The notes under the pieces: model-generated
Databases searched by the model: none
The model's input: the letters and a program-made list of their open reading frames with translations, nothing else
Told to the model about the DNA's origin: nothing
Shown: piece by piece, positions 1-64,000 of the stretch
How the letters are laid out: each line of letters begins with the position of its first letter
How positions within the stretch are numbered: the first letter of the stretch is position 1
Made by a program: the position numbers and the translations under genes
NCBI GenBank assembly: GCA_018062765.1
Contig: JAGORR010000001.1
Location: 356,930-420,929 of the forward strand
Direction of reading: 5' to 3'
Source of the DNA: Minisyncoccota bacterium
GTDB taxonomy: Bacteria > Patescibacteriota > Minisyncoccia > Phycocordibacterales > Phycocordibacteraceae
Length of the DNA: 64,000 bases

Positions 1-44
1 TCCGTGCTAAATATACCGCCTGATTCCGATAGGTACATAGAGAA

Positions 45-75
45 GGCCTCGGTCGTCCGAAGACGAGCCGAGGCC
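45..75. other. strong GC stem-loop in unassigned non-coding region
   Basis: GGCCTCGGTCGTC / CGAA loop / GACGAGCCGAGGCC (one bulged G), read directly. Region 187-572 has no ORF >=60 aa in any frame. Confidence 0.5.
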
Positions 76-396
76 CCGAAGTCTCTGCTATGTTTTCCCT
101 TTGCCGCGCGAAACTCACGCGCGACTCACAACAACTTAGATTGCGCTTTCGAGCCCAGCCTATGGTTCTCGTATGCGAGTTCCTAGCGTCTGGGTGAATC
201 GTCAGCCACCTCCTTTCTAGTTTGGGATCAGGCGATCAGATCATGGCGCCGGCCGATTTCTAACGGACGGACAAGCTGCGGTGCCAGGTCATGGTGACCT
301 CCCTTTTGGTGGAACACATCGTGGGGCGTCGCGCCCCGAGAACAGCCGAGACCTGTGCGTTGGGACGTATCCCGCCGCGCGTCTGGCGGTAGGAAG

Positions 397-424
397 ACTA
401 TACACGAAGCCTAAAAAATGTCAA
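397..424 (-). promoter_or_regulatory. sigma70-like promoter firing leftwards (TTGACA-16 nt-TATAGT)
   Basis: Minus-strand reading is cTTGACAttttttaggcttcgtgTATAGTc, with -35 at 419-424 and -10 at 397-402. Confidence 0.45.
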
Positions 425-783
425 GCACCCAAGAACGTGTCGAAATAACACGCCGCCGGCAAGCCTTTCCCAAGAACGCAGGGAAGTGCTCGCCGACGGC
501 GCTGGCTGAAATCAAATCAGCCTGGAAGGCGGTCGGTGCCGCGGGTCACTATTCGAGCGTACGTCGCTCTCGGTGATCGCGGTAGGCGGCATTCGTCGGA
601 AGCCCTGTCCCGAAGAAAGCCATCCCATCCAAAGATCTAGCCATATCGCCCTCGATGTTGCTATCGAAACGCAGGTCCCAGAGAAGGAGCTCAGGTCACT
701 CGGTACTCGTCAGATGCTCTCGTCTGGTCCTGCAGTCGTATCTACGCACGTAGAGGGAGCGTATGCAAGCTGCTGCTGTGTAC

Positions 784-817
784 GAAAAAGATAGGGCCCT
801 GCACTGAGGCAGGGCCC
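784..817 (-). terminator. intrinsic-terminator-like hairpin in minus orientation with no obvious gene
   Basis: On the minus strand, GGGCCCTGC-ctcagt-GCAGGGCCC is followed by tatCTTTTT. The only minus ORF upstream (710..1063) overlaps the plus-strand hydrolase gene and looks spurious. Confidence 0.4.
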
Positions 818-914
818 GGAGTTGGCTGCGCCGATACTAAGGGGTTCGGGCTGGGTGGCGCAGCTATAGGAAGCTATCACCAGGCCTTCATTTTTGCTAT
901 ACTTCCTATACACA

Positions 915-1556
915 ATGGTCATTACGCACCACGGCGGGCAGTGCTTCAAGGTCACGTTCGGGGACCTGACGCTTGCCTTCGACCCCATCTCAAAGTCAGG
1001 TACGCTGCCGCCGGTCAAATTCGGTGCGGATCTCGCGATCATCTCCCGCAACCACCCTGACATGAATGGCGCCGCGGAGGTGACCTATGGCGAGCGCGAA
1101 CCGTTTTTGATAAACGGTCCCGGCGAGTACGAACGCGCCGGAGTCGCGGTGCGCGGCTTTTTGACCAAGAGCCAGTACGGGCTTCCGAAGGGTCAGGCGG
1201 ATGCGATAAACACGATGTATTCGGTCGAGCTCGAGGATATGAATCTCGTCTTTCTAGGAGCGCTCTCCTCCACCGAGCTTCCTGCTGAGGCGCGCGAGGC
1301 GATAGATGAGATCGACATCCTATTCGTGCCGGTCGGCGGCGATGGGGTGTTGACGCCGGTCGAGGCGAACAAGCTCGCGGTCTCCCTAGAGCCCCACATC
1401 ATCATTCCTATGCACTGGAGCGGGATGGGAGAAACTAAGGCGCTCGATGCCTTCCTCAAGGAAGAGGGTGGAGAAGCTGAGAAGGTCGAGAAGCTCACCG
1501 TGCGCAAGAAGGACGTCGCCGGAAAGGACGGTGCTATCATCGTCATAACCCCGTAG
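915..1556 (+). CDS. metallo-beta-lactamase-fold hydrolase (UPF0173-like)
   Basis: ORF track 894..1556, with the start moved to ATG 915 (MVITHHGGQCFKV...). Length and pattern (DILFVPVGGDG, IIIPMHW) fit small MBL-fold hydrolases. Function is inferred from family resemblance only. Confidence 0.6.
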   Translation: MVITHHGGQCFKVTFGDLTLAFDPISKSGTLPPVKFGADLAIISRNHPDMNGAAEVTYGEREPFLINGPGEYERAGVAVRGFLTKSQYGLPKGQADAINTMYSVELEDMNLVFLGALSSTELPAEAREAIDEIDILFVPVGGDGVLTPVEANKLAVSLEPHIIIPMHWSGMGETKALDAFLKEEGGEAEKVEKLTVRKKDVAGKDGAIIVITP

Positions 1557-1558
1557 GT

Positions 1559-1879
1559 ATGAAGGAATACCTGGACTCACTTAGAAAGAAGCCGAAGGCG
1601 GTGCGCGAGCGCATCGCGATAGGCGCGTCGCTCGGCACTTCCGGCGTCATCGCCTTGGGCTGGCTTATGGTCATGATTTTCGTAACACCCTATGGGGGTG
1701 CTCCCGCTCCGTCCGAGGAGTTCAATGCATCTCTTTCTGAAACGCGCTCTTCTTTTACGGACGTGCTTGCTGGCGCGGGCGCTGCAGGCGCGACGACGAC
1801 GCGCGCAAGCGGCGTCGAGATCGTCGACACGACGCCGAATAAGCCCGCGGACGCGACGCCGTCCGCTATCGCGTTCTAG
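1559..1879 (+). CDS. hypothetical small membrane protein
   Basis: 106-aa ORF starting 3 nt after the previous stop. One TM helix (GVIALGWLMVMIFV). No family recognised. Confidence 0.5.
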   Translation: MKEYLDSLRKKPKAVRERIAIGASLGTSGVIALGWLMVMIFVTPYGGAPAPSEEFNASLSETRSSFTDVLAGAGAAGATTTRASGVEIVDTTPNKPADATPSAIAF

Positions 1880-1888
1880 ATCCTGACT

Positions 1889-4360
1889 ATGGCAAAAGCT
1901 AAGGAGCCTGAAGCAGGAGGGGAAGCCGCGCCGGTACAGCGCGTCATACAGCAGTCGATTACGGGCGAGATGCGCACGTCGTATCTCGACTACGCGATGT
2001 CCGTCATTACCTCGCGCGCCCTGCCTGATGTGCGTGATGGCCTCAAGCCGGTGCATCGCCGCATCCTCTTTACGATGCGCGAAGCAGGCCTCACGCCGTC
2101 CGCAAAGTTCCGTAAGTCAGCGACGGTGGTCGGAGACGTGCTCGGTAAGTATCACCCTCATGGCGACGTCGCCGTCTACGACTCCATGGCTAAGATGGCG
2201 CAGGATTTCTCATACCGGTATCCGCTTGTCATGGGTCAGGGAAACTTCGGATCCATCGATGGCGATTCTCCTGCTGCCTACCGTTATACGGAGGCGAAGA
2301 TGTCGCGCCTTTCCGACGAGCTTCTCGCAGACCTCGAGAAGGACACGGTGACCTGGGGCGCCAACTACGACAACACCCGACAGGAACCGAAGGTGCTTCC
2401 GGCGGCGCTCCCGAATCTTCTTTTGAACGGAACGTTGGGCATCGCTGTTGGTATGGCGACCAACATCCCGCCGCATAACCTGAAGGAGGTGGTAGATGCG
2501 ACCGTGCACCTTATCGATGAGCCGGAGGCGACAACCGATGACCTCCTGGGAATCGTGAAGGGTCCTGACTTCCCTTTGGGCGGCATCGCATTCAATCAGG
2601 CAGACATCAAGCACGCGTACGCTAACGGCAAGGGCGGCGTTGTCGTGCGCGGCGAGGCAGAGATTGTCGAGGACAAGAAGGGAAGCCACATCGTGATCAC
2701 TTCTATTCCGTATCGCGTTAACAAGGCAGAACTCATCACGCGCATCGCGGAGTTGGTGCAGGAGAAGAAGCTCGAGGGCGTCCGCGACCTTCGCGATGAG
2801 TCAGCGGCAGACATTCGCGTCGTTGTCGAGCTTAAGGGCACTGCACACCCGCAGGCGGTATTAAACGCTCTCTATAAGCACACGGAATTGGAGTCCACCT
2901 TCCACTACAACATGCTGGCGCTCGTCGACGGTGTGCCGCAGACGCTGTCCTTGAAGGGTATGCTCGAGCACTTCATCGAGCACCGCAGGGAGGTGGTGAA
3001 GCGTCGCACGGAGTACGACCTCCGGAAGGCCGAGGAGCGCGAGCATATCCTCTTGGGACTCTCGAAAGCGCTCGATCATATCGACGAGGTCATCGCCATA
3101 ATCAAGAAATCAGCGGACGTTGCTGCGGCTTCCTTGGCGCTCCAGAAGAAGTTCGCGTTCTCGCAGATACAGGCGGCAGCGATTCTCGAGATGCGCCTTT
3201 CGAAGCTTGCAGGCCTCGAGCGCAAGAAGATTGAGGATGAGCTTGCGGAGGTCCAGGCGCTCATCAAGAAGCTCAAAGAGATTCTCTCCTCCGCGAAGAA
3301 GATTCTCGCGGTGGTGAAGGCCGAGCTCGTCGCTATCGGCGAGAAGTACGGAGATGATCGCCGTACGAAGATCGTGAAGGGCGGAGTGAAGAACATCTCG
3401 GTCGAGGACATGGTTCCCGACGAGGAGAGCGTCTTGGTCATCACCGCAGGCGGCTATGTGAAGCGCACTAACCCATCAGAGTACAAGGCGCAGAAGCGCG
3501 GTGGCGTTGGTGTTATCGATATGTCTACCAAAGAAGAGGATGTGGTGACCCACTTCCTTTCTACTTCGGCGCACTCCGACCTTCTCTTCTTCACGAATCT
3601 CGGCAAGGCGTACCAGACCAAGATGTACGACATCCCAGAAGGAAGGCGCGCAACGAAGGGGAAGTCCATCATGAACTTCCTGCCTTTTGCAGCCGAGGAG
3701 AAGGCGACATCAGTGCTTGCGGTTCCAAAGGGCGCCGAGCGGGATGCCTTGTCTGTGTTCTTCGTGACCGAGCAGGGCGTCGTGAAGAAAGTTGCTGCCA
3801 AGTCATTCGCTGACGTGCGCAAGTCCGGCATCATCGCGATAAACCTCAAGGGCGGAGATAAGCTCGTCTCCGCGCACTTGGCCTCCGAGGGGGATACCAT
3901 TTCCATAGTGACCGCGAAGGGGCAATCGATACGGTTTGCGGCAGACGACGTGCGCGAGATGGGGCGCACGGCGGCGGGTGTGCGCGGCATGTCTGTGAAG
4001 AAGGGAGACTCGGTAGTTTCCGCAGAAGTCATTCCAGCTGCGGACGAGAAGCACGCAGCGCTCCTCGTCGTCATGGCCAAAGGGTATGGCAAACACACAT
4101 CTATCGATGAGTACAAAATTCAGGGACGCGGTGGATCGGGTATTAAGACCGCAGAGGTGACCGGCAAGACTGGTGAGATTATCGGCGCGAAGGTTCTCAC
4201 GGGTGAATTTAAGGAGGATGAAATCGTCGTCATCTCGAAGAAAGGCCAGGTCATCCGCACGAAGGTGGGGGAGATTTCGAGCCTTGGACGCGCGACGCAG
4301 GGGGTACGCATTATGAAGTTGCGAGAGGGAGATGCCATCGCCTCCATGGTGGCGTTGTAA
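1889..4360 (+). CDS. gyrA: DNA gyrase subunit A
   Basis: 823 aa. Hallmarks are [41 protein letters not shown] (catalytic Tyr region) and C-terminal beta-pinwheel repeats. Confidence 0.97.
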
Positions 4361-4581
4361 ACCGCGGATAAGGGTCATCTGCGTCGTTTCTCATTCCGGT
4401 GCTCGCTCACCGTATTTCAATACGGCTCGCTTCGCTCCTCATTCGTGCCTCGCATCTGAACCCTTCTTCACGGTTTATTGAGTGACTTAGTATCTGCTTC
4501 CAATTTTCGCCAAAATTCCTGTGGCGTTGCGCTTTATAGGTGTCGGGCTACACTCGAGAACGGAAAGAAAGGAGGGCCCCA

Positions 4582-5238
4582 ATGGACCTCGATGCACTTA
4601 AGGAACGTTTCTTCAGGCTCTGGCATTTCTCAGACGCCAAGCAGGTCATCTGGAACGATGTGATCGCTCGTTATGGTGAGAAGCATCGCTTCTACCACAC
4701 GCTCGAACATATCGGCCACTGTCTCACGGAGTTCGATATCGCCCGCAAGTATCTCACGCTTCCGCGCGCGACCGACTGGGCGGCTATCGAGCACGCGCTC
4801 TGGTTCCACGACATCGTCTACAGCACGACGTCGTCCGGTAACGAGGAGAAGAGCGCGGAGTACGCCTATCGCGAGCTTCGCGGCATGGACATGCCGGTGC
4901 TGTTCTGTGATCAGGTGAAGCGGCTCATTCTCGTGACGAAGCTGCATCTGCCGCAGGCTCCCGACGAAGAGGTGATGTGCGACATCGACCTCGCCATCCT
5001 CGGGCAGCCTCGGCTGCGTTTCTCGCAGTACGAGGAATACATCAAGTTCGAATACGGAGTCGAGCCGCACGTTTTTTCCGCCGGCCGCGCGAAATTCCTC
5101 GTCGGTATGCTGAAGCGGCGACCCATCTTCTCGACGAGCCTCTTCCAACATGCGTACGAGCTCCATGCGCGCGCGAACATGGCTCTCTCCCTGCATCAGT
5201 GCGAGATAGATGTCGACATGCATGAGAATGCCGCCTGA
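4582..5238 (+). CDS. HD-domain metal-dependent phosphohydrolase-like protein
   Basis: ORF track 4540..5238. ATG 4582 is preceded by AAAGGAGGG. FYHTLEHIGH ... LWFHDIVY gives the H...HD pattern. Confidence 0.6.
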   Translation: MDLDALKERFFRLWHFSDAKQVIWNDVIARYGEKHRFYHTLEHIGHCLTEFDIARKYLTLPRATDWAAIEHALWFHDIVYSTTSSGNEEKSAEYAYRELRGMDMPVLFCDQVKRLILVTKLHLPQAPDEEVMCDIDLAILGQPRLRFSQYEEYIKFEYGVEPHVFSAGRAKFLVGMLKRRPIFSTSLFQHAYELHARANMALSLHQCEIDVDMHENAA

Positions 5239-5260
5239 CAACGAGTGTGACGACTGTAAG

Positions 5261-5284
5261 CGGGACGCTTAGGCGTCCCGTTTT
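5261..5284. terminator. bidirectional intrinsic terminator between convergent genes
   Basis: CGGGACGC-ttag-GCGTCCCG followed by TTTT. It lies between the stop at 5238 (+) and the stop at 5285 (-). Confidence 0.65.
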
Positions 5285-5935
5285 CTATTTGCTACGGAGC
5301 GCAAGCAAGGAGAGGATGCCGGAGAACGCACCAGCGGACAGTAGTCCGTGCCACAGGAAGTGAGTGCCCATTGTTATGTACTCGCATGCCCACAAATCGA
5401 TAGACCGGAACAGGAGCGCGGATAGGGCGAGCACGAGTGCAAGGATGCCAAGGAGAGCGGCGCGTCCGGATACTCGATAGCTCCTCCACGTGAGTAAAAG
5501 CCCAAGGAGGACAACCGGAATTGCGACGCCTGCGAAAAAAGGTAGTTCAGGGAAGGTGGCATCGACCAGGAGTGCCGAGAGGTATTGGAGCGCGAGAAAT
5601 GCGACAAACATGAGGCCGGCGCCGAGCCATCCGTAGAACGTGCGAGCCCAAAAATATACGAAGAACAGTAGGAATAGAAGTCCTGGTGTCGTGTCGAAGG
5701 CAAGTGCCCACGGGGTGCGCAGTCCGTGCCATAGTAGGCTCCCAACGCCGTTCGTGACTAAGAGAATGCCAAGTACCCAGAGATCGTACGCGCGCGGTGC
5801 GCGGCGGTACACAAGGTAGAGTGCGAGGAGTCCGAACGCGACAATGATGAGGTTGGACCATGTATTCCATGTTTCCGCAGGGAACGCGGTTAACACATCT
5901 GGCGTCTCACAATACTGCGGACCGAAAGGGTACAT
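5285..5935 (-). CDS. polytopic membrane protein (about 7 TM, ceramidase/hemolysin-III-like topology)
   Basis: 216-aa ORF of consecutive hydrophobic helices (WNTWSNLIIVAFGLLALY...HFLWHGL). The family call is tentative. Confidence 0.6.
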   Translation of the reverse strand: MYPFGPQYCETPDVLTAFPAETWNTWSNLIIVAFGLLALYLVYRRAPRAYDLWVLGILLVTNGVGSLLWHGLRTPWALAFDTTPGLLFLLFFVYFWARTFYGWLGAGLMFVAFLALQYLSALLVDATFPELPFFAGVAIPVVLLGLLLTWRSYRVSGRAALLGILALVLALSALLFRSIDLWACEYITMGTHFLWHGLLSAGAFSGILSLLALRSK

Positions 5936-5986
5936 GCGCCTAGTTTAGCAAATCGCTATTCCTCGACCTCCTTGCTCTCTCCTAGT

Positions 5987-6026
5987 TTGCTCCATCTCGG
6001 TGCCTATAGGCACCGAGATGGAGCAA
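5987..6026. repeat. perfect 40-nt palindrome, copy 1 (TTGCTCCATCTCGGTGCCTA|TAGGCACCGAGATGGAGCAA)
   Basis: Read directly. A second copy at 62402-62441 differs only by a compensatory T..A to C..G pair. Confidence 0.9.
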
Positions 6027-6175
6027 AGAAGTTCACGGCATATCACGTTGTTACATGTACTAGCTCGCGTTTGCGCGCAAAAGCTCGCGCGCACCCAATA
6101 GTACTCACATCCTGTTCCTACTCTCCCCAAAAACCGACGACCCAAGGCAGATGCGTGCTATTTTTATACATATAT

Positions 6176-6712
6176 ATGTCATTCGCGGACCCGCGAGAGA
6201 ATGTTCTGCAGATAGGCCTTCATGACGGCATGAAGGTGGGAGACTTGGGCGCTGGATCGGGTCACTACGCGCTTGCTGCAGCTGGCGCCGTCGGAGACAC
6301 CGGTCGCGTGTACGCGATCGATGTCCAGGAGGAAGTCGTCATGCATATAAGGGACGCGGCACATCGCGCAGGGCTCAAGAATGTCGAGACGATATGGGGA
6401 GACTTCGAACGCCCTGGCGGCACCAAGCTTAAGGACGGAGTCCTCGATGCTGCCATACTCTCGAATGTCATGTTCCAGGTGGAGCATCATACGAGCGCGA
6501 TCTCGGAGGTGAAGCGCATCGTGCATCCTGGCGGAAAGGTGCTTGTCATCGACTGGGCGGGTTCCTACGGGCACTTGGGGCCTCATCCGGACCAGGTCGT
6601 TCCTGAGTCAGAAGCAGAGCGATTGTTTATACAGGCAGGATTCCACAAGGCGAAGAGTTTTCGCGCAGGTCCCCATCACTACGGTATCCTGTTTACGACA
6701 CCCGCCTCATGA
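6176..6712 (+). CDS. class I SAM-dependent methyltransferase
   Basis: ORF track 5972..6712 is over-extended, so the start is taken at ATG 6176 (MSFADPRENV). SAM motif I is VGDLGAGSGHYALAAAG. Confidence 0.8.
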   Translation: MSFADPRENVLQIGLHDGMKVGDLGAGSGHYALAAAGAVGDTGRVYAIDVQEEVVMHIRDAAHRAGLKNVETIWGDFERPGGTKLKDGVLDAAILSNVMFQVEHHTSAISEVKRIVHPGGKVLVIDWAGSYGHLGPHPDQVVPESEAERLFIQAGFHKAKSFRAGPHHYGILFTTPAS

Positions 6713-8007
6713 TGCCGAACCTGAACATTCGTCCGTTCCAACTCATCGTGATCTCCGTCTTCGGAGTACTGGCGCTCGTAGGTGTGTTCGTGTTCGCCAC
6801 CTACGAGCGCAACGCAACAGGAAGCACGAGTGCGGGCAAAGTAGTTATCTGGGGCATTATCCCCGAGCGCGAGATGCAGGGGGCGATGGAGGAGCTGACG
6901 CGAAACAGCGACTATCGCAACGTGTCGTATCTGTACGTGCGGCCCGAAGCATTCGCTTCAGAGCTTGCGAACGCGCTTGCTGAGGGTAATGGCCCCGATC
7001 TGGTACTTATCTCCCAAGAGGAGCTCGCAAGCCAAGAGTCGAAGCTCTCGCTCATCTCTTTCAAGTCCGTTCCGGAAAGGACGTATCGTGATATGTACGC
7101 CACCATATTCGAGATATTCCTTACGAATGAGGGCACATACGGATTCCCGCTCGCGCTCGACCCTATGGTCATGTATTACAATCGACAAACGCTCGCGAAC
7201 GCAGGCATCGCGACGCCGCCCACAACCTGGGCCGGGATACGCGGTCTCGTGGACACGCTTACGAGCCGGCAAGGGGATACTGTCGCGAAGTCGGCAATAC
7301 CCTTCGGGAGCTACGGGAACGTGGATAATGCGCGCGGAATTATCTCGACCCTGTTCTTGCAGGCAGGCTCGCGTCTCTCCGAGCGAGGCACGAGCGGCAT
7401 ACGCGCCACATTCACTAGCGACGCGGGTGGAGGAAGCCCGGTCCAATCCGCTCTTCTCTTTTATGCAGAGTTCGCTGACCCGGTGAAGCCGTTTTATACT
7501 TGGAACAGCGCGCGCGAATCGTCCCGACAAGCGTTTCTTTCTGGAACCTTGGCGTTCTACCCGGGCTACGCGTCGGAGGCGCGTTCCCTAGCCGCAGCAA
7601 ACCCTAATCTCGACTTTGATATGGCGCGCATGCCGCAGCCGGAGGCAGGCGGCACTAAGGCGGTGTACGCGAAAGCATACGCGCTCGCGATAACCAAGGT
7701 ATCGCGCAATTACCACGGGGCATTCTCTGCAGCGCTCGGGCTTACGGAGGCCCGCATAATGTCGCTTGCTGCGCAGAGTGCCGGTCTAGCACCTGCCATG
7801 CGCACCCTGATAGCGAAGCCGCCCGCGGACCTCTACTCACCGGTCTTCTATCCGGATGCGCTCATTGCGCGCGGTTGGCTCTCCCCAGCGCCCTCCGTCA
7901 CGGACGGCATCTTCGCTGGTATGATGCAGAACGTGACTTCAGGACGCTTTACTATCGCGCAAGCAATCAAGTATGCGTCAGATTCCATCGACGCGTCGTT
8001 AAGGTAA
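6709..8007 (+). CDS. membrane-anchored extracellular solute-binding protein (ABC-type, sugar-like family)
   Basis: 432 aa. ATGA overlap with the upstream stop. N-terminal TM anchor. Size and pattern fit periplasmic binding protein family 1. No permease or ATPase gene is adjacent. Confidence 0.6.
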   Translation: MMPNLNIRPFQLIVISVFGVLALVGVFVFATYERNATGSTSAGKVVIWGIIPEREMQGAMEELTRNSDYRNVSYLYVRPEAFASELANALAEGNGPDLVLISQEELASQESKLSLISFKSVPERTYRDMYATIFEIFLTNEGTYGFPLALDPMVMYYNRQTLANAGIATPPTTWAGIRGLVDTLTSRQGDTVAKSAIPFGSYGNVDNARGIISTLFLQAGSRLSERGTSGIRATFTSDAGGGSPVQSALLFYAEFADPVKPFYTWNSARESSRQAFLSGTLAFYPGYASEARSLAAANPNLDFDMARMPQPEAGGTKAVYAKAYALAITKVSRNYHGAFSAALGLTEARIMSLAAQSAGLAPAMRTLIAKPPADLYSPVFYPDALIARGWLSPAPSVTDGIFAGMMQNVTSGRFTIAQAIKYASDSIDASLR

Positions 8008-8011
8008 GGCA

Positions 8012-8464
8012 ATGAAACGCACAGCCATCTTCGTTTCTGCACTCTTGCTGACTCTTTCAGCGATGTCCGCCCCAGTGTACGCGCAGGACATGAATCTTGG
8101 GGGTGGAGCGACCGGTAACGCTAGTACCAATCTCGGCGGAGGTCCGTCAGGTAACGGTACCAATCTGGGGGGAGGCTCTCAGGGGTGCGGATTCCTTTTG
8201 AATCCACTCGACAACGAGTGCAATAGCGACATGACGCTCAATGATCTCCTTAGCAAAATATTGAACGTCATCGTCCAGATAGGTGTAGTCGTGCTCACTA
8301 TGATGCTCGTCTACGTTGGTTTTCTCTTTGTCACTGCCCAAGGGAACCCGGAAAATCTTTCCAAGGCCCGGAGCGCACTCATATGGACGATAATCGGCGG
8401 CTTCCTCGTGCTTGGCGCGAGCGTCATTGCAGAGGCGGTTAAGTCGACGGTTGAAGCGCTCTGA
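8012..8464 (+). CDS. VirB2/TrbC-like two-helix pilin paralogue 1 (signal peptide, NLGGG x3 repeats)
   Basis: Signal peptide ...APVYA/QD. C-terminal TM1-loop-TM2 module VVLTMMLVYVGFLFVTAQGNPENLSKARSALIWTIIGGFLVLGASVI. Confidence 0.7.
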   Translation: MKRTAIFVSALLLTLSAMSAPVYAQDMNLGGGATGNASTNLGGGPSGNGTNLGGGSQGCGFLLNPLDNECNSDMTLNDLLSKILNVIVQIGVVVLTMMLVYVGFLFVTAQGNPENLSKARSALIWTIIGGFLVLGASVIAEAVKSTVEAL

Positions 8465-8465
8465 T

Positions 8466-8738
8466 ATGGACGGCGAGGAGGTTATCGTCGTGGGACAGAA
8501 AGGCACCTTCGCCTCGATGGTGTACAAGTTCACCGGCTTCATTGACTCCAGTATTATCCCGTTATTGTTTGCGGCCGCATTCCTCGCGATGCTGGTGGGC
8601 ATATTTCGCTATTTCATGATTCCGGGCGAGGAGAATTTGCAGAAGGGTCGCCAGTTTTTGCTGTGGGGCGGTATCGCTTTTGTGTTCATGTTCCTTATCT
8701 GGGGGCTCGTAAACCTACTCCTCGATTCGGTATTCTAG
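8466..8738 (+). CDS. VirB2/TrbC-like pilin paralogue 2 (no signal peptide)
   Basis: ORF track 8412..8738, with the start at ATG 8466. Module is FLAMLVGIFRYFMIPGEENLQKGRQFLLWGGIAFVFMFLIWGLVNLLL. Confidence 0.65.
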   Translation: MDGEEVIVVGQKGTFASMVYKFTGFIDSSIIPLLFAAAFLAMLVGIFRYFMIPGEENLQKGRQFLLWGGIAFVFMFLIWGLVNLLLDSVF

Positions 8739-8786
8739 CTGTTTATAAGTACACATAGCCTGGCTCAGTACTGATACGCTAAACGT

Positions 8787-9215
8787 ATGAAAAAGACATT
8801 CTCCGCCCTATTGTTTTCACTAGCGCTCATGTTCACACTTACACCGTCCATTGCCTTTGCGCAGGGCCAGCAGCAGCCGCAACCTGATCAGCAGGGCACG
8901 GGTGAGTCACAGCCGAGCGAGCTCGAGCTTCGTATCGGATGGCTTCTCGACTTCGTCGATGGGTACGTCATTCCGCTCATATTCGGACTCGCATTCGTCG
9001 TATTCATCTGGTTCGTGTTCGTGTACTTCATCCTTGGCGGAGCTGAGGAAGAGCAGCGCGCTAAAGGAAAGCAGTTCCTGTTGTGGAGTCTTATTGGGTT
9101 CGTACTCATGCTCTCCTTGTGGGGTATCGTGAACCTGCTTCAGAACACCATAGGATTCGATAATAACTCCAAGCCGTGTCTGCCGGTGTTCGAACAGGAC
9201 AACGAAGACTGCTAA
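8787..9215 (+). CDS. VirB2/TrbC-like pilin paralogue 3
   Basis: Signal peptide ...SIAFA/QG. Module is FVVFIWFVFVYFILGGAEEEQRAKGKQFLLWSLIGFVLMLSLWGIVNLLQ. Confidence 0.7.
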   Translation: MKKTFSALLFSLALMFTLTPSIAFAQGQQQPQPDQQGTGESQPSELELRIGWLLDFVDGYVIPLIFGLAFVVFIWFVFVYFILGGAEEEQRAKGKQFLLWSLIGFVLMLSLWGIVNLLQNTIGFDNNSKPCLPVFEQDNEDC

Positions 9216-9299
9216 TGCGGTTGTCCCCACAGTGCACCCCATACGATTGACTTCGCGCCAAAGCCGCTTACCCTTAGTACATATCCGCTTACCACTGCT

Positions 9300-9689
9300 A
9301 TGAAGAAAATTCTCTTGCTCGTCGCTCTGTTCACCATCCCGGCCATTGCGTTCGCGCAGTTTGGCGAAGGCGGTAATAATCAGGACCTTGGCGATCTCGG
9401 TCAGGAGTTCACTGACATCATCAATAACATCGCGGTTCCGCTTATCTTCGCGCTCGCGTTCGTCATCTTTATTTGGGGAGTATTCAAGTACTTCATTCTT
9501 GGTGGCGGAGACGAGGAGGCTCGCGAGAAAGGTCGCGACCTCATGATTTGGGGACTTCTGGGATTCTTCTTCATGATTTCAGTCTGGGGACTCGTGAATC
9601 TCGTCGTGAACACCATCGACCTGGAGCAAAGCGGAGCACCGGACGAAAATGACTTGCCGGACGCTCCGGGAGTCAGGGACTCGAACTAA
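9300..9689 (+). CDS. VirB2/TrbC-like pilin paralogue 4
   Basis: Signal peptide ...AIAFA/QF. Module is FVIFIWGVFKYFILGGGDEEAREKGRDLMIWGLLGFFFMISVWGLVNLVV. Confidence 0.7.
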   Translation: MKKILLLVALFTIPAIAFAQFGEGGNNQDLGDLGQEFTDIINNIAVPLIFALAFVIFIWGVFKYFILGGGDEEAREKGRDLMIWGLLGFFFMISVWGLVNLVVNTIDLEQSGAPDENDLPDAPGVRDSN

Positions 9690-9704
9690 CTCATAGTGTA
9701 GGCG

Positions 9705-9729
9705 AAAAGACCCGCTCGGCGGGTCTTTT
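9705..9729 (+). terminator. intrinsic terminator
   Basis: aaaaGACCCGC-tcg-GCGGGTC-TTTT. Confidence 0.7.
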
Positions 9730-9783
9730 GCTATCCCCGATTAGTACGTGCCATAGATGAGTGCGGATATATACTGAACAGTA

Positions 9784-10053
9784 ATGAACGAAAGAGTAGA
9801 GATACCGCTTCTTGAGGGCATCAAAACGCAGATAGTGAATCCCATCATCACGCTTCTAGCGCTTGGAGCATTTGTAATGTTTCTTTGGGGTCTCGTCGTA
9901 TTCATATGGAATGCCGGGGATGCGGAGGCGCAGTCGACGGGGAAGCGCGTCATGCTGTGGGGTGTCATTGGGCTTGTTGTCATATTCGGTGCGTGGAGCA
10001 TTGTGGAGCTTATCGGAAGCACGATAGGGGTAGACCCAAATCAGTACCGGTAA
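9784..10053 (+). CDS. VirB2/TrbC-like pilin paralogue 5
   Basis: 89 aa. Module is GAFVMFLWGLVVFIWNAGDAEAQSTGKRVMLWGVIGLVVIFGAWSIVELIG. Confidence 0.65.
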   Translation: MNERVEIPLLEGIKTQIVNPIITLLALGAFVMFLWGLVVFIWNAGDAEAQSTGKRVMLWGVIGLVVIFGAWSIVELIGSTIGVDPNQYR

Positions 10054-10060
10054 AGAAGAA

Positions 10061-10090
10061 GGCCGCCGTCACCATCAGGTGCGGCGGCCT
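10061..10090. terminator. hairpin between convergent genes
   Basis: GGCCGCCG-tcaccatcaggtg-CGGCGGCC. Confidence 0.5.
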
Positions 10091-10103
10091 CAAGAGGAAA
10101 GAA

Positions 10104-10610
10104 CTAGTTCGGACCTTCTATCCAGTAATGGAAGACGAAGGGTTCTGCTGTAGAGCTTCGGATGCGAAATCCATCAGCAAACTCGCAGCCTTCTGCTGTC
10201 CAGTTGATCCAGGCTTCATGCACGTAGCACTGGGCCTCGTAGCCGCTCGTCTCTAGCACGTGAAGATCAGCGGCAGGGCAGTTTCTCGGCATCCAAAGCT
10301 CGGGAGCATGCGACCAGTCGTCTGGGGACGACTTGGCCGGAGCTATTCGCGCCTGGGGTCTCGTCTCGCCACTTGGCTTGCCGCAGATTGTTGGCACGTT
10401 TAAGCGCTCATCTTGAGACGAACTTCTGTAGCCACGCTCATTTGTAGCCTGCGTCGGATTCGATTCACCCCAAAACTGGAAGTGGTAGCCTAAGAATCCG
10501 AGCACGCTCAGAGCGATCGTAACCCAAAGCGCAATGTCCCACATGAAGGAATTGCCGCTCTTCTTCGCCTCACCAGGCGAGCCTGCTGAGGGTGTAGCGT
10601 GAGATGCCAC
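10104..10610 (-). CDS. hypothetical membrane-anchored protein, second gene of the SPFH operon
   Basis: 168 aa. One TM helix (IALWVTIALSVLGFLGYHF). Cys/Trp-containing C-terminal domain. Starts 12 nt after the upstream gene's stop. No family recognised. Confidence 0.55.
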   Translation of the reverse strand: MASHATPSAGSPGEAKKSGNSFMWDIALWVTIALSVLGFLGYHFQFWGESNPTQATNERGYRSSSQDERLNVPTICGKPSGETRPQARIAPAKSSPDDWSHAPELWMPRNCPAADLHVLETSGYEAQCYVHEAWINWTAEGCEFADGFRIRSSTAEPFVFHYWIEGPN

Positions 10611-10621
10611 AAGTTACTCCT

Positions 10622-11860
10622 TCAGATGTTCTTGGTTGCATTATGGCCGACAGCGGCGTCGAGAAGGCTGTTGCCGCTCGACTGCACGATGACCTTTTTT
10701 GCAGTCCCGCGCCGGGCTTGTACCCGGTCGAGAGCCTCGGTCAAGGTCATGATAGACTCCTTTGTTTTTTCAGAAGACTTTTCGGACGCCGCGACGAGCT
10801 TGAGCGCTTGCTCGAGTTCGGCATCGCTGTCCTTATCCTCGGCACGCTTCTCTGCGTCTTCCGCTGCGGCCTTGTTCTGTGCCAGTAGCATCACAGCATC
10901 TGGAGTGAGACGCGCGACGTTGAATCGCGTGATCTTAACACCAAGCTGCCGTACGTCACCGACACCGTTCGCAACCGCAGTGTTGAGGAAGAACTCAATC
11001 TCCTTCTCAACCTCGCGTTGCGCGGCGCGCTGCTCCTTCGCTTCGAGGCCCGCGCCTGCCTCAAGGAAGTAGGCTACGGGGTCGTCGATCGCTTTAAGCG
11101 TTCCGTCCTGAGTCTTCGCCTCGTAGTTCGTGGCAGTGATACCGAGACGTTTGATCTGCGCTTCGTCGACTTTCCCGCTTGCGTCGCGAGGAAGCTCAGC
11201 CATCTTGGTGTTCGCGATCATCGTGATGAGCTGAACGGATAGTGGAAGCTTGAGGAACAGGAACTGCTCCCAGGTATGGAAGAGTGCTGCACCACGCATG
11301 GCCTCCTTCGTCATGCCTTCAACGATGCTTCGGACGCCGTTCATGAGGCCGCTCTTGATCAACTCCTTCATGCGCTGAGGCCCGATCGGTCTTCCGCTGT
11401 CGTCCTTGGCTTCATGGTCTGGCTCGATCGTAAGATCGACCTTCACATCCACGGAACCGCCCGCGGTCTGTTTGCCCTCCTTGTCGGTCGCCTTGCAGGT
11501 GACCGAGAATGGGGCAAATTCGACATCGAGACGGGTTACGTCAATTGGTATCAGGCCGATTTCAAACGGCAGGTAGTCTGCCGTCATGTAGTCGCCTGGT
11601 CCGACGAGGATGTCCTGCGGTTCGCCATAGCAAGTCACCAAGGCGACATGCTGCGGCTTGGCAGAGACGTTCGTTTTCCAGCCCATCTTCACCATGAGGA
11701 TTCCGAGAGTGGCAAAGCTGACACCCATGAGGTAGTTCCCGTCGACTCGGTAGGCGAGAAACGCACAGAGCGCGCCGACCGCCATAAGTATGACGGCGAT
11801 GCGCCACAACTTCGAACTGAAGTCAGGACCGACTATGTATTGGCTTACAAGGTTCTTCAT
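10622..11860 (-). CDS. SPFH/band-7 (flotillin/prohibitin-like) membrane protein with coiled-coil tail
   Basis: 412 aa. Two N-terminal TM helices. SPFH-like core (HVALVTCYGEPQDILVGPGDYM..LPFEIGLIPIDVTRLDVEF). Ala/Glu/Lys-rich C-terminal coiled coil. Confidence 0.7.
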   Translation of the reverse strand: MKNLVSQYIVGPDFSSKLWRIAVILMAVGALCAFLAYRVDGNYLMGVSFATLGILMVKMGWKTNVSAKPQHVALVTCYGEPQDILVGPGDYMTADYLPFEIGLIPIDVTRLDVEFAPFSVTCKATDKEGKQTAGGSVDVKVDLTIEPDHEAKDDSGRPIGPQRMKELIKSGLMNGVRSIVEGMTKEAMRGAALFHTWEQFLFLKLPLSVQLITMIANTKMAELPRDASGKVDEAQIKRLGITATNYEAKTQDGTLKAIDDPVAYFLEAGAGLEAKEQRAAQREVEKEIEFFLNTAVANGVGDVRQLGVKITRFNVARLTPDAVMLLAQNKAAAEDAEKRAEDKDSDAELEQALKLVAASEKSSEKTKESIMTLTEALDRVQARRGTAKKVIVQSSGNSLLDAAVGHNATKNI

Positions 11861-11898
11861 TCCTATGACCCTCCTGGTCGTTAAGGTTCCCTGTATGT

Positions 11899-11927
11899 AT
11901 TATACACCACAGCCCACACAATGTCAA
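11899..11927 (-). promoter_or_regulatory. consensus sigma70 promoter of the SPFH operon (TTGACA-17 nt-TATAAT)
   Basis: Minus strand reads cTTGACAttgtgtgggctgtggtgTATAATac. RBS AGGAGGG lies before ATG 11860. Confidence 0.7.
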
Positions 11928-11974
11928 GCGTCAAATCAAGAAAAGAGCTCATAGGTACGGGCTCGTTTGTCGAT

Positions 11975-12128
11975 TGCTGGGGGAGGGCTTGGTCAGGCGC
12001 TCATTCGTCGCCGTCGCTCCTCACTCCGCCTGACCACCCTCGCGTGACAGACTTTGCTAAGTCTGTAGACCGCGCTCGGTTTCAAGTCTCCACCCCATGC
12101 CATTGCGGCTGCTTGCGCAGCCTTTATG
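11975..12128 (-). repeat. tRNA-trailer structured element, copy A (distal to tRNA-Leu-TAG)
   Basis: In tRNA orientation the order is:
- hairpin GGCTGC-gcaa-GCAGCC
- GGAGACTTGAA, antisense to the tRNA T-arm
- ACAGACTT-AGCA-AAGTCTGT
- GGTCAGGCG..(GAGTGAGG..GACG loop)..CGCCTGACC
- CAAGCCCTCCCCCAGCA, mimicking the tRNA 3' end. Confidence 0.8.
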
Positions 12129-12282
12129 TGCTGGGGAGGGCTTGGCGAAGCGTCTGCCGATCGTCGTCACTCCCGGCTCCGCTCGGCCCTGCTCGCACGA
12201 CACGGCGTGCTCGCCGCGTAGACCGTGCTTGCGTTCAAGTCTCCACCCATGCCTCTGCGCCAGGCTTGTGTCTGGTTACGTG
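12129..12282 (-). repeat. tRNA-trailer structured element, copy B (adjacent to tRNA-Leu-TAG)
   Basis: Also 154 nt. In tRNA orientation the order is:
- GCCT-ggcgcag-AGGC
- GGAGACTTGAAC
- ACGCGGCG-AGCA-CGCCGTGT
- GCCG-gGAGTGACGACGat-CGGC
- CCAAGCCCTCCCCAGCA. Confidence 0.8.
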
Positions 12283-12364
12283 TGCTGGGGAGGAGACTTG
12301 AACTCCTAACCCGTGAGGGACATGGTCCTAAGCCATGCGCGTATACCAATTCCGCCACCCCAGC
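12283..12364 (-). tRNA. tRNA-Leu (anticodon TAG), class II long variable arm
   Basis: Hand-folded. Acceptor GCTGGGG/CCCCAGC. Anticodon arm CATGG-cTTAGga-CCATG. T arm AGGAG-TTCAAGT-CTCCT. Discriminator A. No encoded CCA. Confidence 0.9.
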
Positions 12365-12416
12365 GTCCTTCACAGAATACTACGATTTGTTATATTGCGT
12401 TCTGTCGCGCCTATAG

Positions 12417-12489
12417 CTCAGTTGGTAGAGCAGATCCCTCTTAAGGATAAGGTCCCTGGTTCGAGCCCAGGTAGGCGCACTAACACGAA
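12417..12489 (+). tRNA. tRNA-Lys (anticodon CTT)
   Basis: Hand-folded. Acceptor GCGCCTA/TAGGCGC. Anticodon loop CTCTTAA. T arm CCTGG-TTCGAGC-CCAGG. Confidence 0.9.
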
Positions 12490-12639
12490 AAAGTCCTGGT
12501 CTGCACCAGGACTTTTCGGTTAGTGCGCGACGGAACCATGTTTTGCGAGCGCGCAAAACCGGTGAGCCAGGGTCGTAGCCTGAAGTGAGTGTCGACGAGC
12601 TTCAGGGCTATGACCACGTGCGAGGCACAGCGATGTTTT
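12490..12639 (+). repeat. tRNA-trailer structured element after tRNA-Lys
   Basis: Order:
- terminator-like H1 AAAAGTCCTGGT-ctgc-ACCAGGACTTTT
- TGCGCgaCGGAACCA (antisense-like to the tRNA 3' end)
- GTTTTGCG-AGCG-CGCAAAAC
- GGTCGTAGCCTGAAG-tgAGTGTCGACGag-CTTCAGGGCTATGACC
- ..GAGGCACA (compare tRNA end TAGGCGCA). Confidence 0.65.
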
Positions 12640-12725
12640 GTCTGCAGATAAAACCACGAGCCGGGATAGCGGAATTTCATGAATAATGACTAATGAAATA
12701 TCCGTGACCACAAATTGCAAAACGT

Positions 12726-13562
12726 TTAGATACCAGCGTACTTTCTGAATCGTCCAATTAGGTCAGTCGTGAGGGTCCCTGGCTTACCGCTGCCTACCTT
12801 ACGGTCATCGATGCGGATGACCGGCACTACGTCCTTGAACGACGAGGTGATAAACACCTCATCAGCGTTCCAAACGTCGTCCATGCTGACTGCGCGCTCT
12901 TCGGTCTTGTAACCGGCTTCAGCCGCAAGCTCTAGGATGACCTTCCTGGTAATGCCATGCAATACGCCCTCCTTCGCCGTGATAACCACTTTGTCCTTCA
13001 CGATGAACGCGTTTGATGTCGAGCACTCGAGCATGTTGCCGTTTGCGTGGTACAGGATTTCGAGTGCGTTCGCGGCTCGTCGCTTAGGCTGTAGCATCAC
13101 CGCATTTATGTAATTGATGGTCTTGTACTCCGGCATCATGCGCTGGTGCTCGCTCGTGATGAGAGAAACGCCATCAGTAAACACTTCGGGCGCAAGCACA
13201 AATGCCGGCTCGCAATTTATGAAGAATGTCTCGCGTCCAGGAACGTGCTCAAGCCCTCCGAGCGCTTCTCCGCCAGTAAGAACGACACGTACGGTTGCGC
13301 GCGTATCTGGTGAGTTGCGCTTGGCGATCTCTATCAGGGCAGCCTCAAACGCGTCGCGCTCGATAGGAATGGTAAGGGAGAGGGCAGCCGCTGACTTCAG
13401 TAACCGCTGCCAGTGGTCTTCGAAGCGAAACGGCTTTCCGCCAATGACCGTAATGCCCTCATAGACACCGTAGGAGCGTAGGACGCCGAGATCGAGGATG
13501 CCCACCTTCGCCTCCTGAAGCGGAAGAAATGCCCCATTAAGAAAGGCGACAGGCTCGTTCAT
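12726..13562 (-). CDS. class IV aminotransferase (branched-chain / D-amino-acid aminotransferase family)
   Basis: ORF track 12726..13700 runs into tRNA-Leu, so the start is taken at ATG 13562 (MNEPVAFLNG). Family pattern includes EYKTINY (PLP lysine region) and FITSSFKDVVPV. Confidence 0.85.
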   Translation of the reverse strand: MNEPVAFLNGAFLPLQEAKVGILDLGVLRSYGVYEGITVIGGKPFRFEDHWQRLLKSAAALSLTIPIERDAFEAALIEIAKRNSPDTRATVRVVLTGGEALGGLEHVPGRETFFINCEPAFVLAPEVFTDGVSLITSEHQRMMPEYKTINYINAVMLQPKRRAANALEILYHANGNMLECSTSNAFIVKDKVVITAKEGVLHGITRKVILELAAEAGYKTEERAVSMDDVWNADEVFITSSFKDVVPVIRIDDRKVGSGKPGTLTTDLIGRFRKYAGI

Positions 13563-13625
13563 CGGAGGATTATAACAGCAGTAATGTGTTATGGGTTTCT
13601 CGATATATGCTAGAACTAGTCGTAC

Positions 13626-13708
13626 GCCAGGGTGATGGAACGGTAGACATAGGGGACTTAAAATCCCCAGCTGTAACAAGCGTGTGGGTTCGACTCCCAC
13701 CCCTGGTA
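13626..13708 (+). tRNA. tRNA-Leu (anticodon TAA)
   Basis: Hand-folded. Acceptor GCCAGGG/CCCTGGT. Anticodon arm GGGGA-cTTAAaa-TCCCC. Long variable arm. T arm GTGGG-TTCGACT-CCCAC. Confidence 0.9.
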
Positions 13709-13738
13709 CTCGGTAGGGCGTGATAGGATTCTGCCATC

Positions 13739-13810
13739 GGCCCGATGGTGAAGTGGTAACACGGGGGACTGCAAATCCTCTATGCGCGGGTTCAATTCCC
13801 GCTCGGGCCT
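13739..13810 (+). tRNA. tRNA-Cys (anticodon GCA)
   Basis: Hand-folded. Acceptor GGCCCGA/TCGGGCC. Anticodon loop CTGCAAA. T arm GCGGG-TTCAATT-CCCGC. Confidence 0.9.
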
Positions 13811-13950
13811 CAAATTGGACGCGCAGCGTCTAATAGCGGGAATTGAAGGCCGTAGCTATATCGTGCGAGCACGCACGATTGCGAGGCGGGGTCACGAATA
13901 AGGTCTGCTCGACGGAGCAGACCTTATTCGTGACCAGTACCGCTCTGTCT
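13811..13950 (+). repeat. tRNA-trailer structured element after tRNA-Cys
   Basis: Order:
- GACG-cgcag-CGTC
- AGCGGGAATTGAA, an exact antisense of the tRNA-Cys segment TTCAATTCCCGCT
- ATCGTGCG-AGCA-CGCACGAT
- 20-bp hairpin GTCACGAATAAGGTCTGCTC-GACG-GAGCAGACCTTATTCGTGAC
- CAGTACCGCTCTGTCT (compare tRNA CAATTCCCGCTCGGGCCT). Confidence 0.75.
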
Positions 13951-14303
13951 TAAATTTGGTTCCCTAACTCATCCATTCGCTGACGGTTCTTCTCCCCAGC
14001 ATCGTGCTCAAACTTTACAGACGGAATGGCGCGCAGACGGGACTTCTGCTTGAGGAAGGTCCGGAATTCATCGCGGTTGCGATTTAAGAAATCTAGCGCG
14101 TAGGGAAGGGCGGTGTCAGGGAACACGGTGACGAACAAGGTGGCGCGGTCACCTCTTGAGGAGAGTACTGCGCGTGTCACCGTTATAAGCGATGTGTTAT
14201 TCGATTCGCGCGCAATAAACTCAGCCGCTAGATGCGCTACCTGCTCCTCGGCGCGCTCGCCGTGATGATTTGCCTTGCCGCCCCCGGTAAATGGAAGGCT
14301 CAT
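13950..14303 (-). CDS. rbfA: ribosome-binding factor A
   Basis: 117 aa. RbfA-like core (AEFIARESNNTSLITVTRAVLSSRGDRATLFVTVFPD). Overlaps the infB stop by 4 nt, matching the conserved infB-rbfA order. Confidence 0.85.
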   Translation of the reverse strand: MSLPFTGGGKANHHGERAEEQVAHLAAEFIARESNNTSLITVTRAVLSSRGDRATLFVTVFPDTALPYALDFLNRNRDEFRTFLKQKSRLRAIPSVKFEHDAGEKNRQRMDELGNQI

Positions 14304-15802
14304 GCTATATCCGTGCGAAAAGCTGCGACAACATCCCCGCCCTGCACCTCCGCCTTTGTCTCTATCTGCATACCAAAATCTCCTTCTACCTTAATCTCCG
14401 AGACATCCGCTCGTGCCTGCTGGAGGTTTACAATCTTTCCACGACCAATTTCTTCGTCCTGACGAAGTATCTTCACGAGCGCATTGAGAGCGAGCGTACC
14501 GGACACATGCTTTGCTCCGACAACCTTTTTCGTAGAGGTTGCACTGAAGACTTTAAGCAGTTTCGCCTCGCCGGTGACAGTCTCAACGTTTATTTTTGGC
14601 GTACGCTCGATTAGAAGTGCTTCTACACGCTCCTTGAGCTCGTAAATAATAGTAAATGTTTCTATGAGAACGCCAGAGCGCTCGGCGACATCGCGCGCAG
14701 CTGCATCGACGCTTACGGAGAACCCAATAACGACGCCTCCTGATGCTTGCGCGGTCTTTACGTCCGCTTCACCCACCGCGCCAATGCCCGTCTGGATGAT
14801 ACGGATAGCCGCACGCTCATGAGTAATCTTCGCGAGCTCGTGCTTGATTGCTTCTATGCTCCCCGTTACATCAGCCTTAATAACGAGTGCGAGGGTAGTG
14901 ATGCTGTCGTTTGTCTCCACATTCGCTGCTTGCTCCTTCTTGGCCTCGGCATTGAACGCCGTGGCAAGCGCCTCTGCGTCTTTGCGGGACTTTGCGGAGG
15001 AAAAGGGCGTGCCTGCAGGCGGAAGGATGGAAAACCCGGATATGCGTGCGGGCGCCGAGGGGAGTGCTGCATCGACGCGCTTTCCGGCGAAGTTCTCAAT
15101 AAATCGCACTGGTGCGTATGCGCCTCCTGCGACTACAAACGAGCCTGACGAGAGCGTGCCATCCTTGACTATCAAGGTCGCGGAAAGTCCCTGCTTAGGG
15201 TCCTGCGTGGATTCGAGAACGAATCCGGAGGCAGGAGCGTCCGCGTCAGCGGAAAGCTCTGCAAGGTCTGCGGTAAGAAGCACGAGATCCAAAAGTTCAG
15301 GCACGCCCACACCAGACTTTGAAGAGACGCCCGCGTATGGAATATCTCCGCCGAGTCCTTCGAGGTAGACACCGTTCTCAAGAAGCGATGACTTTGCGCG
15401 CTCCGCGTCAGCACCATTCTTATCAATCTTCGTGAGCGCGACGACGAACGGTGTCTTCGCCTCCTGAATCGACGCAAGTGCCTCCAGCGTCTGTGGCTTT
15501 ACGCCTTCATCGGCTGCGACGACGAGGATTGCGACATCAGCTACCGCAGCGCCGCGCGCGCGAAGCGCACGGAATGCCTCATGACCTGGGGTGTCGAGAA
15601 AGGTGATTTTGCGCACAGCGCCCTCGTGCTCGTGTAGAGCCTCGTATGCGGACACGTGTTGCGTGATGCCGCCTGCCTCGCCTGCGGTAACGTTCGCCTT
15701 ACGGATGTAGTCAAGCAAGGATGATTTGCCGTGGTCGATGTGACCCATAACAGCAACGATGGGAGGGCGTGGGGAGGCGGCCATATTCGCCGATTTCATC
15801 AC
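14300..15802 (-). CDS. infB: translation initiation factor IF-2 (short form lacking the N-terminal extension)
   Basis: 500 aa. G-domain VAVMGHIDHGKSSLLD, DTPGHEAF, TKID. C-terminal IF-2 domains are present. Confidence 0.95.
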   Translation of the reverse strand: MMKSANMAASPRPPIVAVMGHIDHGKSSLLDYIRKANVTAGEAGGITQHVSAYEALHEHEGAVRKITFLDTPGHEAFRALRARGAAVADVAILVVAADEGVKPQTLEALASIQEAKTPFVVALTKIDKNGADAERAKSSLLENGVYLEGLGGDIPYAGVSSKSGVGVPELLDLVLLTADLAELSADADAPASGFVLESTQDPKQGLSATLIVKDGTLSSGSFVVAGGAYAPVRFIENFAGKRVDAALPSAPARISGFSILPPAGTPFSSAKSRKDAEALATAFNAEAKKEQAANVETNDSITTLALVIKADVTGSIEAIKHELAKITHERAAIRIIQTGIGAVGEADVKTAQASGGVVIGFSVSVDAAARDVAERSGVLIETFTIIYELKERVEALLIERTPKINVETVTGEAKLLKVFSATSTKKVVGAKHVSGTLALNALVKILRQDEEIGRGKIVNLQQARADVSEIKVEGDFGMQIETKAEVQGGDVVAAFRTDIA

Positions 15803-15842
15803 GAAAATCGCCTTTTTGCAATGTTTTTTATATAGTGCGCAT

Positions 15843-17006
15843 ATGTTCAGGAACCTGTTTCAGAAGAAGCGAACGTATCTCGACTACGCAGCGAGCGCAC
15901 CGGCGTCGGTGCGGGCACTGCACGCACATGGAGAGGCGCTGCAGCTTGTCGGGAACCCGTCGTCCCCGCATACGGAAGGCCGTGCCGCAAAATCGCTTCT
16001 TGAGGGTGCGCGTACGCGCGTTGCGCGGGTGCTTTCGGTTAAATCGGACGATGTCATCTTTACCTCAGGTGCGACCGAGGCGAACAATATCGCGATTCAA
16101 GGGAACGTAATGTCCGCAAAAAGGCGAGGCGCCGCAGCGCCGCATGTTCTTTACCTCCCTAGCGCGCACGCTTCGGTCATTGAAACACTCAAATCTCTCT
16201 CACAATGGGGGGTGGTCATGGAACCGCTCGCGATACGAGACGGAGAAATCGATATAGAATATCTGAAGAAGCAGCTACGGCCAGATACCGTGCTCGTCGT
16301 GGTAGATATGGTGTGCGGGGAGACAGGAACGCTTTGGAATACGCGCGAAGTCGCACTTGCGCTTCGTGACACGAGCGCAAAGCTTCTCGTTGACGCGAGT
16401 CAGGCACCTTATACAGAGCAGATGGAGCGCACGCGCATTGCAGGTGACATCATTGTGCTCGATGCACAGAAGATTGGGGGCGTGCGGGGTACAGGTGTCC
16501 TTATTGCGCCGCGTATGCTCGGACTCATCCCGTATGCACATGGCGGCGGGCAGGAACGCGGGCTTTCACCTGGTACTGAGAACGTCGCAGGTGCAGTGGC
16601 TTTTGCGATAGCGCTCGAAGACGCTGAGCGCGAACGGGAGTCGCGGGTCACCGAATGGGAGCGAATGCGCAATGTGGTGATGGACGCCATAGCTGCCATT
16701 CCTGTTATCGAGATAAACGAAGGGAAGAAGCGTTCGCCACGCATACTCAATCTGTCGCTTCGTGGCCGCGATACCGATTATCTTGTCGCGCTTCTGGATG
16801 AAGCAGGATTCGCTGTTTCGACCAAAAGCGCCTGCGAATCCGATTCATCGCAAGGCTCGCGTGCAGTCACTGCTCTAACGCAGGACGAGGCGCGGGCGAC
16901 GTCGACGCTCCGTATCTCCTGGGGACCAGGCGTATCGATGCATGACCTGACACGTTTCGTTATCGCGCTCAAAAAGACCGTCGTATTCCTTGACGCATCC
17001 TTGTAG
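15843..17006 (+). CDS. cysteine desulfurase-like class V aminotransferase
   Basis: ORF track 15759..17006, with the start at ATG 15843 (MFRNLFQKK). Motifs are YLDYAASAP, FTSGATEANN and the PLP-lysine region DAQKIGGVRGTGVL. Confidence 0.8.
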   Translation: MFRNLFQKKRTYLDYAASAPASVRALHAHGEALQLVGNPSSPHTEGRAAKSLLEGARTRVARVLSVKSDDVIFTSGATEANNIAIQGNVMSAKRRGAAAPHVLYLPSAHASVIETLKSLSQWGVVMEPLAIRDGEIDIEYLKKQLRPDTVLVVVDMVCGETGTLWNTREVALALRDTSAKLLVDASQAPYTEQMERTRIAGDIIVLDAQKIGGVRGTGVLIAPRMLGLIPYAHGGGQERGLSPGTENVAGAVAFAIALEDAERERESRVTEWERMRNVVMDAIAAIPVIEINEGKKRSPRILNLSLRGRDTDYLVALLDEAGFAVSTKSACESDSSQGSRAVTALTQDEARATSTLRISWGPGVSMHDLTRFVIALKKTVVFLDASL

Positions 17007-17035
17007 CCATACCAGCCCCGGAGTATCCTAGATGC

Positions 17036-17758
17036 ATGGACATAGACGATCTCTCCAAATCACAGCTCCTGCTCTTGACGCTCCTCGTGAACTTCGTGAT
17101 GTCGATTGCAACCGGAATCGTAACCGTCTCGCTTCTTGATGAGGCACCTCCTGTTATCACGCAGACGGTGAACCGTATCGTCGAACACACGGTCGAGACT
17201 GTGGCTCCCGCTGTTGTCACGCCGGGAAAGCCACAACCGTCGGAGGAGGACCGTCTCGTCTCGGCCGTCGCGGTTGCAAACGCACGGACGGTATTCCTTT
17301 ATGATAAGTCGACAACGACTCCGGCTATCGCGCGCGGCATGTATCTCCCTACCTCGCGTAGCGCGGTATTCGTCACGGACGAGGCGCTTCCGAACGAAGC
17401 TATCGTCGGTTTCGCAAACGGCGCCTCTTCGCCAGTGTCTCTTACGCGCAAGAACGGGTCGCTCATGCTCTATGGATTCTCCGATAACGCGGCACTCCCG
17501 CCCGCAACGGCAGCGAATCCCGTCCCATCGTCATCGCTCAAGCAGGGACAGGCAGTAATAGCGATACGCGCCGACGGAAGCGCGGTGACCGGCATCGTAT
17601 CCAAGGTGGACGCCGGTAGCGTGACGACTACGCTTCCAGAAACCACGCGCGGTAGCGGAGCCGTGGATCTTTCAGGTCGGGTCGTCGGCATCTCAACGGG
17701 TGCGGCGAGCACGTACATCGGTGCAGAGAGCATTACGTCGATACTCGAAGCGCAATAG
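17036..17758 (+). CDS. membrane-anchored trypsin/HtrA-like domain protein, probably non-catalytic
   Basis: 240 aa. N-terminal TM helix. C-terminal GSGAVDLSGRVVGIST sits where serine proteases have GDSGGPL..G.VVGI. Weak call. Confidence 0.4.
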   Translation: MDIDDLSKSQLLLLTLLVNFVMSIATGIVTVSLLDEAPPVITQTVNRIVEHTVETVAPAVVTPGKPQPSEEDRLVSAVAVANARTVFLYDKSTTTPAIARGMYLPTSRSAVFVTDEALPNEAIVGFANGASSPVSLTRKNGSLMLYGFSDNAALPPATAANPVPSSSLKQGQAVIAIRADGSAVTGIVSKVDAGSVTTTLPETTRGSGAVDLSGRVVGISTGAASTYIGAESITSILEAQ

Positions 17759-17847
17759 CACGCTCCGTGCTATACTTTCAGTAACGCGGATGAATCTGGC
17801 ATCCGGGCGGTAAGGATAGCTAGGCGTTCGCGTCTTCTTCTAAAGCC

Positions 17848-20532
17848 ATGCCTCCCTTTAAGAATTTCACGACCAAGGCCAAGGAAGCGATACGCAAGGC
17901 CCATGAACTCGCCATTGAGCGCGGGCAGAATCACGTTTCCCCGCTACATCTTTTGACGGCGCTCATCCATCAGGAAGAGAGTCTTGTCTTTTCTATACTC
18001 GACCGCCTCGACATCGACACGATGCTTCTTGCGGATACTCTTCTTGAAACCTTGGAGGCGCCAGAGACTTCGAGCGTACTTTCGCCTTCCTATCAGCTGT
18101 ATCTCACTCCCGACCTCGCGCAGGCCTTGGAGGCCTCTGGCAAGGTTGCGGCACGCATGAATGATGCGTTCGTGGGCACTGAGCATCTTTTCGTTGCGCT
18201 TCTTGAGCACCCGGGCCCAGCCTCTGATGTGCTTGCACGCTTCAAAATAGACGAAGAGACGGTCGAAAGCGTGCTTAAGGAGTTGAAGAGCATGAAGGAA
18301 GGGCAGGGCGCGGAACCAAAGCGTTTCAAGGCGCTTGCCAAGTACACCAGGAATCTGACGAAGCTCGCCTCTGAGAATGCGCTCGACCCGGTTATTGGAC
18401 GCGATCAGGAAATAAACCGCGTCATCCAGATATTGTCGCGCCGCACGAAGAACAATCCAGTCCTTATCGGCGAAGCGGGGGTCGGAAAGACCGCGCTCGC
18501 GGAAGGACTCGCGTCAAGAATCGCGAGCGGGGACGTGCCGGAATCGCTCCGTAATAAGGAGCTCCTTTCCCTTGACCTCGGGCTTCTTATCGCCGGGACA
18601 AAGTACCGAGGCGAGTTCGAGGAGCGAATGAAGAACGTGATGAAGGAGGTGGAGAAGGCCGACGGAAAAGTCATCCTTTTCGTCGACGAGCTTCATACCT
18701 TGGTCGGAGCTGGCGCCGCTGAAGGTGCGATGGATGCATCGAACATGCTGAAGCCCGCACTGGCGCGTGGAGAGATACGCGTTATTGGCGCAACTACCCT
18801 GAAGGAGTATCAGAAGTACATAGAGAAGGATACGGCACTCACCCGCCGCTTCCAGCCTATTTTCGTACAGGAGCCGAGCCCCGAGGATGCTATCGCGATA
18901 CTGCGTGGCTTACGCGATAAATATGAGCTATTCCATGGCGTGCGCATCACGGACGGCGCGATTGTAAACGCAGTAGAACTCTCCAGCCGCTACATAAGCG
19001 ACCGTTTTCTTCCGGACAAGGCGATAGATCTTATTGATGAGGCCGCCTCGGGTCTCCGTATTGCGCTTGAGAACAAACCGCCTCTTCTTGAGGAGACTGA
19101 CCGTAAGATTCGCCGGCTTGAGATTGAACGCCAAGCGCTTGAAAAGGACGAGGACGGGGATCGTGCGAAAGAAATTAAGGAGCGCATAAAGTCTATCGAT
19201 ACCGAGGTTGCGGACCTGCGTGAGAAGACGGCGGAGCTCGAACTTAAGTGGAAGAACGAGAAAGAGGTACTCGATGGCATTCGAAAGGCTAAGACCGAGC
19301 TTGAGAAGCTTAGGAATCAAGCGGAGAACGCGGAAGCGCTCGCTGACCTTGGCACTGCTGCGGAAATTCGCTACGGCAAGATTCCTGCGTGGGAAAAAGA
19401 TCTTGAGACTAAGATGAAGCGCTTGAAGTCGCTTCAGAAGTCTCGCCGCGTGCTGAACGAAGAGGTAACTGAGCAGGAGATAGCGAGCGTGGTTTCGCGG
19501 TGGACCGGCGTCCCAGTCTCTAAGATGCTTGAGGAAGAGGCAGCAAAACTCGCACGCATGGATGACGCATTGAAGTCCGCGGTTATCGGTCAGGAAAAGG
19601 CAGTGCTTGCGGTGACGGACGCGGTGAAGCGCTCCCGCGTTGGCATCGCTGACCCTAACCGTCCTATCGGCTCGTTCCTCTTCCTTGGCCCAACCGGCGT
19701 CGGTAAGACGGAGCTTTCGCGGCGACTTGCGGAATTTATGTTCAACGACACAGACGCACTGGTGCGCGTTGATATGTCTGAGTTCATGGAGAAACACTCG
19801 ATTGCGAAGCTCATCGGCGCGCCGCCAGGCTACGTGGGTTACGAGGAGTCGGGAAGCCTGACTGAACGCATTCGTCATCGTCCGTATGCGGTCGTACTCT
19901 TTGACGAGGTCGAGAAAGCACATCCGGAGGTGTTCAACATTCTCCTCCAGGTTCTCGACTCGGGGCACCTTACCGATGGCAAAGGACGTAAAGTTAATTT
20001 CAAGAATACGATTATCGTCCTCACCTCGAACATCGGCGCGGAGTTCATGGACCGCATGTCCACGATGGGCTTTGGTGTATCGGGTGCTGACGACGCCGCG
20101 AAATACGAGCAGATAAAGGAGAAGGTGATGGGCGCCTTGAAAGATCATTTCCGTCCGGAGTTCCTCAATCGTCTCGATGATATCGTCATGTTCGATGTGC
20201 TCTCCAAAGCAGCGCTCGCGGACATCGTAGAGAAGCAGGTAGAGGAGGTAATTGCGCGCCTTGGCGGGAAGCGCATCACGCTCGCGCTCTCGCCCGAGAT
20301 TCGCGCATGGCTTGCGGAAAAGGGATACAACCCGCAATACGGCGCACGCCCCCTAAAGCGCCTCATCCAGGACAAAATACTGACGCCTATCGCGACCCTG
20401 ATGGTAGGCCAAGGCATCATGGAAGGCGGGTCTGTCGTCGTGACGCTTAAGAACGGCGAGCCGTCGTTTGAGGTCCGCAAGAACGCGCCGCGTGGCGGGC
20501 ACCGGGCTGCCGCGACCGCTCACGCGGCCTAA
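17848..20532 (+). CDS. clpB: ATP-dependent chaperone ClpB
   Basis: 894 aa. Clp N domain. Two AAA+ modules ([18 protein letters not shown]). Long middle coiled coil typical of ClpB. Confidence 0.96.
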
Positions 20533-20568
20533 ATTGCCGAAAAAAGGCCTTCCTGCTATAGTTTTCGC

Positions 20569-20724
20569 ATGTCACAGGACCACCTCATAAAGCTGAAGTC
20601 CACGAAGTCCGACTACGTGTACTTCACCCGCAAGAACCGCAAGCAGGTTGAGCGGAAGCTTGAATACATCAAATTCGACCCGACGCTTCGCAAGCGGGTC
20701 GCTTTCAAGGAGGCGAAGAAATAG
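20569..20724 (+). CDS. rpmG: 50S ribosomal protein L33
   Basis: 51-aa ORF, too short for the ORF track: MSQDHLIKLKSTKSDYVYFTRKNRKQVERKLEYIKFDPTLRKRVAFKEAKK. This is the typical L33 pattern. A terminator follows. Confidence 0.85.
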   Translation: MSQDHLIKLKSTKSDYVYFTRKNRKQVERKLEYIKFDPTLRKRVAFKEAKK

Positions 20725-20734
20725 ATTCTACCGA

Positions 20735-20756
20735 AACCGCCCGAAAGGGCGGTTTT
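20735..20756 (+). terminator. intrinsic terminator after rpmG
   Basis: AACCGCCC-gaaa-GGGCGGTT-TT. Confidence 0.7.
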
Positions 20757-20859
20757 GCATTACTCAGGCCAGCTTGACGAGGGGTCTTTCATGCAGCAGA
20801 GTGCGCACGGACCAGATACCGGATTCCCCGGTCACATCATCTGGCAGAGAGAGGTTCGA

Positions 20860-21342
20860 ATGAATTTCTGGCAAAAGCTTGGGATCGCGGTCGGTGCGCT
20901 TCTCGTCCTCACGATGCTCGGCTACGGCTTCTTCCGCGCCGGTTTCGTCGGCAAGGTCGAGAACTACGAGATCGGTTACGTCTTCCATCCGCTCTCAGGT
21001 GAAATCGAACGGCTCGATCGGCCCGGCTACCATCTGATGCTGCCGTGGGATAACCTCGGCGTCATCGACAAGCGCCCGATGCAGGTTTGCATCGCCGCGA
21101 ACAAACGCGTCCTCAACTGCAAGTTAGTGCAGTTCAACCCGAGCGAGGAGGGACTCAAGACGTTCCTCAGCTGGCACGGCGTCGACTACGCGAGCGGGAC
21201 AGTCGCCTCGGCCGGCTCGGGATCCCCTCTCGCGGAGATCCTGATGAGCTATGCATACGACGGGTCGGGGAAGACCTATCCCTTCCTCACGGTCATCCGC
21301 GAGATGAAGGGGATAGATGCTGACGCGGCATCCGTGCAATGA
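20860..21342 (+). CDS. hypothetical membrane protein, paralogue A (SPFH-N-terminal-like motif)
   Basis: ORF track 20755..21342. Start at ATG 20860 after AGAGAGAGG. One TM helix, then YEIGYVFHPLSGEIERLDRPGYHLMLPW..NCKLVQFNPSEE. Confidence 0.6.
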   Translation: MNFWQKLGIAVGALLVLTMLGYGFFRAGFVGKVENYEIGYVFHPLSGEIERLDRPGYHLMLPWDNLGVIDKRPMQVCIAANKRVLNCKLVQFNPSEEGLKTFLSWHGVDYASGTVASAGSGSPLAEILMSYAYDGSGKTYPFLTVIREMKGIDADAASVQ

Positions 21343-21791
21343 GGACCGTCGCGTACGCAACCCTCATGGGCCTCGCGATTGCGCTCGCTTCGTTCTATCT
21401 GCTCTGCGTGAACTATCTGGGTGCGAACGAGCGCGGACTTGCCTACGACGTGTTCTCGGGCGAGCTCTTCTTGCAGGAGCAGCCGGGCATCCAAGTGACC
21501 CCGCCGTGGATCTTCACGACGAGAATCGACCTGGAGCCGAATAAGGTGTGCGTCACTTCGACGGCGCATGCCCGGTTCAACTGCAGGCTTGTCCAGTTCA
21601 TACCGGAGGAATACCGTGCGTTCCTCGAGGTCGAAGGGTGGCGCTGGTATTGGTGGAGCAATCGCATCTCCTTCAACTGGGGGTACGACGACGAGTACCG
21701 AGGGTTCCGCGACGTGCTGCGCGGCTATGCACTCTCCGGCCAGGACTACCCGTTCATCCGCGTTCTCGAGGAGTTCGAAGAAGGAGCCTGA
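21339..21791 (+). CDS. hypothetical membrane protein, paralogue B
   Basis: ATGA overlap with paralogue A. Shares the TM helix plus ..SGELFLQEQPGIQVTPPW..NCRLVQFIPEE..YPFIRVLEE. Confidence 0.6.
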   Translation: MRTVAYATLMGLAIALASFYLLCVNYLGANERGLAYDVFSGELFLQEQPGIQVTPPWIFTTRIDLEPNKVCVTSTAHARFNCRLVQFIPEEYRAFLEVEGWRWYWWSNRISFNWGYDDEYRGFRDVLRGYALSGQDYPFIRVLEEFEEGA

Positions 21792-21895
21792 ATACCGACC
21801 CGCCACGCCCTTTGGGCCTGGCGGGTCATTCTTTTGGTGCGAGCACCAAGGCAACGTAGGCGTATACTGAAACAGGACAAGCGAAGGAGGTCCAC

Positions 21896-22096
21896 ATGTC
21901 ACGCACTAAGGGAGTCGACCTGCCGACTCATCTGCAGGAACTCGCTGACCGCATCGACGCGAACGATGACTCGTTCGGGAATCCTATGAAGCTCAAGTTT
22001 GCTTCGGAAGATCGTGTCGATCTACGCCAGCAGATGTTTGAGGCCGGGTACACCGTCGACGAAGTCGATGCGGTAACTGGAAGTAACTGCGATTAA
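21896..22096 (+). CDS. hypothetical small acidic protein
   Basis: 66 aa. RBS GAAGGAGG lies upstream. A terminator hairpin follows. Confidence 0.55.
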   Translation: MSRTKGVDLPTHLQELADRIDANDDSFGNPMKLKFASEDRVDLRQQMFEAGYTVDEVDAVTGSNCD

Positions 22097-22100
22097 CCAC

Positions 22101-22126
22101 CGATAGCCAGCAGCTGCTGGCTATCG
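22101..22126 (+). terminator. terminator hairpin
   Basis: CGATAGCCAGC-agct-GCTGGCTATCG followed by tcTTTaT. Confidence 0.6.
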
Positions 22127-22138
22127 TCTTTATATGGG

Positions 22139-22239
22139 TGCGGCTCCCAGGTGGTCACAAATACTTCCGCGTCGACACTTGGAAGTTTCGCGACCCCGCC
22201 AAAAAGGAAAAACCTGGAGCAGTCCAGGTTTTTCCTTTT
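22139..22239 (-). repeat. tRNA-trailer structured element after tRNA-Trp (short form, no AGCA hairpin)
   Basis: In tRNA orientation the order is:
- GGAAAAACCTGGA-ctgc-TCCAGGTTTTTCC then TTTTT
- TGGCGGGG (antisense to tRNA end GCCCGCCA)
- GGTC..CTTCC-aAGTGTCGACGc-GGAAG..GACC
- ACCTGGGAGCCGCA (compare tRNA CTACTGGGCCCGCCA). Confidence 0.65.
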
Positions 22240-22313
22240 TGGCGGGCCCAGTAGGAATCGGACCTACGCTAACGGTTTTGGAGACCGTTGTACTACCACT
22301 ATACGATGGACCC
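22240..22313 (-). tRNA. tRNA-Trp (anticodon CCA), CCA end encoded
   Basis: Hand-folded. Acceptor GGGTCCA/TGGGCCC. Anticodon arm ACGGT-cTCCAaa-ACCGT. T arm GTAGG-TCCGATT-CCTAC. Confidence 0.88.
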
Positions 22314-22411
22314 GTTGTGCAAATGGCGAGCTACCTCTAGACGATACCAGAGGCGCGTTCGTGGGGAAAGCAGCACGCACTAGCCATTATTGAAGCTACA
22401 ATCAAAGCCAC

Positions 22412-23368
22412 ATGCGCCGCTTGGCACTTTACCTCCTCGCAGCTTCTCTCATACCGCTTGCCGCGGCGGCACAAGGGCTTCCGTCAGGCTCAATCATCCC
22501 GGACCTCGATGAGGGAGATCAGAACCTGCGCACGTGCGCTGCAGGTTGGAAGGCGGTTCTCATAATATCGGGAGGGTTCCTAGAGCTCGCAATTTACATC
22601 GCGATGCTTATCGCCGTTCTCGTTATCGTCTATGCAGGGATTATATTCCTGTTTAATGCGACAAACCCCGAGAACCTGTCGAAAGGGAAAAAGATTCTTG
22701 GAAACGCGGCGATTGGTCTTCTTATTACGCTTTGCGCATGGCTACTTGTGAATACGGTGCTCACAAGCCTGGGCGCAGGAGACATCGCAAGCCGCACAAG
22801 CGTCATAGGTTCAGGCGGCTCGCTCTGTATCACGATACAACCTCCGCAATCTCAAATACCAACCAGTCAGGAAGTAGCTGCCGGTTTGCCACTGGCACCA
22901 CCTCCTCGAGGTACCGGCTCGTGTGACCCGATTGCTGTGCGCGCAGCCGCAGCGGCCGGTGGGTACCAAATCTCGGAGCGAGAGGCGAACACATTTGCCT
23001 GCCTTGCAGGTCCCGAGAGCTCGTGCGGCGCAAATGTCGATGGTGCGACGACGCCTTCTGGGCAGCGTACGAGTGCAGCGGGTCCGTGGCAGAACATTCT
23101 TGGTTTTAAGGATAAGTGCCACTCACTCAACATCCCCGCCTGTGGCAACTTGCAGTGTCACCAGGCATTTTCAGGCGGAGTGGAGAAGTCTGATCCGGCC
23201 TCGAGAGCTCTCGCTGCCAAGTGTCGTCAGGCACTTGCAAACCTTACGTGCGCTGCCGCCGCAGCCGTGTGTCTTAATAACGCGAGCGGAAACGACTTCA
23301 GCGACTGGACTGCGGATTCGCGCAGCTCGAAACAGAAGAAGTGTATTCGCGACCATGCGGGGCTCTAG
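22412..23368 (+). CDS. pilin-like N-domain fused to a Cys-rich lytic-transglycosylase-like (SLT-like) domain
   Basis: 318 aa. Signal peptide. N-module is IAVLVIVYAGIIFLFNATNPENLSKGKKILGNAAIGLLITLCAWLLVNTVL. The C-domain has SLT-like motif order: PESS, GPWQNIL, LNNASGNDFSDW. Confidence 0.6.
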   Translation: MRRLALYLLAASLIPLAAAAQGLPSGSIIPDLDEGDQNLRTCAAGWKAVLIISGGFLELAIYIAMLIAVLVIVYAGIIFLFNATNPENLSKGKKILGNAAIGLLITLCAWLLVNTVLTSLGAGDIASRTSVIGSGGSLCITIQPPQSQIPTSQEVAAGLPLAPPPRGTGSCDPIAVRAAAAAGGYQISEREANTFACLAGPESSCGANVDGATTPSGQRTSAAGPWQNILGFKDKCHSLNIPACGNLQCHQAFSGGVEKSDPASRALAAKCRQALANLTCAAAAAVCLNNASGNDFSDWTADSRSSKQKKCIRDHAGL

Positions 23369-23383
23369 CGCTATACTTTACCT

Positions 23384-23926
23384 ATGAGCCGAACAGCCTT
23401 TTGGATACTCGCACTCGCATCGGTTGGGCTTTTGGCTGCTGGCACACTTTTCTATCTCAATTTGAATCCTGAGCCGGAAGCTCCTCCCATGGTAACTCCT
23501 GACCCATTTGGGAGTACTAACGATGGCGTAATTATTACGGCCGTGGGCGGGGAGGACATACGCGCTCGTGACTTCGTTAACGATGGCGAGACTGAACCTG
23601 ATCCCGGTAATCCCGGAACGTACTTCCTTGCCGGTTATTTCGGCTACTGCGACGGGGACGAGGAGTGTGAACCTATTGCAACAAGCGACTTCAACATTAA
23701 GTACGATAGCAAGATTGATGCCTTCACGATCGGTCTTGCCACCGAGCCGATAGGTGAAGTTAGGAAGCGTGCAGAAGCATTTCTAATGAAGAAGCTCGGG
23801 ATTGGGGAAAATGATATGTGTGCACTCAATTACTATGTCGGCACTTCGTATTGGGTAAATGAAACTTACTCGGGAGGTAATCTTGGGTGGAGTTTCTGTC
23901 CCGGCTCCATAGCACTTCCTGACTAG
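23384..23926 (+). CDS. hypothetical membrane-anchored secreted protein
   Basis: 180 aa. N-terminal TM helix. Acidic, Cys-containing ectodomain. Sits between the two pilin-hydrolase fusion genes. Confidence 0.55.
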   Translation: MSRTAFWILALASVGLLAAGTLFYLNLNPEPEAPPMVTPDPFGSTNDGVIITAVGGEDIRARDFVNDGETEPDPGNPGTYFLAGYFGYCDGDEECEPIATSDFNIKYDSKIDAFTIGLATEPIGEVRKRAEAFLMKKLGIGENDMCALNYYVGTSYWVNETYSGGNLGWSFCPGSIALPD

Positions 23927-23927
23927 T

Positions 23928-24839
23928 ATGCGACGTACTACGACATTGCTCCTGCTTCTCCCGTTGCTACTTACAGCTATGCCCGCGCATGCGCAGTTCA
24001 CCGAGGGCTGGACCATCGTCCCGGCAGCGTGCCATTCGTGCCCTGCGGCTTGGGTTTGCGTACTTGAGATGCTCAACAATCTGGTGACGCTCATCATGAC
24101 CATCGCGGTCTTAATCGTCGTACTCGTCATCACCTACGCCGGCATCCTGCTTGTGTTTACTGCGACGAACCCCGAGAACAAGAGCAAAGCAAAAAGCATG
24201 CTTATTAATGCTGCGGTAGGTCTCGTCATCGCTCTTGGCGCGTGGCTCATCATCGATAAGGTCCTCGAGTCTTTGGGTGCGGGCGGTATAGACGAGACAA
24301 CGCGCGTTATTGGTACCGGTGGCAGCGCATGTGTTGTTGCTCAGGATCCGATCACTGAGCCGCCTGAGGGAACGGATCCATCGCCTATTACTCCCGGTCC
24401 TGGCGGTGGAGGCAGCGGCGCTAATTGCCCGGTCCCGGCGGCGTCCGGGATGGTGGCATTCCCTGCGGAGGCTACAAGCGGTGAAACTGAATACGCAACA
24501 CCGAGTACGGTCGAGAACTTCCTTGCGATGCGCGCCGCAGCGCTTGCCGATGGAATTGACATTAAGGTGACTGACGGATATCGGTCCGAAGCCGAACAGG
24601 TTCAGTTATGGTATCGCTACAATCAGGACACGAGCCAAGTCGCAAGGCCGTGTACGCTAGGTGGCAGCGGTTCAAACCACAACTCAGGTGTCGCTCTGGA
24701 CCTCACCGTCGGCTGTAGAAAGACAGATAGTTCCTGTGATAGCGCCCAATACCGATGGCTTAAAGCAAATGGTTCTCAGTGGGGCTTCAACAACAATTTG
24801 CCTACCGATACGGTGCACTGGTCACCATCGGGTCGCTAG
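23928..24839 (+). CDS. pilin-like N-domain fused to a peptidase M15 (VanY-type D,D-carboxypeptidase) domain
   Basis: 303 aa. Signal peptide. N-module is IAVLIVVLVITYAGILLVFTATNPENKSKAKSMLINAAVGLVIALGAWLIIDKVL. M15 motifs are VTDGYRSEAEQ, SNHNSGVALDL (SxHxxGxAxD) and DTVHW. Confidence 0.75.
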   Translation: MRRTTTLLLLLPLLLTAMPAHAQFTEGWTIVPAACHSCPAAWVCVLEMLNNLVTLIMTIAVLIVVLVITYAGILLVFTATNPENKSKAKSMLINAAVGLVIALGAWLIIDKVLESLGAGGIDETTRVIGTGGSACVVAQDPITEPPEGTDPSPITPGPGGGGSGANCPVPAASGMVAFPAEATSGETEYATPSTVENFLAMRAAALADGIDIKVTDGYRSEAEQVQLWYRYNQDTSQVARPCTLGGSGSNHNSGVALDLTVGCRKTDSSCDSAQYRWLKANGSQWGFNNNLPTDTVHWSPSGR

Positions 24840-25687
24840 ACAAGCGCAGAAAGCTTTCGAAGCCACGCCTTCTGACGGCGCGCATACTGCCATAGCTTCG
24901 CGTTAAGGGAAGGGAGAAGTGATGCTTCCTCGCGCTCACCACGCAGATACTCGCCGACAATGCGGTACTCAAGTCCGAGCTCGTTAAGGCGTGCATCACC
25001 CACGCGCTCGCGTGTTCGCCGTACTTCCTCGATGAGTCCCTTCTCGAGCGCCTCCTCAAGACGCGCCTCTATGCGAGGCTTCAATTCCTCAGCCTCCGGG
25101 TTCAGCACTATCCATTCGACTTCGTACTTCTCGGTCAGTGATTCGCGCTCAGGCACCGAGCCCTTGGCTTCGATGATTTCCAGAGCGCGCAAGAGCCGAC
25201 GGCGATTCTTTGGGTCAAGCTCCACAGCTCGCCGCGGGTCTAGTTTCTGAAGTCTAGCGAAGAGTTCTTCGCTAGAAACATCGGCCAGTTCTGACTGAAG
25301 CGCTGGGTTTGTGGGAACTGCTTCTGGTATGCCGCGCAGAAGCGCGTCGAAATAGAAGTGCGTGCCGCCGGCAAGAATTGGAATCTTCCCTCGCGCGTGG
25401 ATATCTTCAATAAAACGCGTCGCATCATCCCGAAAGTCGCCGGCGCTGTAGGAGTCCTCCGGTTCCCGTATGTCGATGAGGTGATGGGGAACGCCACGCA
25501 TCTCTTCCGGCCGAATCTTTTCCGTGCCGATATCAAGCGTTCGATAGACTTGGCGTGAATCGACGGAAATGATTTCGCCCCCTCTCTTAAGAGCTTCATC
25601 GACTGCGCGCGCGGTCTTGCCGCTTGCGGTCGGACCCGCAACGAGAATAAGCCGTATTTTGGCGCTCATAGGGCGAAATGCTATCAT
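24836..25687 (-). CDS. miaA: tRNA dimethylallyltransferase
   Basis: 283 aa. P-loop VAGPTASGKT. Also ISVDSRQVYRTLDIGTEK and GVPHHLID. Confidence 0.93.
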   Translation of the reverse strand: MIAFRPMSAKIRLILVAGPTASGKTARAVDEALKRGGEIISVDSRQVYRTLDIGTEKIRPEEMRGVPHHLIDIREPEDSYSAGDFRDDATRFIEDIHARGKIPILAGGTHFYFDALLRGIPEAVPTNPALQSELADVSSEELFARLQKLDPRRAVELDPKNRRRLLRALEIIEAKGSVPERESLTEKYEVEWIVLNPEAEELKPRIEARLEEALEKGLIEEVRRTRERVGDARLNELGLEYRIVGEYLRGEREEASLLPSLNAKLWQYARRQKAWLRKLSALV

Positions 25688-25723
25688 GTGCCCACCTATT
25701 TACTAGCTAGCGGCTAATCTACT

Positions 25724-26386
25724 ATGGCAAAAGACACCAAGAGCAATTACTGCGAGCACTGTGGTAACTTCCACGACGAAGCAAAGGAGTATTCGTTGAA
25801 CGTGAAAGTGGGTGAGGCCGTCCCGGACTACGAGTTCGAGGTGTTTCAGAATAACGAAGCAAAGACGATGAGTTTCTCATCGCTTCGCGGAAAGTGGGTG
25901 GTAGTTGCATTCTACCCAGCAGACTTTACGTTCGTCTGCCCGACGGAGCTTGAGGAGCTCGCTGCGCTCTATCCGAAGTTCAAGGAGCTCAATGCGGAGG
26001 TTATTTCTGTCTCCTCCGACACGGTGCACAGCCATAAGGCATGGCACGATACTTCACCTTCCATCAAGAAGATTGAGTATCCGATGGCCGCAGACCCGTC
26101 AGGAAAGCTTGGCTACGCGTTTGGCGTACTCATCGAAGGTGGCGAGGCTGAGTTCACTCCGGATGAAGGGCTCTCAATGCGCGGAACCTTCATCATCGAT
26201 CCTTCCGGCATACTTCGTTCGATGGAAATCAACGACAACAGCATGGGGCGCAAGGGTGCGGAGACGCTCCGCAAACTCCAGATGGCGCAGTATGTCGAGA
26301 CGCATAAGGGGCAGGTATGTCCCGCAAGTTGGGAGCCGGGCGGCGACACCTTAGAGCCCGGCATGGATCTCGTCGGTAAGATATAG
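25724..26386 (+). CDS. 2-Cys peroxiredoxin (AhpC/Prx family)
   Basis: 220 aa. Contains FYPADFTFVCPTELEEL (peroxidatic Cys) and VCPASW (resolving Cys). Confidence 0.93.
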   Translation: MAKDTKSNYCEHCGNFHDEAKEYSLNVKVGEAVPDYEFEVFQNNEAKTMSFSSLRGKWVVVAFYPADFTFVCPTELEELAALYPKFKELNAEVISVSSDTVHSHKAWHDTSPSIKKIEYPMAADPSGKLGYAFGVLIEGGEAEFTPDEGLSMRGTFIIDPSGILRSMEINDNSMGRKGAETLRKLQMAQYVETHKGQVCPASWEPGGDTLEPGMDLVGKI

Positions 26387-26483
26387 CAATCAGCAACCCG
26401 CCATAGTGCGGGTTGCGCATTTACCTGACTCAGCCTAGATTCGGATGGGGGTGCATGCTGCACCCGAACGGCTAGGAGGCCAA

Positions 26484-27245
26484 ATGACCGACAATACCGA
26501 GTACGACCTGCACGGATACGAGCCAGGGCATGACGATACGCCGCTCGTACTTCTAGAGAAAGCAGGAGGATTTTACGAATGTCCGCGCGATGCTGATGGC
26601 AAGCGCATCGGACCGCTTGTTGGCTACGCGGGGAAGTACGGATCCGACGAGCTCCAGTACGTCGGCGATGTCTATGCGAATTTCGGGAAGCTCGAGCGAT
26701 GGCCACATCTGGTCGAATCGATCGTCGATACGACGGACCTGATCGCGCTCTACGAATATCCGATTGACGTGATCTGCGGCGTCCCTGAAGGCGGCCGTAC
26801 GCTCGGTCAAGAAGTGGCTCGTCAGCTGCGCTCTGCGTTCGTCTATCCGGTCAAATCCATCGTGAAGCCCGCGACCGAGACGCACCGACAGGAAGAAGCG
26901 CTGGTCTTCAGTCGCGAAGAGCCGTGGGCCGGTCATCGGGTCTGGATATCGGAAGATGTCGTCAATAACATGACGAACACCGAAGAGACCATCGCCGGCA
27001 TCGAAGCATTCGGTGCAACTGTCGAGGGCATCTGCTGTTTCTTGAATCGTTCGGAAACGAACGATCACGAGTACACCACGAGGTCGGGTCGCACGATACC
27101 TATCGTCTATGCGGTCAGGAAGACCTACTCGCAGTGGCAGCAGGATGACCCTGCGGTCGCCCTCGATATGCAGTCGGGAAATTTCGCCTTGAAGCCGAAG
27201 AAGGAGTGGTCGCGCCTCATGAGCGCCATGAATGCCGCTCGCTAA
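26484..27245 (+). CDS. phosphoribosyltransferase-family protein (orotate PRTase-like)
   Basis: ORF track 26445..27245. ATG 26484 is preceded by AGGAGG. PRPP-binding-like motif VWISEDVVNNMTNTEET. Convergent with pyrF. Confidence 0.6.
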   Translation: MTDNTEYDLHGYEPGHDDTPLVLLEKAGGFYECPRDADGKRIGPLVGYAGKYGSDELQYVGDVYANFGKLERWPHLVESIVDTTDLIALYEYPIDVICGVPEGGRTLGQEVARQLRSAFVYPVKSIVKPATETHRQEEALVFSREEPWAGHRVWISEDVVNNMTNTEETIAGIEAFGATVEGICCFLNRSETNDHEYTTRSGRTIPIVYAVRKTYSQWQQDDPAVALDMQSGNFALKPKKEWSRLMSAMNAAR

Positions 27246-27256
27246 GATAAACGATA

Positions 27257-27284
27257 AAGGCCGCGCGTGTAAACGCGCGGCCTT
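27257..27284. terminator. bidirectional terminator hairpin
   Basis: AAGGCCGCGCG-tgtaaa-CGCGCGGCCTT. Confidence 0.65.
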
Positions 27285-27297
27285 CTACGTTGCAAGC

Positions 27298-28017
27298 CTA
27301 AAGATCGCCAAGGTGCTTGCGATACTCCAGGTACCGTTCTTGAGGGTTCGCATGCGACAGATAGTCGCGGCCGATAATCGTGACTGTCGCGCCGCTCTCG
27401 TAGGCGAACAGAGTTGTCTCGATGTTCTTCTGGTCATGTGCATTGCCGCCCGGAAGACGTGTTCCAGGAACAACAGTCCGAAGGTCGGGGAACTTCTCCG
27501 AGATCTCCCTCACTTCGTTCGCAGCACAGACGACGCCCCAGAGTCCGGATTCGAGTGCGAAACCGGCAAGCTGCAGCACCTTCTCAAGGCGCCGCATGCC
27601 GTACATCTCGACGCACTGCCGGTCGCTGAGCGAAGTCGGCACGGTAACGCCCAGGATGCCGAAGTCGGTACCGCCGTTGTCATCGAAGGCCTTCACTGCC
27701 GCGCGCATCATCTCCCTCCCGCCGGTAGTGTGGACGGTGATGAGAGAAGCGCCCGCTCTCGTGAACTTCGCGACGCTGTTTGCGACCGTGTTAGGTATGT
27801 CGTGCAGCTTTGGGTCTGCGAAGACATGTCCGTACTCTTTCAGAATCTCGATGAGCGTCGTAGCACCTACTTCGCCGATGAGCGCGTCATTTACCTTGAC
27901 GCCGAGGAAACGCTCCTTGTTGTCGGATGCCACCGATATCGCGGTGCCAAGAGACATCCCGTCGAGCGCGAGAAACGCAGACTCATGCAGGCGAAACACA
28001 CGTGTCGATTCGGTCAC
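27298..28017 (-). CDS. pyrF: orotidine 5'-phosphate decarboxylase
   Basis: ORF track 27298..28059 starts at GTG. GTG 28017 is preceded by GGGAGG and is preferred. Motifs are FLALDG, LGVKV and FADPKLHDIPNTV. Confidence 0.88.
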   Translation of the reverse strand: MTESTRVFRLHESAFLALDGMSLGTAISVASDNKERFLGVKVNDALIGEVGATTLIEILKEYGHVFADPKLHDIPNTVANSVAKFTRAGASLITVHTTGGREMMRAAVKAFDDNGGTDFGILGVTVPTSLSDRQCVEMYGMRRLEKVLQLAGFALESGLWGVVCAANEVREISEKFPDLRTVVPGTRLPGGNAHDQKNIETTLFAYESGATVTIIGRDYLSHANPQERYLEYRKHLGDL

Positions 28018-28115
28018 AGTGACCTCCCAAGGCTCAGAATTGAGCCATTCCGGACGCACCCTACCACAGAGACTACATTCTCAAAAACCGAGGAGTGACG
28101 TAGGATGTGAGCTAC

Positions 28116-28196
28116 GCCGGGGTGGCGAAATGGTAAACGCAGAGGATTCAAAACCCTCCGCCGCAAGGCTTGAGAGTTCAAGTCTCTCCCCCGGCA
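28116..28196 (+). tRNA. tRNA-Leu (anticodon CAA)
   Basis: Hand-folded. Acceptor GCCGGGG/CCCCGGC. Anticodon loop TTCAAAA with an A-C mismatch closing the stem. Long variable arm. T arm GAGAG-TTCAAGT-CTCTC. Confidence 0.88.
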
Positions 28197-28362
28197 CAAA
28201 GCGCGAAGCGCGCATGGTCGGGGAGTACCCTGCCTGCGCAGGGTACGTGAGAGACTTGAACGCCGGAGCGATGATTCGTCAGCAGACGAATCCGCGAGGC
28301 AAGGCTATGAAAATTCTCGAGTGACGGCGAGAGAATTATTCCTGGCCAAGCCTTCCCCGGCA
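28197..28362 (+). repeat. tRNA-trailer structured element, copy 1 after tRNA-Leu-CAA
   Basis: Order:
- TACCCTG-cctgcg-CAGGGTA
- GAGAGACTTGAAC, a 13-nt exact antisense of the tRNA T-arm
- GATTCGTC-AGCA-GACGAATC
- AATTCTC-gAGTGACGGCg-GAGAATT
- CCAAGCCTTCCCCGGCA (mimic). Confidence 0.8.
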
Positions 28363-28509
28363 CATGAAGCACGCGCAGCGTGCGAAGGGCTCGTGGGTGG
28401 GACTTGAACGCCGGAGCGATGCTTCATCAGCAGATGAAGCCGTGAGCTGGGGTCGCGGAAAATGCCATGTGACGACATGGCATTTATTCGCGACCAAGCC
28501 ACCCCGGCA
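28363..28509 (+). repeat. tRNA-trailer structured element, copy 2 after tRNA-Leu-CAA
   Basis: Order:
- GCACG-cgcag-CGTGC
- GGGTGGGACTTGAAC
- GCTTCATC-AGCA-GATGAAGC
- GGTCGCG..AAATGCCATGT-GACG-ACATGGCATTT..CGCGACC
- AAGCCACCCCGGCA. Confidence 0.8.
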
Positions 28510-28555
28510 CGTGACAAATATGTTGCGCGCATAAGCGCATGCTAAAATCCTTCAC

Positions 28556-29575
28556 ATGACAGAGCCGATGCGATCAGTAGAGCCGACACGATACGACTCC
28601 GTGTATTGGGTCGATACTGACAAGGTCAAACCGAATCCCTATCAGCCCCGGAAGGAGTTCGACGAAGAGCGTCTGAAGTCGCTTGCAGAAAGTATTCGCC
28701 AGTACGGGATACTGCAGCCCTTGACCGTAACACGCGTCGAGATAGCGCGCATGGATGGAGGACTCGCGACCGAGTACGAGCTCATCGCTGGAGAGCGCCG
28801 GCTCCGTGCCTCGAAGCTTATCGGTCTCAAGCAGGTACCGGTCGTTATTCGTATCGGAGAAGAATCAGGCAAGGTAAAGCTCGAGCTTGCCATCATCGAG
28901 AACCTGCAGCGTGAGGACCTTAACGCAATCGACCGAGCGCAGGCACTGAACCAGCTCGTAAAGGAGTTCGATCTCTCTCATGCGGAAGTGGGTGAAAAGA
29001 TAGGACGCTCGCGTGAGTATGTCTCGAACTCCATCCGTCTGTTGGCGCTCCCGCCGCAAGTGCAGCAGGCTGTCGTCAATCGCGAGCTTTCCGAGGGGCA
29101 TGCCCGGGCACTCCTCATGATCGCCGATAAGCCGGTTGAGATGGAAACTCTGTTCAAGGAAATTGTCCTTAAGAAAACGTCTGTGCGCCACGTCGAGCAG
29201 ATGGTGCGTCGACTTGCACAGGACAAGATTCGCAAGCACGACAAGACACCAGAGATGATGGCGCTCGAGAAGTCGCTTACGGAAACCCTAGGTACGCGCG
29301 TCCTCATCGAGAATCGCCCGCAAGGCGGACGTCTCCTCATCGAGTTTTTCTCGCCAGAGGACCTTTCCAATATAGTCTCTCAGCTTGCGACGAAGGAGGA
29401 TACTTCTTTCGGAGAGCCGGGAGCACCAGAGGTGTCCGCAACTTCCCATATCGAACATGCGAACACGTCTCAGATTACGGATGAGGTAGCAACAACTCCG
29501 CTAGCAGCACCAGCACCAGCATCAACAGCAGCAGAGCAGGATGATCTTGATTCCATCAAGAACTTCAGCGTCTAG
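28556..29575 (+). CDS. parB: ParB/Spo0J chromosome-partitioning protein
   Basis: 339 aa. Contains IRQYGILQPLTV and YELIAGERRLRASKL (ParB box), then an HTH region. No parA gene is adjacent. Confidence 0.92.
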   Translation: MTEPMRSVEPTRYDSVYWVDTDKVKPNPYQPRKEFDEERLKSLAESIRQYGILQPLTVTRVEIARMDGGLATEYELIAGERRLRASKLIGLKQVPVVIRIGEESGKVKLELAIIENLQREDLNAIDRAQALNQLVKEFDLSHAEVGEKIGRSREYVSNSIRLLALPPQVQQAVVNRELSEGHARALLMIADKPVEMETLFKEIVLKKTSVRHVEQMVRRLAQDKIRKHDKTPEMMALEKSLTETLGTRVLIENRPQGGRLLIEFFSPEDLSNIVSQLATKEDTSFGEPGAPEVSATSHIEHANTSQITDEVATTPLAAPAPASTAAEQDDLDSIKNFSV

Positions 29576-29700
29576 CGCGTGCGTCAAAAAAGCCCCGATA
29601 CTTTGTCACGCATCACTCGAAAACGCTCAACGTACAGATGCGTACGCCTCGCATTTTCTCGATCGCGCTCCTTGTCTCAGGGCTTTTTTGACAGCACGCG
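29576..29700. repeat. about 20-bp inverted repeat enclosing about 84 nt between convergent parB and rel
   Basis: Left arm CGCGTGCGTCAAAAAAGCCC (29576-29595). Right arm GGGCTTTTTTGACAGCACGCG (29680-29700). They are complementary apart from one extra base. Confidence 0.7.
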
Positions 29701-29705
29701 AGATC

Positions 29706-31352
29706 CTAACGGCGCGTTTTCGGAAGTATCCGCTTTTTCGCGCGCCTCCTCGGTACTGCCGCTTCCGCGACCTTGTGCTCCTTATCGGCGACTTGTAGCC
29801 GAATGTGGCGCTTCGCGAGAGAGGTCTTCGCATACTCGAGCCACTTTTTCGTTGGATGTGCTGAGTCTCGCGTCATAATTTCAACCTGATCTCCGTTACG
29901 AAGCTTCGTATCAAGAGATACAAGCTTGCCGTTAATCTTTGCGCCATTCATGTGGTTACCGAGGTCCGAATGTATAGCGTACGCAAAATCGACAGGGGTA
30001 GATTCGTACGGAAGGTCGATTGCATCGCCTCTCGGAGTGAATACAAATACGCGGTGTGAGAAGAAGTCCTCTTTGAGTCCTTCGATGAATTCTTCTGAGC
30101 CCTCAATTCCTGCGTGACCATCACGTAAATCTCTAAGCCACTGCGGGGTGTCTTTTATTTCTACTGGCGATGTGCCAGGAGCCGTCGGTTTCTTGGAATA
30201 GCGAAGTAGGGACGGAATGAGTCCGCGTATCCAGGAAAGTGAAAGCCGCTCAAATGCGCTCTTCTGACTTGCCGCGTCTAGTTTCTCGATACCCTTACCG
30301 AGCTGCTTGTAGGAAAGGTGTGAAGCGATACCGAACTGCGCGCGCTGGTGCATCTCCTCTGTGCGTACCTGCATCTCTACGATTCCCGCTTCAGCAGTGA
30401 GTGTCGTCGTATGGAGGGACTGATAACCGTTCGGCTTGGGGAACGCGATGTAGTCCTTGAACTCGCCCGGCAATGGTTTCCATAAGGAGTGGATGACACC
30501 AAGCGCCAAGTAACAGTCATCTACCGTAGGCACGATGACGCGAAGCGCCGCTATGTCGTGAATCTTTGTGATGTCGTCATGCTTTCGCTTCAACTTCTGG
30601 TGCAGACTCCAGAGACCCTTTGTGCGAATCTCGGTCTTGAACTTCGTGACGCCGCGCTTGGCGAGCTCTTTTTGGAGCGCTTTCTGTATACGTGCGAGTC
30701 CCTCCTCGTTCTCTTTGGTCTTGAGCTTCCTTACTTCTACCGCGTGCGCATAGGCGTCCGGGTCCACGTAGGGGAATGCCATATCTTCTAACTGCTTTTT
30801 TATACGTCCCATGCCAAGTCGGTCGGCAATCGGTGCGTATATTTCCAACGTCTCCATCGCGATGCGCTTACGCTTCTCCTCAGGCACATGCTCGATAGTC
30901 GTCATGTTATGGAAACGGTCGAGAAGCTTCACGATGAGTACGCGGATATCAGCAGAAGTAGCGACCAAGAGGCGTCTAAGGCTCTCTGCATGACGCTCGG
31001 CGCCCCGATACTTGTGCTTCCCGAGCTTCGTCACTCCTTCGACAAGAAAAAGGACTTCCTTGCCAAACTCGCGCTCGACTTCTTCGGATGTGGCCTTCGC
31101 GTCTTCGATTGAATCATGTAAAAGACCTGCGGCTATCGCAGGTGCATCCATGCCAAACTCCGCTAAATGCTTCGCGACAGCGGATGGGTGTACGAAATAC
31201 GGCTCACCGGAATAGCGCGCGTGTCCCTCATGCGCTCTCTTTCCAAACTCGTACGCTTTTGTGATAAGGGCGATGTCCTCTGCAGAGGGACTTCGCATGG
31301 CTGCCACAATCTCTTTGGCGCTCGTCACGGCTACAGCATACCAAATCGGCAC
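29706..31352 (-). CDS. rel: RelA/SpoT-family (p)ppGpp synthetase/hydrolase (HD + synthetase + TGS, no ACT domain)
   Basis: 548 aa. HD region is HEGHARYSGEPYFVHPSAVA...LLHDSIED. RelA_SpoT synthetase core is present. TGS region is VFVFTPRGDAIDLPYESTPVDFAYAIH. Confidence 0.93.
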   Translation of the reverse strand: MPIWYAVAVTSAKEIVAAMRSPSAEDIALITKAYEFGKRAHEGHARYSGEPYFVHPSAVAKHLAEFGMDAPAIAAGLLHDSIEDAKATSEEVEREFGKEVLFLVEGVTKLGKHKYRGAERHAESLRRLLVATSADIRVLIVKLLDRFHNMTTIEHVPEEKRKRIAMETLEIYAPIADRLGMGRIKKQLEDMAFPYVDPDAYAHAVEVRKLKTKENEEGLARIQKALQKELAKRGVTKFKTEIRTKGLWSLHQKLKRKHDDITKIHDIAALRVIVPTVDDCYLALGVIHSLWKPLPGEFKDYIAFPKPNGYQSLHTTTLTAEAGIVEMQVRTEEMHQRAQFGIASHLSYKQLGKGIEKLDAASQKSAFERLSLSWIRGLIPSLLRYSKKPTAPGTSPVEIKDTPQWLRDLRDGHAGIEGSEEFIEGLKEDFFSHRVFVFTPRGDAIDLPYESTPVDFAYAIHSDLGNHMNGAKINGKLVSLDTKLRNGDQVEIMTRDSAHPTKKWLEYAKTSLAKRHIRLQVADKEHKVAEAAVPRRRAKKRILPKTRR

Positions 31353-31373
31353 TCTCGACGACAGAATGCGAAG

Positions 31374-33803
31374 TTACTTGAGGTATTCGAGTGCCTCGAC
31401 AACAGAAAGCGAGTGAGGAGAAACGCTTTCGGGAATGTAGATGCGCCGCAGACCCTTCTTAAGGAAATGACCCTGCTTTGACTTATAGAGAATGACTGTC
31501 TTTCCGGTGCGCGGATGCTTACCCAGTTCCTTCATGCTCTCAACGCCGCGTGGCGGCTTCTTCGGCTCCTTGATGAGCGCGAGCGCGTGCTCGAGAGTGA
31601 TTGTATAAGGGTCCAGAGGCGCCTTTAACGAACGAAACTCGCCATCATGGACTACGAACGGGCCGAATCGACCGACTCCCGACGAAATCATCTTCCCGGT
31701 GTCGGGGTTCACGCCAAGTTCTCGCGGAAGCGATAGCCACTTCACCGCGTCGGCAAGGGTGATGGTAGCGAGGTCAGTTCCAGGAGGGACGCTGGCGCGC
31801 TTCGCTTCAATCTTCACCTTCTTAGGTTTTTTGGCTCGCGCCGGTTTCTTCGCTGCTTTTCTCTTCTTGGGTTTCTCTTCTTCCTTGGGCTCCTCAGTCA
31901 GGCTGTCAGCTACCAGCTCTGAGCTAACAGCTTGTTTCAATGGCATCTCCACATACGGGCCGAAGCGTCCGGTTTTGATGTATACGGGCATCCCGGTGTC
32001 CGGGTGCGTGCCGATAGGCTCATCCGGACGTATCTCGGTTCCATCCTCGCCGCGCGCACCTTCGCACTCCGGGTAGCGCTTGCAGCTCATGAATACACCA
32101 CCACGCCCGAGCTTGAATTCCATCGCGCTCTCACAGTCAGGGCAATGGAACTTCTCAGGGACGTCACCCAGCGAAGTCGCTTTCGGCAGATCCTCCTTCG
32201 CATCGACCGCTTTCCTGAACGGCTTATAGAATTCCGCGAGCGTCTTCTCGTACTCGCGTTCGCCGCGCGCTATCTCGTCGAGCTCGTCCTCCATCTCAGC
32301 CGTGAATGAATCGCTGATGTACTCGGCAAAATGCTCCTCGAGCCACCCCGACACCACCATGCCGGTAGCCGTAGGCATCAAGGTACGTCCTTCCTTGAGA
32401 GCATACTCGCGGTCCTGGATTGTCTTCATGATGGACGCGTACGTCGATGGGCGGCCGATGCCGCGCTTCTCAAGCTCCTTCACAAGCCCTGCCTCGGTGT
32501 AGCGGTTGGGCGGCTCCGTCTGCTTCTCGGTCCCTTCGAGAGACTTCAACTCGACGACCTCTCCCTCAGCGAGCTTCGGAAGCTCCACGTCCTCACCGCG
32601 CGCTTTGGTGTCGAGCGCGAGCCATCCAGGGAAGGTAACGCGGGAGCCGTTCGCGGTAAACGCAGGTACACCCGGCGTCGCAACCGATACGCTCGTGCGC
32701 AACACCTTGGCTGCTGCCATCTGGCTCGCAAGCGCACGCGTACGGATGAGCTCATAGAGATTCGCCTCATCGGTCGTCGAGCCGGCTTTCTCGCGCGCAG
32801 GGTCAGTCGGGCGCACTGCCTCGTGCGCTTCCTGAGCATTCTTCGACTTGGTCTTGTATTCCCGACGGTCGACGTACTCCTTGCCGAACTTCCTCTCGAC
32901 GATGCTGAGTATCGCGTTTACGGCATCCTTGCCTAGATTCACGGAGTCCGTGCGCATGTAGGTGATGTGACCGGCTTCATAGAGCTTCTGCGCGGCGCGC
33001 ATGGTGCGTGATGGCGAGAATCCGAGACGCGTAGAAGCAACCTGTTGCAGGGTGGAGGTCGTGAACGGCGGACGGGGATTACGATCCTCCGCACGCTCTA
33101 CGACCTTTGCGACAGACCATGCGCCTGCCTTGCCTGCAGCCAGGAGCTTGTCCGCTTCCTCGCGTGTCTTCGGCTCTTCGGAACAGGTCGCGGAGAATTC
33201 CCCGCTCTTCGCCTTGAAAAGTGCGGAGAGCACGAAATACGTCACCGGAACGAATGCCTGGATCTCGCGCTCGCGCTCGGCGAGTATGCGAAGCGCAGGG
33301 GACTGCACGCGGCCGGCGGAGAGCCCGTAGCGCACTTTCTTCCAGATAAGGCCCGAGAGGTCGTACCCCACGATGCGGTCGAGGACGCGGCGCGCCTCCT
33401 GCGCCTTTCTGAGGTCCTCATCTATATGGCGCGGGTGCGTAAGCGCTTCCTCAATGGCCGCCTTGGTGATCTCATGGAATACGACGCGCTTAGGGTGTTT
33501 CAGTCCAACCGCCTCCTTTATATGCCACGAGATGGCCTCGCCCTCGCGATCGGGGTCGGTCGCAAGGTATATCTCATCCGCCTTCGCAGCAGCCCGTCTG
33601 ATGCGTTCGATAACGTCGAGCTTTCCAGGGGAAATGATGTAGTGAGGACGGAATCCCTTCTCGATATCTATAGCGTTCTTGTCGCTTTTCGGGAGGTCAC
33701 GCACGTGACCCACGGAGGCAAGCACCTCGTATTCCTTACCGAGGTACTGCTGTATGGTGCGCGCTTTCGCGGGCGACTCGACTATGAGCAGCTTCTTCGC
33801 CAT
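31374..33803 (-). CDS. topA: DNA topoisomerase I
   Basis: 809 aa. Toprim start LLIVESPAKARTI. Catalytic region includes GHITYMRTDS. C-terminal zinc-ribbon motifs (CPDCES..C, CKRYPEC). Confidence 0.96.
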   Translation of the reverse strand: MAKKLLIVESPAKARTIQQYLGKEYEVLASVGHVRDLPKSDKNAIDIEKGFRPHYIISPGKLDVIERIRRAAAKADEIYLATDPDREGEAISWHIKEAVGLKHPKRVVFHEITKAAIEEALTHPRHIDEDLRKAQEARRVLDRIVGYDLSGLIWKKVRYGLSAGRVQSPALRILAEREREIQAFVPVTYFVLSALFKAKSGEFSATCSEEPKTREEADKLLAAGKAGAWSVAKVVERAEDRNPRPPFTTSTLQQVASTRLGFSPSRTMRAAQKLYEAGHITYMRTDSVNLGKDAVNAILSIVERKFGKEYVDRREYKTKSKNAQEAHEAVRPTDPAREKAGSTTDEANLYELIRTRALASQMAAAKVLRTSVSVATPGVPAFTANGSRVTFPGWLALDTKARGEDVELPKLAEGEVVELKSLEGTEKQTEPPNRYTEAGLVKELEKRGIGRPSTYASIMKTIQDREYALKEGRTLMPTATGMVVSGWLEEHFAEYISDSFTAEMEDELDEIARGEREYEKTLAEFYKPFRKAVDAKEDLPKATSLGDVPEKFHCPDCESAMEFKLGRGGVFMSCKRYPECEGARGEDGTEIRPDEPIGTHPDTGMPVYIKTGRFGPYVEMPLKQAVSSELVADSLTEEPKEEEKPKKRKAAKKPARAKKPKKVKIEAKRASVPPGTDLATITLADAVKWLSLPRELGVNPDTGKMISSGVGRFGPFVVHDGEFRSLKAPLDPYTITLEHALALIKEPKKPPRGVESMKELGKHPRTGKTVILYKSKQGHFLKKGLRRIYIPESVSPHSLSVVEALEYLK

Positions 33804-33864
33804 TCAGTCAGTCATAACGCGACACTATATATATGGTCAAGCATCGAATATGCGATGAAGGCGA

Positions 33865-34722
33865 CTACACGCGTCTCCACAGGCCGAATTCCTCACGGAC
33901 GAAGCCATTCAATTCGAGTGATGCGAGCGCGGAAAGCGCACGACCGGCTGGAAGGCTCGTAGCACGCAACAGGTCATCGCGGGACAACGGCTCAACTAGG
34001 GCGTCATGCATGACACGCTCATCATCGGACATCGCCTGCGAGGGCGAAGCGAGAGCAGAACGTTCCTGTATGCCGAGAACCTCAAGGATATGGGCAGGCT
34101 CAGAGACGAGTACGGCACCAAGGCGTATGAAAAGGTGCGCCCCAAATCCGCCTGGGTCGCCGATGCGGTAGGGAACGCAGAGCAGGTCGCGGTTATAGTC
34201 GGTCGCGAGCCTTGCGGTAATGAGCGTCCCGGACTTTTCACCGGCTTCGATGATCAGAGTCCCCGCGGACATTCCCGCCATGATGCGGTTACGAGACGGG
34301 AAGAACTCGGGGCGAGCAAGCGTACCTGGTGCGTGCTCCGAAAGAAGTGCTCCTCCCGAGCCCAGTATCCGCTTCGCGAGCGCTTGATTAGTCACGGGCG
34401 CTATCGAATCATCATCTATCGCGGAGCCTGGTATGGCGATCGTATGGAGTCCGGTACGGAGCGCTGCCTCGTGCGCGCAGGCGTCTGCACCCAATGCAAG
34501 ACCCGAGACGATGGATACGGGATAGCCGCGAAGCCCTGTGATCAGTTTCGTGCATGCTTCGCGCCCGTACGAGGAAAGCGCGCGGGAACCGACGACTGCG
34601 AGATATGTCGTACCTTCCGGCGCGAGCGTGCCGCGCAGCCAGAGCGAAGGCGGCGCATCAGGAATCTCCCGGAGCAGCGCCGGATATTCGCTTGCTTCAA
34701 GTTGTCGCAAGCCCTCCGCCAT
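33865..34722 (-). CDS. dprA: DNA processing protein DprA (Smf)
   Basis: 285 aa. Contains AVVGSRALSSYGREA and IVSGLALGADACAHEAAL. The dprA-topA order is conserved. Confidence 0.9.
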   Translation of the reverse strand: MAEGLRQLEASEYPALLREIPDAPPSLWLRGTLAPEGTTYLAVVGSRALSSYGREACTKLITGLRGYPVSIVSGLALGADACAHEAALRTGLHTIAIPGSAIDDDSIAPVTNQALAKRILGSGGALLSEHAPGTLARPEFFPSRNRIMAGMSAGTLIIEAGEKSGTLITARLATDYNRDLLCVPYRIGDPGGFGAHLFIRLGAVLVSEPAHILEVLGIQERSALASPSQAMSDDERVMHDALVEPLSRDDLLRATSLPAGRALSALASLELNGFVREEFGLWRRV

Positions 34723-34742
34723 ACTATGCTGGCTAAGTATAT

Positions 34743-36059
34743 ATGCTGGATATCCACTTCATCCGCGAGAATGCTGACATCGTGAAGATGGCAGCCCAGA
34801 AGAAGAAGGTCGATGTCGATATCGATCGCCTCCTCGTCGTCGACGAAGAACGAAAGGCGATACGACAGCAATTGGACGACAAGCGCGCCGAGCAGAACCG
34901 AGCATCCGGACGAATCTCGCTTGCGGGCGGTGAGGAGCGCTCGAAACTCATAGAGTCCATGCAGCACCTGAAGGAGGGTATGAAGGAGCTCGAGGAGCAG
35001 TTCACTAAGGCGACCGAGGAGTGGACGAAGCTCATGCTCGCGGTCCCTAATCTCCCGTCTCCGGACACTCCGGAGGGCGAGGACGAGGCAGGTAACAAAG
35101 TGGTGCGCGAGTGGGGTAAGCCGACTGCGTTTTCGTTCGCACCCAAGGCGCACTGGGATATCGGTCGCGACCTCGACATCATCGATACCGATACCGCAGG
35201 CGCGGTTTCCGGCGCGCGGTTCTCATACCTTAAGGGTGACCTCGCGATGATGCAGTTCGCGCTCATCCAATTCGCGATGAAGACGCTCACTTCGCGAGAA
35301 ACTTTGGAGAAGATAGCGCAGGAGGCAGGGCTTGAGGTGGACACGCGCCCGTTCGTGCCGGTCATCCCGCCCGTGATGGTGCGCGCAGAGGTCGCCGGCC
35401 GCATGGCACGCCTGCATCCTTTGGACGAGCGCTACTACTTTGAGAAGGACGACATCCTCCTGGTCGGGAGCGCCGAGCATACCCTGGGTCCTATACACAT
35501 GGACCAGATTCTCGAGGACGAGCGGCTGCCGATACGGTATGTCGGCTATTCGACCGCATTCCGGCGCGAAGCCGGTGCTGCCGGGAAGGACACGCGCGGG
35601 ATACTGCGCCAGCATCAGTTCGATAAGATAGAGATGGAGAGCTTCACCAGGCCCGAGGACGGATACAAGGAGCAGGATTTCTTCGTCGCGATACAGGAAT
35701 ACCTCATGCGTTCCCTGGAGCTCCCGCACCAGACGTTGATCGTCTGCACTGGCGATATGGGAAAGCCCGATCAGCGGCAGTTCGATATCAATACGTGGAT
35801 GCCGGGACAGGATACCTATCGCGAGACGCACACTTCCGACTACATGGGAAGCTATCAGGCGCGTCGCCTCAATACGCGCGTCAGGCTCGCGTCCGGCGAT
35901 ACGACGCCGGTGCATATGAACGACGCCACCGCATTCGCCATCGGCCGTACCCTTATAGCGATACTCGAGAACTACCAGCAGGAGGACGGGAGCGTGCGCG
36001 TTCCGACGGTACTCGTTCCTTATGTCGGCAAAGAGATCCTGGGACATAACGCCGGGTAA
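34743..36059 (+). CDS. serS: seryl-tRNA synthetase
   Basis: 438 aa. N-terminal coiled-coil arm. Class II core (FRREAGAAGKDTRGILRQHQF, TAFAIGRTL). Confidence 0.95.
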   Translation: MLDIHFIRENADIVKMAAQKKKVDVDIDRLLVVDEERKAIRQQLDDKRAEQNRASGRISLAGGEERSKLIESMQHLKEGMKELEEQFTKATEEWTKLMLAVPNLPSPDTPEGEDEAGNKVVREWGKPTAFSFAPKAHWDIGRDLDIIDTDTAGAVSGARFSYLKGDLAMMQFALIQFAMKTLTSRETLEKIAQEAGLEVDTRPFVPVIPPVMVRAEVAGRMARLHPLDERYYFEKDDILLVGSAEHTLGPIHMDQILEDERLPIRYVGYSTAFRREAGAAGKDTRGILRQHQFDKIEMESFTRPEDGYKEQDFFVAIQEYLMRSLELPHQTLIVCTGDMGKPDQRQFDINTWMPGQDTYRETHTSDYMGSYQARRLNTRVRLASGDTTPVHMNDATAFAIGRTLIAILENYQQEDGSVRVPTVLVPYVGKEILGHNAG

Positions 36060-36930
36060 GAAGAGCGCGTCCGCTGGCGCGTCTTCACGCAGACCCGCGC
36101 CGAAAGCGGGCAAACGTGTCGATACCTCCGTGCCTTTGCGGGCGCGCAGGAAGCGAGCCCGTAATCGCTCGCTCGTCATAGCGTGCGTCGTCCTCGCGCT
36201 TCTTGCGGGAGGTGCGATCTACGCGCTTAATCATCCGTCGCTACGCATACGGACGATCGAGACGGATGGCGCGCACAAGCTCGAGATGGAAGCGATAGCG
36301 AAAACCGCCATGGGGGGTACGTTCATCGGCGTGATACCGCAGGACTCGATACTCTTTTTCTCACAGCACGAGATACGCTCCTCGATACTCGCGAAGCTTC
36401 CGGATGTTTCCGCGCTCTCCATACAACGCACCGGGCTTTCCTCGATACGCATCTCGGCGGTCGAACGCGCGGAGGCCTTCTCATGGTGCGGAGTTTCAGC
36501 GGCCCTTCCCGCCGCAGGATGCTACGAGGCCGATGGCGAGGGGTTTATCTACCGGCTCCGAGAGAGTGCTACTACATTGCTGCGTATCTATGCGCCCCTT
36601 GCAGACGGCGACACGGAGCCGGTGGGTGCGACCGTGGAAGCCGCGCGACAGGTACCCTTCGCGCTCCAGCTCGTACGCGCTATAGAGTCCTTGGGTGCTG
36701 GCGTCGAGTCTGTGGAGCTGCGGGGAGATGAGGCAGATCTCTATGTATACGGCAGCCGCTCCCGCATCACGTATATCCTCGGGCAGGAGGCCGCGGCAGC
36801 GGCCCTCGCTGCGAGCGTGATGCCGACGATCTCCATGACGGATGGGTCCATCGACTACCTGGATCTCCGCTTCGAGGGGAAGGCATACGTGAGCCGCAGG
36901 CAATCCCCAGTAGACAACGCCGCAGAGTGA
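36022..36930 (+). CDS. FtsQ/DivIB-like cell-division protein (basic tail, TM, POTRA-like)
   Basis: 302 aa. Arg/Lys-rich N-terminus. TM helix LVIACVVLALLAGGAIYAL, then LRIRTIETDG... The start overlaps the serS end by 38 nt and is uncertain. Confidence 0.5.
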   Translation: MSAKRSWDITPGKKSASAGASSRRPAPKAGKRVDTSVPLRARRKRARNRSLVIACVVLALLAGGAIYALNHPSLRIRTIETDGAHKLEMEAIAKTAMGGTFIGVIPQDSILFFSQHEIRSSILAKLPDVSALSIQRTGLSSIRISAVERAEAFSWCGVSAALPAAGCYEADGEGFIYRLRESATTLLRIYAPLADGDTEPVGATVEAARQVPFALQLVRAIESLGAGVESVELRGDEADLYVYGSRSRITYILGQEAAAAALAASVMPTISMTDGSIDYLDLRFEGKAYVSRRQSPVDNAAE

Positions 36931-36945
36931 TATAAGACTTTACGT

Positions 36946-37947
36946 ATGGATTCCTTCTGGAGCCGGCTGCCACGGCCCTTTTTCGTGCTCGCCCCTATGG
37001 CGGACGTGACCGACGCAGCCTTCCGCTCACTCATCGCGGAGAAGGGCGCGCCGCACGTAACCTGGACCGAGTTCGTCTCGGCTGACGGCCTCTATCACAC
37101 GCGCGAGCCGCGCAGCGATGGTTCCGTCGTGTACGCCTCGGACGCTGAGAATCCGCTCATCCGGGACCTCCGCTTCACGGAGGGCGAGCGACCCATCGTC
37201 GCACAGCTCTTCTCCGCAAAGCCGGAAATGATGAGATACGGTGCGAAGCTGTGCGCGGAGCTCGGATTCGATGGTATCGATATCAATATGGGTTGCCCGG
37301 ATAAGACCATCGAGAAGCAGGGCTGCGGCGCGGCGATGATCAAGGACCCGGCACTTGCTGCGAGCGTTCTTGAGGCTGCACGCGAGGGCGCTCGAGAAGG
37401 GAGGGCAGGCGGATTGCCGGTCTCCGTAAAGACCCGTATCGGATACAGCCGCGAAGACATCGACGGCTGGATACGTCATGCCATAACCATGCGTCCTGAT
37501 GCTCTTACGGTGCATCTGCGTACACGCAAAGAGATGTCCTTAGTGCCCGCGCACTGGGAGCTGATGCCGCGTATCGTTGCGCTGCGTGATGAAATAGCGC
37601 CCGGGATGCCAATCATCGGAAACGGGGATGCGGAGGATCTGGATGATGCGCGAAAAAAAGCAGAAGCGTCCGGATGCGATGGCGTCATGCTCGGCCGAGG
37701 TATATTCGGCAATCCATGGCTGTTTTCAGGCAGGAATCTCGCTGATATTCCTCTCGACGAGAGGCTAGCAGCACTCGTCGAGCTCGCCAAGCGCTTCGAG
37801 ACGCTCGCACCCCGAAAATCATTCCACATACTAAAGAAGCACGTAAAAGCGTTCGTAAAGGATTTCGATGGGGCGGCCGAATTGCGCGGCAAGCTCATGC
37901 AAACGGAAACTGCGGCAGAACTCGAGAACGTCGCTGGTACGCTATAA
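36946..37947 (+). CDS. dus: tRNA-dihydrouridine synthase
   Basis: 333 aa. Contains LAPMADVTDAAFR and GFDGIDINMGCP. Confidence 0.9.
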   Translation: MDSFWSRLPRPFFVLAPMADVTDAAFRSLIAEKGAPHVTWTEFVSADGLYHTREPRSDGSVVYASDAENPLIRDLRFTEGERPIVAQLFSAKPEMMRYGAKLCAELGFDGIDINMGCPDKTIEKQGCGAAMIKDPALAASVLEAAREGAREGRAGGLPVSVKTRIGYSREDIDGWIRHAITMRPDALTVHLRTRKEMSLVPAHWELMPRIVALRDEIAPGMPIIGNGDAEDLDDARKKAEASGCDGVMLGRGIFGNPWLFSGRNLADIPLDERLAALVELAKRFETLAPRKSFHILKKHVKAFVKDFDGAAELRGKLMQTETAAELENVAGTL

Positions 37948-37959
37948 TCGGGGCACGCT

Positions 37960-39003
37960 ATGGCAGAACTCTCCTTGTATCGTCGCTACCGTCCGCAGTC
38001 CTTCAAAGAAGTCATGGGGCAGGAGCATATTACGGGGACTCTTGAAAGTCAGGTCGAGGGTAAGACGTTCGCGCACGCGTACCTGTTTGCCGGCTCTAGG
38101 GGTTTGGGAAAGACGTCCATAGCGCGCATTTTCGCTCGCGAACTAGGTGCGGATGAGCGCGACATAAGGGAGATCGACGCAGCAAGCCACAACGGCGTCG
38201 ATCACATCCGCGCGCTTTCAGAAGAGGTGTACACGATGCCGTTCTCCTCGCCCTATAAGGTCTACATACTGGATGAGGCGCACATGCTCTCTAAGAACGC
38301 ATGGAATGCGTTTCTGAAGACTTTGGAGGAGCCGCCCGCGCACGCGGTTTTCATCCTCGCGACGACAGAGCTCGAGAAAGTACCGGAGACCGTAAAATCC
38401 CGGTGCCAGGTGTTCGAGTTCAGGAAGCCATCTAAAGGTGCGCTCGCAAAGCTCGTGGCGTCGGTCGCGAAGAAGGAGGGGTACCAGATAGAGACTGCAG
38501 CAGCAGACCTCGTCGCCATGCTCGCCGACGGTTCGTACCGTGATTCACTCTCGGTACTCGAGCGCGTCCTCGCTTCCGCGAGCGACAGGAGCATCACGCT
38601 TTCAGAGACTGAGAAGGTCACGGGAGCTCCGAAGCGCGAGCTCGTGGCAACGCTTGCCGCAGCGCTCGGCAAAGGGGACGCTGGCGAAGCGCTCGCCACG
38701 CTTAGAAGGGCATCAGAAGGGGACGTAGATATGTCGCTTTACCTCGATCTTCTGCTCGAATACGTGCGCGCAACGCTGCTCGTTCGTTACGCACCGACGC
38801 TCCGCAAGGTGATAGAGGAGGAGCAGGGGGGCGATGCGTACGCGGGAATCCTCGCGCTCGCTGAAGACAAGGACTCGAAGCTGACGCACGACGTCCTGAA
38901 AGCACTCCTTGAAGCAGCCTCCCAGATGCGGTACGCGAGCGTGCCTGCGCTACCCCTGGAGCTTGCGATACTCGGGCTTTTTGCAGGCAGCAGAGAGTTA
39001 TAA
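37960..39003 (+). CDS. dnaX: DNA polymerase III gamma/tau subunit (short form)
   Basis: 347 aa. Contains YRPQSFKEVMGQEH, GSRGLGKTS, ILDEAHML and SRCQVFEF. Confidence 0.9.
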   Translation: MAELSLYRRYRPQSFKEVMGQEHITGTLESQVEGKTFAHAYLFAGSRGLGKTSIARIFARELGADERDIREIDAASHNGVDHIRALSEEVYTMPFSSPYKVYILDEAHMLSKNAWNAFLKTLEEPPAHAVFILATTELEKVPETVKSRCQVFEFRKPSKGALAKLVASVAKKEGYQIETAAADLVAMLADGSYRDSLSVLERVLASASDRSITLSETEKVTGAPKRELVATLAAALGKGDAGEALATLRRASEGDVDMSLYLDLLLEYVRATLLVRYAPTLRKVIEEEQGGDAYAGILALAEDKDSKLTHDVLKALLEAASQMRYASVPALPLELAILGLFAGSREL

Positions 39004-39013
39004 TCAAAACACC

Positions 39014-39328
39014 ATGCAGAAAAGGATACTGCTCATAGAAGTGCTCCTGACGCTTGCGGTTAACTCGTTGCTTCTCATCAACCTGCCATACCTCACTGAT
39101 TCATACCCAGACTTAGCTGCGCTCGCTGGCGCGGTAATCTTGTTTGCTTTCCTTTCGGTGATCAACATAACGATGATCATCCGTTCGTTTGTGAATAAGG
39201 AAGCAAATAACCGCAAGGCGTATGTACTGGCATTGATCGTTACATTCCTGCTCGGCCCAGTATTGATGTATTTCATGCTCGACACGTTCGGTAGCTGGAT
39301 CATGGAGGTGAGCGCGTCCCTCGTTTAA
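39014..39328 (+). CDS. hypothetical membrane protein
   Basis: ORF track 38909..39328, with the start at ATG 39014 (MQKRILLIEV). Three or four TM helices. Lower GC than its neighbours. Confidence 0.5.
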   Translation: MQKRILLIEVLLTLAVNSLLLINLPYLTDSYPDLAALAGAVILFAFLSVINITMIIRSFVNKEANNRKAYVLALIVTFLLGPVLMYFMLDTFGSWIMEVSASLV

Positions 39329-39372
39329 TCAAGTCTTTTCAATTTTCGTAACCGTTGTATCGTTAGAGTCAT

Positions 39373-39443
39373 TGGGGGGTCGTCTAATGGTAGGACAGAG
39401 GCCTTTGAAGCCTTTAATTTTGGTTCGACTCCAAGCCCCCCAG
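39373..39443 (+). tRNA. tRNA-Gln (anticodon TTG)
   Basis: Hand-folded. Acceptor TGGGGGG/CCCCCCA (U1-A72). Anticodon arm GAGGC-cTTTGaa-GCCTT. T arm TTTGG-TTCGACT-CCAAG. Confidence 0.88.
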
Positions 39444-39538
39444 CCAACTTGAGCGAGGTTCTTGCGTCCGAGACGCATTGAACTAAGCCAAGACTCCATT
39501 CAGAAAAGGCATACCGGCTGAGAGTCGCATTCAGAACG

Positions 39539-39562
39539 AAAAACCGCCCTAGGGCGGTTTTT
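39539..39562 (+). terminator. intrinsic terminator
   Basis: AAAAACCGCCC-tag-GGCGGTTTTT. Confidence 0.75.
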
Positions 39563-39585
39563 CGTTTGCGCGTTATAATTGGATT

Positions 39586-40233
39586 ATGAAGGTTACGAAA
39601 TTCGCCCATTCCTGTCTCCTCATCGAAACCGATGAAGTTCGTATCCTTACCGATCTGGGCTCTTGGAATACTGGGGTTCCAGATATATCCGATCTCAATG
39701 CAGTTCTTATAACCCACGAACATGCGGATCATTTCGAGCCAGAGAAGCTCAAGGTTGTTCTAGAGAAGAACCCCGAAGCGAAGGTTATAACTCATGCGGC
39801 TGTAGGCTCGAAGCTCGAGGAAGTGGGAATCGCCTATACCACTATCGAGCCAGGGCAGAACATCGACGTAAACGACGTTTCTATTGAAAGCTACGGAACT
39901 GACCATGCGATTATCTACGGCGATACTTCACCTTGCCGCAACACGGGCTACCTCATTGCCGGAAAGCTATTTATTCCAGGTGATGCGCTTCATGATGTGC
40001 CACCAAAACAGGTTGAGATTCTTGCGCTCCCAACAGGGGGCCCATGGCTGAAGATCTCAGAAGCTATCGACTACGGTAAGGCAATAAAACCGAAGATTAC
40101 ATTTCCAATACACGACGCGATGTATACCGATGCATACAAGCAAACTAGTATTCCTCGCTGGATCGGGACGCAGCTTGAGGCGAACGGAACTAAGTTTATA
40201 AACATGGCGGATAACTCCACTGAAGAATTCTAG
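39586..40233 (+). CDS. MBL-fold metallo-hydrolase
   Basis: 215 aa. Contains LITHEHADH (HxHxDH). Confidence 0.85.
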   Translation: MKVTKFAHSCLLIETDEVRILTDLGSWNTGVPDISDLNAVLITHEHADHFEPEKLKVVLEKNPEAKVITHAAVGSKLEEVGIAYTTIEPGQNIDVNDVSIESYGTDHAIIYGDTSPCRNTGYLIAGKLFIPGDALHDVPPKQVEILALPTGGPWLKISEAIDYGKAIKPKITFPIHDAMYTDAYKQTSIPRWIGTQLEANGTKFINMADNSTEEF

Positions 40234-40235
40234 AC

Positions 40236-40337
40236 ATGAAACTCTTTCTAGCTTCGTCAGCAGATAAGACTCTTTCAGAATTAGAAAAAGTTTGCCCTAA
40301 GATTGGGAAGAGGGTTCTATTCAGGAACCGCCCATAG
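40236..40337 (+). pseudogene. 33-codon fragment resembling the N-terminus of a peptidase S51 (PepE-like) gene
   Basis: MKLFLASSADKTLSELEKVCPKIGKRVLFRNRP then stop. AT-rich relative to flanks. The resemblance is short and unverified. Confidence 0.3.
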
Positions 40338-40384
40338 GGGCCGCGTGTCTGGTACATCGGCGAAGGCTCGCTTAGAATGCACGA

Positions 40385-40783
40385 ATGGCGACAAAAGCGA
40401 CGATTCGTACTCCGGAAACAGAGGCCAGGTACGCGGCAGAGCGGAGCAGACGCCCTGCGGACTACGGGTGTCCTCTCTGTAAGGCAGAGACGGTGAAGGA
40501 TTTCACCCATTGGAGGATCGTGCGCAATGATTTCCCGTACGACCTTATTGCGAAGCAGCACGACATGATCCTCTCCAAGAGGCACGTGACGGAGCATGAG
40601 CTCACGGAGGAAGAGAAAGCAGAGTACGCGACTATCAAGGACGGATATGCCCAGGAGCAGGGATATAACTACATCGCTGAAGCGACGCATGACGCGAAAT
40701 CCGTACCTGCGCACCACCACGTACATCTCATAACGCTGCGGGACGATAACTGGGAGAGGATAGCTTCACCGGCAGTTCATTAA
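40385..40783 (+). CDS. HIT-family (histidine triad) protein
   Basis: 132 aa. C-terminal histidine triad-like PAHHHVHLI. Confidence 0.65.
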   Translation: MATKATIRTPETEARYAAERSRRPADYGCPLCKAETVKDFTHWRIVRNDFPYDLIAKQHDMILSKRHVTEHELTEEEKAEYATIKDGYAQEQGYNYIAEATHDAKSVPAHHHVHLITLRDDNWERIASPAVH

Positions 40784-40884
40784 GCACGCGGTACAAGTAG
40801 CTGCTGAGTCGTGGTGCGTTGCGGCGTCAACCGACGGCGCGCGTAGTACGATTAAGACGCGCCTTATCAGGAATCACTTCACCC

Positions 40885-41037
40885 ATGCTTTACACCATCG
40901 CGACCATCCTGCTGATCCTCTGGATCCTAGGATTCGTGACCGGCTACACCATAGGGAATTTCATCCATATTCTCCTCGTGATTGCCGTGATCATGATCCT
41001 CATCCGTCTCATCCGCGGAGAGAACCCCATCGCCTGA
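40885..41037 (+). CDS. lmo0937-family small membrane protein
   Basis: ORF track 40819..41037, with the start at ATG 40885. MLYTIATILLILWILGFVTGYTIGNFIHILLVIAVIMILIRLIRG matches this family's characteristic sequence. Confidence 0.75.
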   Translation: MLYTIATILLILWILGFVTGYTIGNFIHILLVIAVIMILIRLIRGENPIA

Positions 41038-41067
41038 CCTTTACCCGTACCCACTAGCATTATCCTC

Positions 41068-41250
41068 ATGAACCAAGGCAACAGCACCACCAACGTCATA
41101 CTCGTACTCCTCTTAGTCGCTGTCGTAGGCCTCGGTGTCTGGTACTTCGCGTACCGCACACCTGTTGAAGAGTCGTCAGACGCCGGGATTAACATCGAAC
41201 TTGATGGCGGCGGAAGCGGAGAGTCCGACGGAACTGACACAACCTTCTAG
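41068..41250 (+). CDS. hypothetical small membrane protein
   Basis: 60 aa. One TM helix and an acidic Gly-rich tail. Confidence 0.5.
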   Translation: MNQGNSTTNVILVLLLVAVVGLGVWYFAYRTPVEESSDAGINIELDGGGSGESDGTDTTF

Positions 41251-41271
41251 CGAGCGAGGTGCTCTAAGCGC

Positions 41272-41544
41272 ATGGATGACTTTCTCAAGATGGACGTGTT
41301 CTTCGTTGTCGCGACGGGGAGCATGCTCATCCTCAGCGCGTTCGCCGCAATCATCCTTTGGCGCATCGCGCGTATCCTCAAGGAAGTAGAGCGCGTAACC
41401 CGTGAGGTCGCGGCCGAGAGCGAGCTCATCCGCGCGGATATAGAGGACTTCAGAGGTCGCGTTCGCACTGGGAAGGCGACATTCCGCTCATTCATGCGGC
41501 TTATCGGGAACCTCGGGAAACATGGACGAAGCAAGGACGATTAG
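41272..41544 (+). CDS. hypothetical membrane protein (DUF948-like: TM helix + coiled coil)
   Basis: 90 aa. TM helix, then a charged helical region EVERVTREVAAESELIRADIEDF. Confidence 0.5.
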   Translation: MDDFLKMDVFFVVATGSMLILSAFAAIILWRIARILKEVERVTREVAAESELIRADIEDFRGRVRTGKATFRSFMRLIGNLGKHGRSKDD

Positions 41545-41561
41545 CGGCTAAGCATACGCAC

Positions 41562-41960
41562 ATGGATAAGAAAACCACCCAAGCACTTGAGATCGGCGCA
41601 GGCGTCGCGGCCGCAGCGGCGATAGTCGGTGCCGGTTATTACTTCTACGCGAGTCCGGAAGCGAAGAAGCATCGGCAAGCGGCTTCGAAGTGGGCTACCG
41701 GTCTTAAGCGGTCGGTTATCAAGGAAGCGAAGAAGCTCGGGAAGCTCGACGCTAAATCAATCGCTCGCATCGTCGACGATGCGGCTATGGCATACGAGGA
41801 TGCAAGAAACCTCAAGAAGTCGGACCTCACAGCAGCGATGAAGGAGCTGAAGTCGAACTGGAAGCTGGTTGCGGCAGAGGCTGGGGCCGGTGCTACTGGC
41901 GCAGCAAGGACTGCCGTGAAGCGGGCGGCGCCTAGGAAGTCTGCAAAGAAGAGATCATAG
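41562..41960 (+). CDS. hypothetical membrane protein (YtxH-like architecture)
   Basis: 132 aa. N-terminal Gly/Ala TM helix, then a Lys/Ala-rich helical region. Confidence 0.5.
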   Translation: MDKKTTQALEIGAGVAAAAAIVGAGYYFYASPEAKKHRQAASKWATGLKRSVIKEAKKLGKLDAKSIARIVDDAAMAYEDARNLKKSDLTAAMKELKSNWKLVAAEAGAGATGAARTAVKRAAPRKSAKKRS

Positions 41961-41963
41961 CGC

Positions 41964-42296
41964 ATGAACATACTCATCCGTTGGCTGCTGTTCGCTCTCG
42001 CTATCTACGTATCTGCATATGTCGTGCCGGACGTGGAGACGACCGTGCCCGCCGCCTTCGTGCTCGCGATCGTACTGGGCCTCATCAATGCGTTCCTGAA
42101 GCCGATTCTCGTGCTTCTGACGCTCCCCATAACGATCGTCACGCTCGGTCTCTTCGCGCTCGTCCTCAACGCACTCCTCGTCATGCTCGCGGACGCCATC
42201 GTGCCTGGGTTCGAGACAGCTGGATTCATTTCAGCGCTCCTGTTCTCAATCGTGCTTGCGCTGGTCGGCTATGTACTGAAGCGCTTCGATGATTAA
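41964..42296 (+). CDS. phage-holin-4-like (YvlD/DUF360-type) membrane protein
   Basis: 110 aa, four TM helices. INAFLKPILVLLTLPITIVTLGLFALVLNALLVMLA is typical of this family. Confidence 0.7.
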   Translation: MNILIRWLLFALAIYVSAYVVPDVETTVPAAFVLAIVLGLINAFLKPILVLLTLPITIVTLGLFALVLNALLVMLADAIVPGFETAGFISALLFSIVLALVGYVLKRFDD

Positions 42297-42356
42297 GTGC
42301 TATAGTCCCCGACAGGCTCAGGTTCCTTCCTGAAGCGGACAAGCAAGGGGGTATAG

Positions 42357-42902
42357 ATGGTCACTAAGCCACGTGCCTGGGGTGTAAAAGCACCTGCGGC
42401 AGAGCCAGGCACGGATACGAAACTCAAAGTTCTCATTCTGGTAAAGAAGGGGTGCGACGATCTGGCTCGAGCAGTGAAAATGGAGCTCGAACAGTTCGGC
42501 ATCGCATACGGATGCGTGCCCTTGAAGTCCAGCACCGGGTGCGGTGCTGCCTCGAGCATAGTGCGCACCTGCCCGGAGAGCGGTTACGGCGCGATTATCG
42601 TCATCTCAGGCGACTCCGTCCACGAAGCACACATGCTCACGCGAGCGAGCGTCGTGCCCATGTGCCTGGTGCTCAACACCGGAGGCAGGTCAGCTAAGCA
42701 TTGGTTGCGCTCCATGTCGGACCTGATTGGCGTTGAGGTCGGAAGCGGCATACCGGTCTTTCTCTCGGGTGATCCGCATGATGACCTAACCGCAGCAGGG
42801 AACGCGGCGCTCCACGCCGCGAAGTGCCTCGCGCTCCACGACCAAAAGCTGCGCAAACGCATCTACATGCTCATCGTAGAGGGTTCTCCAGCTTCGATAT
42901 GA
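42357..42902 (+). CDS. degenerate PurE/AIR-carboxylase-fold protein
   Basis: 181 aa, aligned by eye to E. coli PurE. GYGAIIVISGDSVHEAHM matches [18 protein letters not shown]. GIPVF...AGNAALHAAKCLALHDQKLRKRI matches GIPVG...AANAALLAAQILATHDKELHQRL. The SAHR and GGAAHLPG motifs are lost. Confidence 0.6.
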   Translation: MVTKPRAWGVKAPAAEPGTDTKLKVLILVKKGCDDLARAVKMELEQFGIAYGCVPLKSSTGCGAASSIVRTCPESGYGAIIVISGDSVHEAHMLTRASVVPMCLVLNTGGRSAKHWLRSMSDLIGVEVGSGIPVFLSGDPHDDLTAAGNAALHAAKCLALHDQKLRKRIYMLIVEGSPASI

Positions 42903-42989
42903 CATCGCGCGCCGCACGCTCTGTGCGGCGCGTTCCTTTATCCCTCATCGCGAGGCATGGTGCTCTACGCGTAGCCTATACTAGAGCGC

Positions 42990-45731
42990 ATGGAGGGAAC
43001 ACGGCAGCTTACGACTCCCGAGGAGGAGCTTGCCTACTTGCGTGCGCAAGTAGAGGAGAAAGAACGCGAGCTCGCGGGGCGCGCGCAGGAAGCACCGCGC
43101 AACACTCTCGTGCACGAGCGTATCCTTCATCACCGGCGCGAGATGCCAGAGACGGTGCTCGCTCCGTCCTACAAGCTACCTGAAGCTGAAGTGGAAGGCA
43201 TCGCGCTGGATCTCGATCCGGATGATAACGACGCAACGATGGCGGAACTTCAGGGAATCATGGAGGAGAAGGGTATCAAGAATGCGCTCTCGGTCCTTGA
43301 AAAGCTCCGGAATCCGCATCTCGATGACGACTTCCATCGATTCCTGGTGCAGTACGTCGTCGCTGGAATGCAGGTGAAGGGGCTCGGGGAACGGGAACCA
43401 GCATGGAAGGCGCTCCACATGACTCTCTACGAGGTCATCCTTCCGGAGCCCGGCAAGGACTCGGACGCGCGAGAGAAGACCTTGAAGGAACTCATCTCCT
43501 CGATGGAGCAGTTCTATGCAGGCATGCTCTCGGTGGGGGATGCGAGCGCGAGCGAGCCGGGCTATTTCTCGATGGAGCTCGCTGTTCCCGCTAATCGTCC
43601 GGAGCTCCTTTTCTATGTCGCTGTGCCTAACGGCAAGCGCGCGCTCTTTGAGCAGCAGCTCTTGGCAACCTTTCCGAACGCGAACATTCGTCCGCAGCCG
43701 AACGATTACAACATATTCAGCGAGGATGGCGTTGCCGTAGGCGCCTCTGCGACGCTAGCTGACAAAGGCGTGCTTCCTCTCAAGGATTATGCTGATTTCG
43801 ACTACGACCCGTTGAATACGGTTCTGGGTGCCTTCGCGAAGATCGAGAAGGCGAGCGAGGGAGCGGCGCTCCAAGTCATCATCGAGCGCGATACGCACCA
43901 CCTGGAACATTACCGCCGGATACTCGGAGCGCTCCGTCGCGGCGAATCGAAGGATCGTGCGCTCTCGATGCCGGAGACATTCGTGGGCGAGGCCGCGCGC
44001 GAGATCGGGTCAGCGCTCTTCCCGGGCTCACGCAAATGGGAGAACGAAGTTGAGAAGAGAGCCGAAAGGAAAGATGGGAACCAGGCTTTGATTGAGCAGA
44101 TAGAGAAGAAGATCGCAGCTCCCATCGTAAAGACGACGCTCCGTCTCATGGTGTCCTCGCCGACCCACACCCGCGCGGAGTCAGGGCTCGCGGACCTTGA
44201 GGCGGCATTCAATCAGTTCACCAACACCGTAGGCAACAAAATCAACTGGAATCGGTTCTCAGGCACCAAGGTACAGAGCCTTTTCCATGCATTCTCTTAC
44301 CGTTTGCCGGCGAAGGACGCGATACCGCTTTCTCTTCGAGAGGTCACGAGCCTCTACCACTTCCCGCCCGAGGGCATCAGCTCTACGCCGCAACTCCGGC
44401 AGTCGCGCTTCACTGCGGCCGCTGCGCCCTTGGATCTCCCTGACTCGGGGACGTATCTCGGGGATAACGAGTTCCGCGGACGGAAGACTGCGGCATTCCT
44501 GTCGCCGGAGGACCGCATGCGGCACCTCTATGTCGTCGGACAGACGGGAACCGGTAAGTCGGTATTCATGAGGAATCTCGCCATACAGGACATCAAGGCA
44601 GGGAACGGCGTCTGCTTCATCGACCCCCACGGGAACGACATCCTCGATATCCTCGCGGCTGTACCTCCCGAGAGATACGAGGATGTCATCTATTTCGATC
44701 CGGCGAACCTGGCGCGTCCGTTCGGCCTCAACTTGCTTGAATACGATGCGAGCCGCCCAGAGCAGAAAACCTTCATCGTTAATGAGATCCTCGCGATATT
44801 CCGCCGCCTCTACGGGGACGTGCCGGAGTCGATGGGTCCTGCGTTCGAGCAGTACTTCCGCAACTCAACCCTCCTGGTGATGGAGGACCCGGCATCGGGC
44901 TCGACCTTACTCGATATCGCGCGAGTCCTTTCGAACAAGGAGTTCCGCGACCTGAAACTCTCGCGAAGTAATAATCCGGTCATAAACCAGTTCTGGAACG
45001 AGATAGCGACGAAGGCTGAAGGAGAGGCATCGCTTCAAAACATCGTTCCGTACATCACTAACAAGTTCGATGACTTCACCGCGAACGACTTCATGCGGCC
45101 AATCGTCGGGCAGCAGGAATCCTCGTTCAAATTCCGTGAGGTGATGGACAACAAGAAGATACTCCTTGTGAACCTCTCTAAAGGAAGGCTCGGGGAACGA
45201 AACGCCAACCTCCTGGGCCTCATCCTCGTCGGGAAGATATTCATGGCTGCGCTCTCTCGTGCAGATAACCCGAGGGCAGACTACGCGCCGTTCTACCTCT
45301 ATATCGACGAATTCCAGAACATAACTACGGACTCCATACCGGGAATCCTCTCCGAGGCTCGCAAATACCGGCTTTCGCTTACCATGGCGCACCAGTTTCT
45401 GGCGCAGGTGGATGAGAAGGTGCGGGATGCCGTGTTCGGGAACGTCGGCTCCATGGCCGTGTTCCGCGTCGGCGAGGAAGATGGCGAGTACTTCGAGAAG
45501 CAGTTCGCGCCGGTGTTCTCCGCGCTCGATTTCGTGAACATAGAGAATTACAACGCGTACGTCAGACTCCTTGCGCGCGGCGTGCCGCAGAAGCCATTCA
45601 ATATAAAGACGCCGCCACCGGCCGCCACGAACCCTGCGCAGGTGGACGACCTCAGAGAGCTCTCAGCACTCGTCTACGGCCGCGACCGTACACAGGTGGA
45701 AAACCTTATCAGAAGCAGGTACATGTCATAA
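42990..45731 (+). CDS. TraD/VirD4-like FtsK-HerA-superfamily ATPase (type IV coupling-protein-like) with a large soluble N-terminal domain
   Basis: 913 aa. Walker A VVGQTGTGKS. Walker B FYLYIDEFQN. SEARKYRLSLTMAHQFLAQ is typical of the TraD/TraG C-terminal region. I found no N-terminal TM helix. Confidence 0.7.
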   Translation: MEGTRQLTTPEEELAYLRAQVEEKERELAGRAQEAPRNTLVHERILHHRREMPETVLAPSYKLPEAEVEGIALDLDPDDNDATMAELQGIMEEKGIKNALSVLEKLRNPHLDDDFHRFLVQYVVAGMQVKGLGEREPAWKALHMTLYEVILPEPGKDSDAREKTLKELISSMEQFYAGMLSVGDASASEPGYFSMELAVPANRPELLFYVAVPNGKRALFEQQLLATFPNANIRPQPNDYNIFSEDGVAVGASATLADKGVLPLKDYADFDYDPLNTVLGAFAKIEKASEGAALQVIIERDTHHLEHYRRILGALRRGESKDRALSMPETFVGEAAREIGSALFPGSRKWENEVEKRAERKDGNQALIEQIEKKIAAPIVKTTLRLMVSSPTHTRAESGLADLEAAFNQFTNTVGNKINWNRFSGTKVQSLFHAFSYRLPAKDAIPLSLREVTSLYHFPPEGISSTPQLRQSRFTAAAAPLDLPDSGTYLGDNEFRGRKTAAFLSPEDRMRHLYVVGQTGTGKSVFMRNLAIQDIKAGNGVCFIDPHGNDILDILAAVPPERYEDVIYFDPANLARPFGLNLLEYDASRPEQKTFIVNEILAIFRRLYGDVPESMGPAFEQYFRNSTLLVMEDPASGSTLLDIARVLSNKEFRDLKLSRSNNPVINQFWNEIATKAEGEASLQNIVPYITNKFDDFTANDFMRPIVGQQESSFKFREVMDNKKILLVNLSKGRLGERNANLLGLILVGKIFMAALSRADNPRADYAPFYLYIDEFQNITTDSIPGILSEARKYRLSLTMAHQFLAQVDEKVRDAVFGNVGSMAVFRVGEEDGEYFEKQFAPVFSALDFVNIENYNAYVRLLARGVPQKPFNIKTPPPAATNPAQVDDLRELSALVYGRDRTQVENLIRSRYMS

Positions 45732-45743
45732 TCACAGCTATAT

Positions 45744-48700
45744 ATGGCAGGCGAGGGTCCAGGAAACGGTAATGGCAGCAAGCTCGCGGAGCAGCTTGCG
45801 AAACTCGTCGAGCAGAAAGGCCTTCAAGGGATGGCAGTCGCTGATGCTGGTGAGGAACAGGTGCCTGCTCAAGTTGCCACCCCCGCTGTTGTTGAACAGC
45901 ATGAAGTGCCCGTTTCCAGCTACGATGAGGCAGCGGTCTCGAAAGCGCACAAGCGATTCACCGCGCTCATAAGGGGGCTTGAGAAACACCCCGAGATACA
46001 GGTACGTCCTGATGCGCTTGCGAGCCTGAAGACGGCATTCGATGCTATGGGTAAGGCAAAAGGCAGGCTGAAGGCTATGGATGACGCGAATGAAGTGAAT
46101 CACGAACGCCGTAAGAAACAGTTGGATATCATCCAGGCATCGTTTTCCGTGATATTCGGAGAAATCGGAAACGAAGTATCCGAAGGGCTGCGCCCGGTCG
46201 ATGGGACTGCGACAGGAAGGAACGAGGCCACTTCGCGCGACGAAGTGGATACGCGCTACTATCCGCTCGCAGATGAGATTTTCGCAAAGGGGTATAACCC
46301 GAATGAGCTCGAATCGTGGCGAAACATCGCTAAGCGAGTCAAAAGGCCGATTCCAGGAAAGCCTTACAACCCGGGGATATCGCTTACTGATCGCGAGATA
46401 CGCGCGGTTCGCGCCGAACTTGCCAAACTCGAGCAGAAGGACCCGATAGTGCTTCCGACTAAAGCTGCGTCAGAACCAGCACCGCAAGTGCCGCGCGAGC
46501 GGGCACGAAAGCCAAAGCGATCGGAAAAGGATCGCGAGTCACGCGCGATTCGCGATGAACCAAGCATATACGACTCACCTGGCCCGATGCGCCGTACCGA
46601 CATGGACCGCATTGATCCTGCGGTCGTATCAGGGGTAGTTGGAACGTTTGACACGAATGCTCCTGATACGGTTACGGAGCCTTCTGGAGCGGATGCCGCC
46701 TCTGAACTCGACGTCGAGCCTGCTATTCACGACAGCACGCCGAGGCTCCCTGCGGATAAGTTCAAGGATGCGACCCCGAAGAGCGTACGCGAGAGTCTGC
46801 GCCGTTCGATACTGAGTATCAAAGAGCTGCCGCCTACGGAAATGCCAGCCGGGGCTATCGATACCTTGCCGCCTGACCTCGGGTTGAGAACCACTACTCC
46901 CGCAAGAGCGGAAGCGCTGAGGTCCGTAGTCACCCCGCCCGGATCGATAGACACGCTTCCTCCGGTCATCGATACTGCGCCGCAAGCATCTGCAGCCCCA
47001 GAGCCTGTGCTGGTTGCGGAGGTAGATCCGGACGCCGCTGATGCGGCACTTGCGCACGCCGTGTTCCCGAGTGCGTCAACGGAAGGTGTAGCAAATCTTC
47101 CCGCAGTGGTGAATTCGGAAGCTACGCCTACATGGCAGCCGCTCTCGGAGCAAGGTCTCACGCAAGAAGAACTTGTGCATCGGCGTGCTGAGCGCCGTGT
47201 GCAGATTGGCGTCGAGGCTGGCCTTACACAGGAGCTTGGCGACATGTACAACGCACGCGAAGCGTACCTCACTGCGTACCGGGCATTTTATGCGAATAAC
47301 AACCTGGCTGCGCGCGCTGCAGTACAGGCAACGAATTCCACCGAGTGGCAGAACTTGAAGCGACTTGAGGCTGCCTCGGCGACAGCAAGCCTTGCATACC
47401 AGCAAGCACTCGAGCGTTCCGCGACGGAACGGCTAACGGCTAACGCGCCTGAGCGCGAGGCGCTGCTACGTGCAAAGGGAGAGGCCAGGTACCTACTTCT
47501 TGTCGGCGTCGGCTGGAATGCGCCGCGGTACGAAGACGGCCGGCTGATGTCTAAAGAGGACTACGTGAACCAGTACATGACGCAGTACCAGGGCCGCGTA
47601 CTCGATCGCTACATGTCTACTATTGCGTGGCGCGAAGTCACAGCCGGGAACGAGAACGCACGCATCGAGACTCGTGCGGAGGCGCTAGGAGCAAAACAAC
47701 GCAACGTCTTCGATAGGATGCGCTCGTTGGTCCAGGCAACGAACCAGGGACTCGAACGGACGCTTACTCCGACGGGCGCTCGCGCATTCCGTATCGTCGC
47801 AGCTGCGGGCGTCGGTACCGTGCTTGGCGGGTGGGCAGCAGGTGCGATGCGTGGTGCCTCGGTTATCGCAGGTATGCTCACTGGCTCCACCGCGGGTGCG
47901 GCAGCAGGCTCCTTGTTCCAGCGTCTCGTGGGTGCGCGCCGGGCAGCTGCCGTTGATACTGTGCGACACTCGCGTATCACAAGTGCCGCAGACTTAACAG
48001 CGGCAGCTGCTGCGTTCCGCAAGGGTGACGCTGCGCAAATAGCAGCTACGCGAAGGCGTTGGGAGATGGGCGTCGCGCTCGGCGTCGCCTTCCTTACGGC
48101 ACGTTCTATGCCGGGACTAGAGCCCGTCGTTACTAGCTCCCTTAGCGATTTGAGGCGCATCGGCGGAGAGATTATGGGAACAGGCGAGAGCGCCGGCGCG
48201 ACAGCGGCCGTACCCACTGGTGGCGAGTCAGCGTCGCCTTCGTCAGCGGTCACGGGAGGCGCTGGCGGCAGTGAAGGCCAGTCTGCGCCTGTCGCCGGGG
48301 GTGAGAGCGGTACGGGAAGCGGAGCACCAAGAGCAGGCGGTGAAGGCTCCGGGGGCGCAGCTCCGCTCGACTCATCCGTGCCGCCACCTGCGAACAATCC
48401 AGGCCCTGCGGGGAGTCCCTTCGGACGCATTCCGGTACCGACGGATTCCGTTCCGCAGGCGGACGCTATCGGGGGATTCGCTCGTGAGTCGGCGATAATC
48501 TCGGGCGGTAACGGAGGTGACGCCGTGTCGAGTGAAGGACTCGACGATATGCGCGCAGTTGCGGCCGAAGTGCGCGGCACCTCGACAGAATACGTGGCAC
48601 GTTCAGGTGACGGCGGCATTAAGCTCGTCGAAGGTCTCCAGCAGCAGCTTGCGCGCGAGGGCATCACTGAGACGACACCAGGCATTTCAGCTATGACGCG

Positions 48701-49547
48701 TGAGATAGCATCGGCTGATACGAATGCGGAAGCCGAGGCAGTCGCGAAGAAATACGGACTCTACAAGCCAGGGGTCACCGATGAGAGTGCAGCAATCGGT
48801 AAGGAAGCTCGAATCAGGATAGACGGAGAGAAGCTCGTGCTTACGGACGCAAAAGGCGAGGCAGTTTTCATAGACGAGAAGAATCCATATAGCGGAAAGA
48901 TGTTTGATAGCAATCCACCACCTCCTGTTCGTGAGATTCCACCGGAAACAAGGGCTTCCGGTGAACGCGTAGCTCCAAGTGAGGCGCCACCACCTGCTCA
49001 AAGAGAAGTAGTCTCGAGCGCAGGACAAGAGCAGATAGTTCCAAGAGAGGAGCCTCCTCGAGTAGCTGGTCAAACGAAGTCCTATTGGGACATGACAGAA
49101 GTCGAGAAGACGCAGCACCTGAACCGACTCTCGATAGCGGACGCGCGACAGGCACGTCTCGATTGGGAGGACTACGCACGTAAGTATGACGCGTATCTCG
49201 AAGAGGTGGCACGCGAGAGGGGAGTTCCTGCAGCCGCGGTTGTGGGAAGTGCTCCCGTCGCGTCCCCCGCTGCCATCGAACGCGATCTTCAACCGGTACG
49301 TGTAGACGCCTCACCAACGCCTGCGTCAGAACCTGCGCCTTCGGCGGCAAAACCCGCACCAGAGCCAGTTCGTCCTGTACCGTCTCCGGAAGGACCACCG
49401 CGCGATACCATTTCTACCGACGAAGCGATCCGTCAATTCGGCGATCCGCAGGCAGCGGCGTCACGAGGAGCAACGCCGACGCCAGCAGCGAGCGAGTCGA
49501 TAACCACGGACGAGGCTATTAACCAGCTTCGTGCGCAGAAGAAGTAA
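45744..49547 (+). CDS. giant low-complexity Ala/Pro/Gly-rich protein with central TM cluster
   Basis: 1267-aa ORF starting 12 nt after the ATPase stop. Coiled-coil N-terminus. IDTLPP repeats. Hydrophobic Gly/Ala segments (FRIVAAAGVGTVLGGWAAGA...). Pro-rich tail with repeated (S/T)TDEAI(R/N)Q. Confidence 0.7.
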   Translation: MAGEGPGNGNGSKLAEQLAKLVEQKGLQGMAVADAGEEQVPAQVATPAVVEQHEVPVSSYDEAAVSKAHKRFTALIRGLEKHPEIQVRPDALASLKTAFDAMGKAKGRLKAMDDANEVNHERRKKQLDIIQASFSVIFGEIGNEVSEGLRPVDGTATGRNEATSRDEVDTRYYPLADEIFAKGYNPNELESWRNIAKRVKRPIPGKPYNPGISLTDREIRAVRAELAKLEQKDPIVLPTKAASEPAPQVPRERARKPKRSEKDRESRAIRDEPSIYDSPGPMRRTDMDRIDPAVVSGVVGTFDTNAPDTVTEPSGADAASELDVEPAIHDSTPRLPADKFKDATPKSVRESLRRSILSIKELPPTEMPAGAIDTLPPDLGLRTTTPARAEALRSVVTPPGSIDTLPPVIDTAPQASAAPEPVLVAEVDPDAADAALAHAVFPSASTEGVANLPAVVNSEATPTWQPLSEQGLTQEELVHRRAERRVQIGVEAGLTQELGDMYNAREAYLTAYRAFYANNNLAARAAVQATNSTEWQNLKRLEAASATASLAYQQALERSATERLTANAPEREALLRAKGEARYLLLVGVGWNAPRYEDGRLMSKEDYVNQYMTQYQGRVLDRYMSTIAWREVTAGNENARIETRAEALGAKQRNVFDRMRSLVQATNQGLERTLTPTGARAFRIVAAAGVGTVLGGWAAGAMRGASVIAGMLTGSTAGAAAGSLFQRLVGARRAAAVDTVRHSRITSAADLTAAAAAFRKGDAAQIAATRRRWEMGVALGVAFLTARSMPGLEPVVTSSLSDLRRIGGEIMGTGESAGATAAVPTGGESASPSSAVTGGAGGSEGQSAPVAGGESGTGSGAPRAGGEGSGGAAPLDSSVPPPANNPGPAGSPFGRIPVPTDSVPQADAIGGFARESAIISGGNGGDAVSSEGLDDMRAVAAEVRGTSTEYVARSGDGGIKLVEGLQQQLAREGITETTPGISAMTREIASADTNAEAEAVAKKYGLYKPGVTDESAAIGKEARIRIDGEKLVLTDAKGEAVFIDEKNPYSGKMFDSNPPPPVREIPPETRASGERVAPSEAPPPAQREVVSSAGQEQIVPREEPPRVAGQTKSYWDMTEVEKTQHLNRLSIADARQARLDWEDYARKYDAYLEEVARERGVPAAAVVGSAPVASPAAIERDLQPVRVDASPTPASEPAPSAAKPAPEPVRPVPSPEGPPRDTISTDEAIRQFGDPQAAASRGATPTPAASESITTDEAINQLRAQKK

Positions 49548-49574
49548 TAGTTTCGCATTGTAACAACCTGAAGT

Positions 49575-49859
49575 ATGGATACTCACACAAACGGAGCACT
49601 CGATATCGGCTCGCTTCCACCCGATGAGCAGGAGGAGGTTCTCCTTACTGCCGGAGACCTTATCATGAAGGAATCCCTAGTGCGGCTCGCGGAGCAGATG
49701 GATGATGCGACCGCAACCGAATTCGATGCGCTCCTCACTAAGGGCGCGAGCGAAGAAGAGATAGCAGCCTTCATACAGACTCGTGTGCCTGGTGCGGACG
49801 TTGCTATGAAGGGCTCCGTTGACGATGTGCAGGGTGCTATACTCGGGGACAAGCCTTAA
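49575..49859 (+). CDS. hypothetical small acidic protein
   Basis: 94 aa, acidic. Same strand as the giant ORF and close behind it. Confidence 0.5.
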   Translation: MDTHTNGALDIGSLPPDEQEEVLLTAGDLIMKESLVRLAEQMDDATATEFDALLTKGASEEEIAAFIQTRVPGADVAMKGSVDDVQGAILGDKP

Positions 49860-49871
49860 TACACATAGCGT

Positions 49872-50363
49872 ATGAATGTCACTGGTACCGGAGTAGCTGT
49901 CGCCCTCGCGGTCGTCTTTGCTCTCGGATTCCTGTTCTTCGGCCCCGCCATACTTACTCCGTCAGCAGTCATTTCTCCCCCTGTCACTATGAATTCAGAA
50001 GAAAACCTAGCAGCTTACGCAGATGTGCTGCCGACCGAGCTCACCGTAACCGATCTGAGTGTCGGGGAAGGCGCTGAGGCTGCGAGCGGCGACCTTATCT
50101 CCGTGAATTACATAGGAGCGTTCCCGGATAACACGATATTCGATGCGTCCGCAAGCCACGGCGGCCCCTTCACGTTCCGTCTTGGCGTGGATTCAGTCAT
50201 CCAAGGATGGCAGAAGGGACTCGTCGGGATGAAGGAGGGAGGTACGCGTATCCTTATCATTCCACCCCATGAGGGATACGGACCTGACGGATACGGCTCC
50301 ATTCCGCCAAACGCGACGCTCATCTTCAAGGTCGAACTCGTAAAAGTTGAAAAAGCTCAGTAG
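49872..50363 (+). CDS. FKBP-type peptidyl-prolyl cis-trans isomerase (membrane-anchored)
   Basis: 163 aa. FKBP core is VNYIGAF.DNTIFDAS......FRLG...VIQGWQKGLVGMKEGGTRILIIPP..GYG. Confidence 0.9.
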   Translation: MNVTGTGVAVALAVVFALGFLFFGPAILTPSAVISPPVTMNSEENLAAYADVLPTELTVTDLSVGEGAEAASGDLISVNYIGAFPDNTIFDASASHGGPFTFRLGVDSVIQGWQKGLVGMKEGGTRILIIPPHEGYGPDGYGSIPPNATLIFKVELVKVEKAQ

Positions 50364-50386
50364 CTTTCGAACATAGTATAAAAAGT

Positions 50387-50414
50387 AAGCGCCGGAGATT
50401 TCTCTCCGGCGCTT
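50387..50414. terminator. bidirectional terminator hairpin
   Basis: AAGCGCCGGAGA-tttc-TCTCCGGCGCTT. Confidence 0.65.
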
Positions 50415-50446
50415 GTAGTTTCCCACGAAGGGATGGTTGTCTCGGT

Positions 50447-51175
50447 TCAGTCCCGGATGGGATCCTGATACCGCTGTTCGACCTGGACTAGGCGGCCGTT
50501 CGCTTCGACGTAGCCGACGAAGGACGGGCACCATTCTCCCATCGCGTCGAGCCAGATGTCGTTCTGGGCGAACCAGAACCGCGACATGGCGAGCCACATG
50601 CTGTTCTGCATGTCGTACCCATCCAACATCGTGTTGTACATCATCTGGTTGGAGAGCGACGGAATCACACTGCCCAAGAGGTAGGTGGCGCCATAGTCGG
50701 CACCAAACGCACTCCAGGCCTGGATTCCGCCGGCAACCACCGAGCCGATGGTCACGATGTTGCTCGTGTCGCGCTGGGACTTGGCCTTCAGCTGGAAGGC
50801 CTCGATGTGATCCGCCTGACGGCGGAGCTCAGCGAGCCACAGGCGCTGCAACTCGATGCGGCCACAGGCGCGCACCACCTGCGGGATGTGATACCGCAGG
50901 TCGCGTTCGCCGAACTGTTCTATCGCGTAGCGGGTCGACAGGAAGGTCTGACGACCCAAGTCGTCAGTCTTTTCGGTCAGAGGCGCGATGTTCGGGGGCA
51001 GATTGCCCTCGTAGTACATGCCACGACCATCGAGGTTCGCATGGATCGACGCGTTCTGGACGCGCGCTTCGAAGTCAGCCGTCCGTTCCAGTGGTGCGAT
51101 TCCCTGACGGGAAGCGCATGCGCTGAGCGGAACGACGATCGCCATGGCGAGTGCCACGGCACGGAAGATACGCAT
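50447..51175 (-). CDS. hypothetical lipoprotein (long paralogue)
   Basis: 242 aa. Lipobox VVPLSAC. Shares N- and C-terminal blocks with the 51370..51729 gene. Confidence 0.65.
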   Translation of the reverse strand: MRIFRAVALAMAIVVPLSACASRQGIAPLERTADFEARVQNASIHANLDGRGMYYEGNLPPNIAPLTEKTDDLGRQTFLSTRYAIEQFGERDLRYHIPQVVRACGRIELQRLWLAELRRQADHIEAFQLKAKSQRDTSNIVTIGSVVAGGIQAWSAFGADYGATYLLGSVIPSLSNQMMYNTMLDGYDMQNSMWLAMSRFWFAQNDIWLDAMGEWCPSFVGYVEANGRLVQVEQRYQDPIRD

Positions 51176-51266
51176 GTCAGTGCCCTCCTCGGGCGTTTCA
51201 GTTGATTGGTTTCAGTTTCGGAAGGGAATTGGCTCAGATGAGCCTCCTCCGGCACTCCTGCAGTCA

Positions 51267-51294
51267 AATATACATGATTATAGTAGCTTGTCAA
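51267..51294 (-). promoter_or_regulatory. sigma70-like promoter (TTGACA-16 nt-TATATT)
   Basis: Minus strand reads cTTGACAagctactataatcatgTATATTtg, upstream of the lipoprotein gene. Confidence 0.5.
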
Positions 51295-51320
51295 GCTCAT
51301 GATCGTCGCTGGAAAAGTAA

Positions 51321-51349
51321 AAGGCGCCGAGGGGTTTCCTCGGCGCCTT
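51321..51349 (-). terminator. intrinsic terminator after the short lipoprotein paralogue
   Basis: Minus strand reads AAGGCGCCGAGG-aaacc-CCTCGGCGCCTT-TTacTTTT. Confidence 0.65.
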
Positions 51350-51369
51350 GTTTGCGCGGCTGTCGTCGC

Positions 51370-51729
51370 TTATTCGTCGACGATGGCGCCGTGCTTGTCG
51401 ATCCACATGGTGAAGAGCGAGCACCAGGCGGCCATCTCGCCGAGCTGCGTGTGCTGCCTGTCGCCGAACCAGAACCGGTTCAGCTAATGCCAATGCGCGT
51501 TCTGTGCGCATTCCTGCTTCATCGCGGCGACGCGGATGCGGACGGCGTTCTCGCCGAACGTGGCGCTCGCGGCATCGGTTCGGACGAAGAGCAGGCGGCC
51601 GAGGTCATCGGTCTGCACGGTCGCCGGCAGGATGTTCGGCGGCAACGGGCCTTCATAGGTCGGAGCCGCCGAAGAACAGCCGATCAGCATGAGCGCACAG
51701 GCGGCGCTTAACAACAGTTTGCGGGCCAT
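51370..51729 (-). pseudogene. short lipoprotein paralogue interrupted by an in-frame TAG (stop at 51484..51486)
   Basis: ATG 51729 follows GAAGGAGG. Lipobox LMLIGCSS. After ..AQNAHWH the TAG is followed in the same frame by LNRFWFGDRQHTQLGEMAAWCSLF... This aligns without gaps to QNSMWLAMSRFWFAQNDIWLDAMGEWCPSF of the long paralogue. Confidence 0.6.
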
Positions 51730-51880
51730 AAGGCCTCCTTCAGGCTTGGGTTGCCGGGCACTTGTGCCCGTGGTCTTAGAACGTAAAACCGTGAGTGATA
51801 ATGAACTTATTACTGAATATGTCAAGTCTTCATGGCAGTCGCGGCTTGCCGTTTACGCCCGTCGCCCGTAGGCTTTTTAG

Positions 51881-53101
51881 ATGTCAGCCATCTTGTTTTC
51901 CATAGGTTCGCGTTCACCGCGCTCGAAGGCGCGTGCAGGAACGCTCACGACGCCGCATGGTGTCATCGAGACGCCCGCCTTCGTACCGGTAGGAACCAAG
52001 GCGAACGTGAAAGGCATCCTGCCGGAAACGCTAACGGCCATAGGAGCTCAGGTCGTTCTTGCTAATACCTACCACCTGTATCTCACGCCCGGCGAGGCTG
52101 TCGTAGAGCAGGCGGGAGGACTCGGGCAGTTCATGAACTGGAGCGGCCCTACGATGACGGACTCAGGCGGGTTTCAGGTGTTCTCTTTAGGTGTAGCGTT
52201 TGGAAAGACCATATCGAAGTTCGTGAAAGGCGAGGAGCCTGCCGAAGACGGGGTGGCGGTGTACGACGAGGGCGTCGCTTCGCAACACGGCCAGCTTGCG
52301 GTCATCGATGAGGAAGGCGTTACCTTCACCTCGCACTACGACGGTACCTTGCATCGCTTCACGCCGGAACGCTCGGTAGAGATTCAGCAACGACTTGGCG
52401 CAGACATGTTCTTCGCGTTCGATGAGTTCAAATCACCGACCGCGCCCTACGAGGAGCAAAAGGACTCGATGAATAGGACGCACCGCTGGGCGGAGCGCTC
52501 CCTTAAGGCGCATCGGCAGAATATCGCCGCGCGCGAGCGCCAGGCGATATTCGGCATCGTGCAGGGCGGGCGTCACGAAGACCTGCGGAAGGAATCCGCT
52601 AGAGAAATTGCCTCACTCGGATTCGACGGTATCGGCATCGGCGGCTCCTTCAGCAAGGAGGACATGCGAGGAGCGCTTCAAGCCGCGGTAAACGAATTGC
52701 CCGAAGAGCTACCCAAGCACTTCCTCGGGATAGGCGAGCCCGGCGATATCCTGGAGGGTATCGCTAACGGGATGGACCTCTTCGACTGTGTGGCGGCTAC
52801 CCGCATCGGCCGCCATGGCTCCATCTATACGAAGCGCGGGATACTTCACCTCCGGAATGGTTCCTTTAAGAACGACTTCTCGCCGCTTGACCCGGAGACG
52901 GTGATTCCGGGCACGGAAGGCTTCACACGCGCATACGTCTCGCACCTGACGCGAAGCGGGGAGCTACTCGGCTCCATGCTGTGCTCGATGCATAACGTCG
53001 GATTCATCCTTCAGCTCGTGGATGAAGCGCGACGTGCGATACAGGATGGTCGCTTCGAAGCATTTCGTGAGGAGTTTGTACGCAACTACTACAGCAATTG
53101 A
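51881..53101 (+). CDS. tgt: queuine tRNA-ribosyltransferase
   Basis: 406 aa. Contains TPHGVIETPAFVPVGT, LANTYHL, DSGGFQV and a C-terminal zinc-site region. Confidence 0.93.
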   Translation: MSAILFSIGSRSPRSKARAGTLTTPHGVIETPAFVPVGTKANVKGILPETLTAIGAQVVLANTYHLYLTPGEAVVEQAGGLGQFMNWSGPTMTDSGGFQVFSLGVAFGKTISKFVKGEEPAEDGVAVYDEGVASQHGQLAVIDEEGVTFTSHYDGTLHRFTPERSVEIQQRLGADMFFAFDEFKSPTAPYEEQKDSMNRTHRWAERSLKAHRQNIAARERQAIFGIVQGGRHEDLRKESAREIASLGFDGIGIGGSFSKEDMRGALQAAVNELPEELPKHFLGIGEPGDILEGIANGMDLFDCVAATRIGRHGSIYTKRGILHLRNGSFKNDFSPLDPETVIPGTEGFTRAYVSHLTRSGELLGSMLCSMHNVGFILQLVDEARRAIQDGRFEAFREEFVRNYYSN

Positions 53102-53152
53102 CATATGCCTTGATTAGTGGTATACAGTACTCAGTCAGCTAAGGAGGTACAG

Positions 53153-53260
53153 ATGGTTGCGAACGATAATTTTGCGTACGGCAAATGGAAGCGTCGCGTG
53201 TGGTGGGTAGCCGGCATCCTTGCAGCGATCGGAGCGATCGTCTACGCGATGTCGACGTGA
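53153..53260 (+). CDS. hypothetical 35-aa membrane peptide
   Basis: AAGGAGG, 6 nt, then ATG. Sequence is MVANDNFAYGKWKRRVWWVAGILAAIGAIVYAMST. A terminator follows. Too short for the ORF track. Confidence 0.45.
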   Translation: MVANDNFAYGKWKRRVWWVAGILAAIGAIVYAMST

Positions 53261-53280
53261 GCCCGCCGATCAGGCGAAGG

Positions 53281-53307
53281 GCGGCAGTCATTTTGACTGC
53301 CGCTTTT
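53281..53307 (+). terminator. intrinsic terminator
   Basis: GCGGCAGTC-atttt-GACTGCCGC-TTTTT. Confidence 0.75.
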
Positions 53308-53351
53308 TCTACATCCGCGGGCTGGCGCGTAAAGTGCTAGAATGTCCTGTC

Positions 53352-55418
53352 ATGGCGAATTTCAAGCTCCATACGCCCTTTCCGCCGGCTGGCGATCAGC
53401 CTGCGGCTATCAGCGCGCTCACCAAGGGGCTTAAGAACGGTCTCGAACACCAGACCTTGCTCGGCGTAACCGGCTCCGGAAAGACGTTCACCTGCGCAAA
53501 CGTCATCGCGAATTATGATAAGCCGACACTCGTCCTCGCGCACAACAAGACGCTTGCCGCGCAGCTCGCGCAGGAGTACCGCGAATTCTTCCCGGATAAC
53601 GCGGTGCACTTCTTCGTTTCGTACTATGACTACTACCAGCCGGAGGCATACATCGCGCACTCTGATACCTACATAGAGAAGGAGGCGCAGATAAACGCCG
53701 AGATAGATCGCCTAAGGCATGCTGCGACGCAGGCGCTTTTGACACGCAAGGATGTCATCATTGTGGCGTCCGTTTCAGCTATATACGGCCTCGGCTCGCC
53801 GGAAGAGTACGAGAAGGTGCATGTGAAGCTCGAGAAGGGAAAGGAGATAGAGGGCGGCCGGGCGGGACTTATCCGCAAGCTCATACGCATCTATTTCGAG
53901 CGCACGAACGCGGACCTTGAGCCTGGAAAGATCCGCGCCGTAGGGAACGCGGTGGAGTTCATGCCGGTCAACGAACGCTCTATATACCGGGTACGCTTCG
54001 ACGGGGATGTCGTCGCGGAGATCGAATGCCTCGACCCGGTATCCCGCGCGAAGTCGACTTCCGTGGACTCTGCGTTCATATTCCCGGCCAAGCACTTCGT
54101 ATCAGACGAGGAGGACAGAAACCGGGCAATCGAGGACATTAAGCTCGAGCTCGACGAGCACTTGGCGAAGCTGAAGCGCGAGGGCAAGGACCTCGAGGCG
54201 GAGCGCATGAAGCGCCGCACGCTTCATGATCTCGCTCTCATAAAGGAGATCGGCTATACGACGGGCATCGAAAACTACTCGCGTCACTTCGACGGCAGAA
54301 AGCCGGGAGAGCCGCCGCATACGCTGCTCTCCTACTTTCCACACAAGAAGGACGGTTCCGCGGATTTCCTCACGGTGATAGACGAGTCCCACGTAACCGT
54401 CTCGCAGATAGGCGGCATGTTCGCGGGTGACCGAAGTCGCAAAGATAACCTCGTTGAATACGGTTTCCGGCTGCCTTCGGCACGCGACAATCGTCCTTTG
54501 ATGTTCGAGGAATTCGAAAAGCGCATCGGACAAGTCATCTACACGTCTGCAACGCCAGGAAATTATGAACGTGAGCACTCGGTGGCACCTAGCGGCCAGG
54601 TTGTGGAGCAGATCATCCGTCCGACGGGCCTTATCGACCCGGAATTGGTCATACGGCCGGTCACCGAGGAAAAGGATTTCCCGGGGCAGGTGAAGGACTT
54701 TATCGCAGAGTCCGAGATTGTCATCAAGCGCGGCGGGCGTGCGCTTGCGACGACCCTCACCAAGCAGATGGCAGAGGACCTTGCGACGTTCCTGCGCGAG
54801 AAGGGAATCAAAGCCGAGTATCTTCACTCGGACATAAAGACCATCGACCGTATCGAGATACTCACGGCGTTCCGTAAGGGAACGTTCGACATACTGGTCG
54901 GCGTCAATCTCCTTCGAGAGGGGCTCGACCTGCCGGAAGTAGAGCTCGTTGGCATTCTCGACGCCGATAAGGAGGGATTCCTGCGCTCCGAGACCTCCCT
55001 CATCCAGACCATCGGACGCGCAGCGCGTAACGTTCTGGGGCGTGTGATTTTGTATGCGGATCAGATGACAGGGTCGCTTGAGAAGGCGATAGGGGAAACC
55101 AACCGACGTCGCGCGATTCAGGTTGCCTATAACGAGAAGCACGGCATAACGCCGCTTTCCATAAAAAAAGAGATTCGTGATATCGCTGAGTCGATACGCA
55201 CCGAGCATCAGAAGACAGTAGATTCGCTCCTCTCACTCGACGCAATCATGTATCGGGACGACCCAGAGGCGTTCGTGAAGGACAAGCGACAGCAGATGGC
55301 AGAGGCGGTGGAGTCCCTGGACTTCGAGACCGCAGCCCTCATCCGGGACGAGCTCTACGTGCTTGAAGGAAACGGCCCGGTTAAGAAAGCACGACCGAGA
55401 AATCGTCGTGGGCGGTAG
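53352..55418 (+). CDS. uvrB: excinuclease ABC subunit B
   Basis: ORF track 53220..55418, with the start at ATG 53352 (MANFKLHTPF). Contains GDQPAAI, GVTGSGKTF, helicase motifs and a C-terminal UVR domain (LDFETAALIRDEL). Confidence 0.95.
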   Translation: MANFKLHTPFPPAGDQPAAISALTKGLKNGLEHQTLLGVTGSGKTFTCANVIANYDKPTLVLAHNKTLAAQLAQEYREFFPDNAVHFFVSYYDYYQPEAYIAHSDTYIEKEAQINAEIDRLRHAATQALLTRKDVIIVASVSAIYGLGSPEEYEKVHVKLEKGKEIEGGRAGLIRKLIRIYFERTNADLEPGKIRAVGNAVEFMPVNERSIYRVRFDGDVVAEIECLDPVSRAKSTSVDSAFIFPAKHFVSDEEDRNRAIEDIKLELDEHLAKLKREGKDLEAERMKRRTLHDLALIKEIGYTTGIENYSRHFDGRKPGEPPHTLLSYFPHKKDGSADFLTVIDESHVTVSQIGGMFAGDRSRKDNLVEYGFRLPSARDNRPLMFEEFEKRIGQVIYTSATPGNYEREHSVAPSGQVVEQIIRPTGLIDPELVIRPVTEEKDFPGQVKDFIAESEIVIKRGGRALATTLTKQMAEDLATFLREKGIKAEYLHSDIKTIDRIEILTAFRKGTFDILVGVNLLREGLDLPEVELVGILDADKEGFLRSETSLIQTIGRAARNVLGRVILYADQMTGSLEKAIGETNRRRAIQVAYNEKHGITPLSIKKEIRDIAESIRTEHQKTVDSLLSLDAIMYRDDPEAFVKDKRQQMAEAVESLDFETAALIRDELYVLEGNGPVKKARPRNRRGR

Positions 55419-55487
55419 CTATTGACAGATATGTGTTTAGGTGCTATTATGCACATCAGCAATCACGCTAGCGGGTAGGAGATCCCA

Positions 55488-55901
55488 ATGCGGCAGTTCG
55501 TTTCCATGTCACTCGTTCTCGGCACTCTCTGCCTTTGTCTCGGGCTCGTTGCCTGCGGCGGGGCCCCTGGCGAACGCACCGTTCGCCGCGAATACGACGC
55601 ACTCATCGACTCTGTGAAGAACGAGGTCGGCTGGGCGGTCACGAAAGAGTCGCCGCGTCTGGAGAATCACGGAAAGGCGTCGATCGTCGCCGACAACGGC
55701 AACGGGCGCTGGATCGTGAAGACCGACGAGACGATCGCGATCGAGTTCTGGGACAATACGTTCTCAGAGCCGTACGATCAGCTCGAGATTCGCGAGGACG
55801 GCACCTGCGGCGATACACCCCAGGTTTGCATGTTCTTCAAAACCGAAGAGCTCGAGCGCGTCTATCGCACGCTCGACGACATGCTCATACATCGGTCCTG
55901 A
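55488..55901 (+). CDS. hypothetical lipoprotein
   Basis: 137 aa. Lipobox LGLVACGG. Confidence 0.6.
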   Translation: MRQFVSMSLVLGTLCLCLGLVACGGAPGERTVRREYDALIDSVKNEVGWAVTKESPRLENHGKASIVADNGNGRWIVKTDETIAIEFWDNTFSEPYDQLEIREDGTCGDTPQVCMFFKTEELERVYRTLDDMLIHRS

Positions 55902-55922
55902 GGTCCAGTGCCGAACTTCCAA

Positions 55923-55948
55923 CCTCCCCTGCATATCTGGGGAGGTTT
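55923..55948 (+). terminator. intrinsic terminator
   Basis: CCTCCCC-tgcatatc-TGGGGAGG-TTTcgTTT. Confidence 0.7.
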
Positions 55949-55975
55949 CGTTTATATATTGCTATCATTCAGGTA

Positions 55976-57004
55976 ATGCCTCTGGCGCTCTTGTTCTTCG
56001 TGTCTTATGTCATCCTAGCCGCCGTAGCTGCTGGCTCGGTCTGGTACTCGGTCATGGTGCAGGGCCATCCGCTATACGAGGCCGGTTCTACCGCTGTTGC
56101 CGCGGTCATCGTCCTTGCGCCGCTTTTCATATACTTATGGCTCACGATTGCGAAGCCGATGCGCGCTCTGAGAAGGGCGATGGCTGCATTCGCACAGGAC
56201 GGCACGCGACTCCCGTTCACGGTCCCGTCCTCCGCGCCGACAGATGTACGCTCATTGGCGCAATCGCTCTCAGCCTTGATCGAGGGCGTCGAGAAGCTGC
56301 ACAAGCGAGATGCGGAAGTGTCCCGCGTGAAGTCCGATTTCATCTCGACAGCCGCCCATCAGCTCCGGACCCCTTTGACCGGCATCCGCTGGGCGCTTGA
56401 AGCCCTAGAGAAGGACAACATCACGGAGGAACAGCGCTCCCTGGTAAAGAGCGCGACGGATAAGAGTCATGAGCTCGTCGCTATCGTCGGGACCCTGCTC
56501 GACATCTCTTCCATCGAATCAGGGAAGTACAAGTACAAGTTCGAGCTGGTGAATATCGATGCGCTTGCGGCCGAGGTCATCGCGGATCTGAAGCCACTCG
56601 CTGAGATGCGGAGCGTGTCATTGTCCCTGATGCACGCGACCGTCGCTGTGCCGAGCGTGAACGCGGACCGAGAGCGTATGAAGTGGGTCGTAACGAACCT
56701 CATCGAGAACGCAATACGGTACACGCCCTCCGGCGGAAGCGTTACCGCGGCGATGGACGTAGCTCCCGGCCGGGTGTACCTCATGGTGCGCGACACCGGC
56801 ATAGGCATCGCGCCAGAGGACAAGGGGAACATCTTCGAACGCTTCTATCGCGCGCAGAACGCGGTGGCCAAAGAGAATCAGGGCAACGGACTCGGTCTCT
56901 ATATCGCCCGCACCATCGCGACCGACCACGGCGGAGACCTGAATTTCACCCAGAACAAGGAGGGGCCAGGAACGACTTTCACCCTCTCCTTGCCGGCCGC
57001 ATAG
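55976..57004 (+). CDS. sensor histidine kinase (2 TM, HisKA + HATPase_c)
   Basis: ORF track 55535..57004 is over-extended across the terminator, so the start is ATG 55976 (MPLALLFFV). H-box is STAAHQLRTPLTGI. N, G1 and G2 boxes are present (NLIENAIRYT, DTGIGI, GNGLGL). Confidence 0.88.
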   Translation: MPLALLFFVSYVILAAVAAGSVWYSVMVQGHPLYEAGSTAVAAVIVLAPLFIYLWLTIAKPMRALRRAMAAFAQDGTRLPFTVPSSAPTDVRSLAQSLSALIEGVEKLHKRDAEVSRVKSDFISTAAHQLRTPLTGIRWALEALEKDNITEEQRSLVKSATDKSHELVAIVGTLLDISSIESGKYKYKFELVNIDALAAEVIADLKPLAEMRSVSLSLMHATVAVPSVNADRERMKWVVTNLIENAIRYTPSGGSVTAAMDVAPGRVYLMVRDTGIGIAPEDKGNIFERFYRAQNAVAKENQGNGLGLYIARTIATDHGGDLNFTQNKEGPGTTFTLSLPAA

Positions 57005-57023
57005 CCGTGCTATCCTAGCCTCC

Positions 57024-57404
57024 ATGACCGACACCAAATTCCTCCTCGTCGTCGAGGACGACCCCATCCTTAAGAACCTCCTAGGGCATACGTTTGCGGG
57101 GAAGTACCAGACCCTGTACGCATCCGACGGTAACGAGGCTATGTCGCTCTTCGAGCAATACCGGCCTGCTATGGTCCTTCTCGACCTCATGCTCCCAGCG
57201 ATGGACGGATTCGCCGTTCTCGAGACTATCCGCAAGCGACCGGATGAGGCAGGGAAGACGCCTATCATCGTCGTTTCGAATCTCGGACAGGAGAAAGATA
57301 AAGAGCGCGCGAAACAGCTTGGTGCTACCGAGTACCTGGTGAAGGCGGAGAATTCCGTGGAGGAGATAGTCGCACGGATGGAGAAGGTGCTCGGTTCTGC
57401 GTAA
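57024..57404 (+). CDS. single-domain response regulator (CheY-like receiver)
   Basis: 126 aa. Contains LLVVEDDP, VLLDLMLPAMDG and VSNLG..., with no output domain. Confidence 0.88.
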   Translation: MTDTKFLLVVEDDPILKNLLGHTFAGKYQTLYASDGNEAMSLFEQYRPAMVLLDLMLPAMDGFAVLETIRKRPDEAGKTPIIVVSNLGQEKDKERAKQLGATEYLVKAENSVEEIVARMEKVLGSA

Positions 57405-57631
57405 CGGTACTGCAGCAGGTGCATATACGGAGTACACGTCAGCTCCTCCAGCGAGGAGCTGCGACTCTCTCGGCCTAGCAAATCCGCTCGCAGCTGCCCT
57501 ACAGCTCGCGGATTGCCATGCTGCTGCGGCCTGCGACGCCTCCTCCTGTGCACCTGCTTCCGTCACCTTCTATGTCAATCCTCGCTAGGAAAGGGTCGAT
57601 TTGATAGTATGTCTGGTGACCCTGTGCCTCC

Positions 57632-60298
57632 ATGCGCGGGCGCAAATCTATGGCAAGCAAGGCAAAAAAGGACGAGCATCACGCACGGGGAGCTGATTGG
57701 CTCACCGTTAAGGGTGCGCGTACCCATAACCTCAAGAACATATCGGTAAAGATGCCTCGTGGCGCGATGAGCGTCATCACAGGACTCTCCGGCTCCGGAA
57801 AGTCTTCTCTCGCTTTCGATACGATATTCGCCGAAGGGCAGCGTCGCTACGTCGAGTCGCTCTCCGCGTACGCGCGCCAATTCCTCAATCAGATGGGGAA
57901 GCCGGATGTTGACGAGATTACCGGCCTCTCGCCCGCTATTTCCATAGATCAGAAGAGTCGCTCGAATAACCCGCGCTCGACGGTGGCGACCATCACCGAG
58001 ATTTACGACTACCTGCGCGTCCTTTATGCGCGCGCGGGGCAGCCCTACTGCGTGAATCACGACGTACCCATCGTGAAGCTTTCAAAAGAGGAGATGGTGA
58101 AGATCGTCATGATGCGCCTTTCCGCCAGAGGCGAAGCTGGAGGCAAGGAGAAGGTGATGGGAGTTGCGGTCGATGCGCGGCAGGTAGCCGTTATGGCGCC
58201 GGTCGTTGTTGGTCGCAAGGGAGAGTACTACCAGCTTCTCTACGACCTCTTGGGTAAGGGTTACGAAAAAGTCGTAGTCGACGGAAAGACGCAGTCCTTG
58301 CGCGAGAAGATCGTGCTCGATCGGAACAAGCGGCATGACATCGACGCTCTGGTCGATACTATTTACCTTTCGGAATTCGAGAAGAACCCGAGCGCCGCGC
58401 GTGAGCGCCTGTCGGAAGCGCTTGAACTCGCGCTTAAGGAAGCGGACGGTCTGGTAAAGATTCGCCACGCAGACGGTACGACCGAGACCCTATCCTCGAA
58501 ATTCATCTGTCCAGAGGACGGTGCCTCGTTCCCTGAAGTCGAGCCTCGTCTGTTCTCGTTCAATAGTCCGTATGGTGCATGTCCCATATGTAACGGACTC
58601 GGTACCGAGTCTCTTTTCTCAGATGAGGTTTGCTCTACGTGCGAGGGAGCGCGCCTGCGTCCCGAAGCGCTCCGTGTCTTCCTGAAGGGTAAGGTCAAAA
58701 AGGGTGAAAACCCGCTTGGAAAGAACATTGTCGACTTCACGTCGATGTCGATACGCGACGCGAAGGAATTCGTCGACTCCTTGGAGTTCTCGGAACTGAA
58801 GACAGAGATCGCCGCGCCTATCGTCCGCGAAATAGACGGACGCCTGAAGTTCATGCTTGATGTCGGCCTTGATTACCTCTCGCTCTCGCGCACCGCGGCG
58901 ACGTTATCTGGTGGCGAGGCGCAGCGTATCCGTTTGGCGTCACAGCTTGGCACCGGTCTTGTGGGCGCACTCTATGTGCTTGATGAGCCCACTATAGGTC
59001 TTCATCAGCGCGATAACGACCGACTCATAAAGACCTTGGTATCTCTTAAGGAGCTCGGGAACACCATCATCGTCGTTGAGCACGACGAGGACACTATTTA
59101 CGCATCTGATTACCTCATCGATATCGGACCAGGAGCCGGAACCCATGGCGGGCAGGTAGTGGTCTCCGGCTGGCTTGAAGATCTCTTAACCGCAAAGACG
59201 AACGAAAGCGGGTCATCAACGCTTGCGTATCTTCGAGAGGAGAACGAGATTCCGGTTCCGGAGGAACGTCGCACAAGCGAGAAGGGAGCCATTAAGATCC
59301 GCGGCGCGACTCTGCATAACCTCGTGAATCAGAATGTTGATATTCCGCTTGGAAAGCTCGTGGGTATCACCGGCGTATCGGGCTCCGGGAAGTCTACGTT
59401 TCTGTATGACGTGCTTCATAAGAACGTCGCTGCAAAGTACTCAAGGCGTCAGTCTGAGGCGGTGCACGCGGCAAGCATTACCGGCACGGAGTACCTTTCC
59501 CGTGTCGTTCTCATTGACCAGTCCGCGATAGGCCGTACGCCACGCTCTAACCCCGCGACCTATACGGGCGCGTTTACGCACATACGCGATCTGTTCTCGG
59601 CGACGCCCGAGGCACGCGCACGCGGATGGAAGCCAGGCCGGTTCTCGTTCAACGTTCCGGGTGGCCGCTGCGAGGCATGCCAGGGCAACGGCATGGTAGC
59701 GGTGGAGATGCACTTCCTGCCGACCGTCTATGTCGTGTGTGACGTATGCGAGGGAAAGCGATTCATGAAAGAGACCCTAGACGTCACCTTCCGCGGTAAG
59801 AACATCCACGAAGTGCTCGGGCTCACCATCGAGGACGCGGTGGCGTTCTTCAAGGATATTCCGGCAATCGAGGATCGTCTCGCGACCTTGGTATCTACGG
59901 GACTCGGATACCTCACGCTGGGGCAGTCCGCGACAACGCTGTCCGGAGGCGAGGCGCAGCGCGTGAAGATTGCCACGGAGTTCTATCGTCCTATCACGAT
60001 GAAGACGCTTTACTTGCTTGATGAGCCAACGGTGGGGCTTCATTACGATGACGTACGCCGCCTCGTCGAGATCCTCCAGGAATTGGTACGACGCGGAAAC
60101 ACCGTAGTCGTCATCGAGCATAACCTCGACGTCATCAAGTGCGCTGACTACCTCATCGACTTCGGTCCTGAGGGTGGCGCCGGTGGCGGGAAGGTCGTCG
60201 CTAGAGGAACGCCGGAGGAAGTTTCCAATACTGAAGGCTCTCATACCGGCTACTACCTCAAGAAGGTCCTTGCTCGCAAAATAAAGCGGCCCAAGTAA
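57632..60298 (+). CDS. uvrA: excinuclease ABC subunit A
   Basis: 888 aa. The start could instead be ATG 57650. Contains [10 protein letters not shown], two ABC modules ([18 protein letters not shown]; LSGGEAQR twice) and zinc-finger Cys clusters. Confidence 0.96.
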
Positions 60299-60409
60299 TC
60301 GGACAGACTAAGGTGCGAAGTAGAAAACGACTGTTGGTGTTGCGCAAGGCGCTCGGAAGCTGCTAGTCTTAAATCTTCAGAAGCTCTCCATACGAAAAGG
60401 ACCTGTGCG

Positions 60410-60913
60410 ATGAAGGGAACTCGAACGCTAGAAGAACTCCTCGAGCGACACAAGATGCCGAAGCGTCCGCGCTGGGATGCGGAGCGGCCGCTGTACTACG
60501 TGCAACCGACTCCTCCCAAGGATTGCGGGCCGTGGAAGATGAACCGATGGTTCCCCACGGTGAATTCGATATGCGAGCCGTTGCTCGGGCACAGCGTGCG
60601 CGACCGAGCGACAGGGAAGATCGACGGAGTACGCTACCCGCCCATGGCCGCGAAGTACCGGATGTATCGCGAGGCGCTCGAGCTTGTAGCCGTAACCGGC
60701 AACCGTTCGGAACTCCTTACGATAGCCGTCTATCGCCGGAACGTGAGCCTCGGGAATCTCGAGCTCGACAAGCTCCTGGTGGCGCTCGGCGACCGGTTTG
60801 CGGATACGCCCTGGGAACTCATACAGGTGCGTATGCCGCACGGCACGTGGGTGGAGGCCCAGTGCATGCTGCGCGCGAACGAAGCGCGAGCCGTACTCAT
60901 CGCTGCCCAATAG
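60410..60913 (+). CDS. hypothetical protein between uvrA and uvrC
   Basis: 167-aa ORF with G/C-biased third codon positions. No family recognised. The opposite-strand ORF 60428..61000 looks like a shadow. Confidence 0.45.
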   Translation: MKGTRTLEELLERHKMPKRPRWDAERPLYYVQPTPPKDCGPWKMNRWFPTVNSICEPLLGHSVRDRATGKIDGVRYPPMAAKYRMYREALELVAVTGNRSELLTIAVYRRNVSLGNLELDKLLVALGDRFADTPWELIQVRMPHGTWVEAQCMLRANEARAVLIAAQ

Positions 60914-60980
60914 ACCGCGAACCCGACCTAGGTTGGGTTCGCTTCTTTCCAATGACCGATTGAGCGCGTACGATTTACCC

Positions 60981-62279
60981 ATGATTCGCGACGACCTCAA
61001 GAAATTCGACCTTCCGGATGTCCCTGGGGTCTATCTCTTTTCCGCGGGGAAGGGGTCAGCGAAGCGCATTCTCTACGTAGGAAAGGCGACGTCCTTGCGG
61101 GATCGCGTGCGTTCCTATTTCGATGACGACCTTATTGCGACCCGGGGCCCGCGGCTTGTCGATATGGTGACGAAGGCGGACCGGGTGTCGTTTGAAACGA
61201 CGCCCACCGTGCTTGAGGCGCTGGTGCGCGAGGCTGCACTCATACGCGAGTATCTGCCGCCGGCCAATAGCGAGGGCAAGGATGATAAGTCGTTCCTGTA
61301 CGCGGTGGTAACCGATGAGGATGTGCCTCGTGTGCTCCCAGTGCGCGCTACCGCTATTGATATGGCTGCGAAGACGATATCCGAGCCGCAGGAAGTGGGC
61401 GTACGGAGCATTCACGGACCGTTTACCTCCGGGTACCAGCTTCGAACCGGCCTTGGCCTCATACGGAAGATATTTCCGTTTTTTGATACGGCGCAGCCAA
61501 TCATCCTGGTCGATGGACGGACGACGCTCGCGACCACCAATAAGCATCAGAAGGCGAAAGTAGAATTTAACAGGCAGATAGGTCAGTACCCGCGCGAGTT
61601 CGATCGGAAGTCCTACATGCGCTCGATACGGAACATCGAGCTATTTCTCTCCGGCGAGACGAAGGCGCTCCGGCGCAAGCTCGAAAAGTATATGAAGGAA
61701 GCGGCGGACGAGGAGCGCTTCGAGGATGCAGGCGAGGCGCGCCGGCAGCTATTCTCGCTCGACCACATACAGGATGTGTCGCTCATCAAGGCGGAGCGCA
61801 CGGAAGACAAGGCGTCTCCGCGTATAGAGGCATACGACACCGCGCATATCTCTGGTACGAATGCGATAGGCGTTATGACGGTTCTCGACTCAGGGCTCCC
61901 GGTAAAGCGGGACTATCGCACTTTCCGCATACGCGGGAAAGGCGGGAAGTCCCTAAACGATGACATCGCCTCCATGCGCGAGATCCTCGCGCGCCGCTTC
62001 AATCACCCGGAATGGCCGTACCCGCGCGCTATCGTGGTGGATGGCGGAAAGACGCATAGGAAGCAGGCAGAGTCGCTTCTCGCGGAGCTCGGCATAGGTA
62101 TCCCGGTACTCGCAGTCGTAAAGGACGAGCGCCACCGCCCGCGCGAGGTGCTCGGGATGAAGCCGGGATTTGCCGAGCAGGGCATTACTCCGGCGGATGC
62201 GGTGCTCGCAAATAGTGAAGCACATCGCTTCTCCCTGCGGCGCCATCGCGAAGCGCGCTCAAGAAGCCTGCGCAAGTAA
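60981..62279 (+). CDS. uvrC: excinuclease ABC subunit C (short form lacking the C-terminal HhH region)
   Basis: ORF track 60798..62279, with the start at ATG 60981 (MIRDDLKKF). GIY-YIG region is PGVYLF...ILYVGKATSLRDRV. UVR domain is ERFEDAGEARRQL. Endonuclease domain is IEAYDTAHISG. Confidence 0.9.
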   Translation: MIRDDLKKFDLPDVPGVYLFSAGKGSAKRILYVGKATSLRDRVRSYFDDDLIATRGPRLVDMVTKADRVSFETTPTVLEALVREAALIREYLPPANSEGKDDKSFLYAVVTDEDVPRVLPVRATAIDMAAKTISEPQEVGVRSIHGPFTSGYQLRTGLGLIRKIFPFFDTAQPIILVDGRTTLATTNKHQKAKVEFNRQIGQYPREFDRKSYMRSIRNIELFLSGETKALRRKLEKYMKEAADEERFEDAGEARRQLFSLDHIQDVSLIKAERTEDKASPRIEAYDTAHISGTNAIGVMTVLDSGLPVKRDYRTFRIRGKGGKSLNDDIASMREILARRFNHPEWPYPRAIVVDGGKTHRKQAESLLAELGIGIPVLAVVKDERHRPREVLGMKPGFAEQGITPADAVLANSEAHRFSLRRHREARSRSLRK

Positions 62280-62401
62280 AAGAGTATTCCCGTTTGCGTA
62301 TGAGTTGCCTCGGGTGCTAGCTGCCCTGGTTGGTCGTGCGTTGCCCGGCAGCGCGTATCAAGCAGCCCGCTTCAGAACTTCTCTTTCCTCCTTACTTTCA
62401 C

Positions 62402-62441
62402 TTGCTCCATCCCGGTGCCTATAGGCACCGGGATGGAGCAA
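62402..62441. repeat. perfect 40-nt palindrome, copy 2 (TTGCTCCATCCCGGTGCCTA|TAGGCACCGGGATGGAGCAA)
   Basis: Read directly. It differs from copy 1 (5987-6026) only at the symmetric positions T/A to C/G. Confidence 0.9.
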
Positions 62442-62557
62442 TGCATAAATAGGGCATATATGTGCGAGTCATACATACACGAGCGGTACATATGATGCGG
62501 TGGGAGTTGAAATGGTGTGCTGAAACTTGAGTGCAGGAGCTGCGTTATACTTTGCAT

Positions 62558-63526
62558 ATGCAAGGCACGGTAGTAGGAGTTCTGCGCGGCGGCCCGTCTC
62601 GCGAGCATGAGGTATCGCTTAAGTCAGGCGCTGCAATGCTCGCGCATCTGCCCGCTGATCACTACACCGTCCGCGACCTCTATATAGACAAGCGGGGAGT
62701 CTGGCATGACCGCGGGAGGGAAGTAGAGCCCATGAATGCGCTACGTTCCATCGATGTCGCCCTCTTGGGACTTCACGGGGAGTACGGAGAAGACGGACAG
62801 GTGCAGCGCCTTTTGGAGAATGCCGGGGTGCCCTATGCGGGGTCAGACTCCTTCTCTTCGCATGTAGCGATGCACAAGGCGATGACGAAGCACAGAGCGC
62901 GCGAGGCGGGCTTCCAGCTTGCGCGCGACGTGTACATCGAATCGGTAGACGGGGTGGAGGCCGGGGTGCATGACGCGATACGCGCATTTCATCAGCCGGT
63001 CGTGGTAAAGCCTGTGGGCTGGGGCTCGTCGGTGGGTGTTTCCATAGTTGCGGGTTATCAGCCTGTGCACGATGTCGTTGTGACCTTGTTTGAGGAGGGG
63101 GCTTCAGGTGTCCTTATCGAGGAACGCATCGTTGGTACAGAAGCGACTGTAGGAGTGGTCGAGAATCTTCGTGGAGAGGAGTTGTACCTATTGCCCGCAA
63201 TCGAAATCGTGCCACCACCACGCGACTTTTTTTCATACGACGCTAAATACTCGGGTTCTTCAAACGAGGTTTGCCCAGGACGCTTCTCTTCGGACGTGTC
63301 AGCGGAGTTGCGACGTCTCGCAGGCGAGGCGCACCGCATTCTAGGACTACGTCACTACTCGCGGTCTGACTTCATCGTGGCGCCCTCGGGCATTTACTAT
63401 CTTGAGACGAATACGCTCCCCGGCCTGACTTCCGAGTCACTCATGCCAAAGGGTCTTGCTGCCGTCGGCGTGTCGTTCCCTGAGTTCCTCCATCACCTCG
63501 TCGGGCTCGCAAAGCATGCGGTATGA
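62558..63526 (+). CDS. ddl: D-alanine--D-alanine ligase
   Basis: ORF track 62531..63526 starts at GTG, so ATG 62558 is used (MQGTVVGVLRGGPSREHEVSL). ATP-grasp core and LETNTLPG are present. Confidence 0.92.
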   Translation: MQGTVVGVLRGGPSREHEVSLKSGAAMLAHLPADHYTVRDLYIDKRGVWHDRGREVEPMNALRSIDVALLGLHGEYGEDGQVQRLLENAGVPYAGSDSFSSHVAMHKAMTKHRAREAGFQLARDVYIESVDGVEAGVHDAIRAFHQPVVVKPVGWGSSVGVSIVAGYQPVHDVVVTLFEEGASGVLIEERIVGTEATVGVVENLRGEELYLLPAIEIVPPPRDFFSYDAKYSGSSNEVCPGRFSSDVSAELRRLAGEAHRILGLRHYSRSDFIVAPSGIYYLETNTLPGLTSESLMPKGLAAVGVSFPEFLHHLVGLAKHAV

Positions 63527-63852
63527 GCGAGCTCGCTAGGCGCAAGTGCGTTCCGTGCGAGGGGGATTTCCCTGCGCTTACGAAGGCGCAGGCAGGGGAT
63601 TTCCTCCCGCATGTTCCGGGTTGGGAAATGAACGTAGAAGCCAAGGAGATTTCGCGAGACTATACGTTCCCGGACTTTGCCGAAGCGCTCGCATTCGTCG
63701 ACAAGGTCGGTGCGCTTGCAGAGGAGGAAGGTCACCACCCCGATATTGTCTTGTCCTGGGGAAAGGTCGGCATCCGCCTTTCCACCCATGCTGTGAAGGG
63801 CCTCTCCGAGAACGACTTCATTCTCGCAGCCAAAATCGATCTACTCGACTAG
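63523..63852 (+). CDS. pterin-4-alpha-carbinolamine dehydratase
   Basis: 109 aa. Contains EEEGHHPDI and TH...GLSENDFILAAKID. Confidence 0.88.
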   Translation: MSELARRKCVPCEGDFPALTKAQAGDFLPHVPGWEMNVEAKEISRDYTFPDFAEALAFVDKVGALAEEEGHHPDIVLSWGKVGIRLSTHAVKGLSENDFILAAKIDLLD

Positions 63853-63913
63853 TGGTGAAAAGGGGTTGGCGAGAAAACGGCGATAGGGTAAAGTTCTACC
63901 TGTCCCTATATAT

Positions 63914-63986
63914 GGGCCGTTAGCTCAGTTGGTAGAGCACCTCATTTGCAATGAGGGGGTCGCAGGTTCGAATCCTGTACGGTCCA
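63914..63986 (+). tRNA. tRNA-Ala (anticodon TGC)
   Basis: Hand-folded. Acceptor GGGCCGT/ACGGTCC with the G3:U70 identity pair. Anticodon arm CCTCA-tTTGCaa-TGAGG. T arm GCAGG-TTCGAAT-CCTGT. Confidence 0.9.
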
Positions 63987-64000
63987 CAATCAGCCAGGCG

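Follow-up and report, generated by a model that had tools for sequence, protein, structure and literature searches.

The four-gene locus

Within the window, the 64-kb stretch of a Paceibacteria (CPR) chromosome analyzed here, four genes follow one another on the forward strand, encoding an ATPase of 913 aa (42990..45731), a large protein of 1267 aa (45744..49547, with an ATG start), a small acidic protein of 94 aa (49575..49859), and an FKBP-type prolyl isomerase that carries an N-terminal hydrophobic anchor (49872..50363). Because strong hairpins bracket the four, they are predicted to form one transcription unit ending with the FKBP gene. Its predicted 5' boundary is a terminator-like hairpin on the forward strand at 42907..42933 (12 bp stem, 9 GC), in the gap between the preceding gene and that of the ATPase, and a strong hairpin flanked by convergent genes, at 50387..50414 (12 bp stem, 8 GC), is the predicted 3' boundary. 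The synteny of the locus with TGT and UvrB, kept in more than 40 genomes, and its surroundings, with the remaining genes of the window being housekeeping ones, indicate that it is chromosomal and not mobile. No virB4, channel, or other conjugation gene was detected across the 64 kb (relaxases were not specifically searched), and no phage genes were found near the locus.

Profile and structure-database matches show that the first gene encodes a soluble VirD4/TraD-like ATPase of the orphan T4CP type. The protein carries Walker A (GQTGTGKS, aa 517) and Walker B (about aa 769) motifs, the best PDB match is TrwB, and the Pfam thresholds for TraG-D_C and DUF87 are passed; NCBIfam matches to TraD and to the CD1115 VirD4-like family all score far below the cut-offs, and the NCBI name is T4SS conjugative DNA transfer family protein. 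The P-loop domain is held in common with the canonical T4CPs (VirD4, TrwB, TraD), whereas in place of their N-terminal transmembrane anchor the ATPase has an unrelated region of about 480 aa, which corresponds to DUF8128 in relatives; no transmembrane segment of its own was found. In the passages retrieved from PMC12102498, VirD4-like genes of Patescibacteria are reported to number 5,713, of which only 148 lie near virB4, and the function of such orphan T4CPs is described as possibly exapted; the ATPase of the window fits this class.

A genuine and very fast-evolving gene

The first-pass annotation had described an Ala/Pro/Gly-rich ORF starting 12 nt after the ATPase stop, and both its position (the ATPase ORF ends at 45731) and its composition (A 15.5%, G 8.5%, P 8.0%) were confirmed. 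In L001, the closest relative, the gene is uninterrupted and keeps its syntenic position, and over the conserved parts dN/dS is 0.055 (aa 421-800) and 0.080 (aa 931-1267), similar to that of the FKBP gene (0.052), which establishes it as a genuine gene, beyond chance. The ratio is relaxed to 0.32 in a Gly/Ser/Pro-rich spacer, and codon position 3 holds 103 of 146 substitutions. On the opposite strand, the 358-aa ORF at 47609..48685 is interrupted by a stop codon in the closest relative and shares its wobble positions with the sense frame, so it is a shadow of that frame and no gene, as had been proposed.

In agreement with the earlier failure to recognize a family, the large protein has no match in Pfam, NCBIfam, PHROGs, or PADLOC and no relative in the PDB. 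A search of 1.8 billion representatives returned 24 matches, among which only two modules recur: core A (aa ~480-790), composed of a helical stalk and a Gly/Ala-rich hydrophobic hairpin, and module B (aa ~945-1055), the part most widely shared. The arms are hypervariable, and the C-terminal one is not kept across the family. Measured against the window proteins, the large protein has a median identity of 17%, compared with 49% for FKBP, 64% for the ATPase, and 72% for TGT. The large protein is thus a very fast-evolving member of an undescribed family specific to CPR/Paceibacteria.

Modular organization of the large protein

DNA comparison with the closest relative delimits a hypervariable N-arm (aa 1-420, 45744..47003) that is almost devoid of similarity to its counterpart, although the flanks are 83-90% identical. 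A coiled-coil N-terminus had been suggested, but a crude heptad scan gave no more than a single, marginal stretch of 28 residues (aa 90-117). The two short repeats that had been noticed are real: IDTLPP occurs within the N-arm at aa 372 and 402 (46857-46874 and 46947-46964), and (S/T)TDEAI(R/N)Q near the C-terminus at aa 1224-1231 and 1254-1261 (49413..49526), where the pair is kept in L001. Two exact 6-mer repeats were observed in the protein versus 0.12 expected from shuffles, and the copies are not recent duplications, because their DNA differs.

Core A begins with the stalk (aa 480-680, 47181..47783), recognized by its conserved motifs (AExAYLxAYK, RYNR..EV, EAL..KG, and N..LE.K.GK.GARA.R) and by an AF2 model with pLDDT 75-92 over aa 490-649. 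It is followed by the H1-H2 hairpin (aa 681-726, 47784..47921), which contains stacked small-xxx-small motifs and two KD-19 hydropathy peaks (aa 681-703 and 707-726, maxima 1.58 and 1.34), by a basic helical loop with 10 K+R vs 3 D+E (aa 727-772, 47922..48059), and by a short hydrophobic segment, H3 (aa 773-786, 48060..48101), after which the sequence is neutral to acidic. The Gly/Ser/Pro-rich spacer (aa 800-930, 48141..48533), with 25 G, 14 S, and 13 P per 100 residues over aa 801-900, is predicted to be disordered (pLDDT about 30-45). The hydrophobic block, the spacer, and a Pro-rich tail had all been noted before, and KD-19 and composition bear them out. Between the latter two lies module B (aa 945-1055, 48576..48908), a small alpha/beta domain defined by family comparison and predicted fold, whose core reaches pLDDT 83-92 when modeled on its own and which had no fold match in the PDB or BFVD. 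Within the Pro-rich tail, a helical segment, module C (aa 1096-1160, 49029..49223), is common to relative P0011 only.

A DUF5663 protein follows the large gene

The 94-aa product contains 20 D+E vs 6 K+R (net charge -14). Its residues 12-86 align to positions 8-81 of the 84-position Pfam DUF5663 model at 16.6 bits, below the gathering cut-off of 23.7, and in relatives clear DUF5663 members occupy the orthologous position; synteny and iterated homology thus assign it to DUF5663, a family of no known function for which no mention was found in a literature search. DUF5663 follows the large gene in 10/10 independently sampled contexts found through the large protein and in 33/34 ATPase-seeded loci carrying the large family; it is present in 39 ATPase-seeded loci, and the occurrence of one gene correlates with that of the other. 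A conserved partnership, as the first-pass annotation had supposed, is therefore observed, whereas its "chaperone-like" label for the acidic protein is pure analogy.

A variable slot between the ATPase and FKBP

Examination of the slot after the ATPase in 56 loci revealed the large gene-DUF5663 cassette in 38, another membrane protein in 9, and nothing in the other 9, where FKBP follows directly and the ATPase has gained no transmembrane segments. The alternative slot protein is long and unrelated, has a clear single transmembrane helix after a basic stretch, and is not accompanied by DUF5663. Pfam gave no domain for any of 51 slot proteins, and otherwise unalignable slot proteins adjoining the ATPase have an N-terminal Phi-P-P-R motif in common; this motif is missing from the two relatives without an ATPase, and the window protein also lacks the Pro-Pro motif.

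The proposed coupling to the ATPase stood in part. In most loci the large gene starts 1-12 nt past the ATPase stop, and the ATPase precedes 7/9 members of the large family that were found independently of it. On the other hand, the nine empty slots and the nine unrelated proteins speak against it, and homologues do occur independently of the ATPase: in a lineage of 32% GC, a large-family gene and DUF5663 adjoin UvrD, and no ATPase is encoded within 8 kb. The linkage is thus frequent but not obligatory.

A putative membrane scaffold and the alternatives

Our leading, though tentative, reading is that the large protein is an integral membrane, envelope-spanning, surface-exposed scaffold or contact protein with DUF5663 as its partner and a facultative tie to the ATPase. 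Its topology would be N-in/C-out: a long cytoplasmic N-arm under little constraint, a helical stalk that is conserved and runs into a glycine-zipper-like Gly/Ala-rich hairpin and then a third, short hydrophobic helix, and, outside the membrane, the disordered spacer displaying module B and the Pro-rich tail. The two genes make up an invariant unit, and the small acidic protein, probably cytoplasmic, would bind the conserved stalk. In Paceibacteria this cassette fills the variable slot between the soluble ATPase and the membrane-anchored FKBP. Its connection to the ATPase would amount to a shared operon and possibly a shared complex, and rapid diversification would affect the exposed and unstructured parts. 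Exposure at the surface does not explain everything, because the presumed cytoplasmic N-arm is equally variable, and, also against this reading, fold searches with module B found no adhesin-like or wall-binding fold.

The spacing of 1-12 nt and the Pro-Pro motif of the slot proteins hint at a tie to the ATPase that is closer than facultative. It is conceivable, if unlikely, that the two form a split coupling protein, the large protein serving an ATPase that lacks the anchor of canonical T4CPs as its dedicated stator or channel subunit in the membrane. The cytoplasmic stalk would dock the ATPase hexamer, the glycine-zipper hairpins would oligomerize into a conduit, DUF5663 would be an acidic adaptor, and the machine would move DNA or protein through the CPR membrane with no VirB channel involved. 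The predicted common transcription unit, the ATPase ahead of most independently found members, the Phi-P-P-R motif, common to slot proteins next to the ATPase and missing from the ATPase-less relatives, the FtsK-gamma DNA-binding domain that one relative has in its N-arm, and the possible exaptation of orphan T4CPs mentioned in the retrieved passages are all consistent with such a machine. It is difficult to reconcile with the empty and differently filled slots, with the ATPase-less lineage, with the window protein's lack of the Pro-Pro motif, and with the disparity in median identity between ATPase and partner, unusual for tightly co-evolving subunits; adjacency itself is weak evidence in genomes with such highly conserved general synteny. 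In the Legionella Dot/Icm system, the VirD4-family protein DotL has a membrane partner, DotM, and small acidic adaptors, IcmS/IcmW. The likeness to this coupling complex (ATPase, membrane partner, small acidic cytoplasmic protein) is by analogy only: DotL has its own transmembrane segments and a full T4SS, whereas some of the present genomes do without the cassette. The large protein is not similar to any component of a T4SS, and the locus lies in the core chromosome.

That the large protein does not enter the membrane at all, being a largely disordered cytoplasmic or peripheral scaffold with an amphipathic or self-associating Gly/Ala block, seems improbable, even though H1 and H2 are of marginal hydrophobicity (H2 has a mean KD of 0.89), H3 spans about 14 residues in the window protein, the hairpin has AF2 pLDDT below 50, no signal peptide is present, and the N-arm and C-terminal parts vary to a similar degree. 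In relatives such as P0020 and P0004 these three segments are longer and clearly more hydrophobic, and net charge across 27 family sequences changes from +3.0 ahead of H1 and +4.2 between H2 and H3 to -0.9 beyond H3, a positive-inside asymmetry. Membrane insertion is also suggested by the unambiguous helix of the unrelated same-slot proteins and by the membrane-anchored FKBP of the operon.

These segments and the charge distribution likewise favor an integral membrane protein over a secreted substrate or a fibre at the surface, recognized and exported by the ATPase with the acidic protein as secretion chaperone; we consider this latter reading very improbable. The neighboring T4CP-like ATPase, the constant acidic companion, the conserved C-terminal repeats, and the long disordered regions would suit it, but the most conserved feature is the internal hairpin with H3, a poor fit to a soluble exported substrate, neither VirB4 nor channel genes were found in the window, the C-terminal arm lacks family-wide conservation, and family and ATPase each occur without the other. 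The earlier interpretation is thus partly supported overall, and its proposal of an ATPase substrate is not supported.

Least probable of the functional readings is a DNA-handling membrane tether, a two-gene FtsK/SpoIIIE for chromosome segregation or DNA uptake with membrane part and long linker in one gene and motor in the other: the Pro-rich linkers resemble that of FtsK, the ATPase belongs to the FtsK/HerA/VirD4 superfamily, and UvrA, UvrB, and UvrC (UvrD in the other lineage) are encoded nearby, but the motor is VirD4-like, homology to the FtsK membrane domain is absent, the gamma domain was found in the N-arm of P0020 only (E 7.5e-13), with no adjacent ATPase, no DNA-binding domain was detected in the window protein, and the repair-gene linkage may be mere conserved synteny. 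Phage tape-measure proteins share with the large protein its length, helicity, Ala/Gly richness, and Gly-rich hydrophobic segments at the center. The present case differs in that the window protein and P0004 have no PHROG match, P0020 matches other families, and the locus is a conserved core-chromosome one with no phage genes nearby.

Neither the large membrane protein downstream of the ATPase nor DUF5663 nor the FKBP operon is mentioned in the passages retrieved from PMC12102498. The cassette and the variable slot that it occupies add to the published picture of the orphan T4CPs of Patescibacteria.

The operon and its orphan VirD4-like ATPase

The 1267-aa ORF at 45744..49547 of the forward strand starts 12 nt past the stop codon of a 913-aa ATPase (42990-45731), exactly as the first-pass annotation had placed it, and is followed by a 94-aa ORF (49575..49859) and by the gene for an FKBP prolyl isomerase with an N-terminal membrane anchor (49872..50363). 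These four genes are enclosed by hairpins at 42907-42933 and 50387-50414 (strong), with no comparable hairpin between the two. The wider locus belongs to the core chromosome. A 4-TM "holin_4_2"-like gene, FKBP, TGT and UvrB hold their position in 43-56 loci, and the other genes of the window encode GyrA, ClpB, TopA, RelA, IF-2, SerRS, UvrA, UvrC, ParB and similar proteins. On the basis of this conserved context a mobile element or conjugative island was rejected.

The Phage_holin_4_2 family gene (41964-42296, 110 aa, four TM segments) keeps its place about 1 kb before the ATPase in 52 of the 53 loci having it, and the gene between the two varies, being AIR-carboxylase-like in the window and SAICAR synthase in relatives. 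Beyond the FKBP gene, a 242-aa ORF on the minus strand (50447-51175) with a lipoprotein-like N-terminus (…VVPLSAC) and no family match is kept in only 2 of 81 loci; on the plus strand it is overlapped by ORF 50437-51126, probably its shadow. Elsewhere in the window, a 40-nt palindrome (TTGCTCCATCTCGGTGCC TATA GGCACCGAGATGGAGCAA) occurs at 5987-6026 and 62402-62441, 56 kb apart and with 95% identity, and the ParB gene (28556-29575) is closely preceded by a 105-nt direct repeat (28253-28357 and 28401-28505), whose copies are 71% identical and spaced at 148 nt.

The ATPase is a soluble P-loop protein of the VirD4/TraD type whose N-terminal part is a large DUF8128 region, a domain for which no mention was found in the literature searched. 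It carries Walker A and B motifs, exceeds the Pfam cut-offs for TraG-D_C (23.4 bits vs 22) and DUF87 (25.2 vs 23.2), and is covered by the CD1115 VirD4-like model over aa 507-831, whereas it falls below those of PF02534 (T4SS-DNA_transf; 16.2 bits vs 20.1), FtsK_SpoIIIE (16.8 vs 24) and the NCBIfam models TIGR03743 (39 vs 366) and NF045973 (33 vs 250). Its best PDB match is TrwB, only around the P-loop (E 2.5e-4). No hydrophobic segment that could serve as a TM anchor was found in its N-terminal 480 aa, the only KD-19 peak lying inside the NTPase domain; such an anchor is also absent from the ATPases of the 56 classified loci. Among about 45 window ORFs scanned, mostly of at least 150 aa, no VirB4 or other conjugation-related family was detected, only scattered VirB2-like pilin-domain ORFs. 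The protein shares a homologous P-loop NTPase domain with the coupling proteins VirD4, TraD and TrwB, but differs from them in having no TM anchor, in not reaching the thresholds of the NCBIfam TraD/VirD4 models and of T4SS-DNA_transf, and in having no type IV secretion system detected among the scanned window ORFs.

The ATPase is conserved in more than 564 CPR genome loci with 51-90% identity (tblastn, best segment). It also matches, over its full length, a phage family with no assigned function (phrog_5156, E 8.6e-65), as well as the PADLOC model mad8 (E 7.5e-12). The VirB2-like T4SS_pilin domain (PF18895) is found in three scattered ORFs (8012-8464, 22412-23368 and 23928-24839), one of them fused to a VanY D-Ala-D-Ala carboxypeptidase domain. 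Excerpts of a published survey report thousands of VirD4-like genes in Patescibacteria away from any type IV secretion system and acknowledge their function as an open question (PMC12102498); as the class is described in those excerpts, the window ATPase falls exactly within it (PMC12102498).

The 1267-aa ORF is a gene with unevenly constrained parts

The product of 45744..49547, annotated as hypothetical in the source Paceibacteria (CPR) MAG and here called the big protein, is rich in Ala (15.5%), Gly (8.5%) and Pro (8.0%), and most of the features first read from its sequence were recovered. The IDTLPP and (S/T)TDEAI(R/N)Q repeats are present (two exact 6-mer repeats vs 0.12 expected), as are the Gly/Ser spacer, the Pro-rich tail and the Gly/Ala-rich hydrophobic block, which maps to aa 681-726 and is accompanied by a short third segment at aa 773-786. 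The proposed coiled-coil N-terminus was rejected, a crude heptad scan yielding only two marginal 28-residue windows (aa 90-117 and 635-662). The long antisense ORF 47609..48685 has its wobble positions in common with the sense frame, and its reading frame is broken in the closest relative; for both reasons we discarded it as a gene and regard it as a shadow, as had been proposed.

The big ORF is a real gene. It is intact, with the locus fully syntenic, in one close relative (protein P0002 at locus L001), and codon position 3 takes 103 of the 146 substitutions in the colinear block between the two. Against L001, aa 421-800 have a dN/dS of 0.055 and aa 931-1267 one of 0.080, compared with 0.028 for the ATPase and 0.052 for FKBP, and selection on the spacer (aa 801-930) is relaxed (0.32). 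The N-terminal arm behaves differently: window positions 45770-46946 (about 400 codons) have essentially no DNA similarity to L001, whereas the flanks are 83-90% identical, and dS is saturated in that stretch alone, with dN at 0.61. This pattern suggests recombinational allele replacement; extreme drift may also account for it. DGR-driven hypervariability was rejected, as no template/variable repeat within the window involves the big gene and no reverse transcriptase occurs among the annotated window ORFs. Low GC3 was likewise dismissed as a sign of foreign origin, because DUF5663, FKBP, RelA and IF-2 are similar in GC3. Across loci, median global identity to the window proteins is 17% for the big protein, 26% for the 94-aa protein, 49% for FKBP, 64% for the ATPase and 72% for TGT.

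A family with two shared modules

Many CPR genes are lineage-specific hypotheticals. As first noted, no family is recognised for the big protein, with nothing returned from Pfam, NCBIfam, PHROGs or PADLOC, and none of 51 proteins of the big family or of the same operon position carries any Pfam domain. An exhaustive HMMER search with aa 430-1267 against 1.84 billion representatives gave only 24 proteins at E <= 1e-3. The big protein belongs to no described family. Iterated searches, based on the HMMER matches and on the genes that come after the ATPase in 80 related genomes, give it two modules in common with its relatives. In core A (aa ~480-790), an AExAYLxAYK helix and the motifs RYNR..EV, EAL..KG and N..LE.K.GK.GARA.R are accompanied by the Gly/Ala-rich hairpin; core A also has a basic loop and a short hydrophobic helix with VGAG. 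Module B (aa ~945-1055) contains the motifs G.GAI.L, LA.EYGFY.P..ES and DG.L. A third short module (aa 1096-1160) is common only to the big protein and relative P0011, and the rest is unalignable.

Many family members (P0003, P0004, P0005, P0007, P0011 and P0024) have an extra conserved C-terminal domain of about 120 residues (…V.GG……A…F…P…), which is missing from the window protein. Another member, P0020 (L082, 8001-10919), belongs to a lineage of 32% GC; it has a winged-helix domain of the FtsK-gamma type at aa 79-138 and adjoins DUF5663 and UvrD genes, without the ATPase.

Other searches returned no relatives: word-indexed homology searches with core A and module B profiles (the core A run being swamped by Gly/Ala low-complexity words), a conserved-core scan of metagenome contigs, the profile being too variable for a pattern scan, and an ATPase scan of viral contigs. 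Profile searches of PDB sequences gave nothing better than E 0.05. A phage tape-measure protein or a defence system was rejected as an identity for the big protein, with no PHROG or PADLOC match. Unlike a tape-measure protein, neither the window protein nor P0004 matches any PHROG, and the neighbours are housekeeping genes; P0020 matches six PHROGs, none of them a tape-measure family; the parts that match are its FtsK-gamma region and, weakly, module B.

The big protein and DUF5663 form an invariant unit

The 94-aa ORF is acidic, as claimed (20 D+E vs 6 K+R), and probably encodes a DUF5663 protein. Its direct match to PF18908 is weak (E 0.012; 16.6 bits vs a cut-off of 23.7) and spans the full model, its positional orthologues are recorded as DUF5663, clearly in some loci and weakly in others, and an iterated search ties together 39 of these orthologues. 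Members of the DUF5663 family measure about 100 aa, are helical and acidic (median net charge -10) and have neither signal peptide nor TM segment; no mention of DUF5663 was found in the literature searched.

Linkage was determined from members found through the big protein, a sample unbiased with respect to the ATPase. DUF5663 follows the big gene in 10/10 contexts, and the ATPase precedes it in seven of the nine determinable ones. An obligatory link to the ATPase is contradicted by the two exceptions, both from the 32%-GC lineage, in which the big gene and DUF5663 lie beside UvrD and the nearest 8 kb contain no ATPase. An 823-aa protein encoded upstream of P0020 was considered as a divergent ATPase and rejected for having no similarity to the window ATPase. 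The stretch between ATPase and FKBP, here termed the slot, was classified in the 56 ATPase-seeded loci that also have FKBP. It holds the big ORF/DUF5663 cassette in 38 loci, a different long, disordered single-TM protein without DUF5663 in nine, and is empty in nine, with FKBP straight after the ATPase; no compensating TM segment was found in the ATPases of the empty-slot loci. Given the constant DUF5663 pairing, the ATPase-less pairs and the empty or otherwise filled slots, the invariant unit is the big protein plus DUF5663, and the link to the ATPase is frequent and facultative. No description of the big family, its DUF5663 pairing or the variable slot behind an orphan coupling protein was found in the literature searched; the ATPase class itself is already known.

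A Pro-Pro motif, often of the form Phi-P-P-R, occurs at positions 4-18 in 23/50 slot proteins (counted in the 25 N-terminal residues encoded by the ORF behind the ATPase; loci L003-L065 and the related P-series proteins), against a background of 9% per 25-aa window; none of 20,000 simulations reached this count. The motif is present also in unrelated insert-type slot proteins and absent from the two ATPase-less relatives, and the window protein (45744-45770) has only a degenerate form, MAGEGPGNG. It hints at a closer tie to the ATPase and may serve for docking or act in translation.

Inferred membrane topology and possible function of the big protein

In the AF2 model of the big protein, aa 720-769 reach pLDDT 72-86, and the hydrophobic hairpin and spacer stay below 50. 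Across 27 aligned family members, net charge is +3.0 just before the first hydrophobic segment (H1), +1.7 in the turn between H1 and H2, +4.2 in the loop between H2 and H3, and -0.9 after H3. This distribution favours an N-in/C-out topology, in which the N-terminal arm (aa 1-420), stalk (aa 480-680) and basic loop would be cytoplasmic and the spacer, module B and tail would lie outside. Tempering this reading, H2 is weakly hydrophobic and H3 short in the window protein, and the AF2 model is unsure of the hairpin; relatives have clearly hydrophobic versions of these segments. Nine overlapping [GAS]xxx[GAS]xxx[GAS] motifs stack within aa 687-723, and the G+A+S fraction of H1 and H2 across the family is 0.53-0.59, which makes them glycine-zipper-like, a resemblance at motif level only.

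The reading we lean towards, tentatively, is that the big protein, encoded in the variable slot of an ATPase–FKBP operon, spans the envelope and acts as a scaffold or contact protein exposed at the surface, with DUF5663 as its dedicated partner in the cytoplasm; the anchored FKBP would plausibly help its Pro-rich exported part. Alternatively, it could be the part of a split coupling protein that acts as membrane stator or channel; a facultative cassette would be hard to accommodate in that case, and we consider this unlikely. Somewhat less probable still is a bolder proposal, that Paceibacteria have rewired the anchor-less orphan VirD4-type ATPase into a three-part envelope machine, in which it would dock on the stalk of the glycine-zipper protein, possibly through Phi-P-P-R, with DUF5663 as adaptor, and would move DNA or protein across the CPR envelope, or power the display of a rapidly diversifying host-contact surface, with no VirB channel. 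A disordered non-membrane scaffold is improbable, given the clearly hydrophobic segments of the relatives.

The first-pass annotation had proposed a substrate, scaffold or surface fibre handled by the ATPase, with the small acidic protein as a possible chaperone-like partner. The hydrophobic block is the most conserved feature of the protein, and the ATPase and the big family each occur without the other, which makes a secreted substrate with its chaperone very unlikely; for a type IV effector in particular, the hydrophobic segments conserved inside the protein speak against solubility, and family members differ in their C-terminal arm, which shows no conservation. Least probable of all is an FtsK-like DNA tether, for which the support is the one FtsK-gamma fusion in P0020: unlike FtsK/SpoIIIE, the window protein has no FtsK domain.

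The locus places the orphan VirD4-like ATPase of Paceibacteria in a defined context that can be tested, a unit of four genes with a variable slot. This slot is usually filled by a membrane protein that is undescribed and evolves extremely fast, together with DUF5663 as its invariant partner. The locus also provides DUF5663 and DUF8128 with a first genomic-context annotation. If the adjacency is only inherited synteny, the big protein would be one more lineage-specific hypothetical membrane protein; its importance would rise sharply if ATPase, big protein and DUF5663 form one machine. If the exposed part of the preferred envelope-spanning contact protein mediates host-cell contact, the family would be a candidate host-specificity determinant in these episymbiotic ultra-small bacteria.
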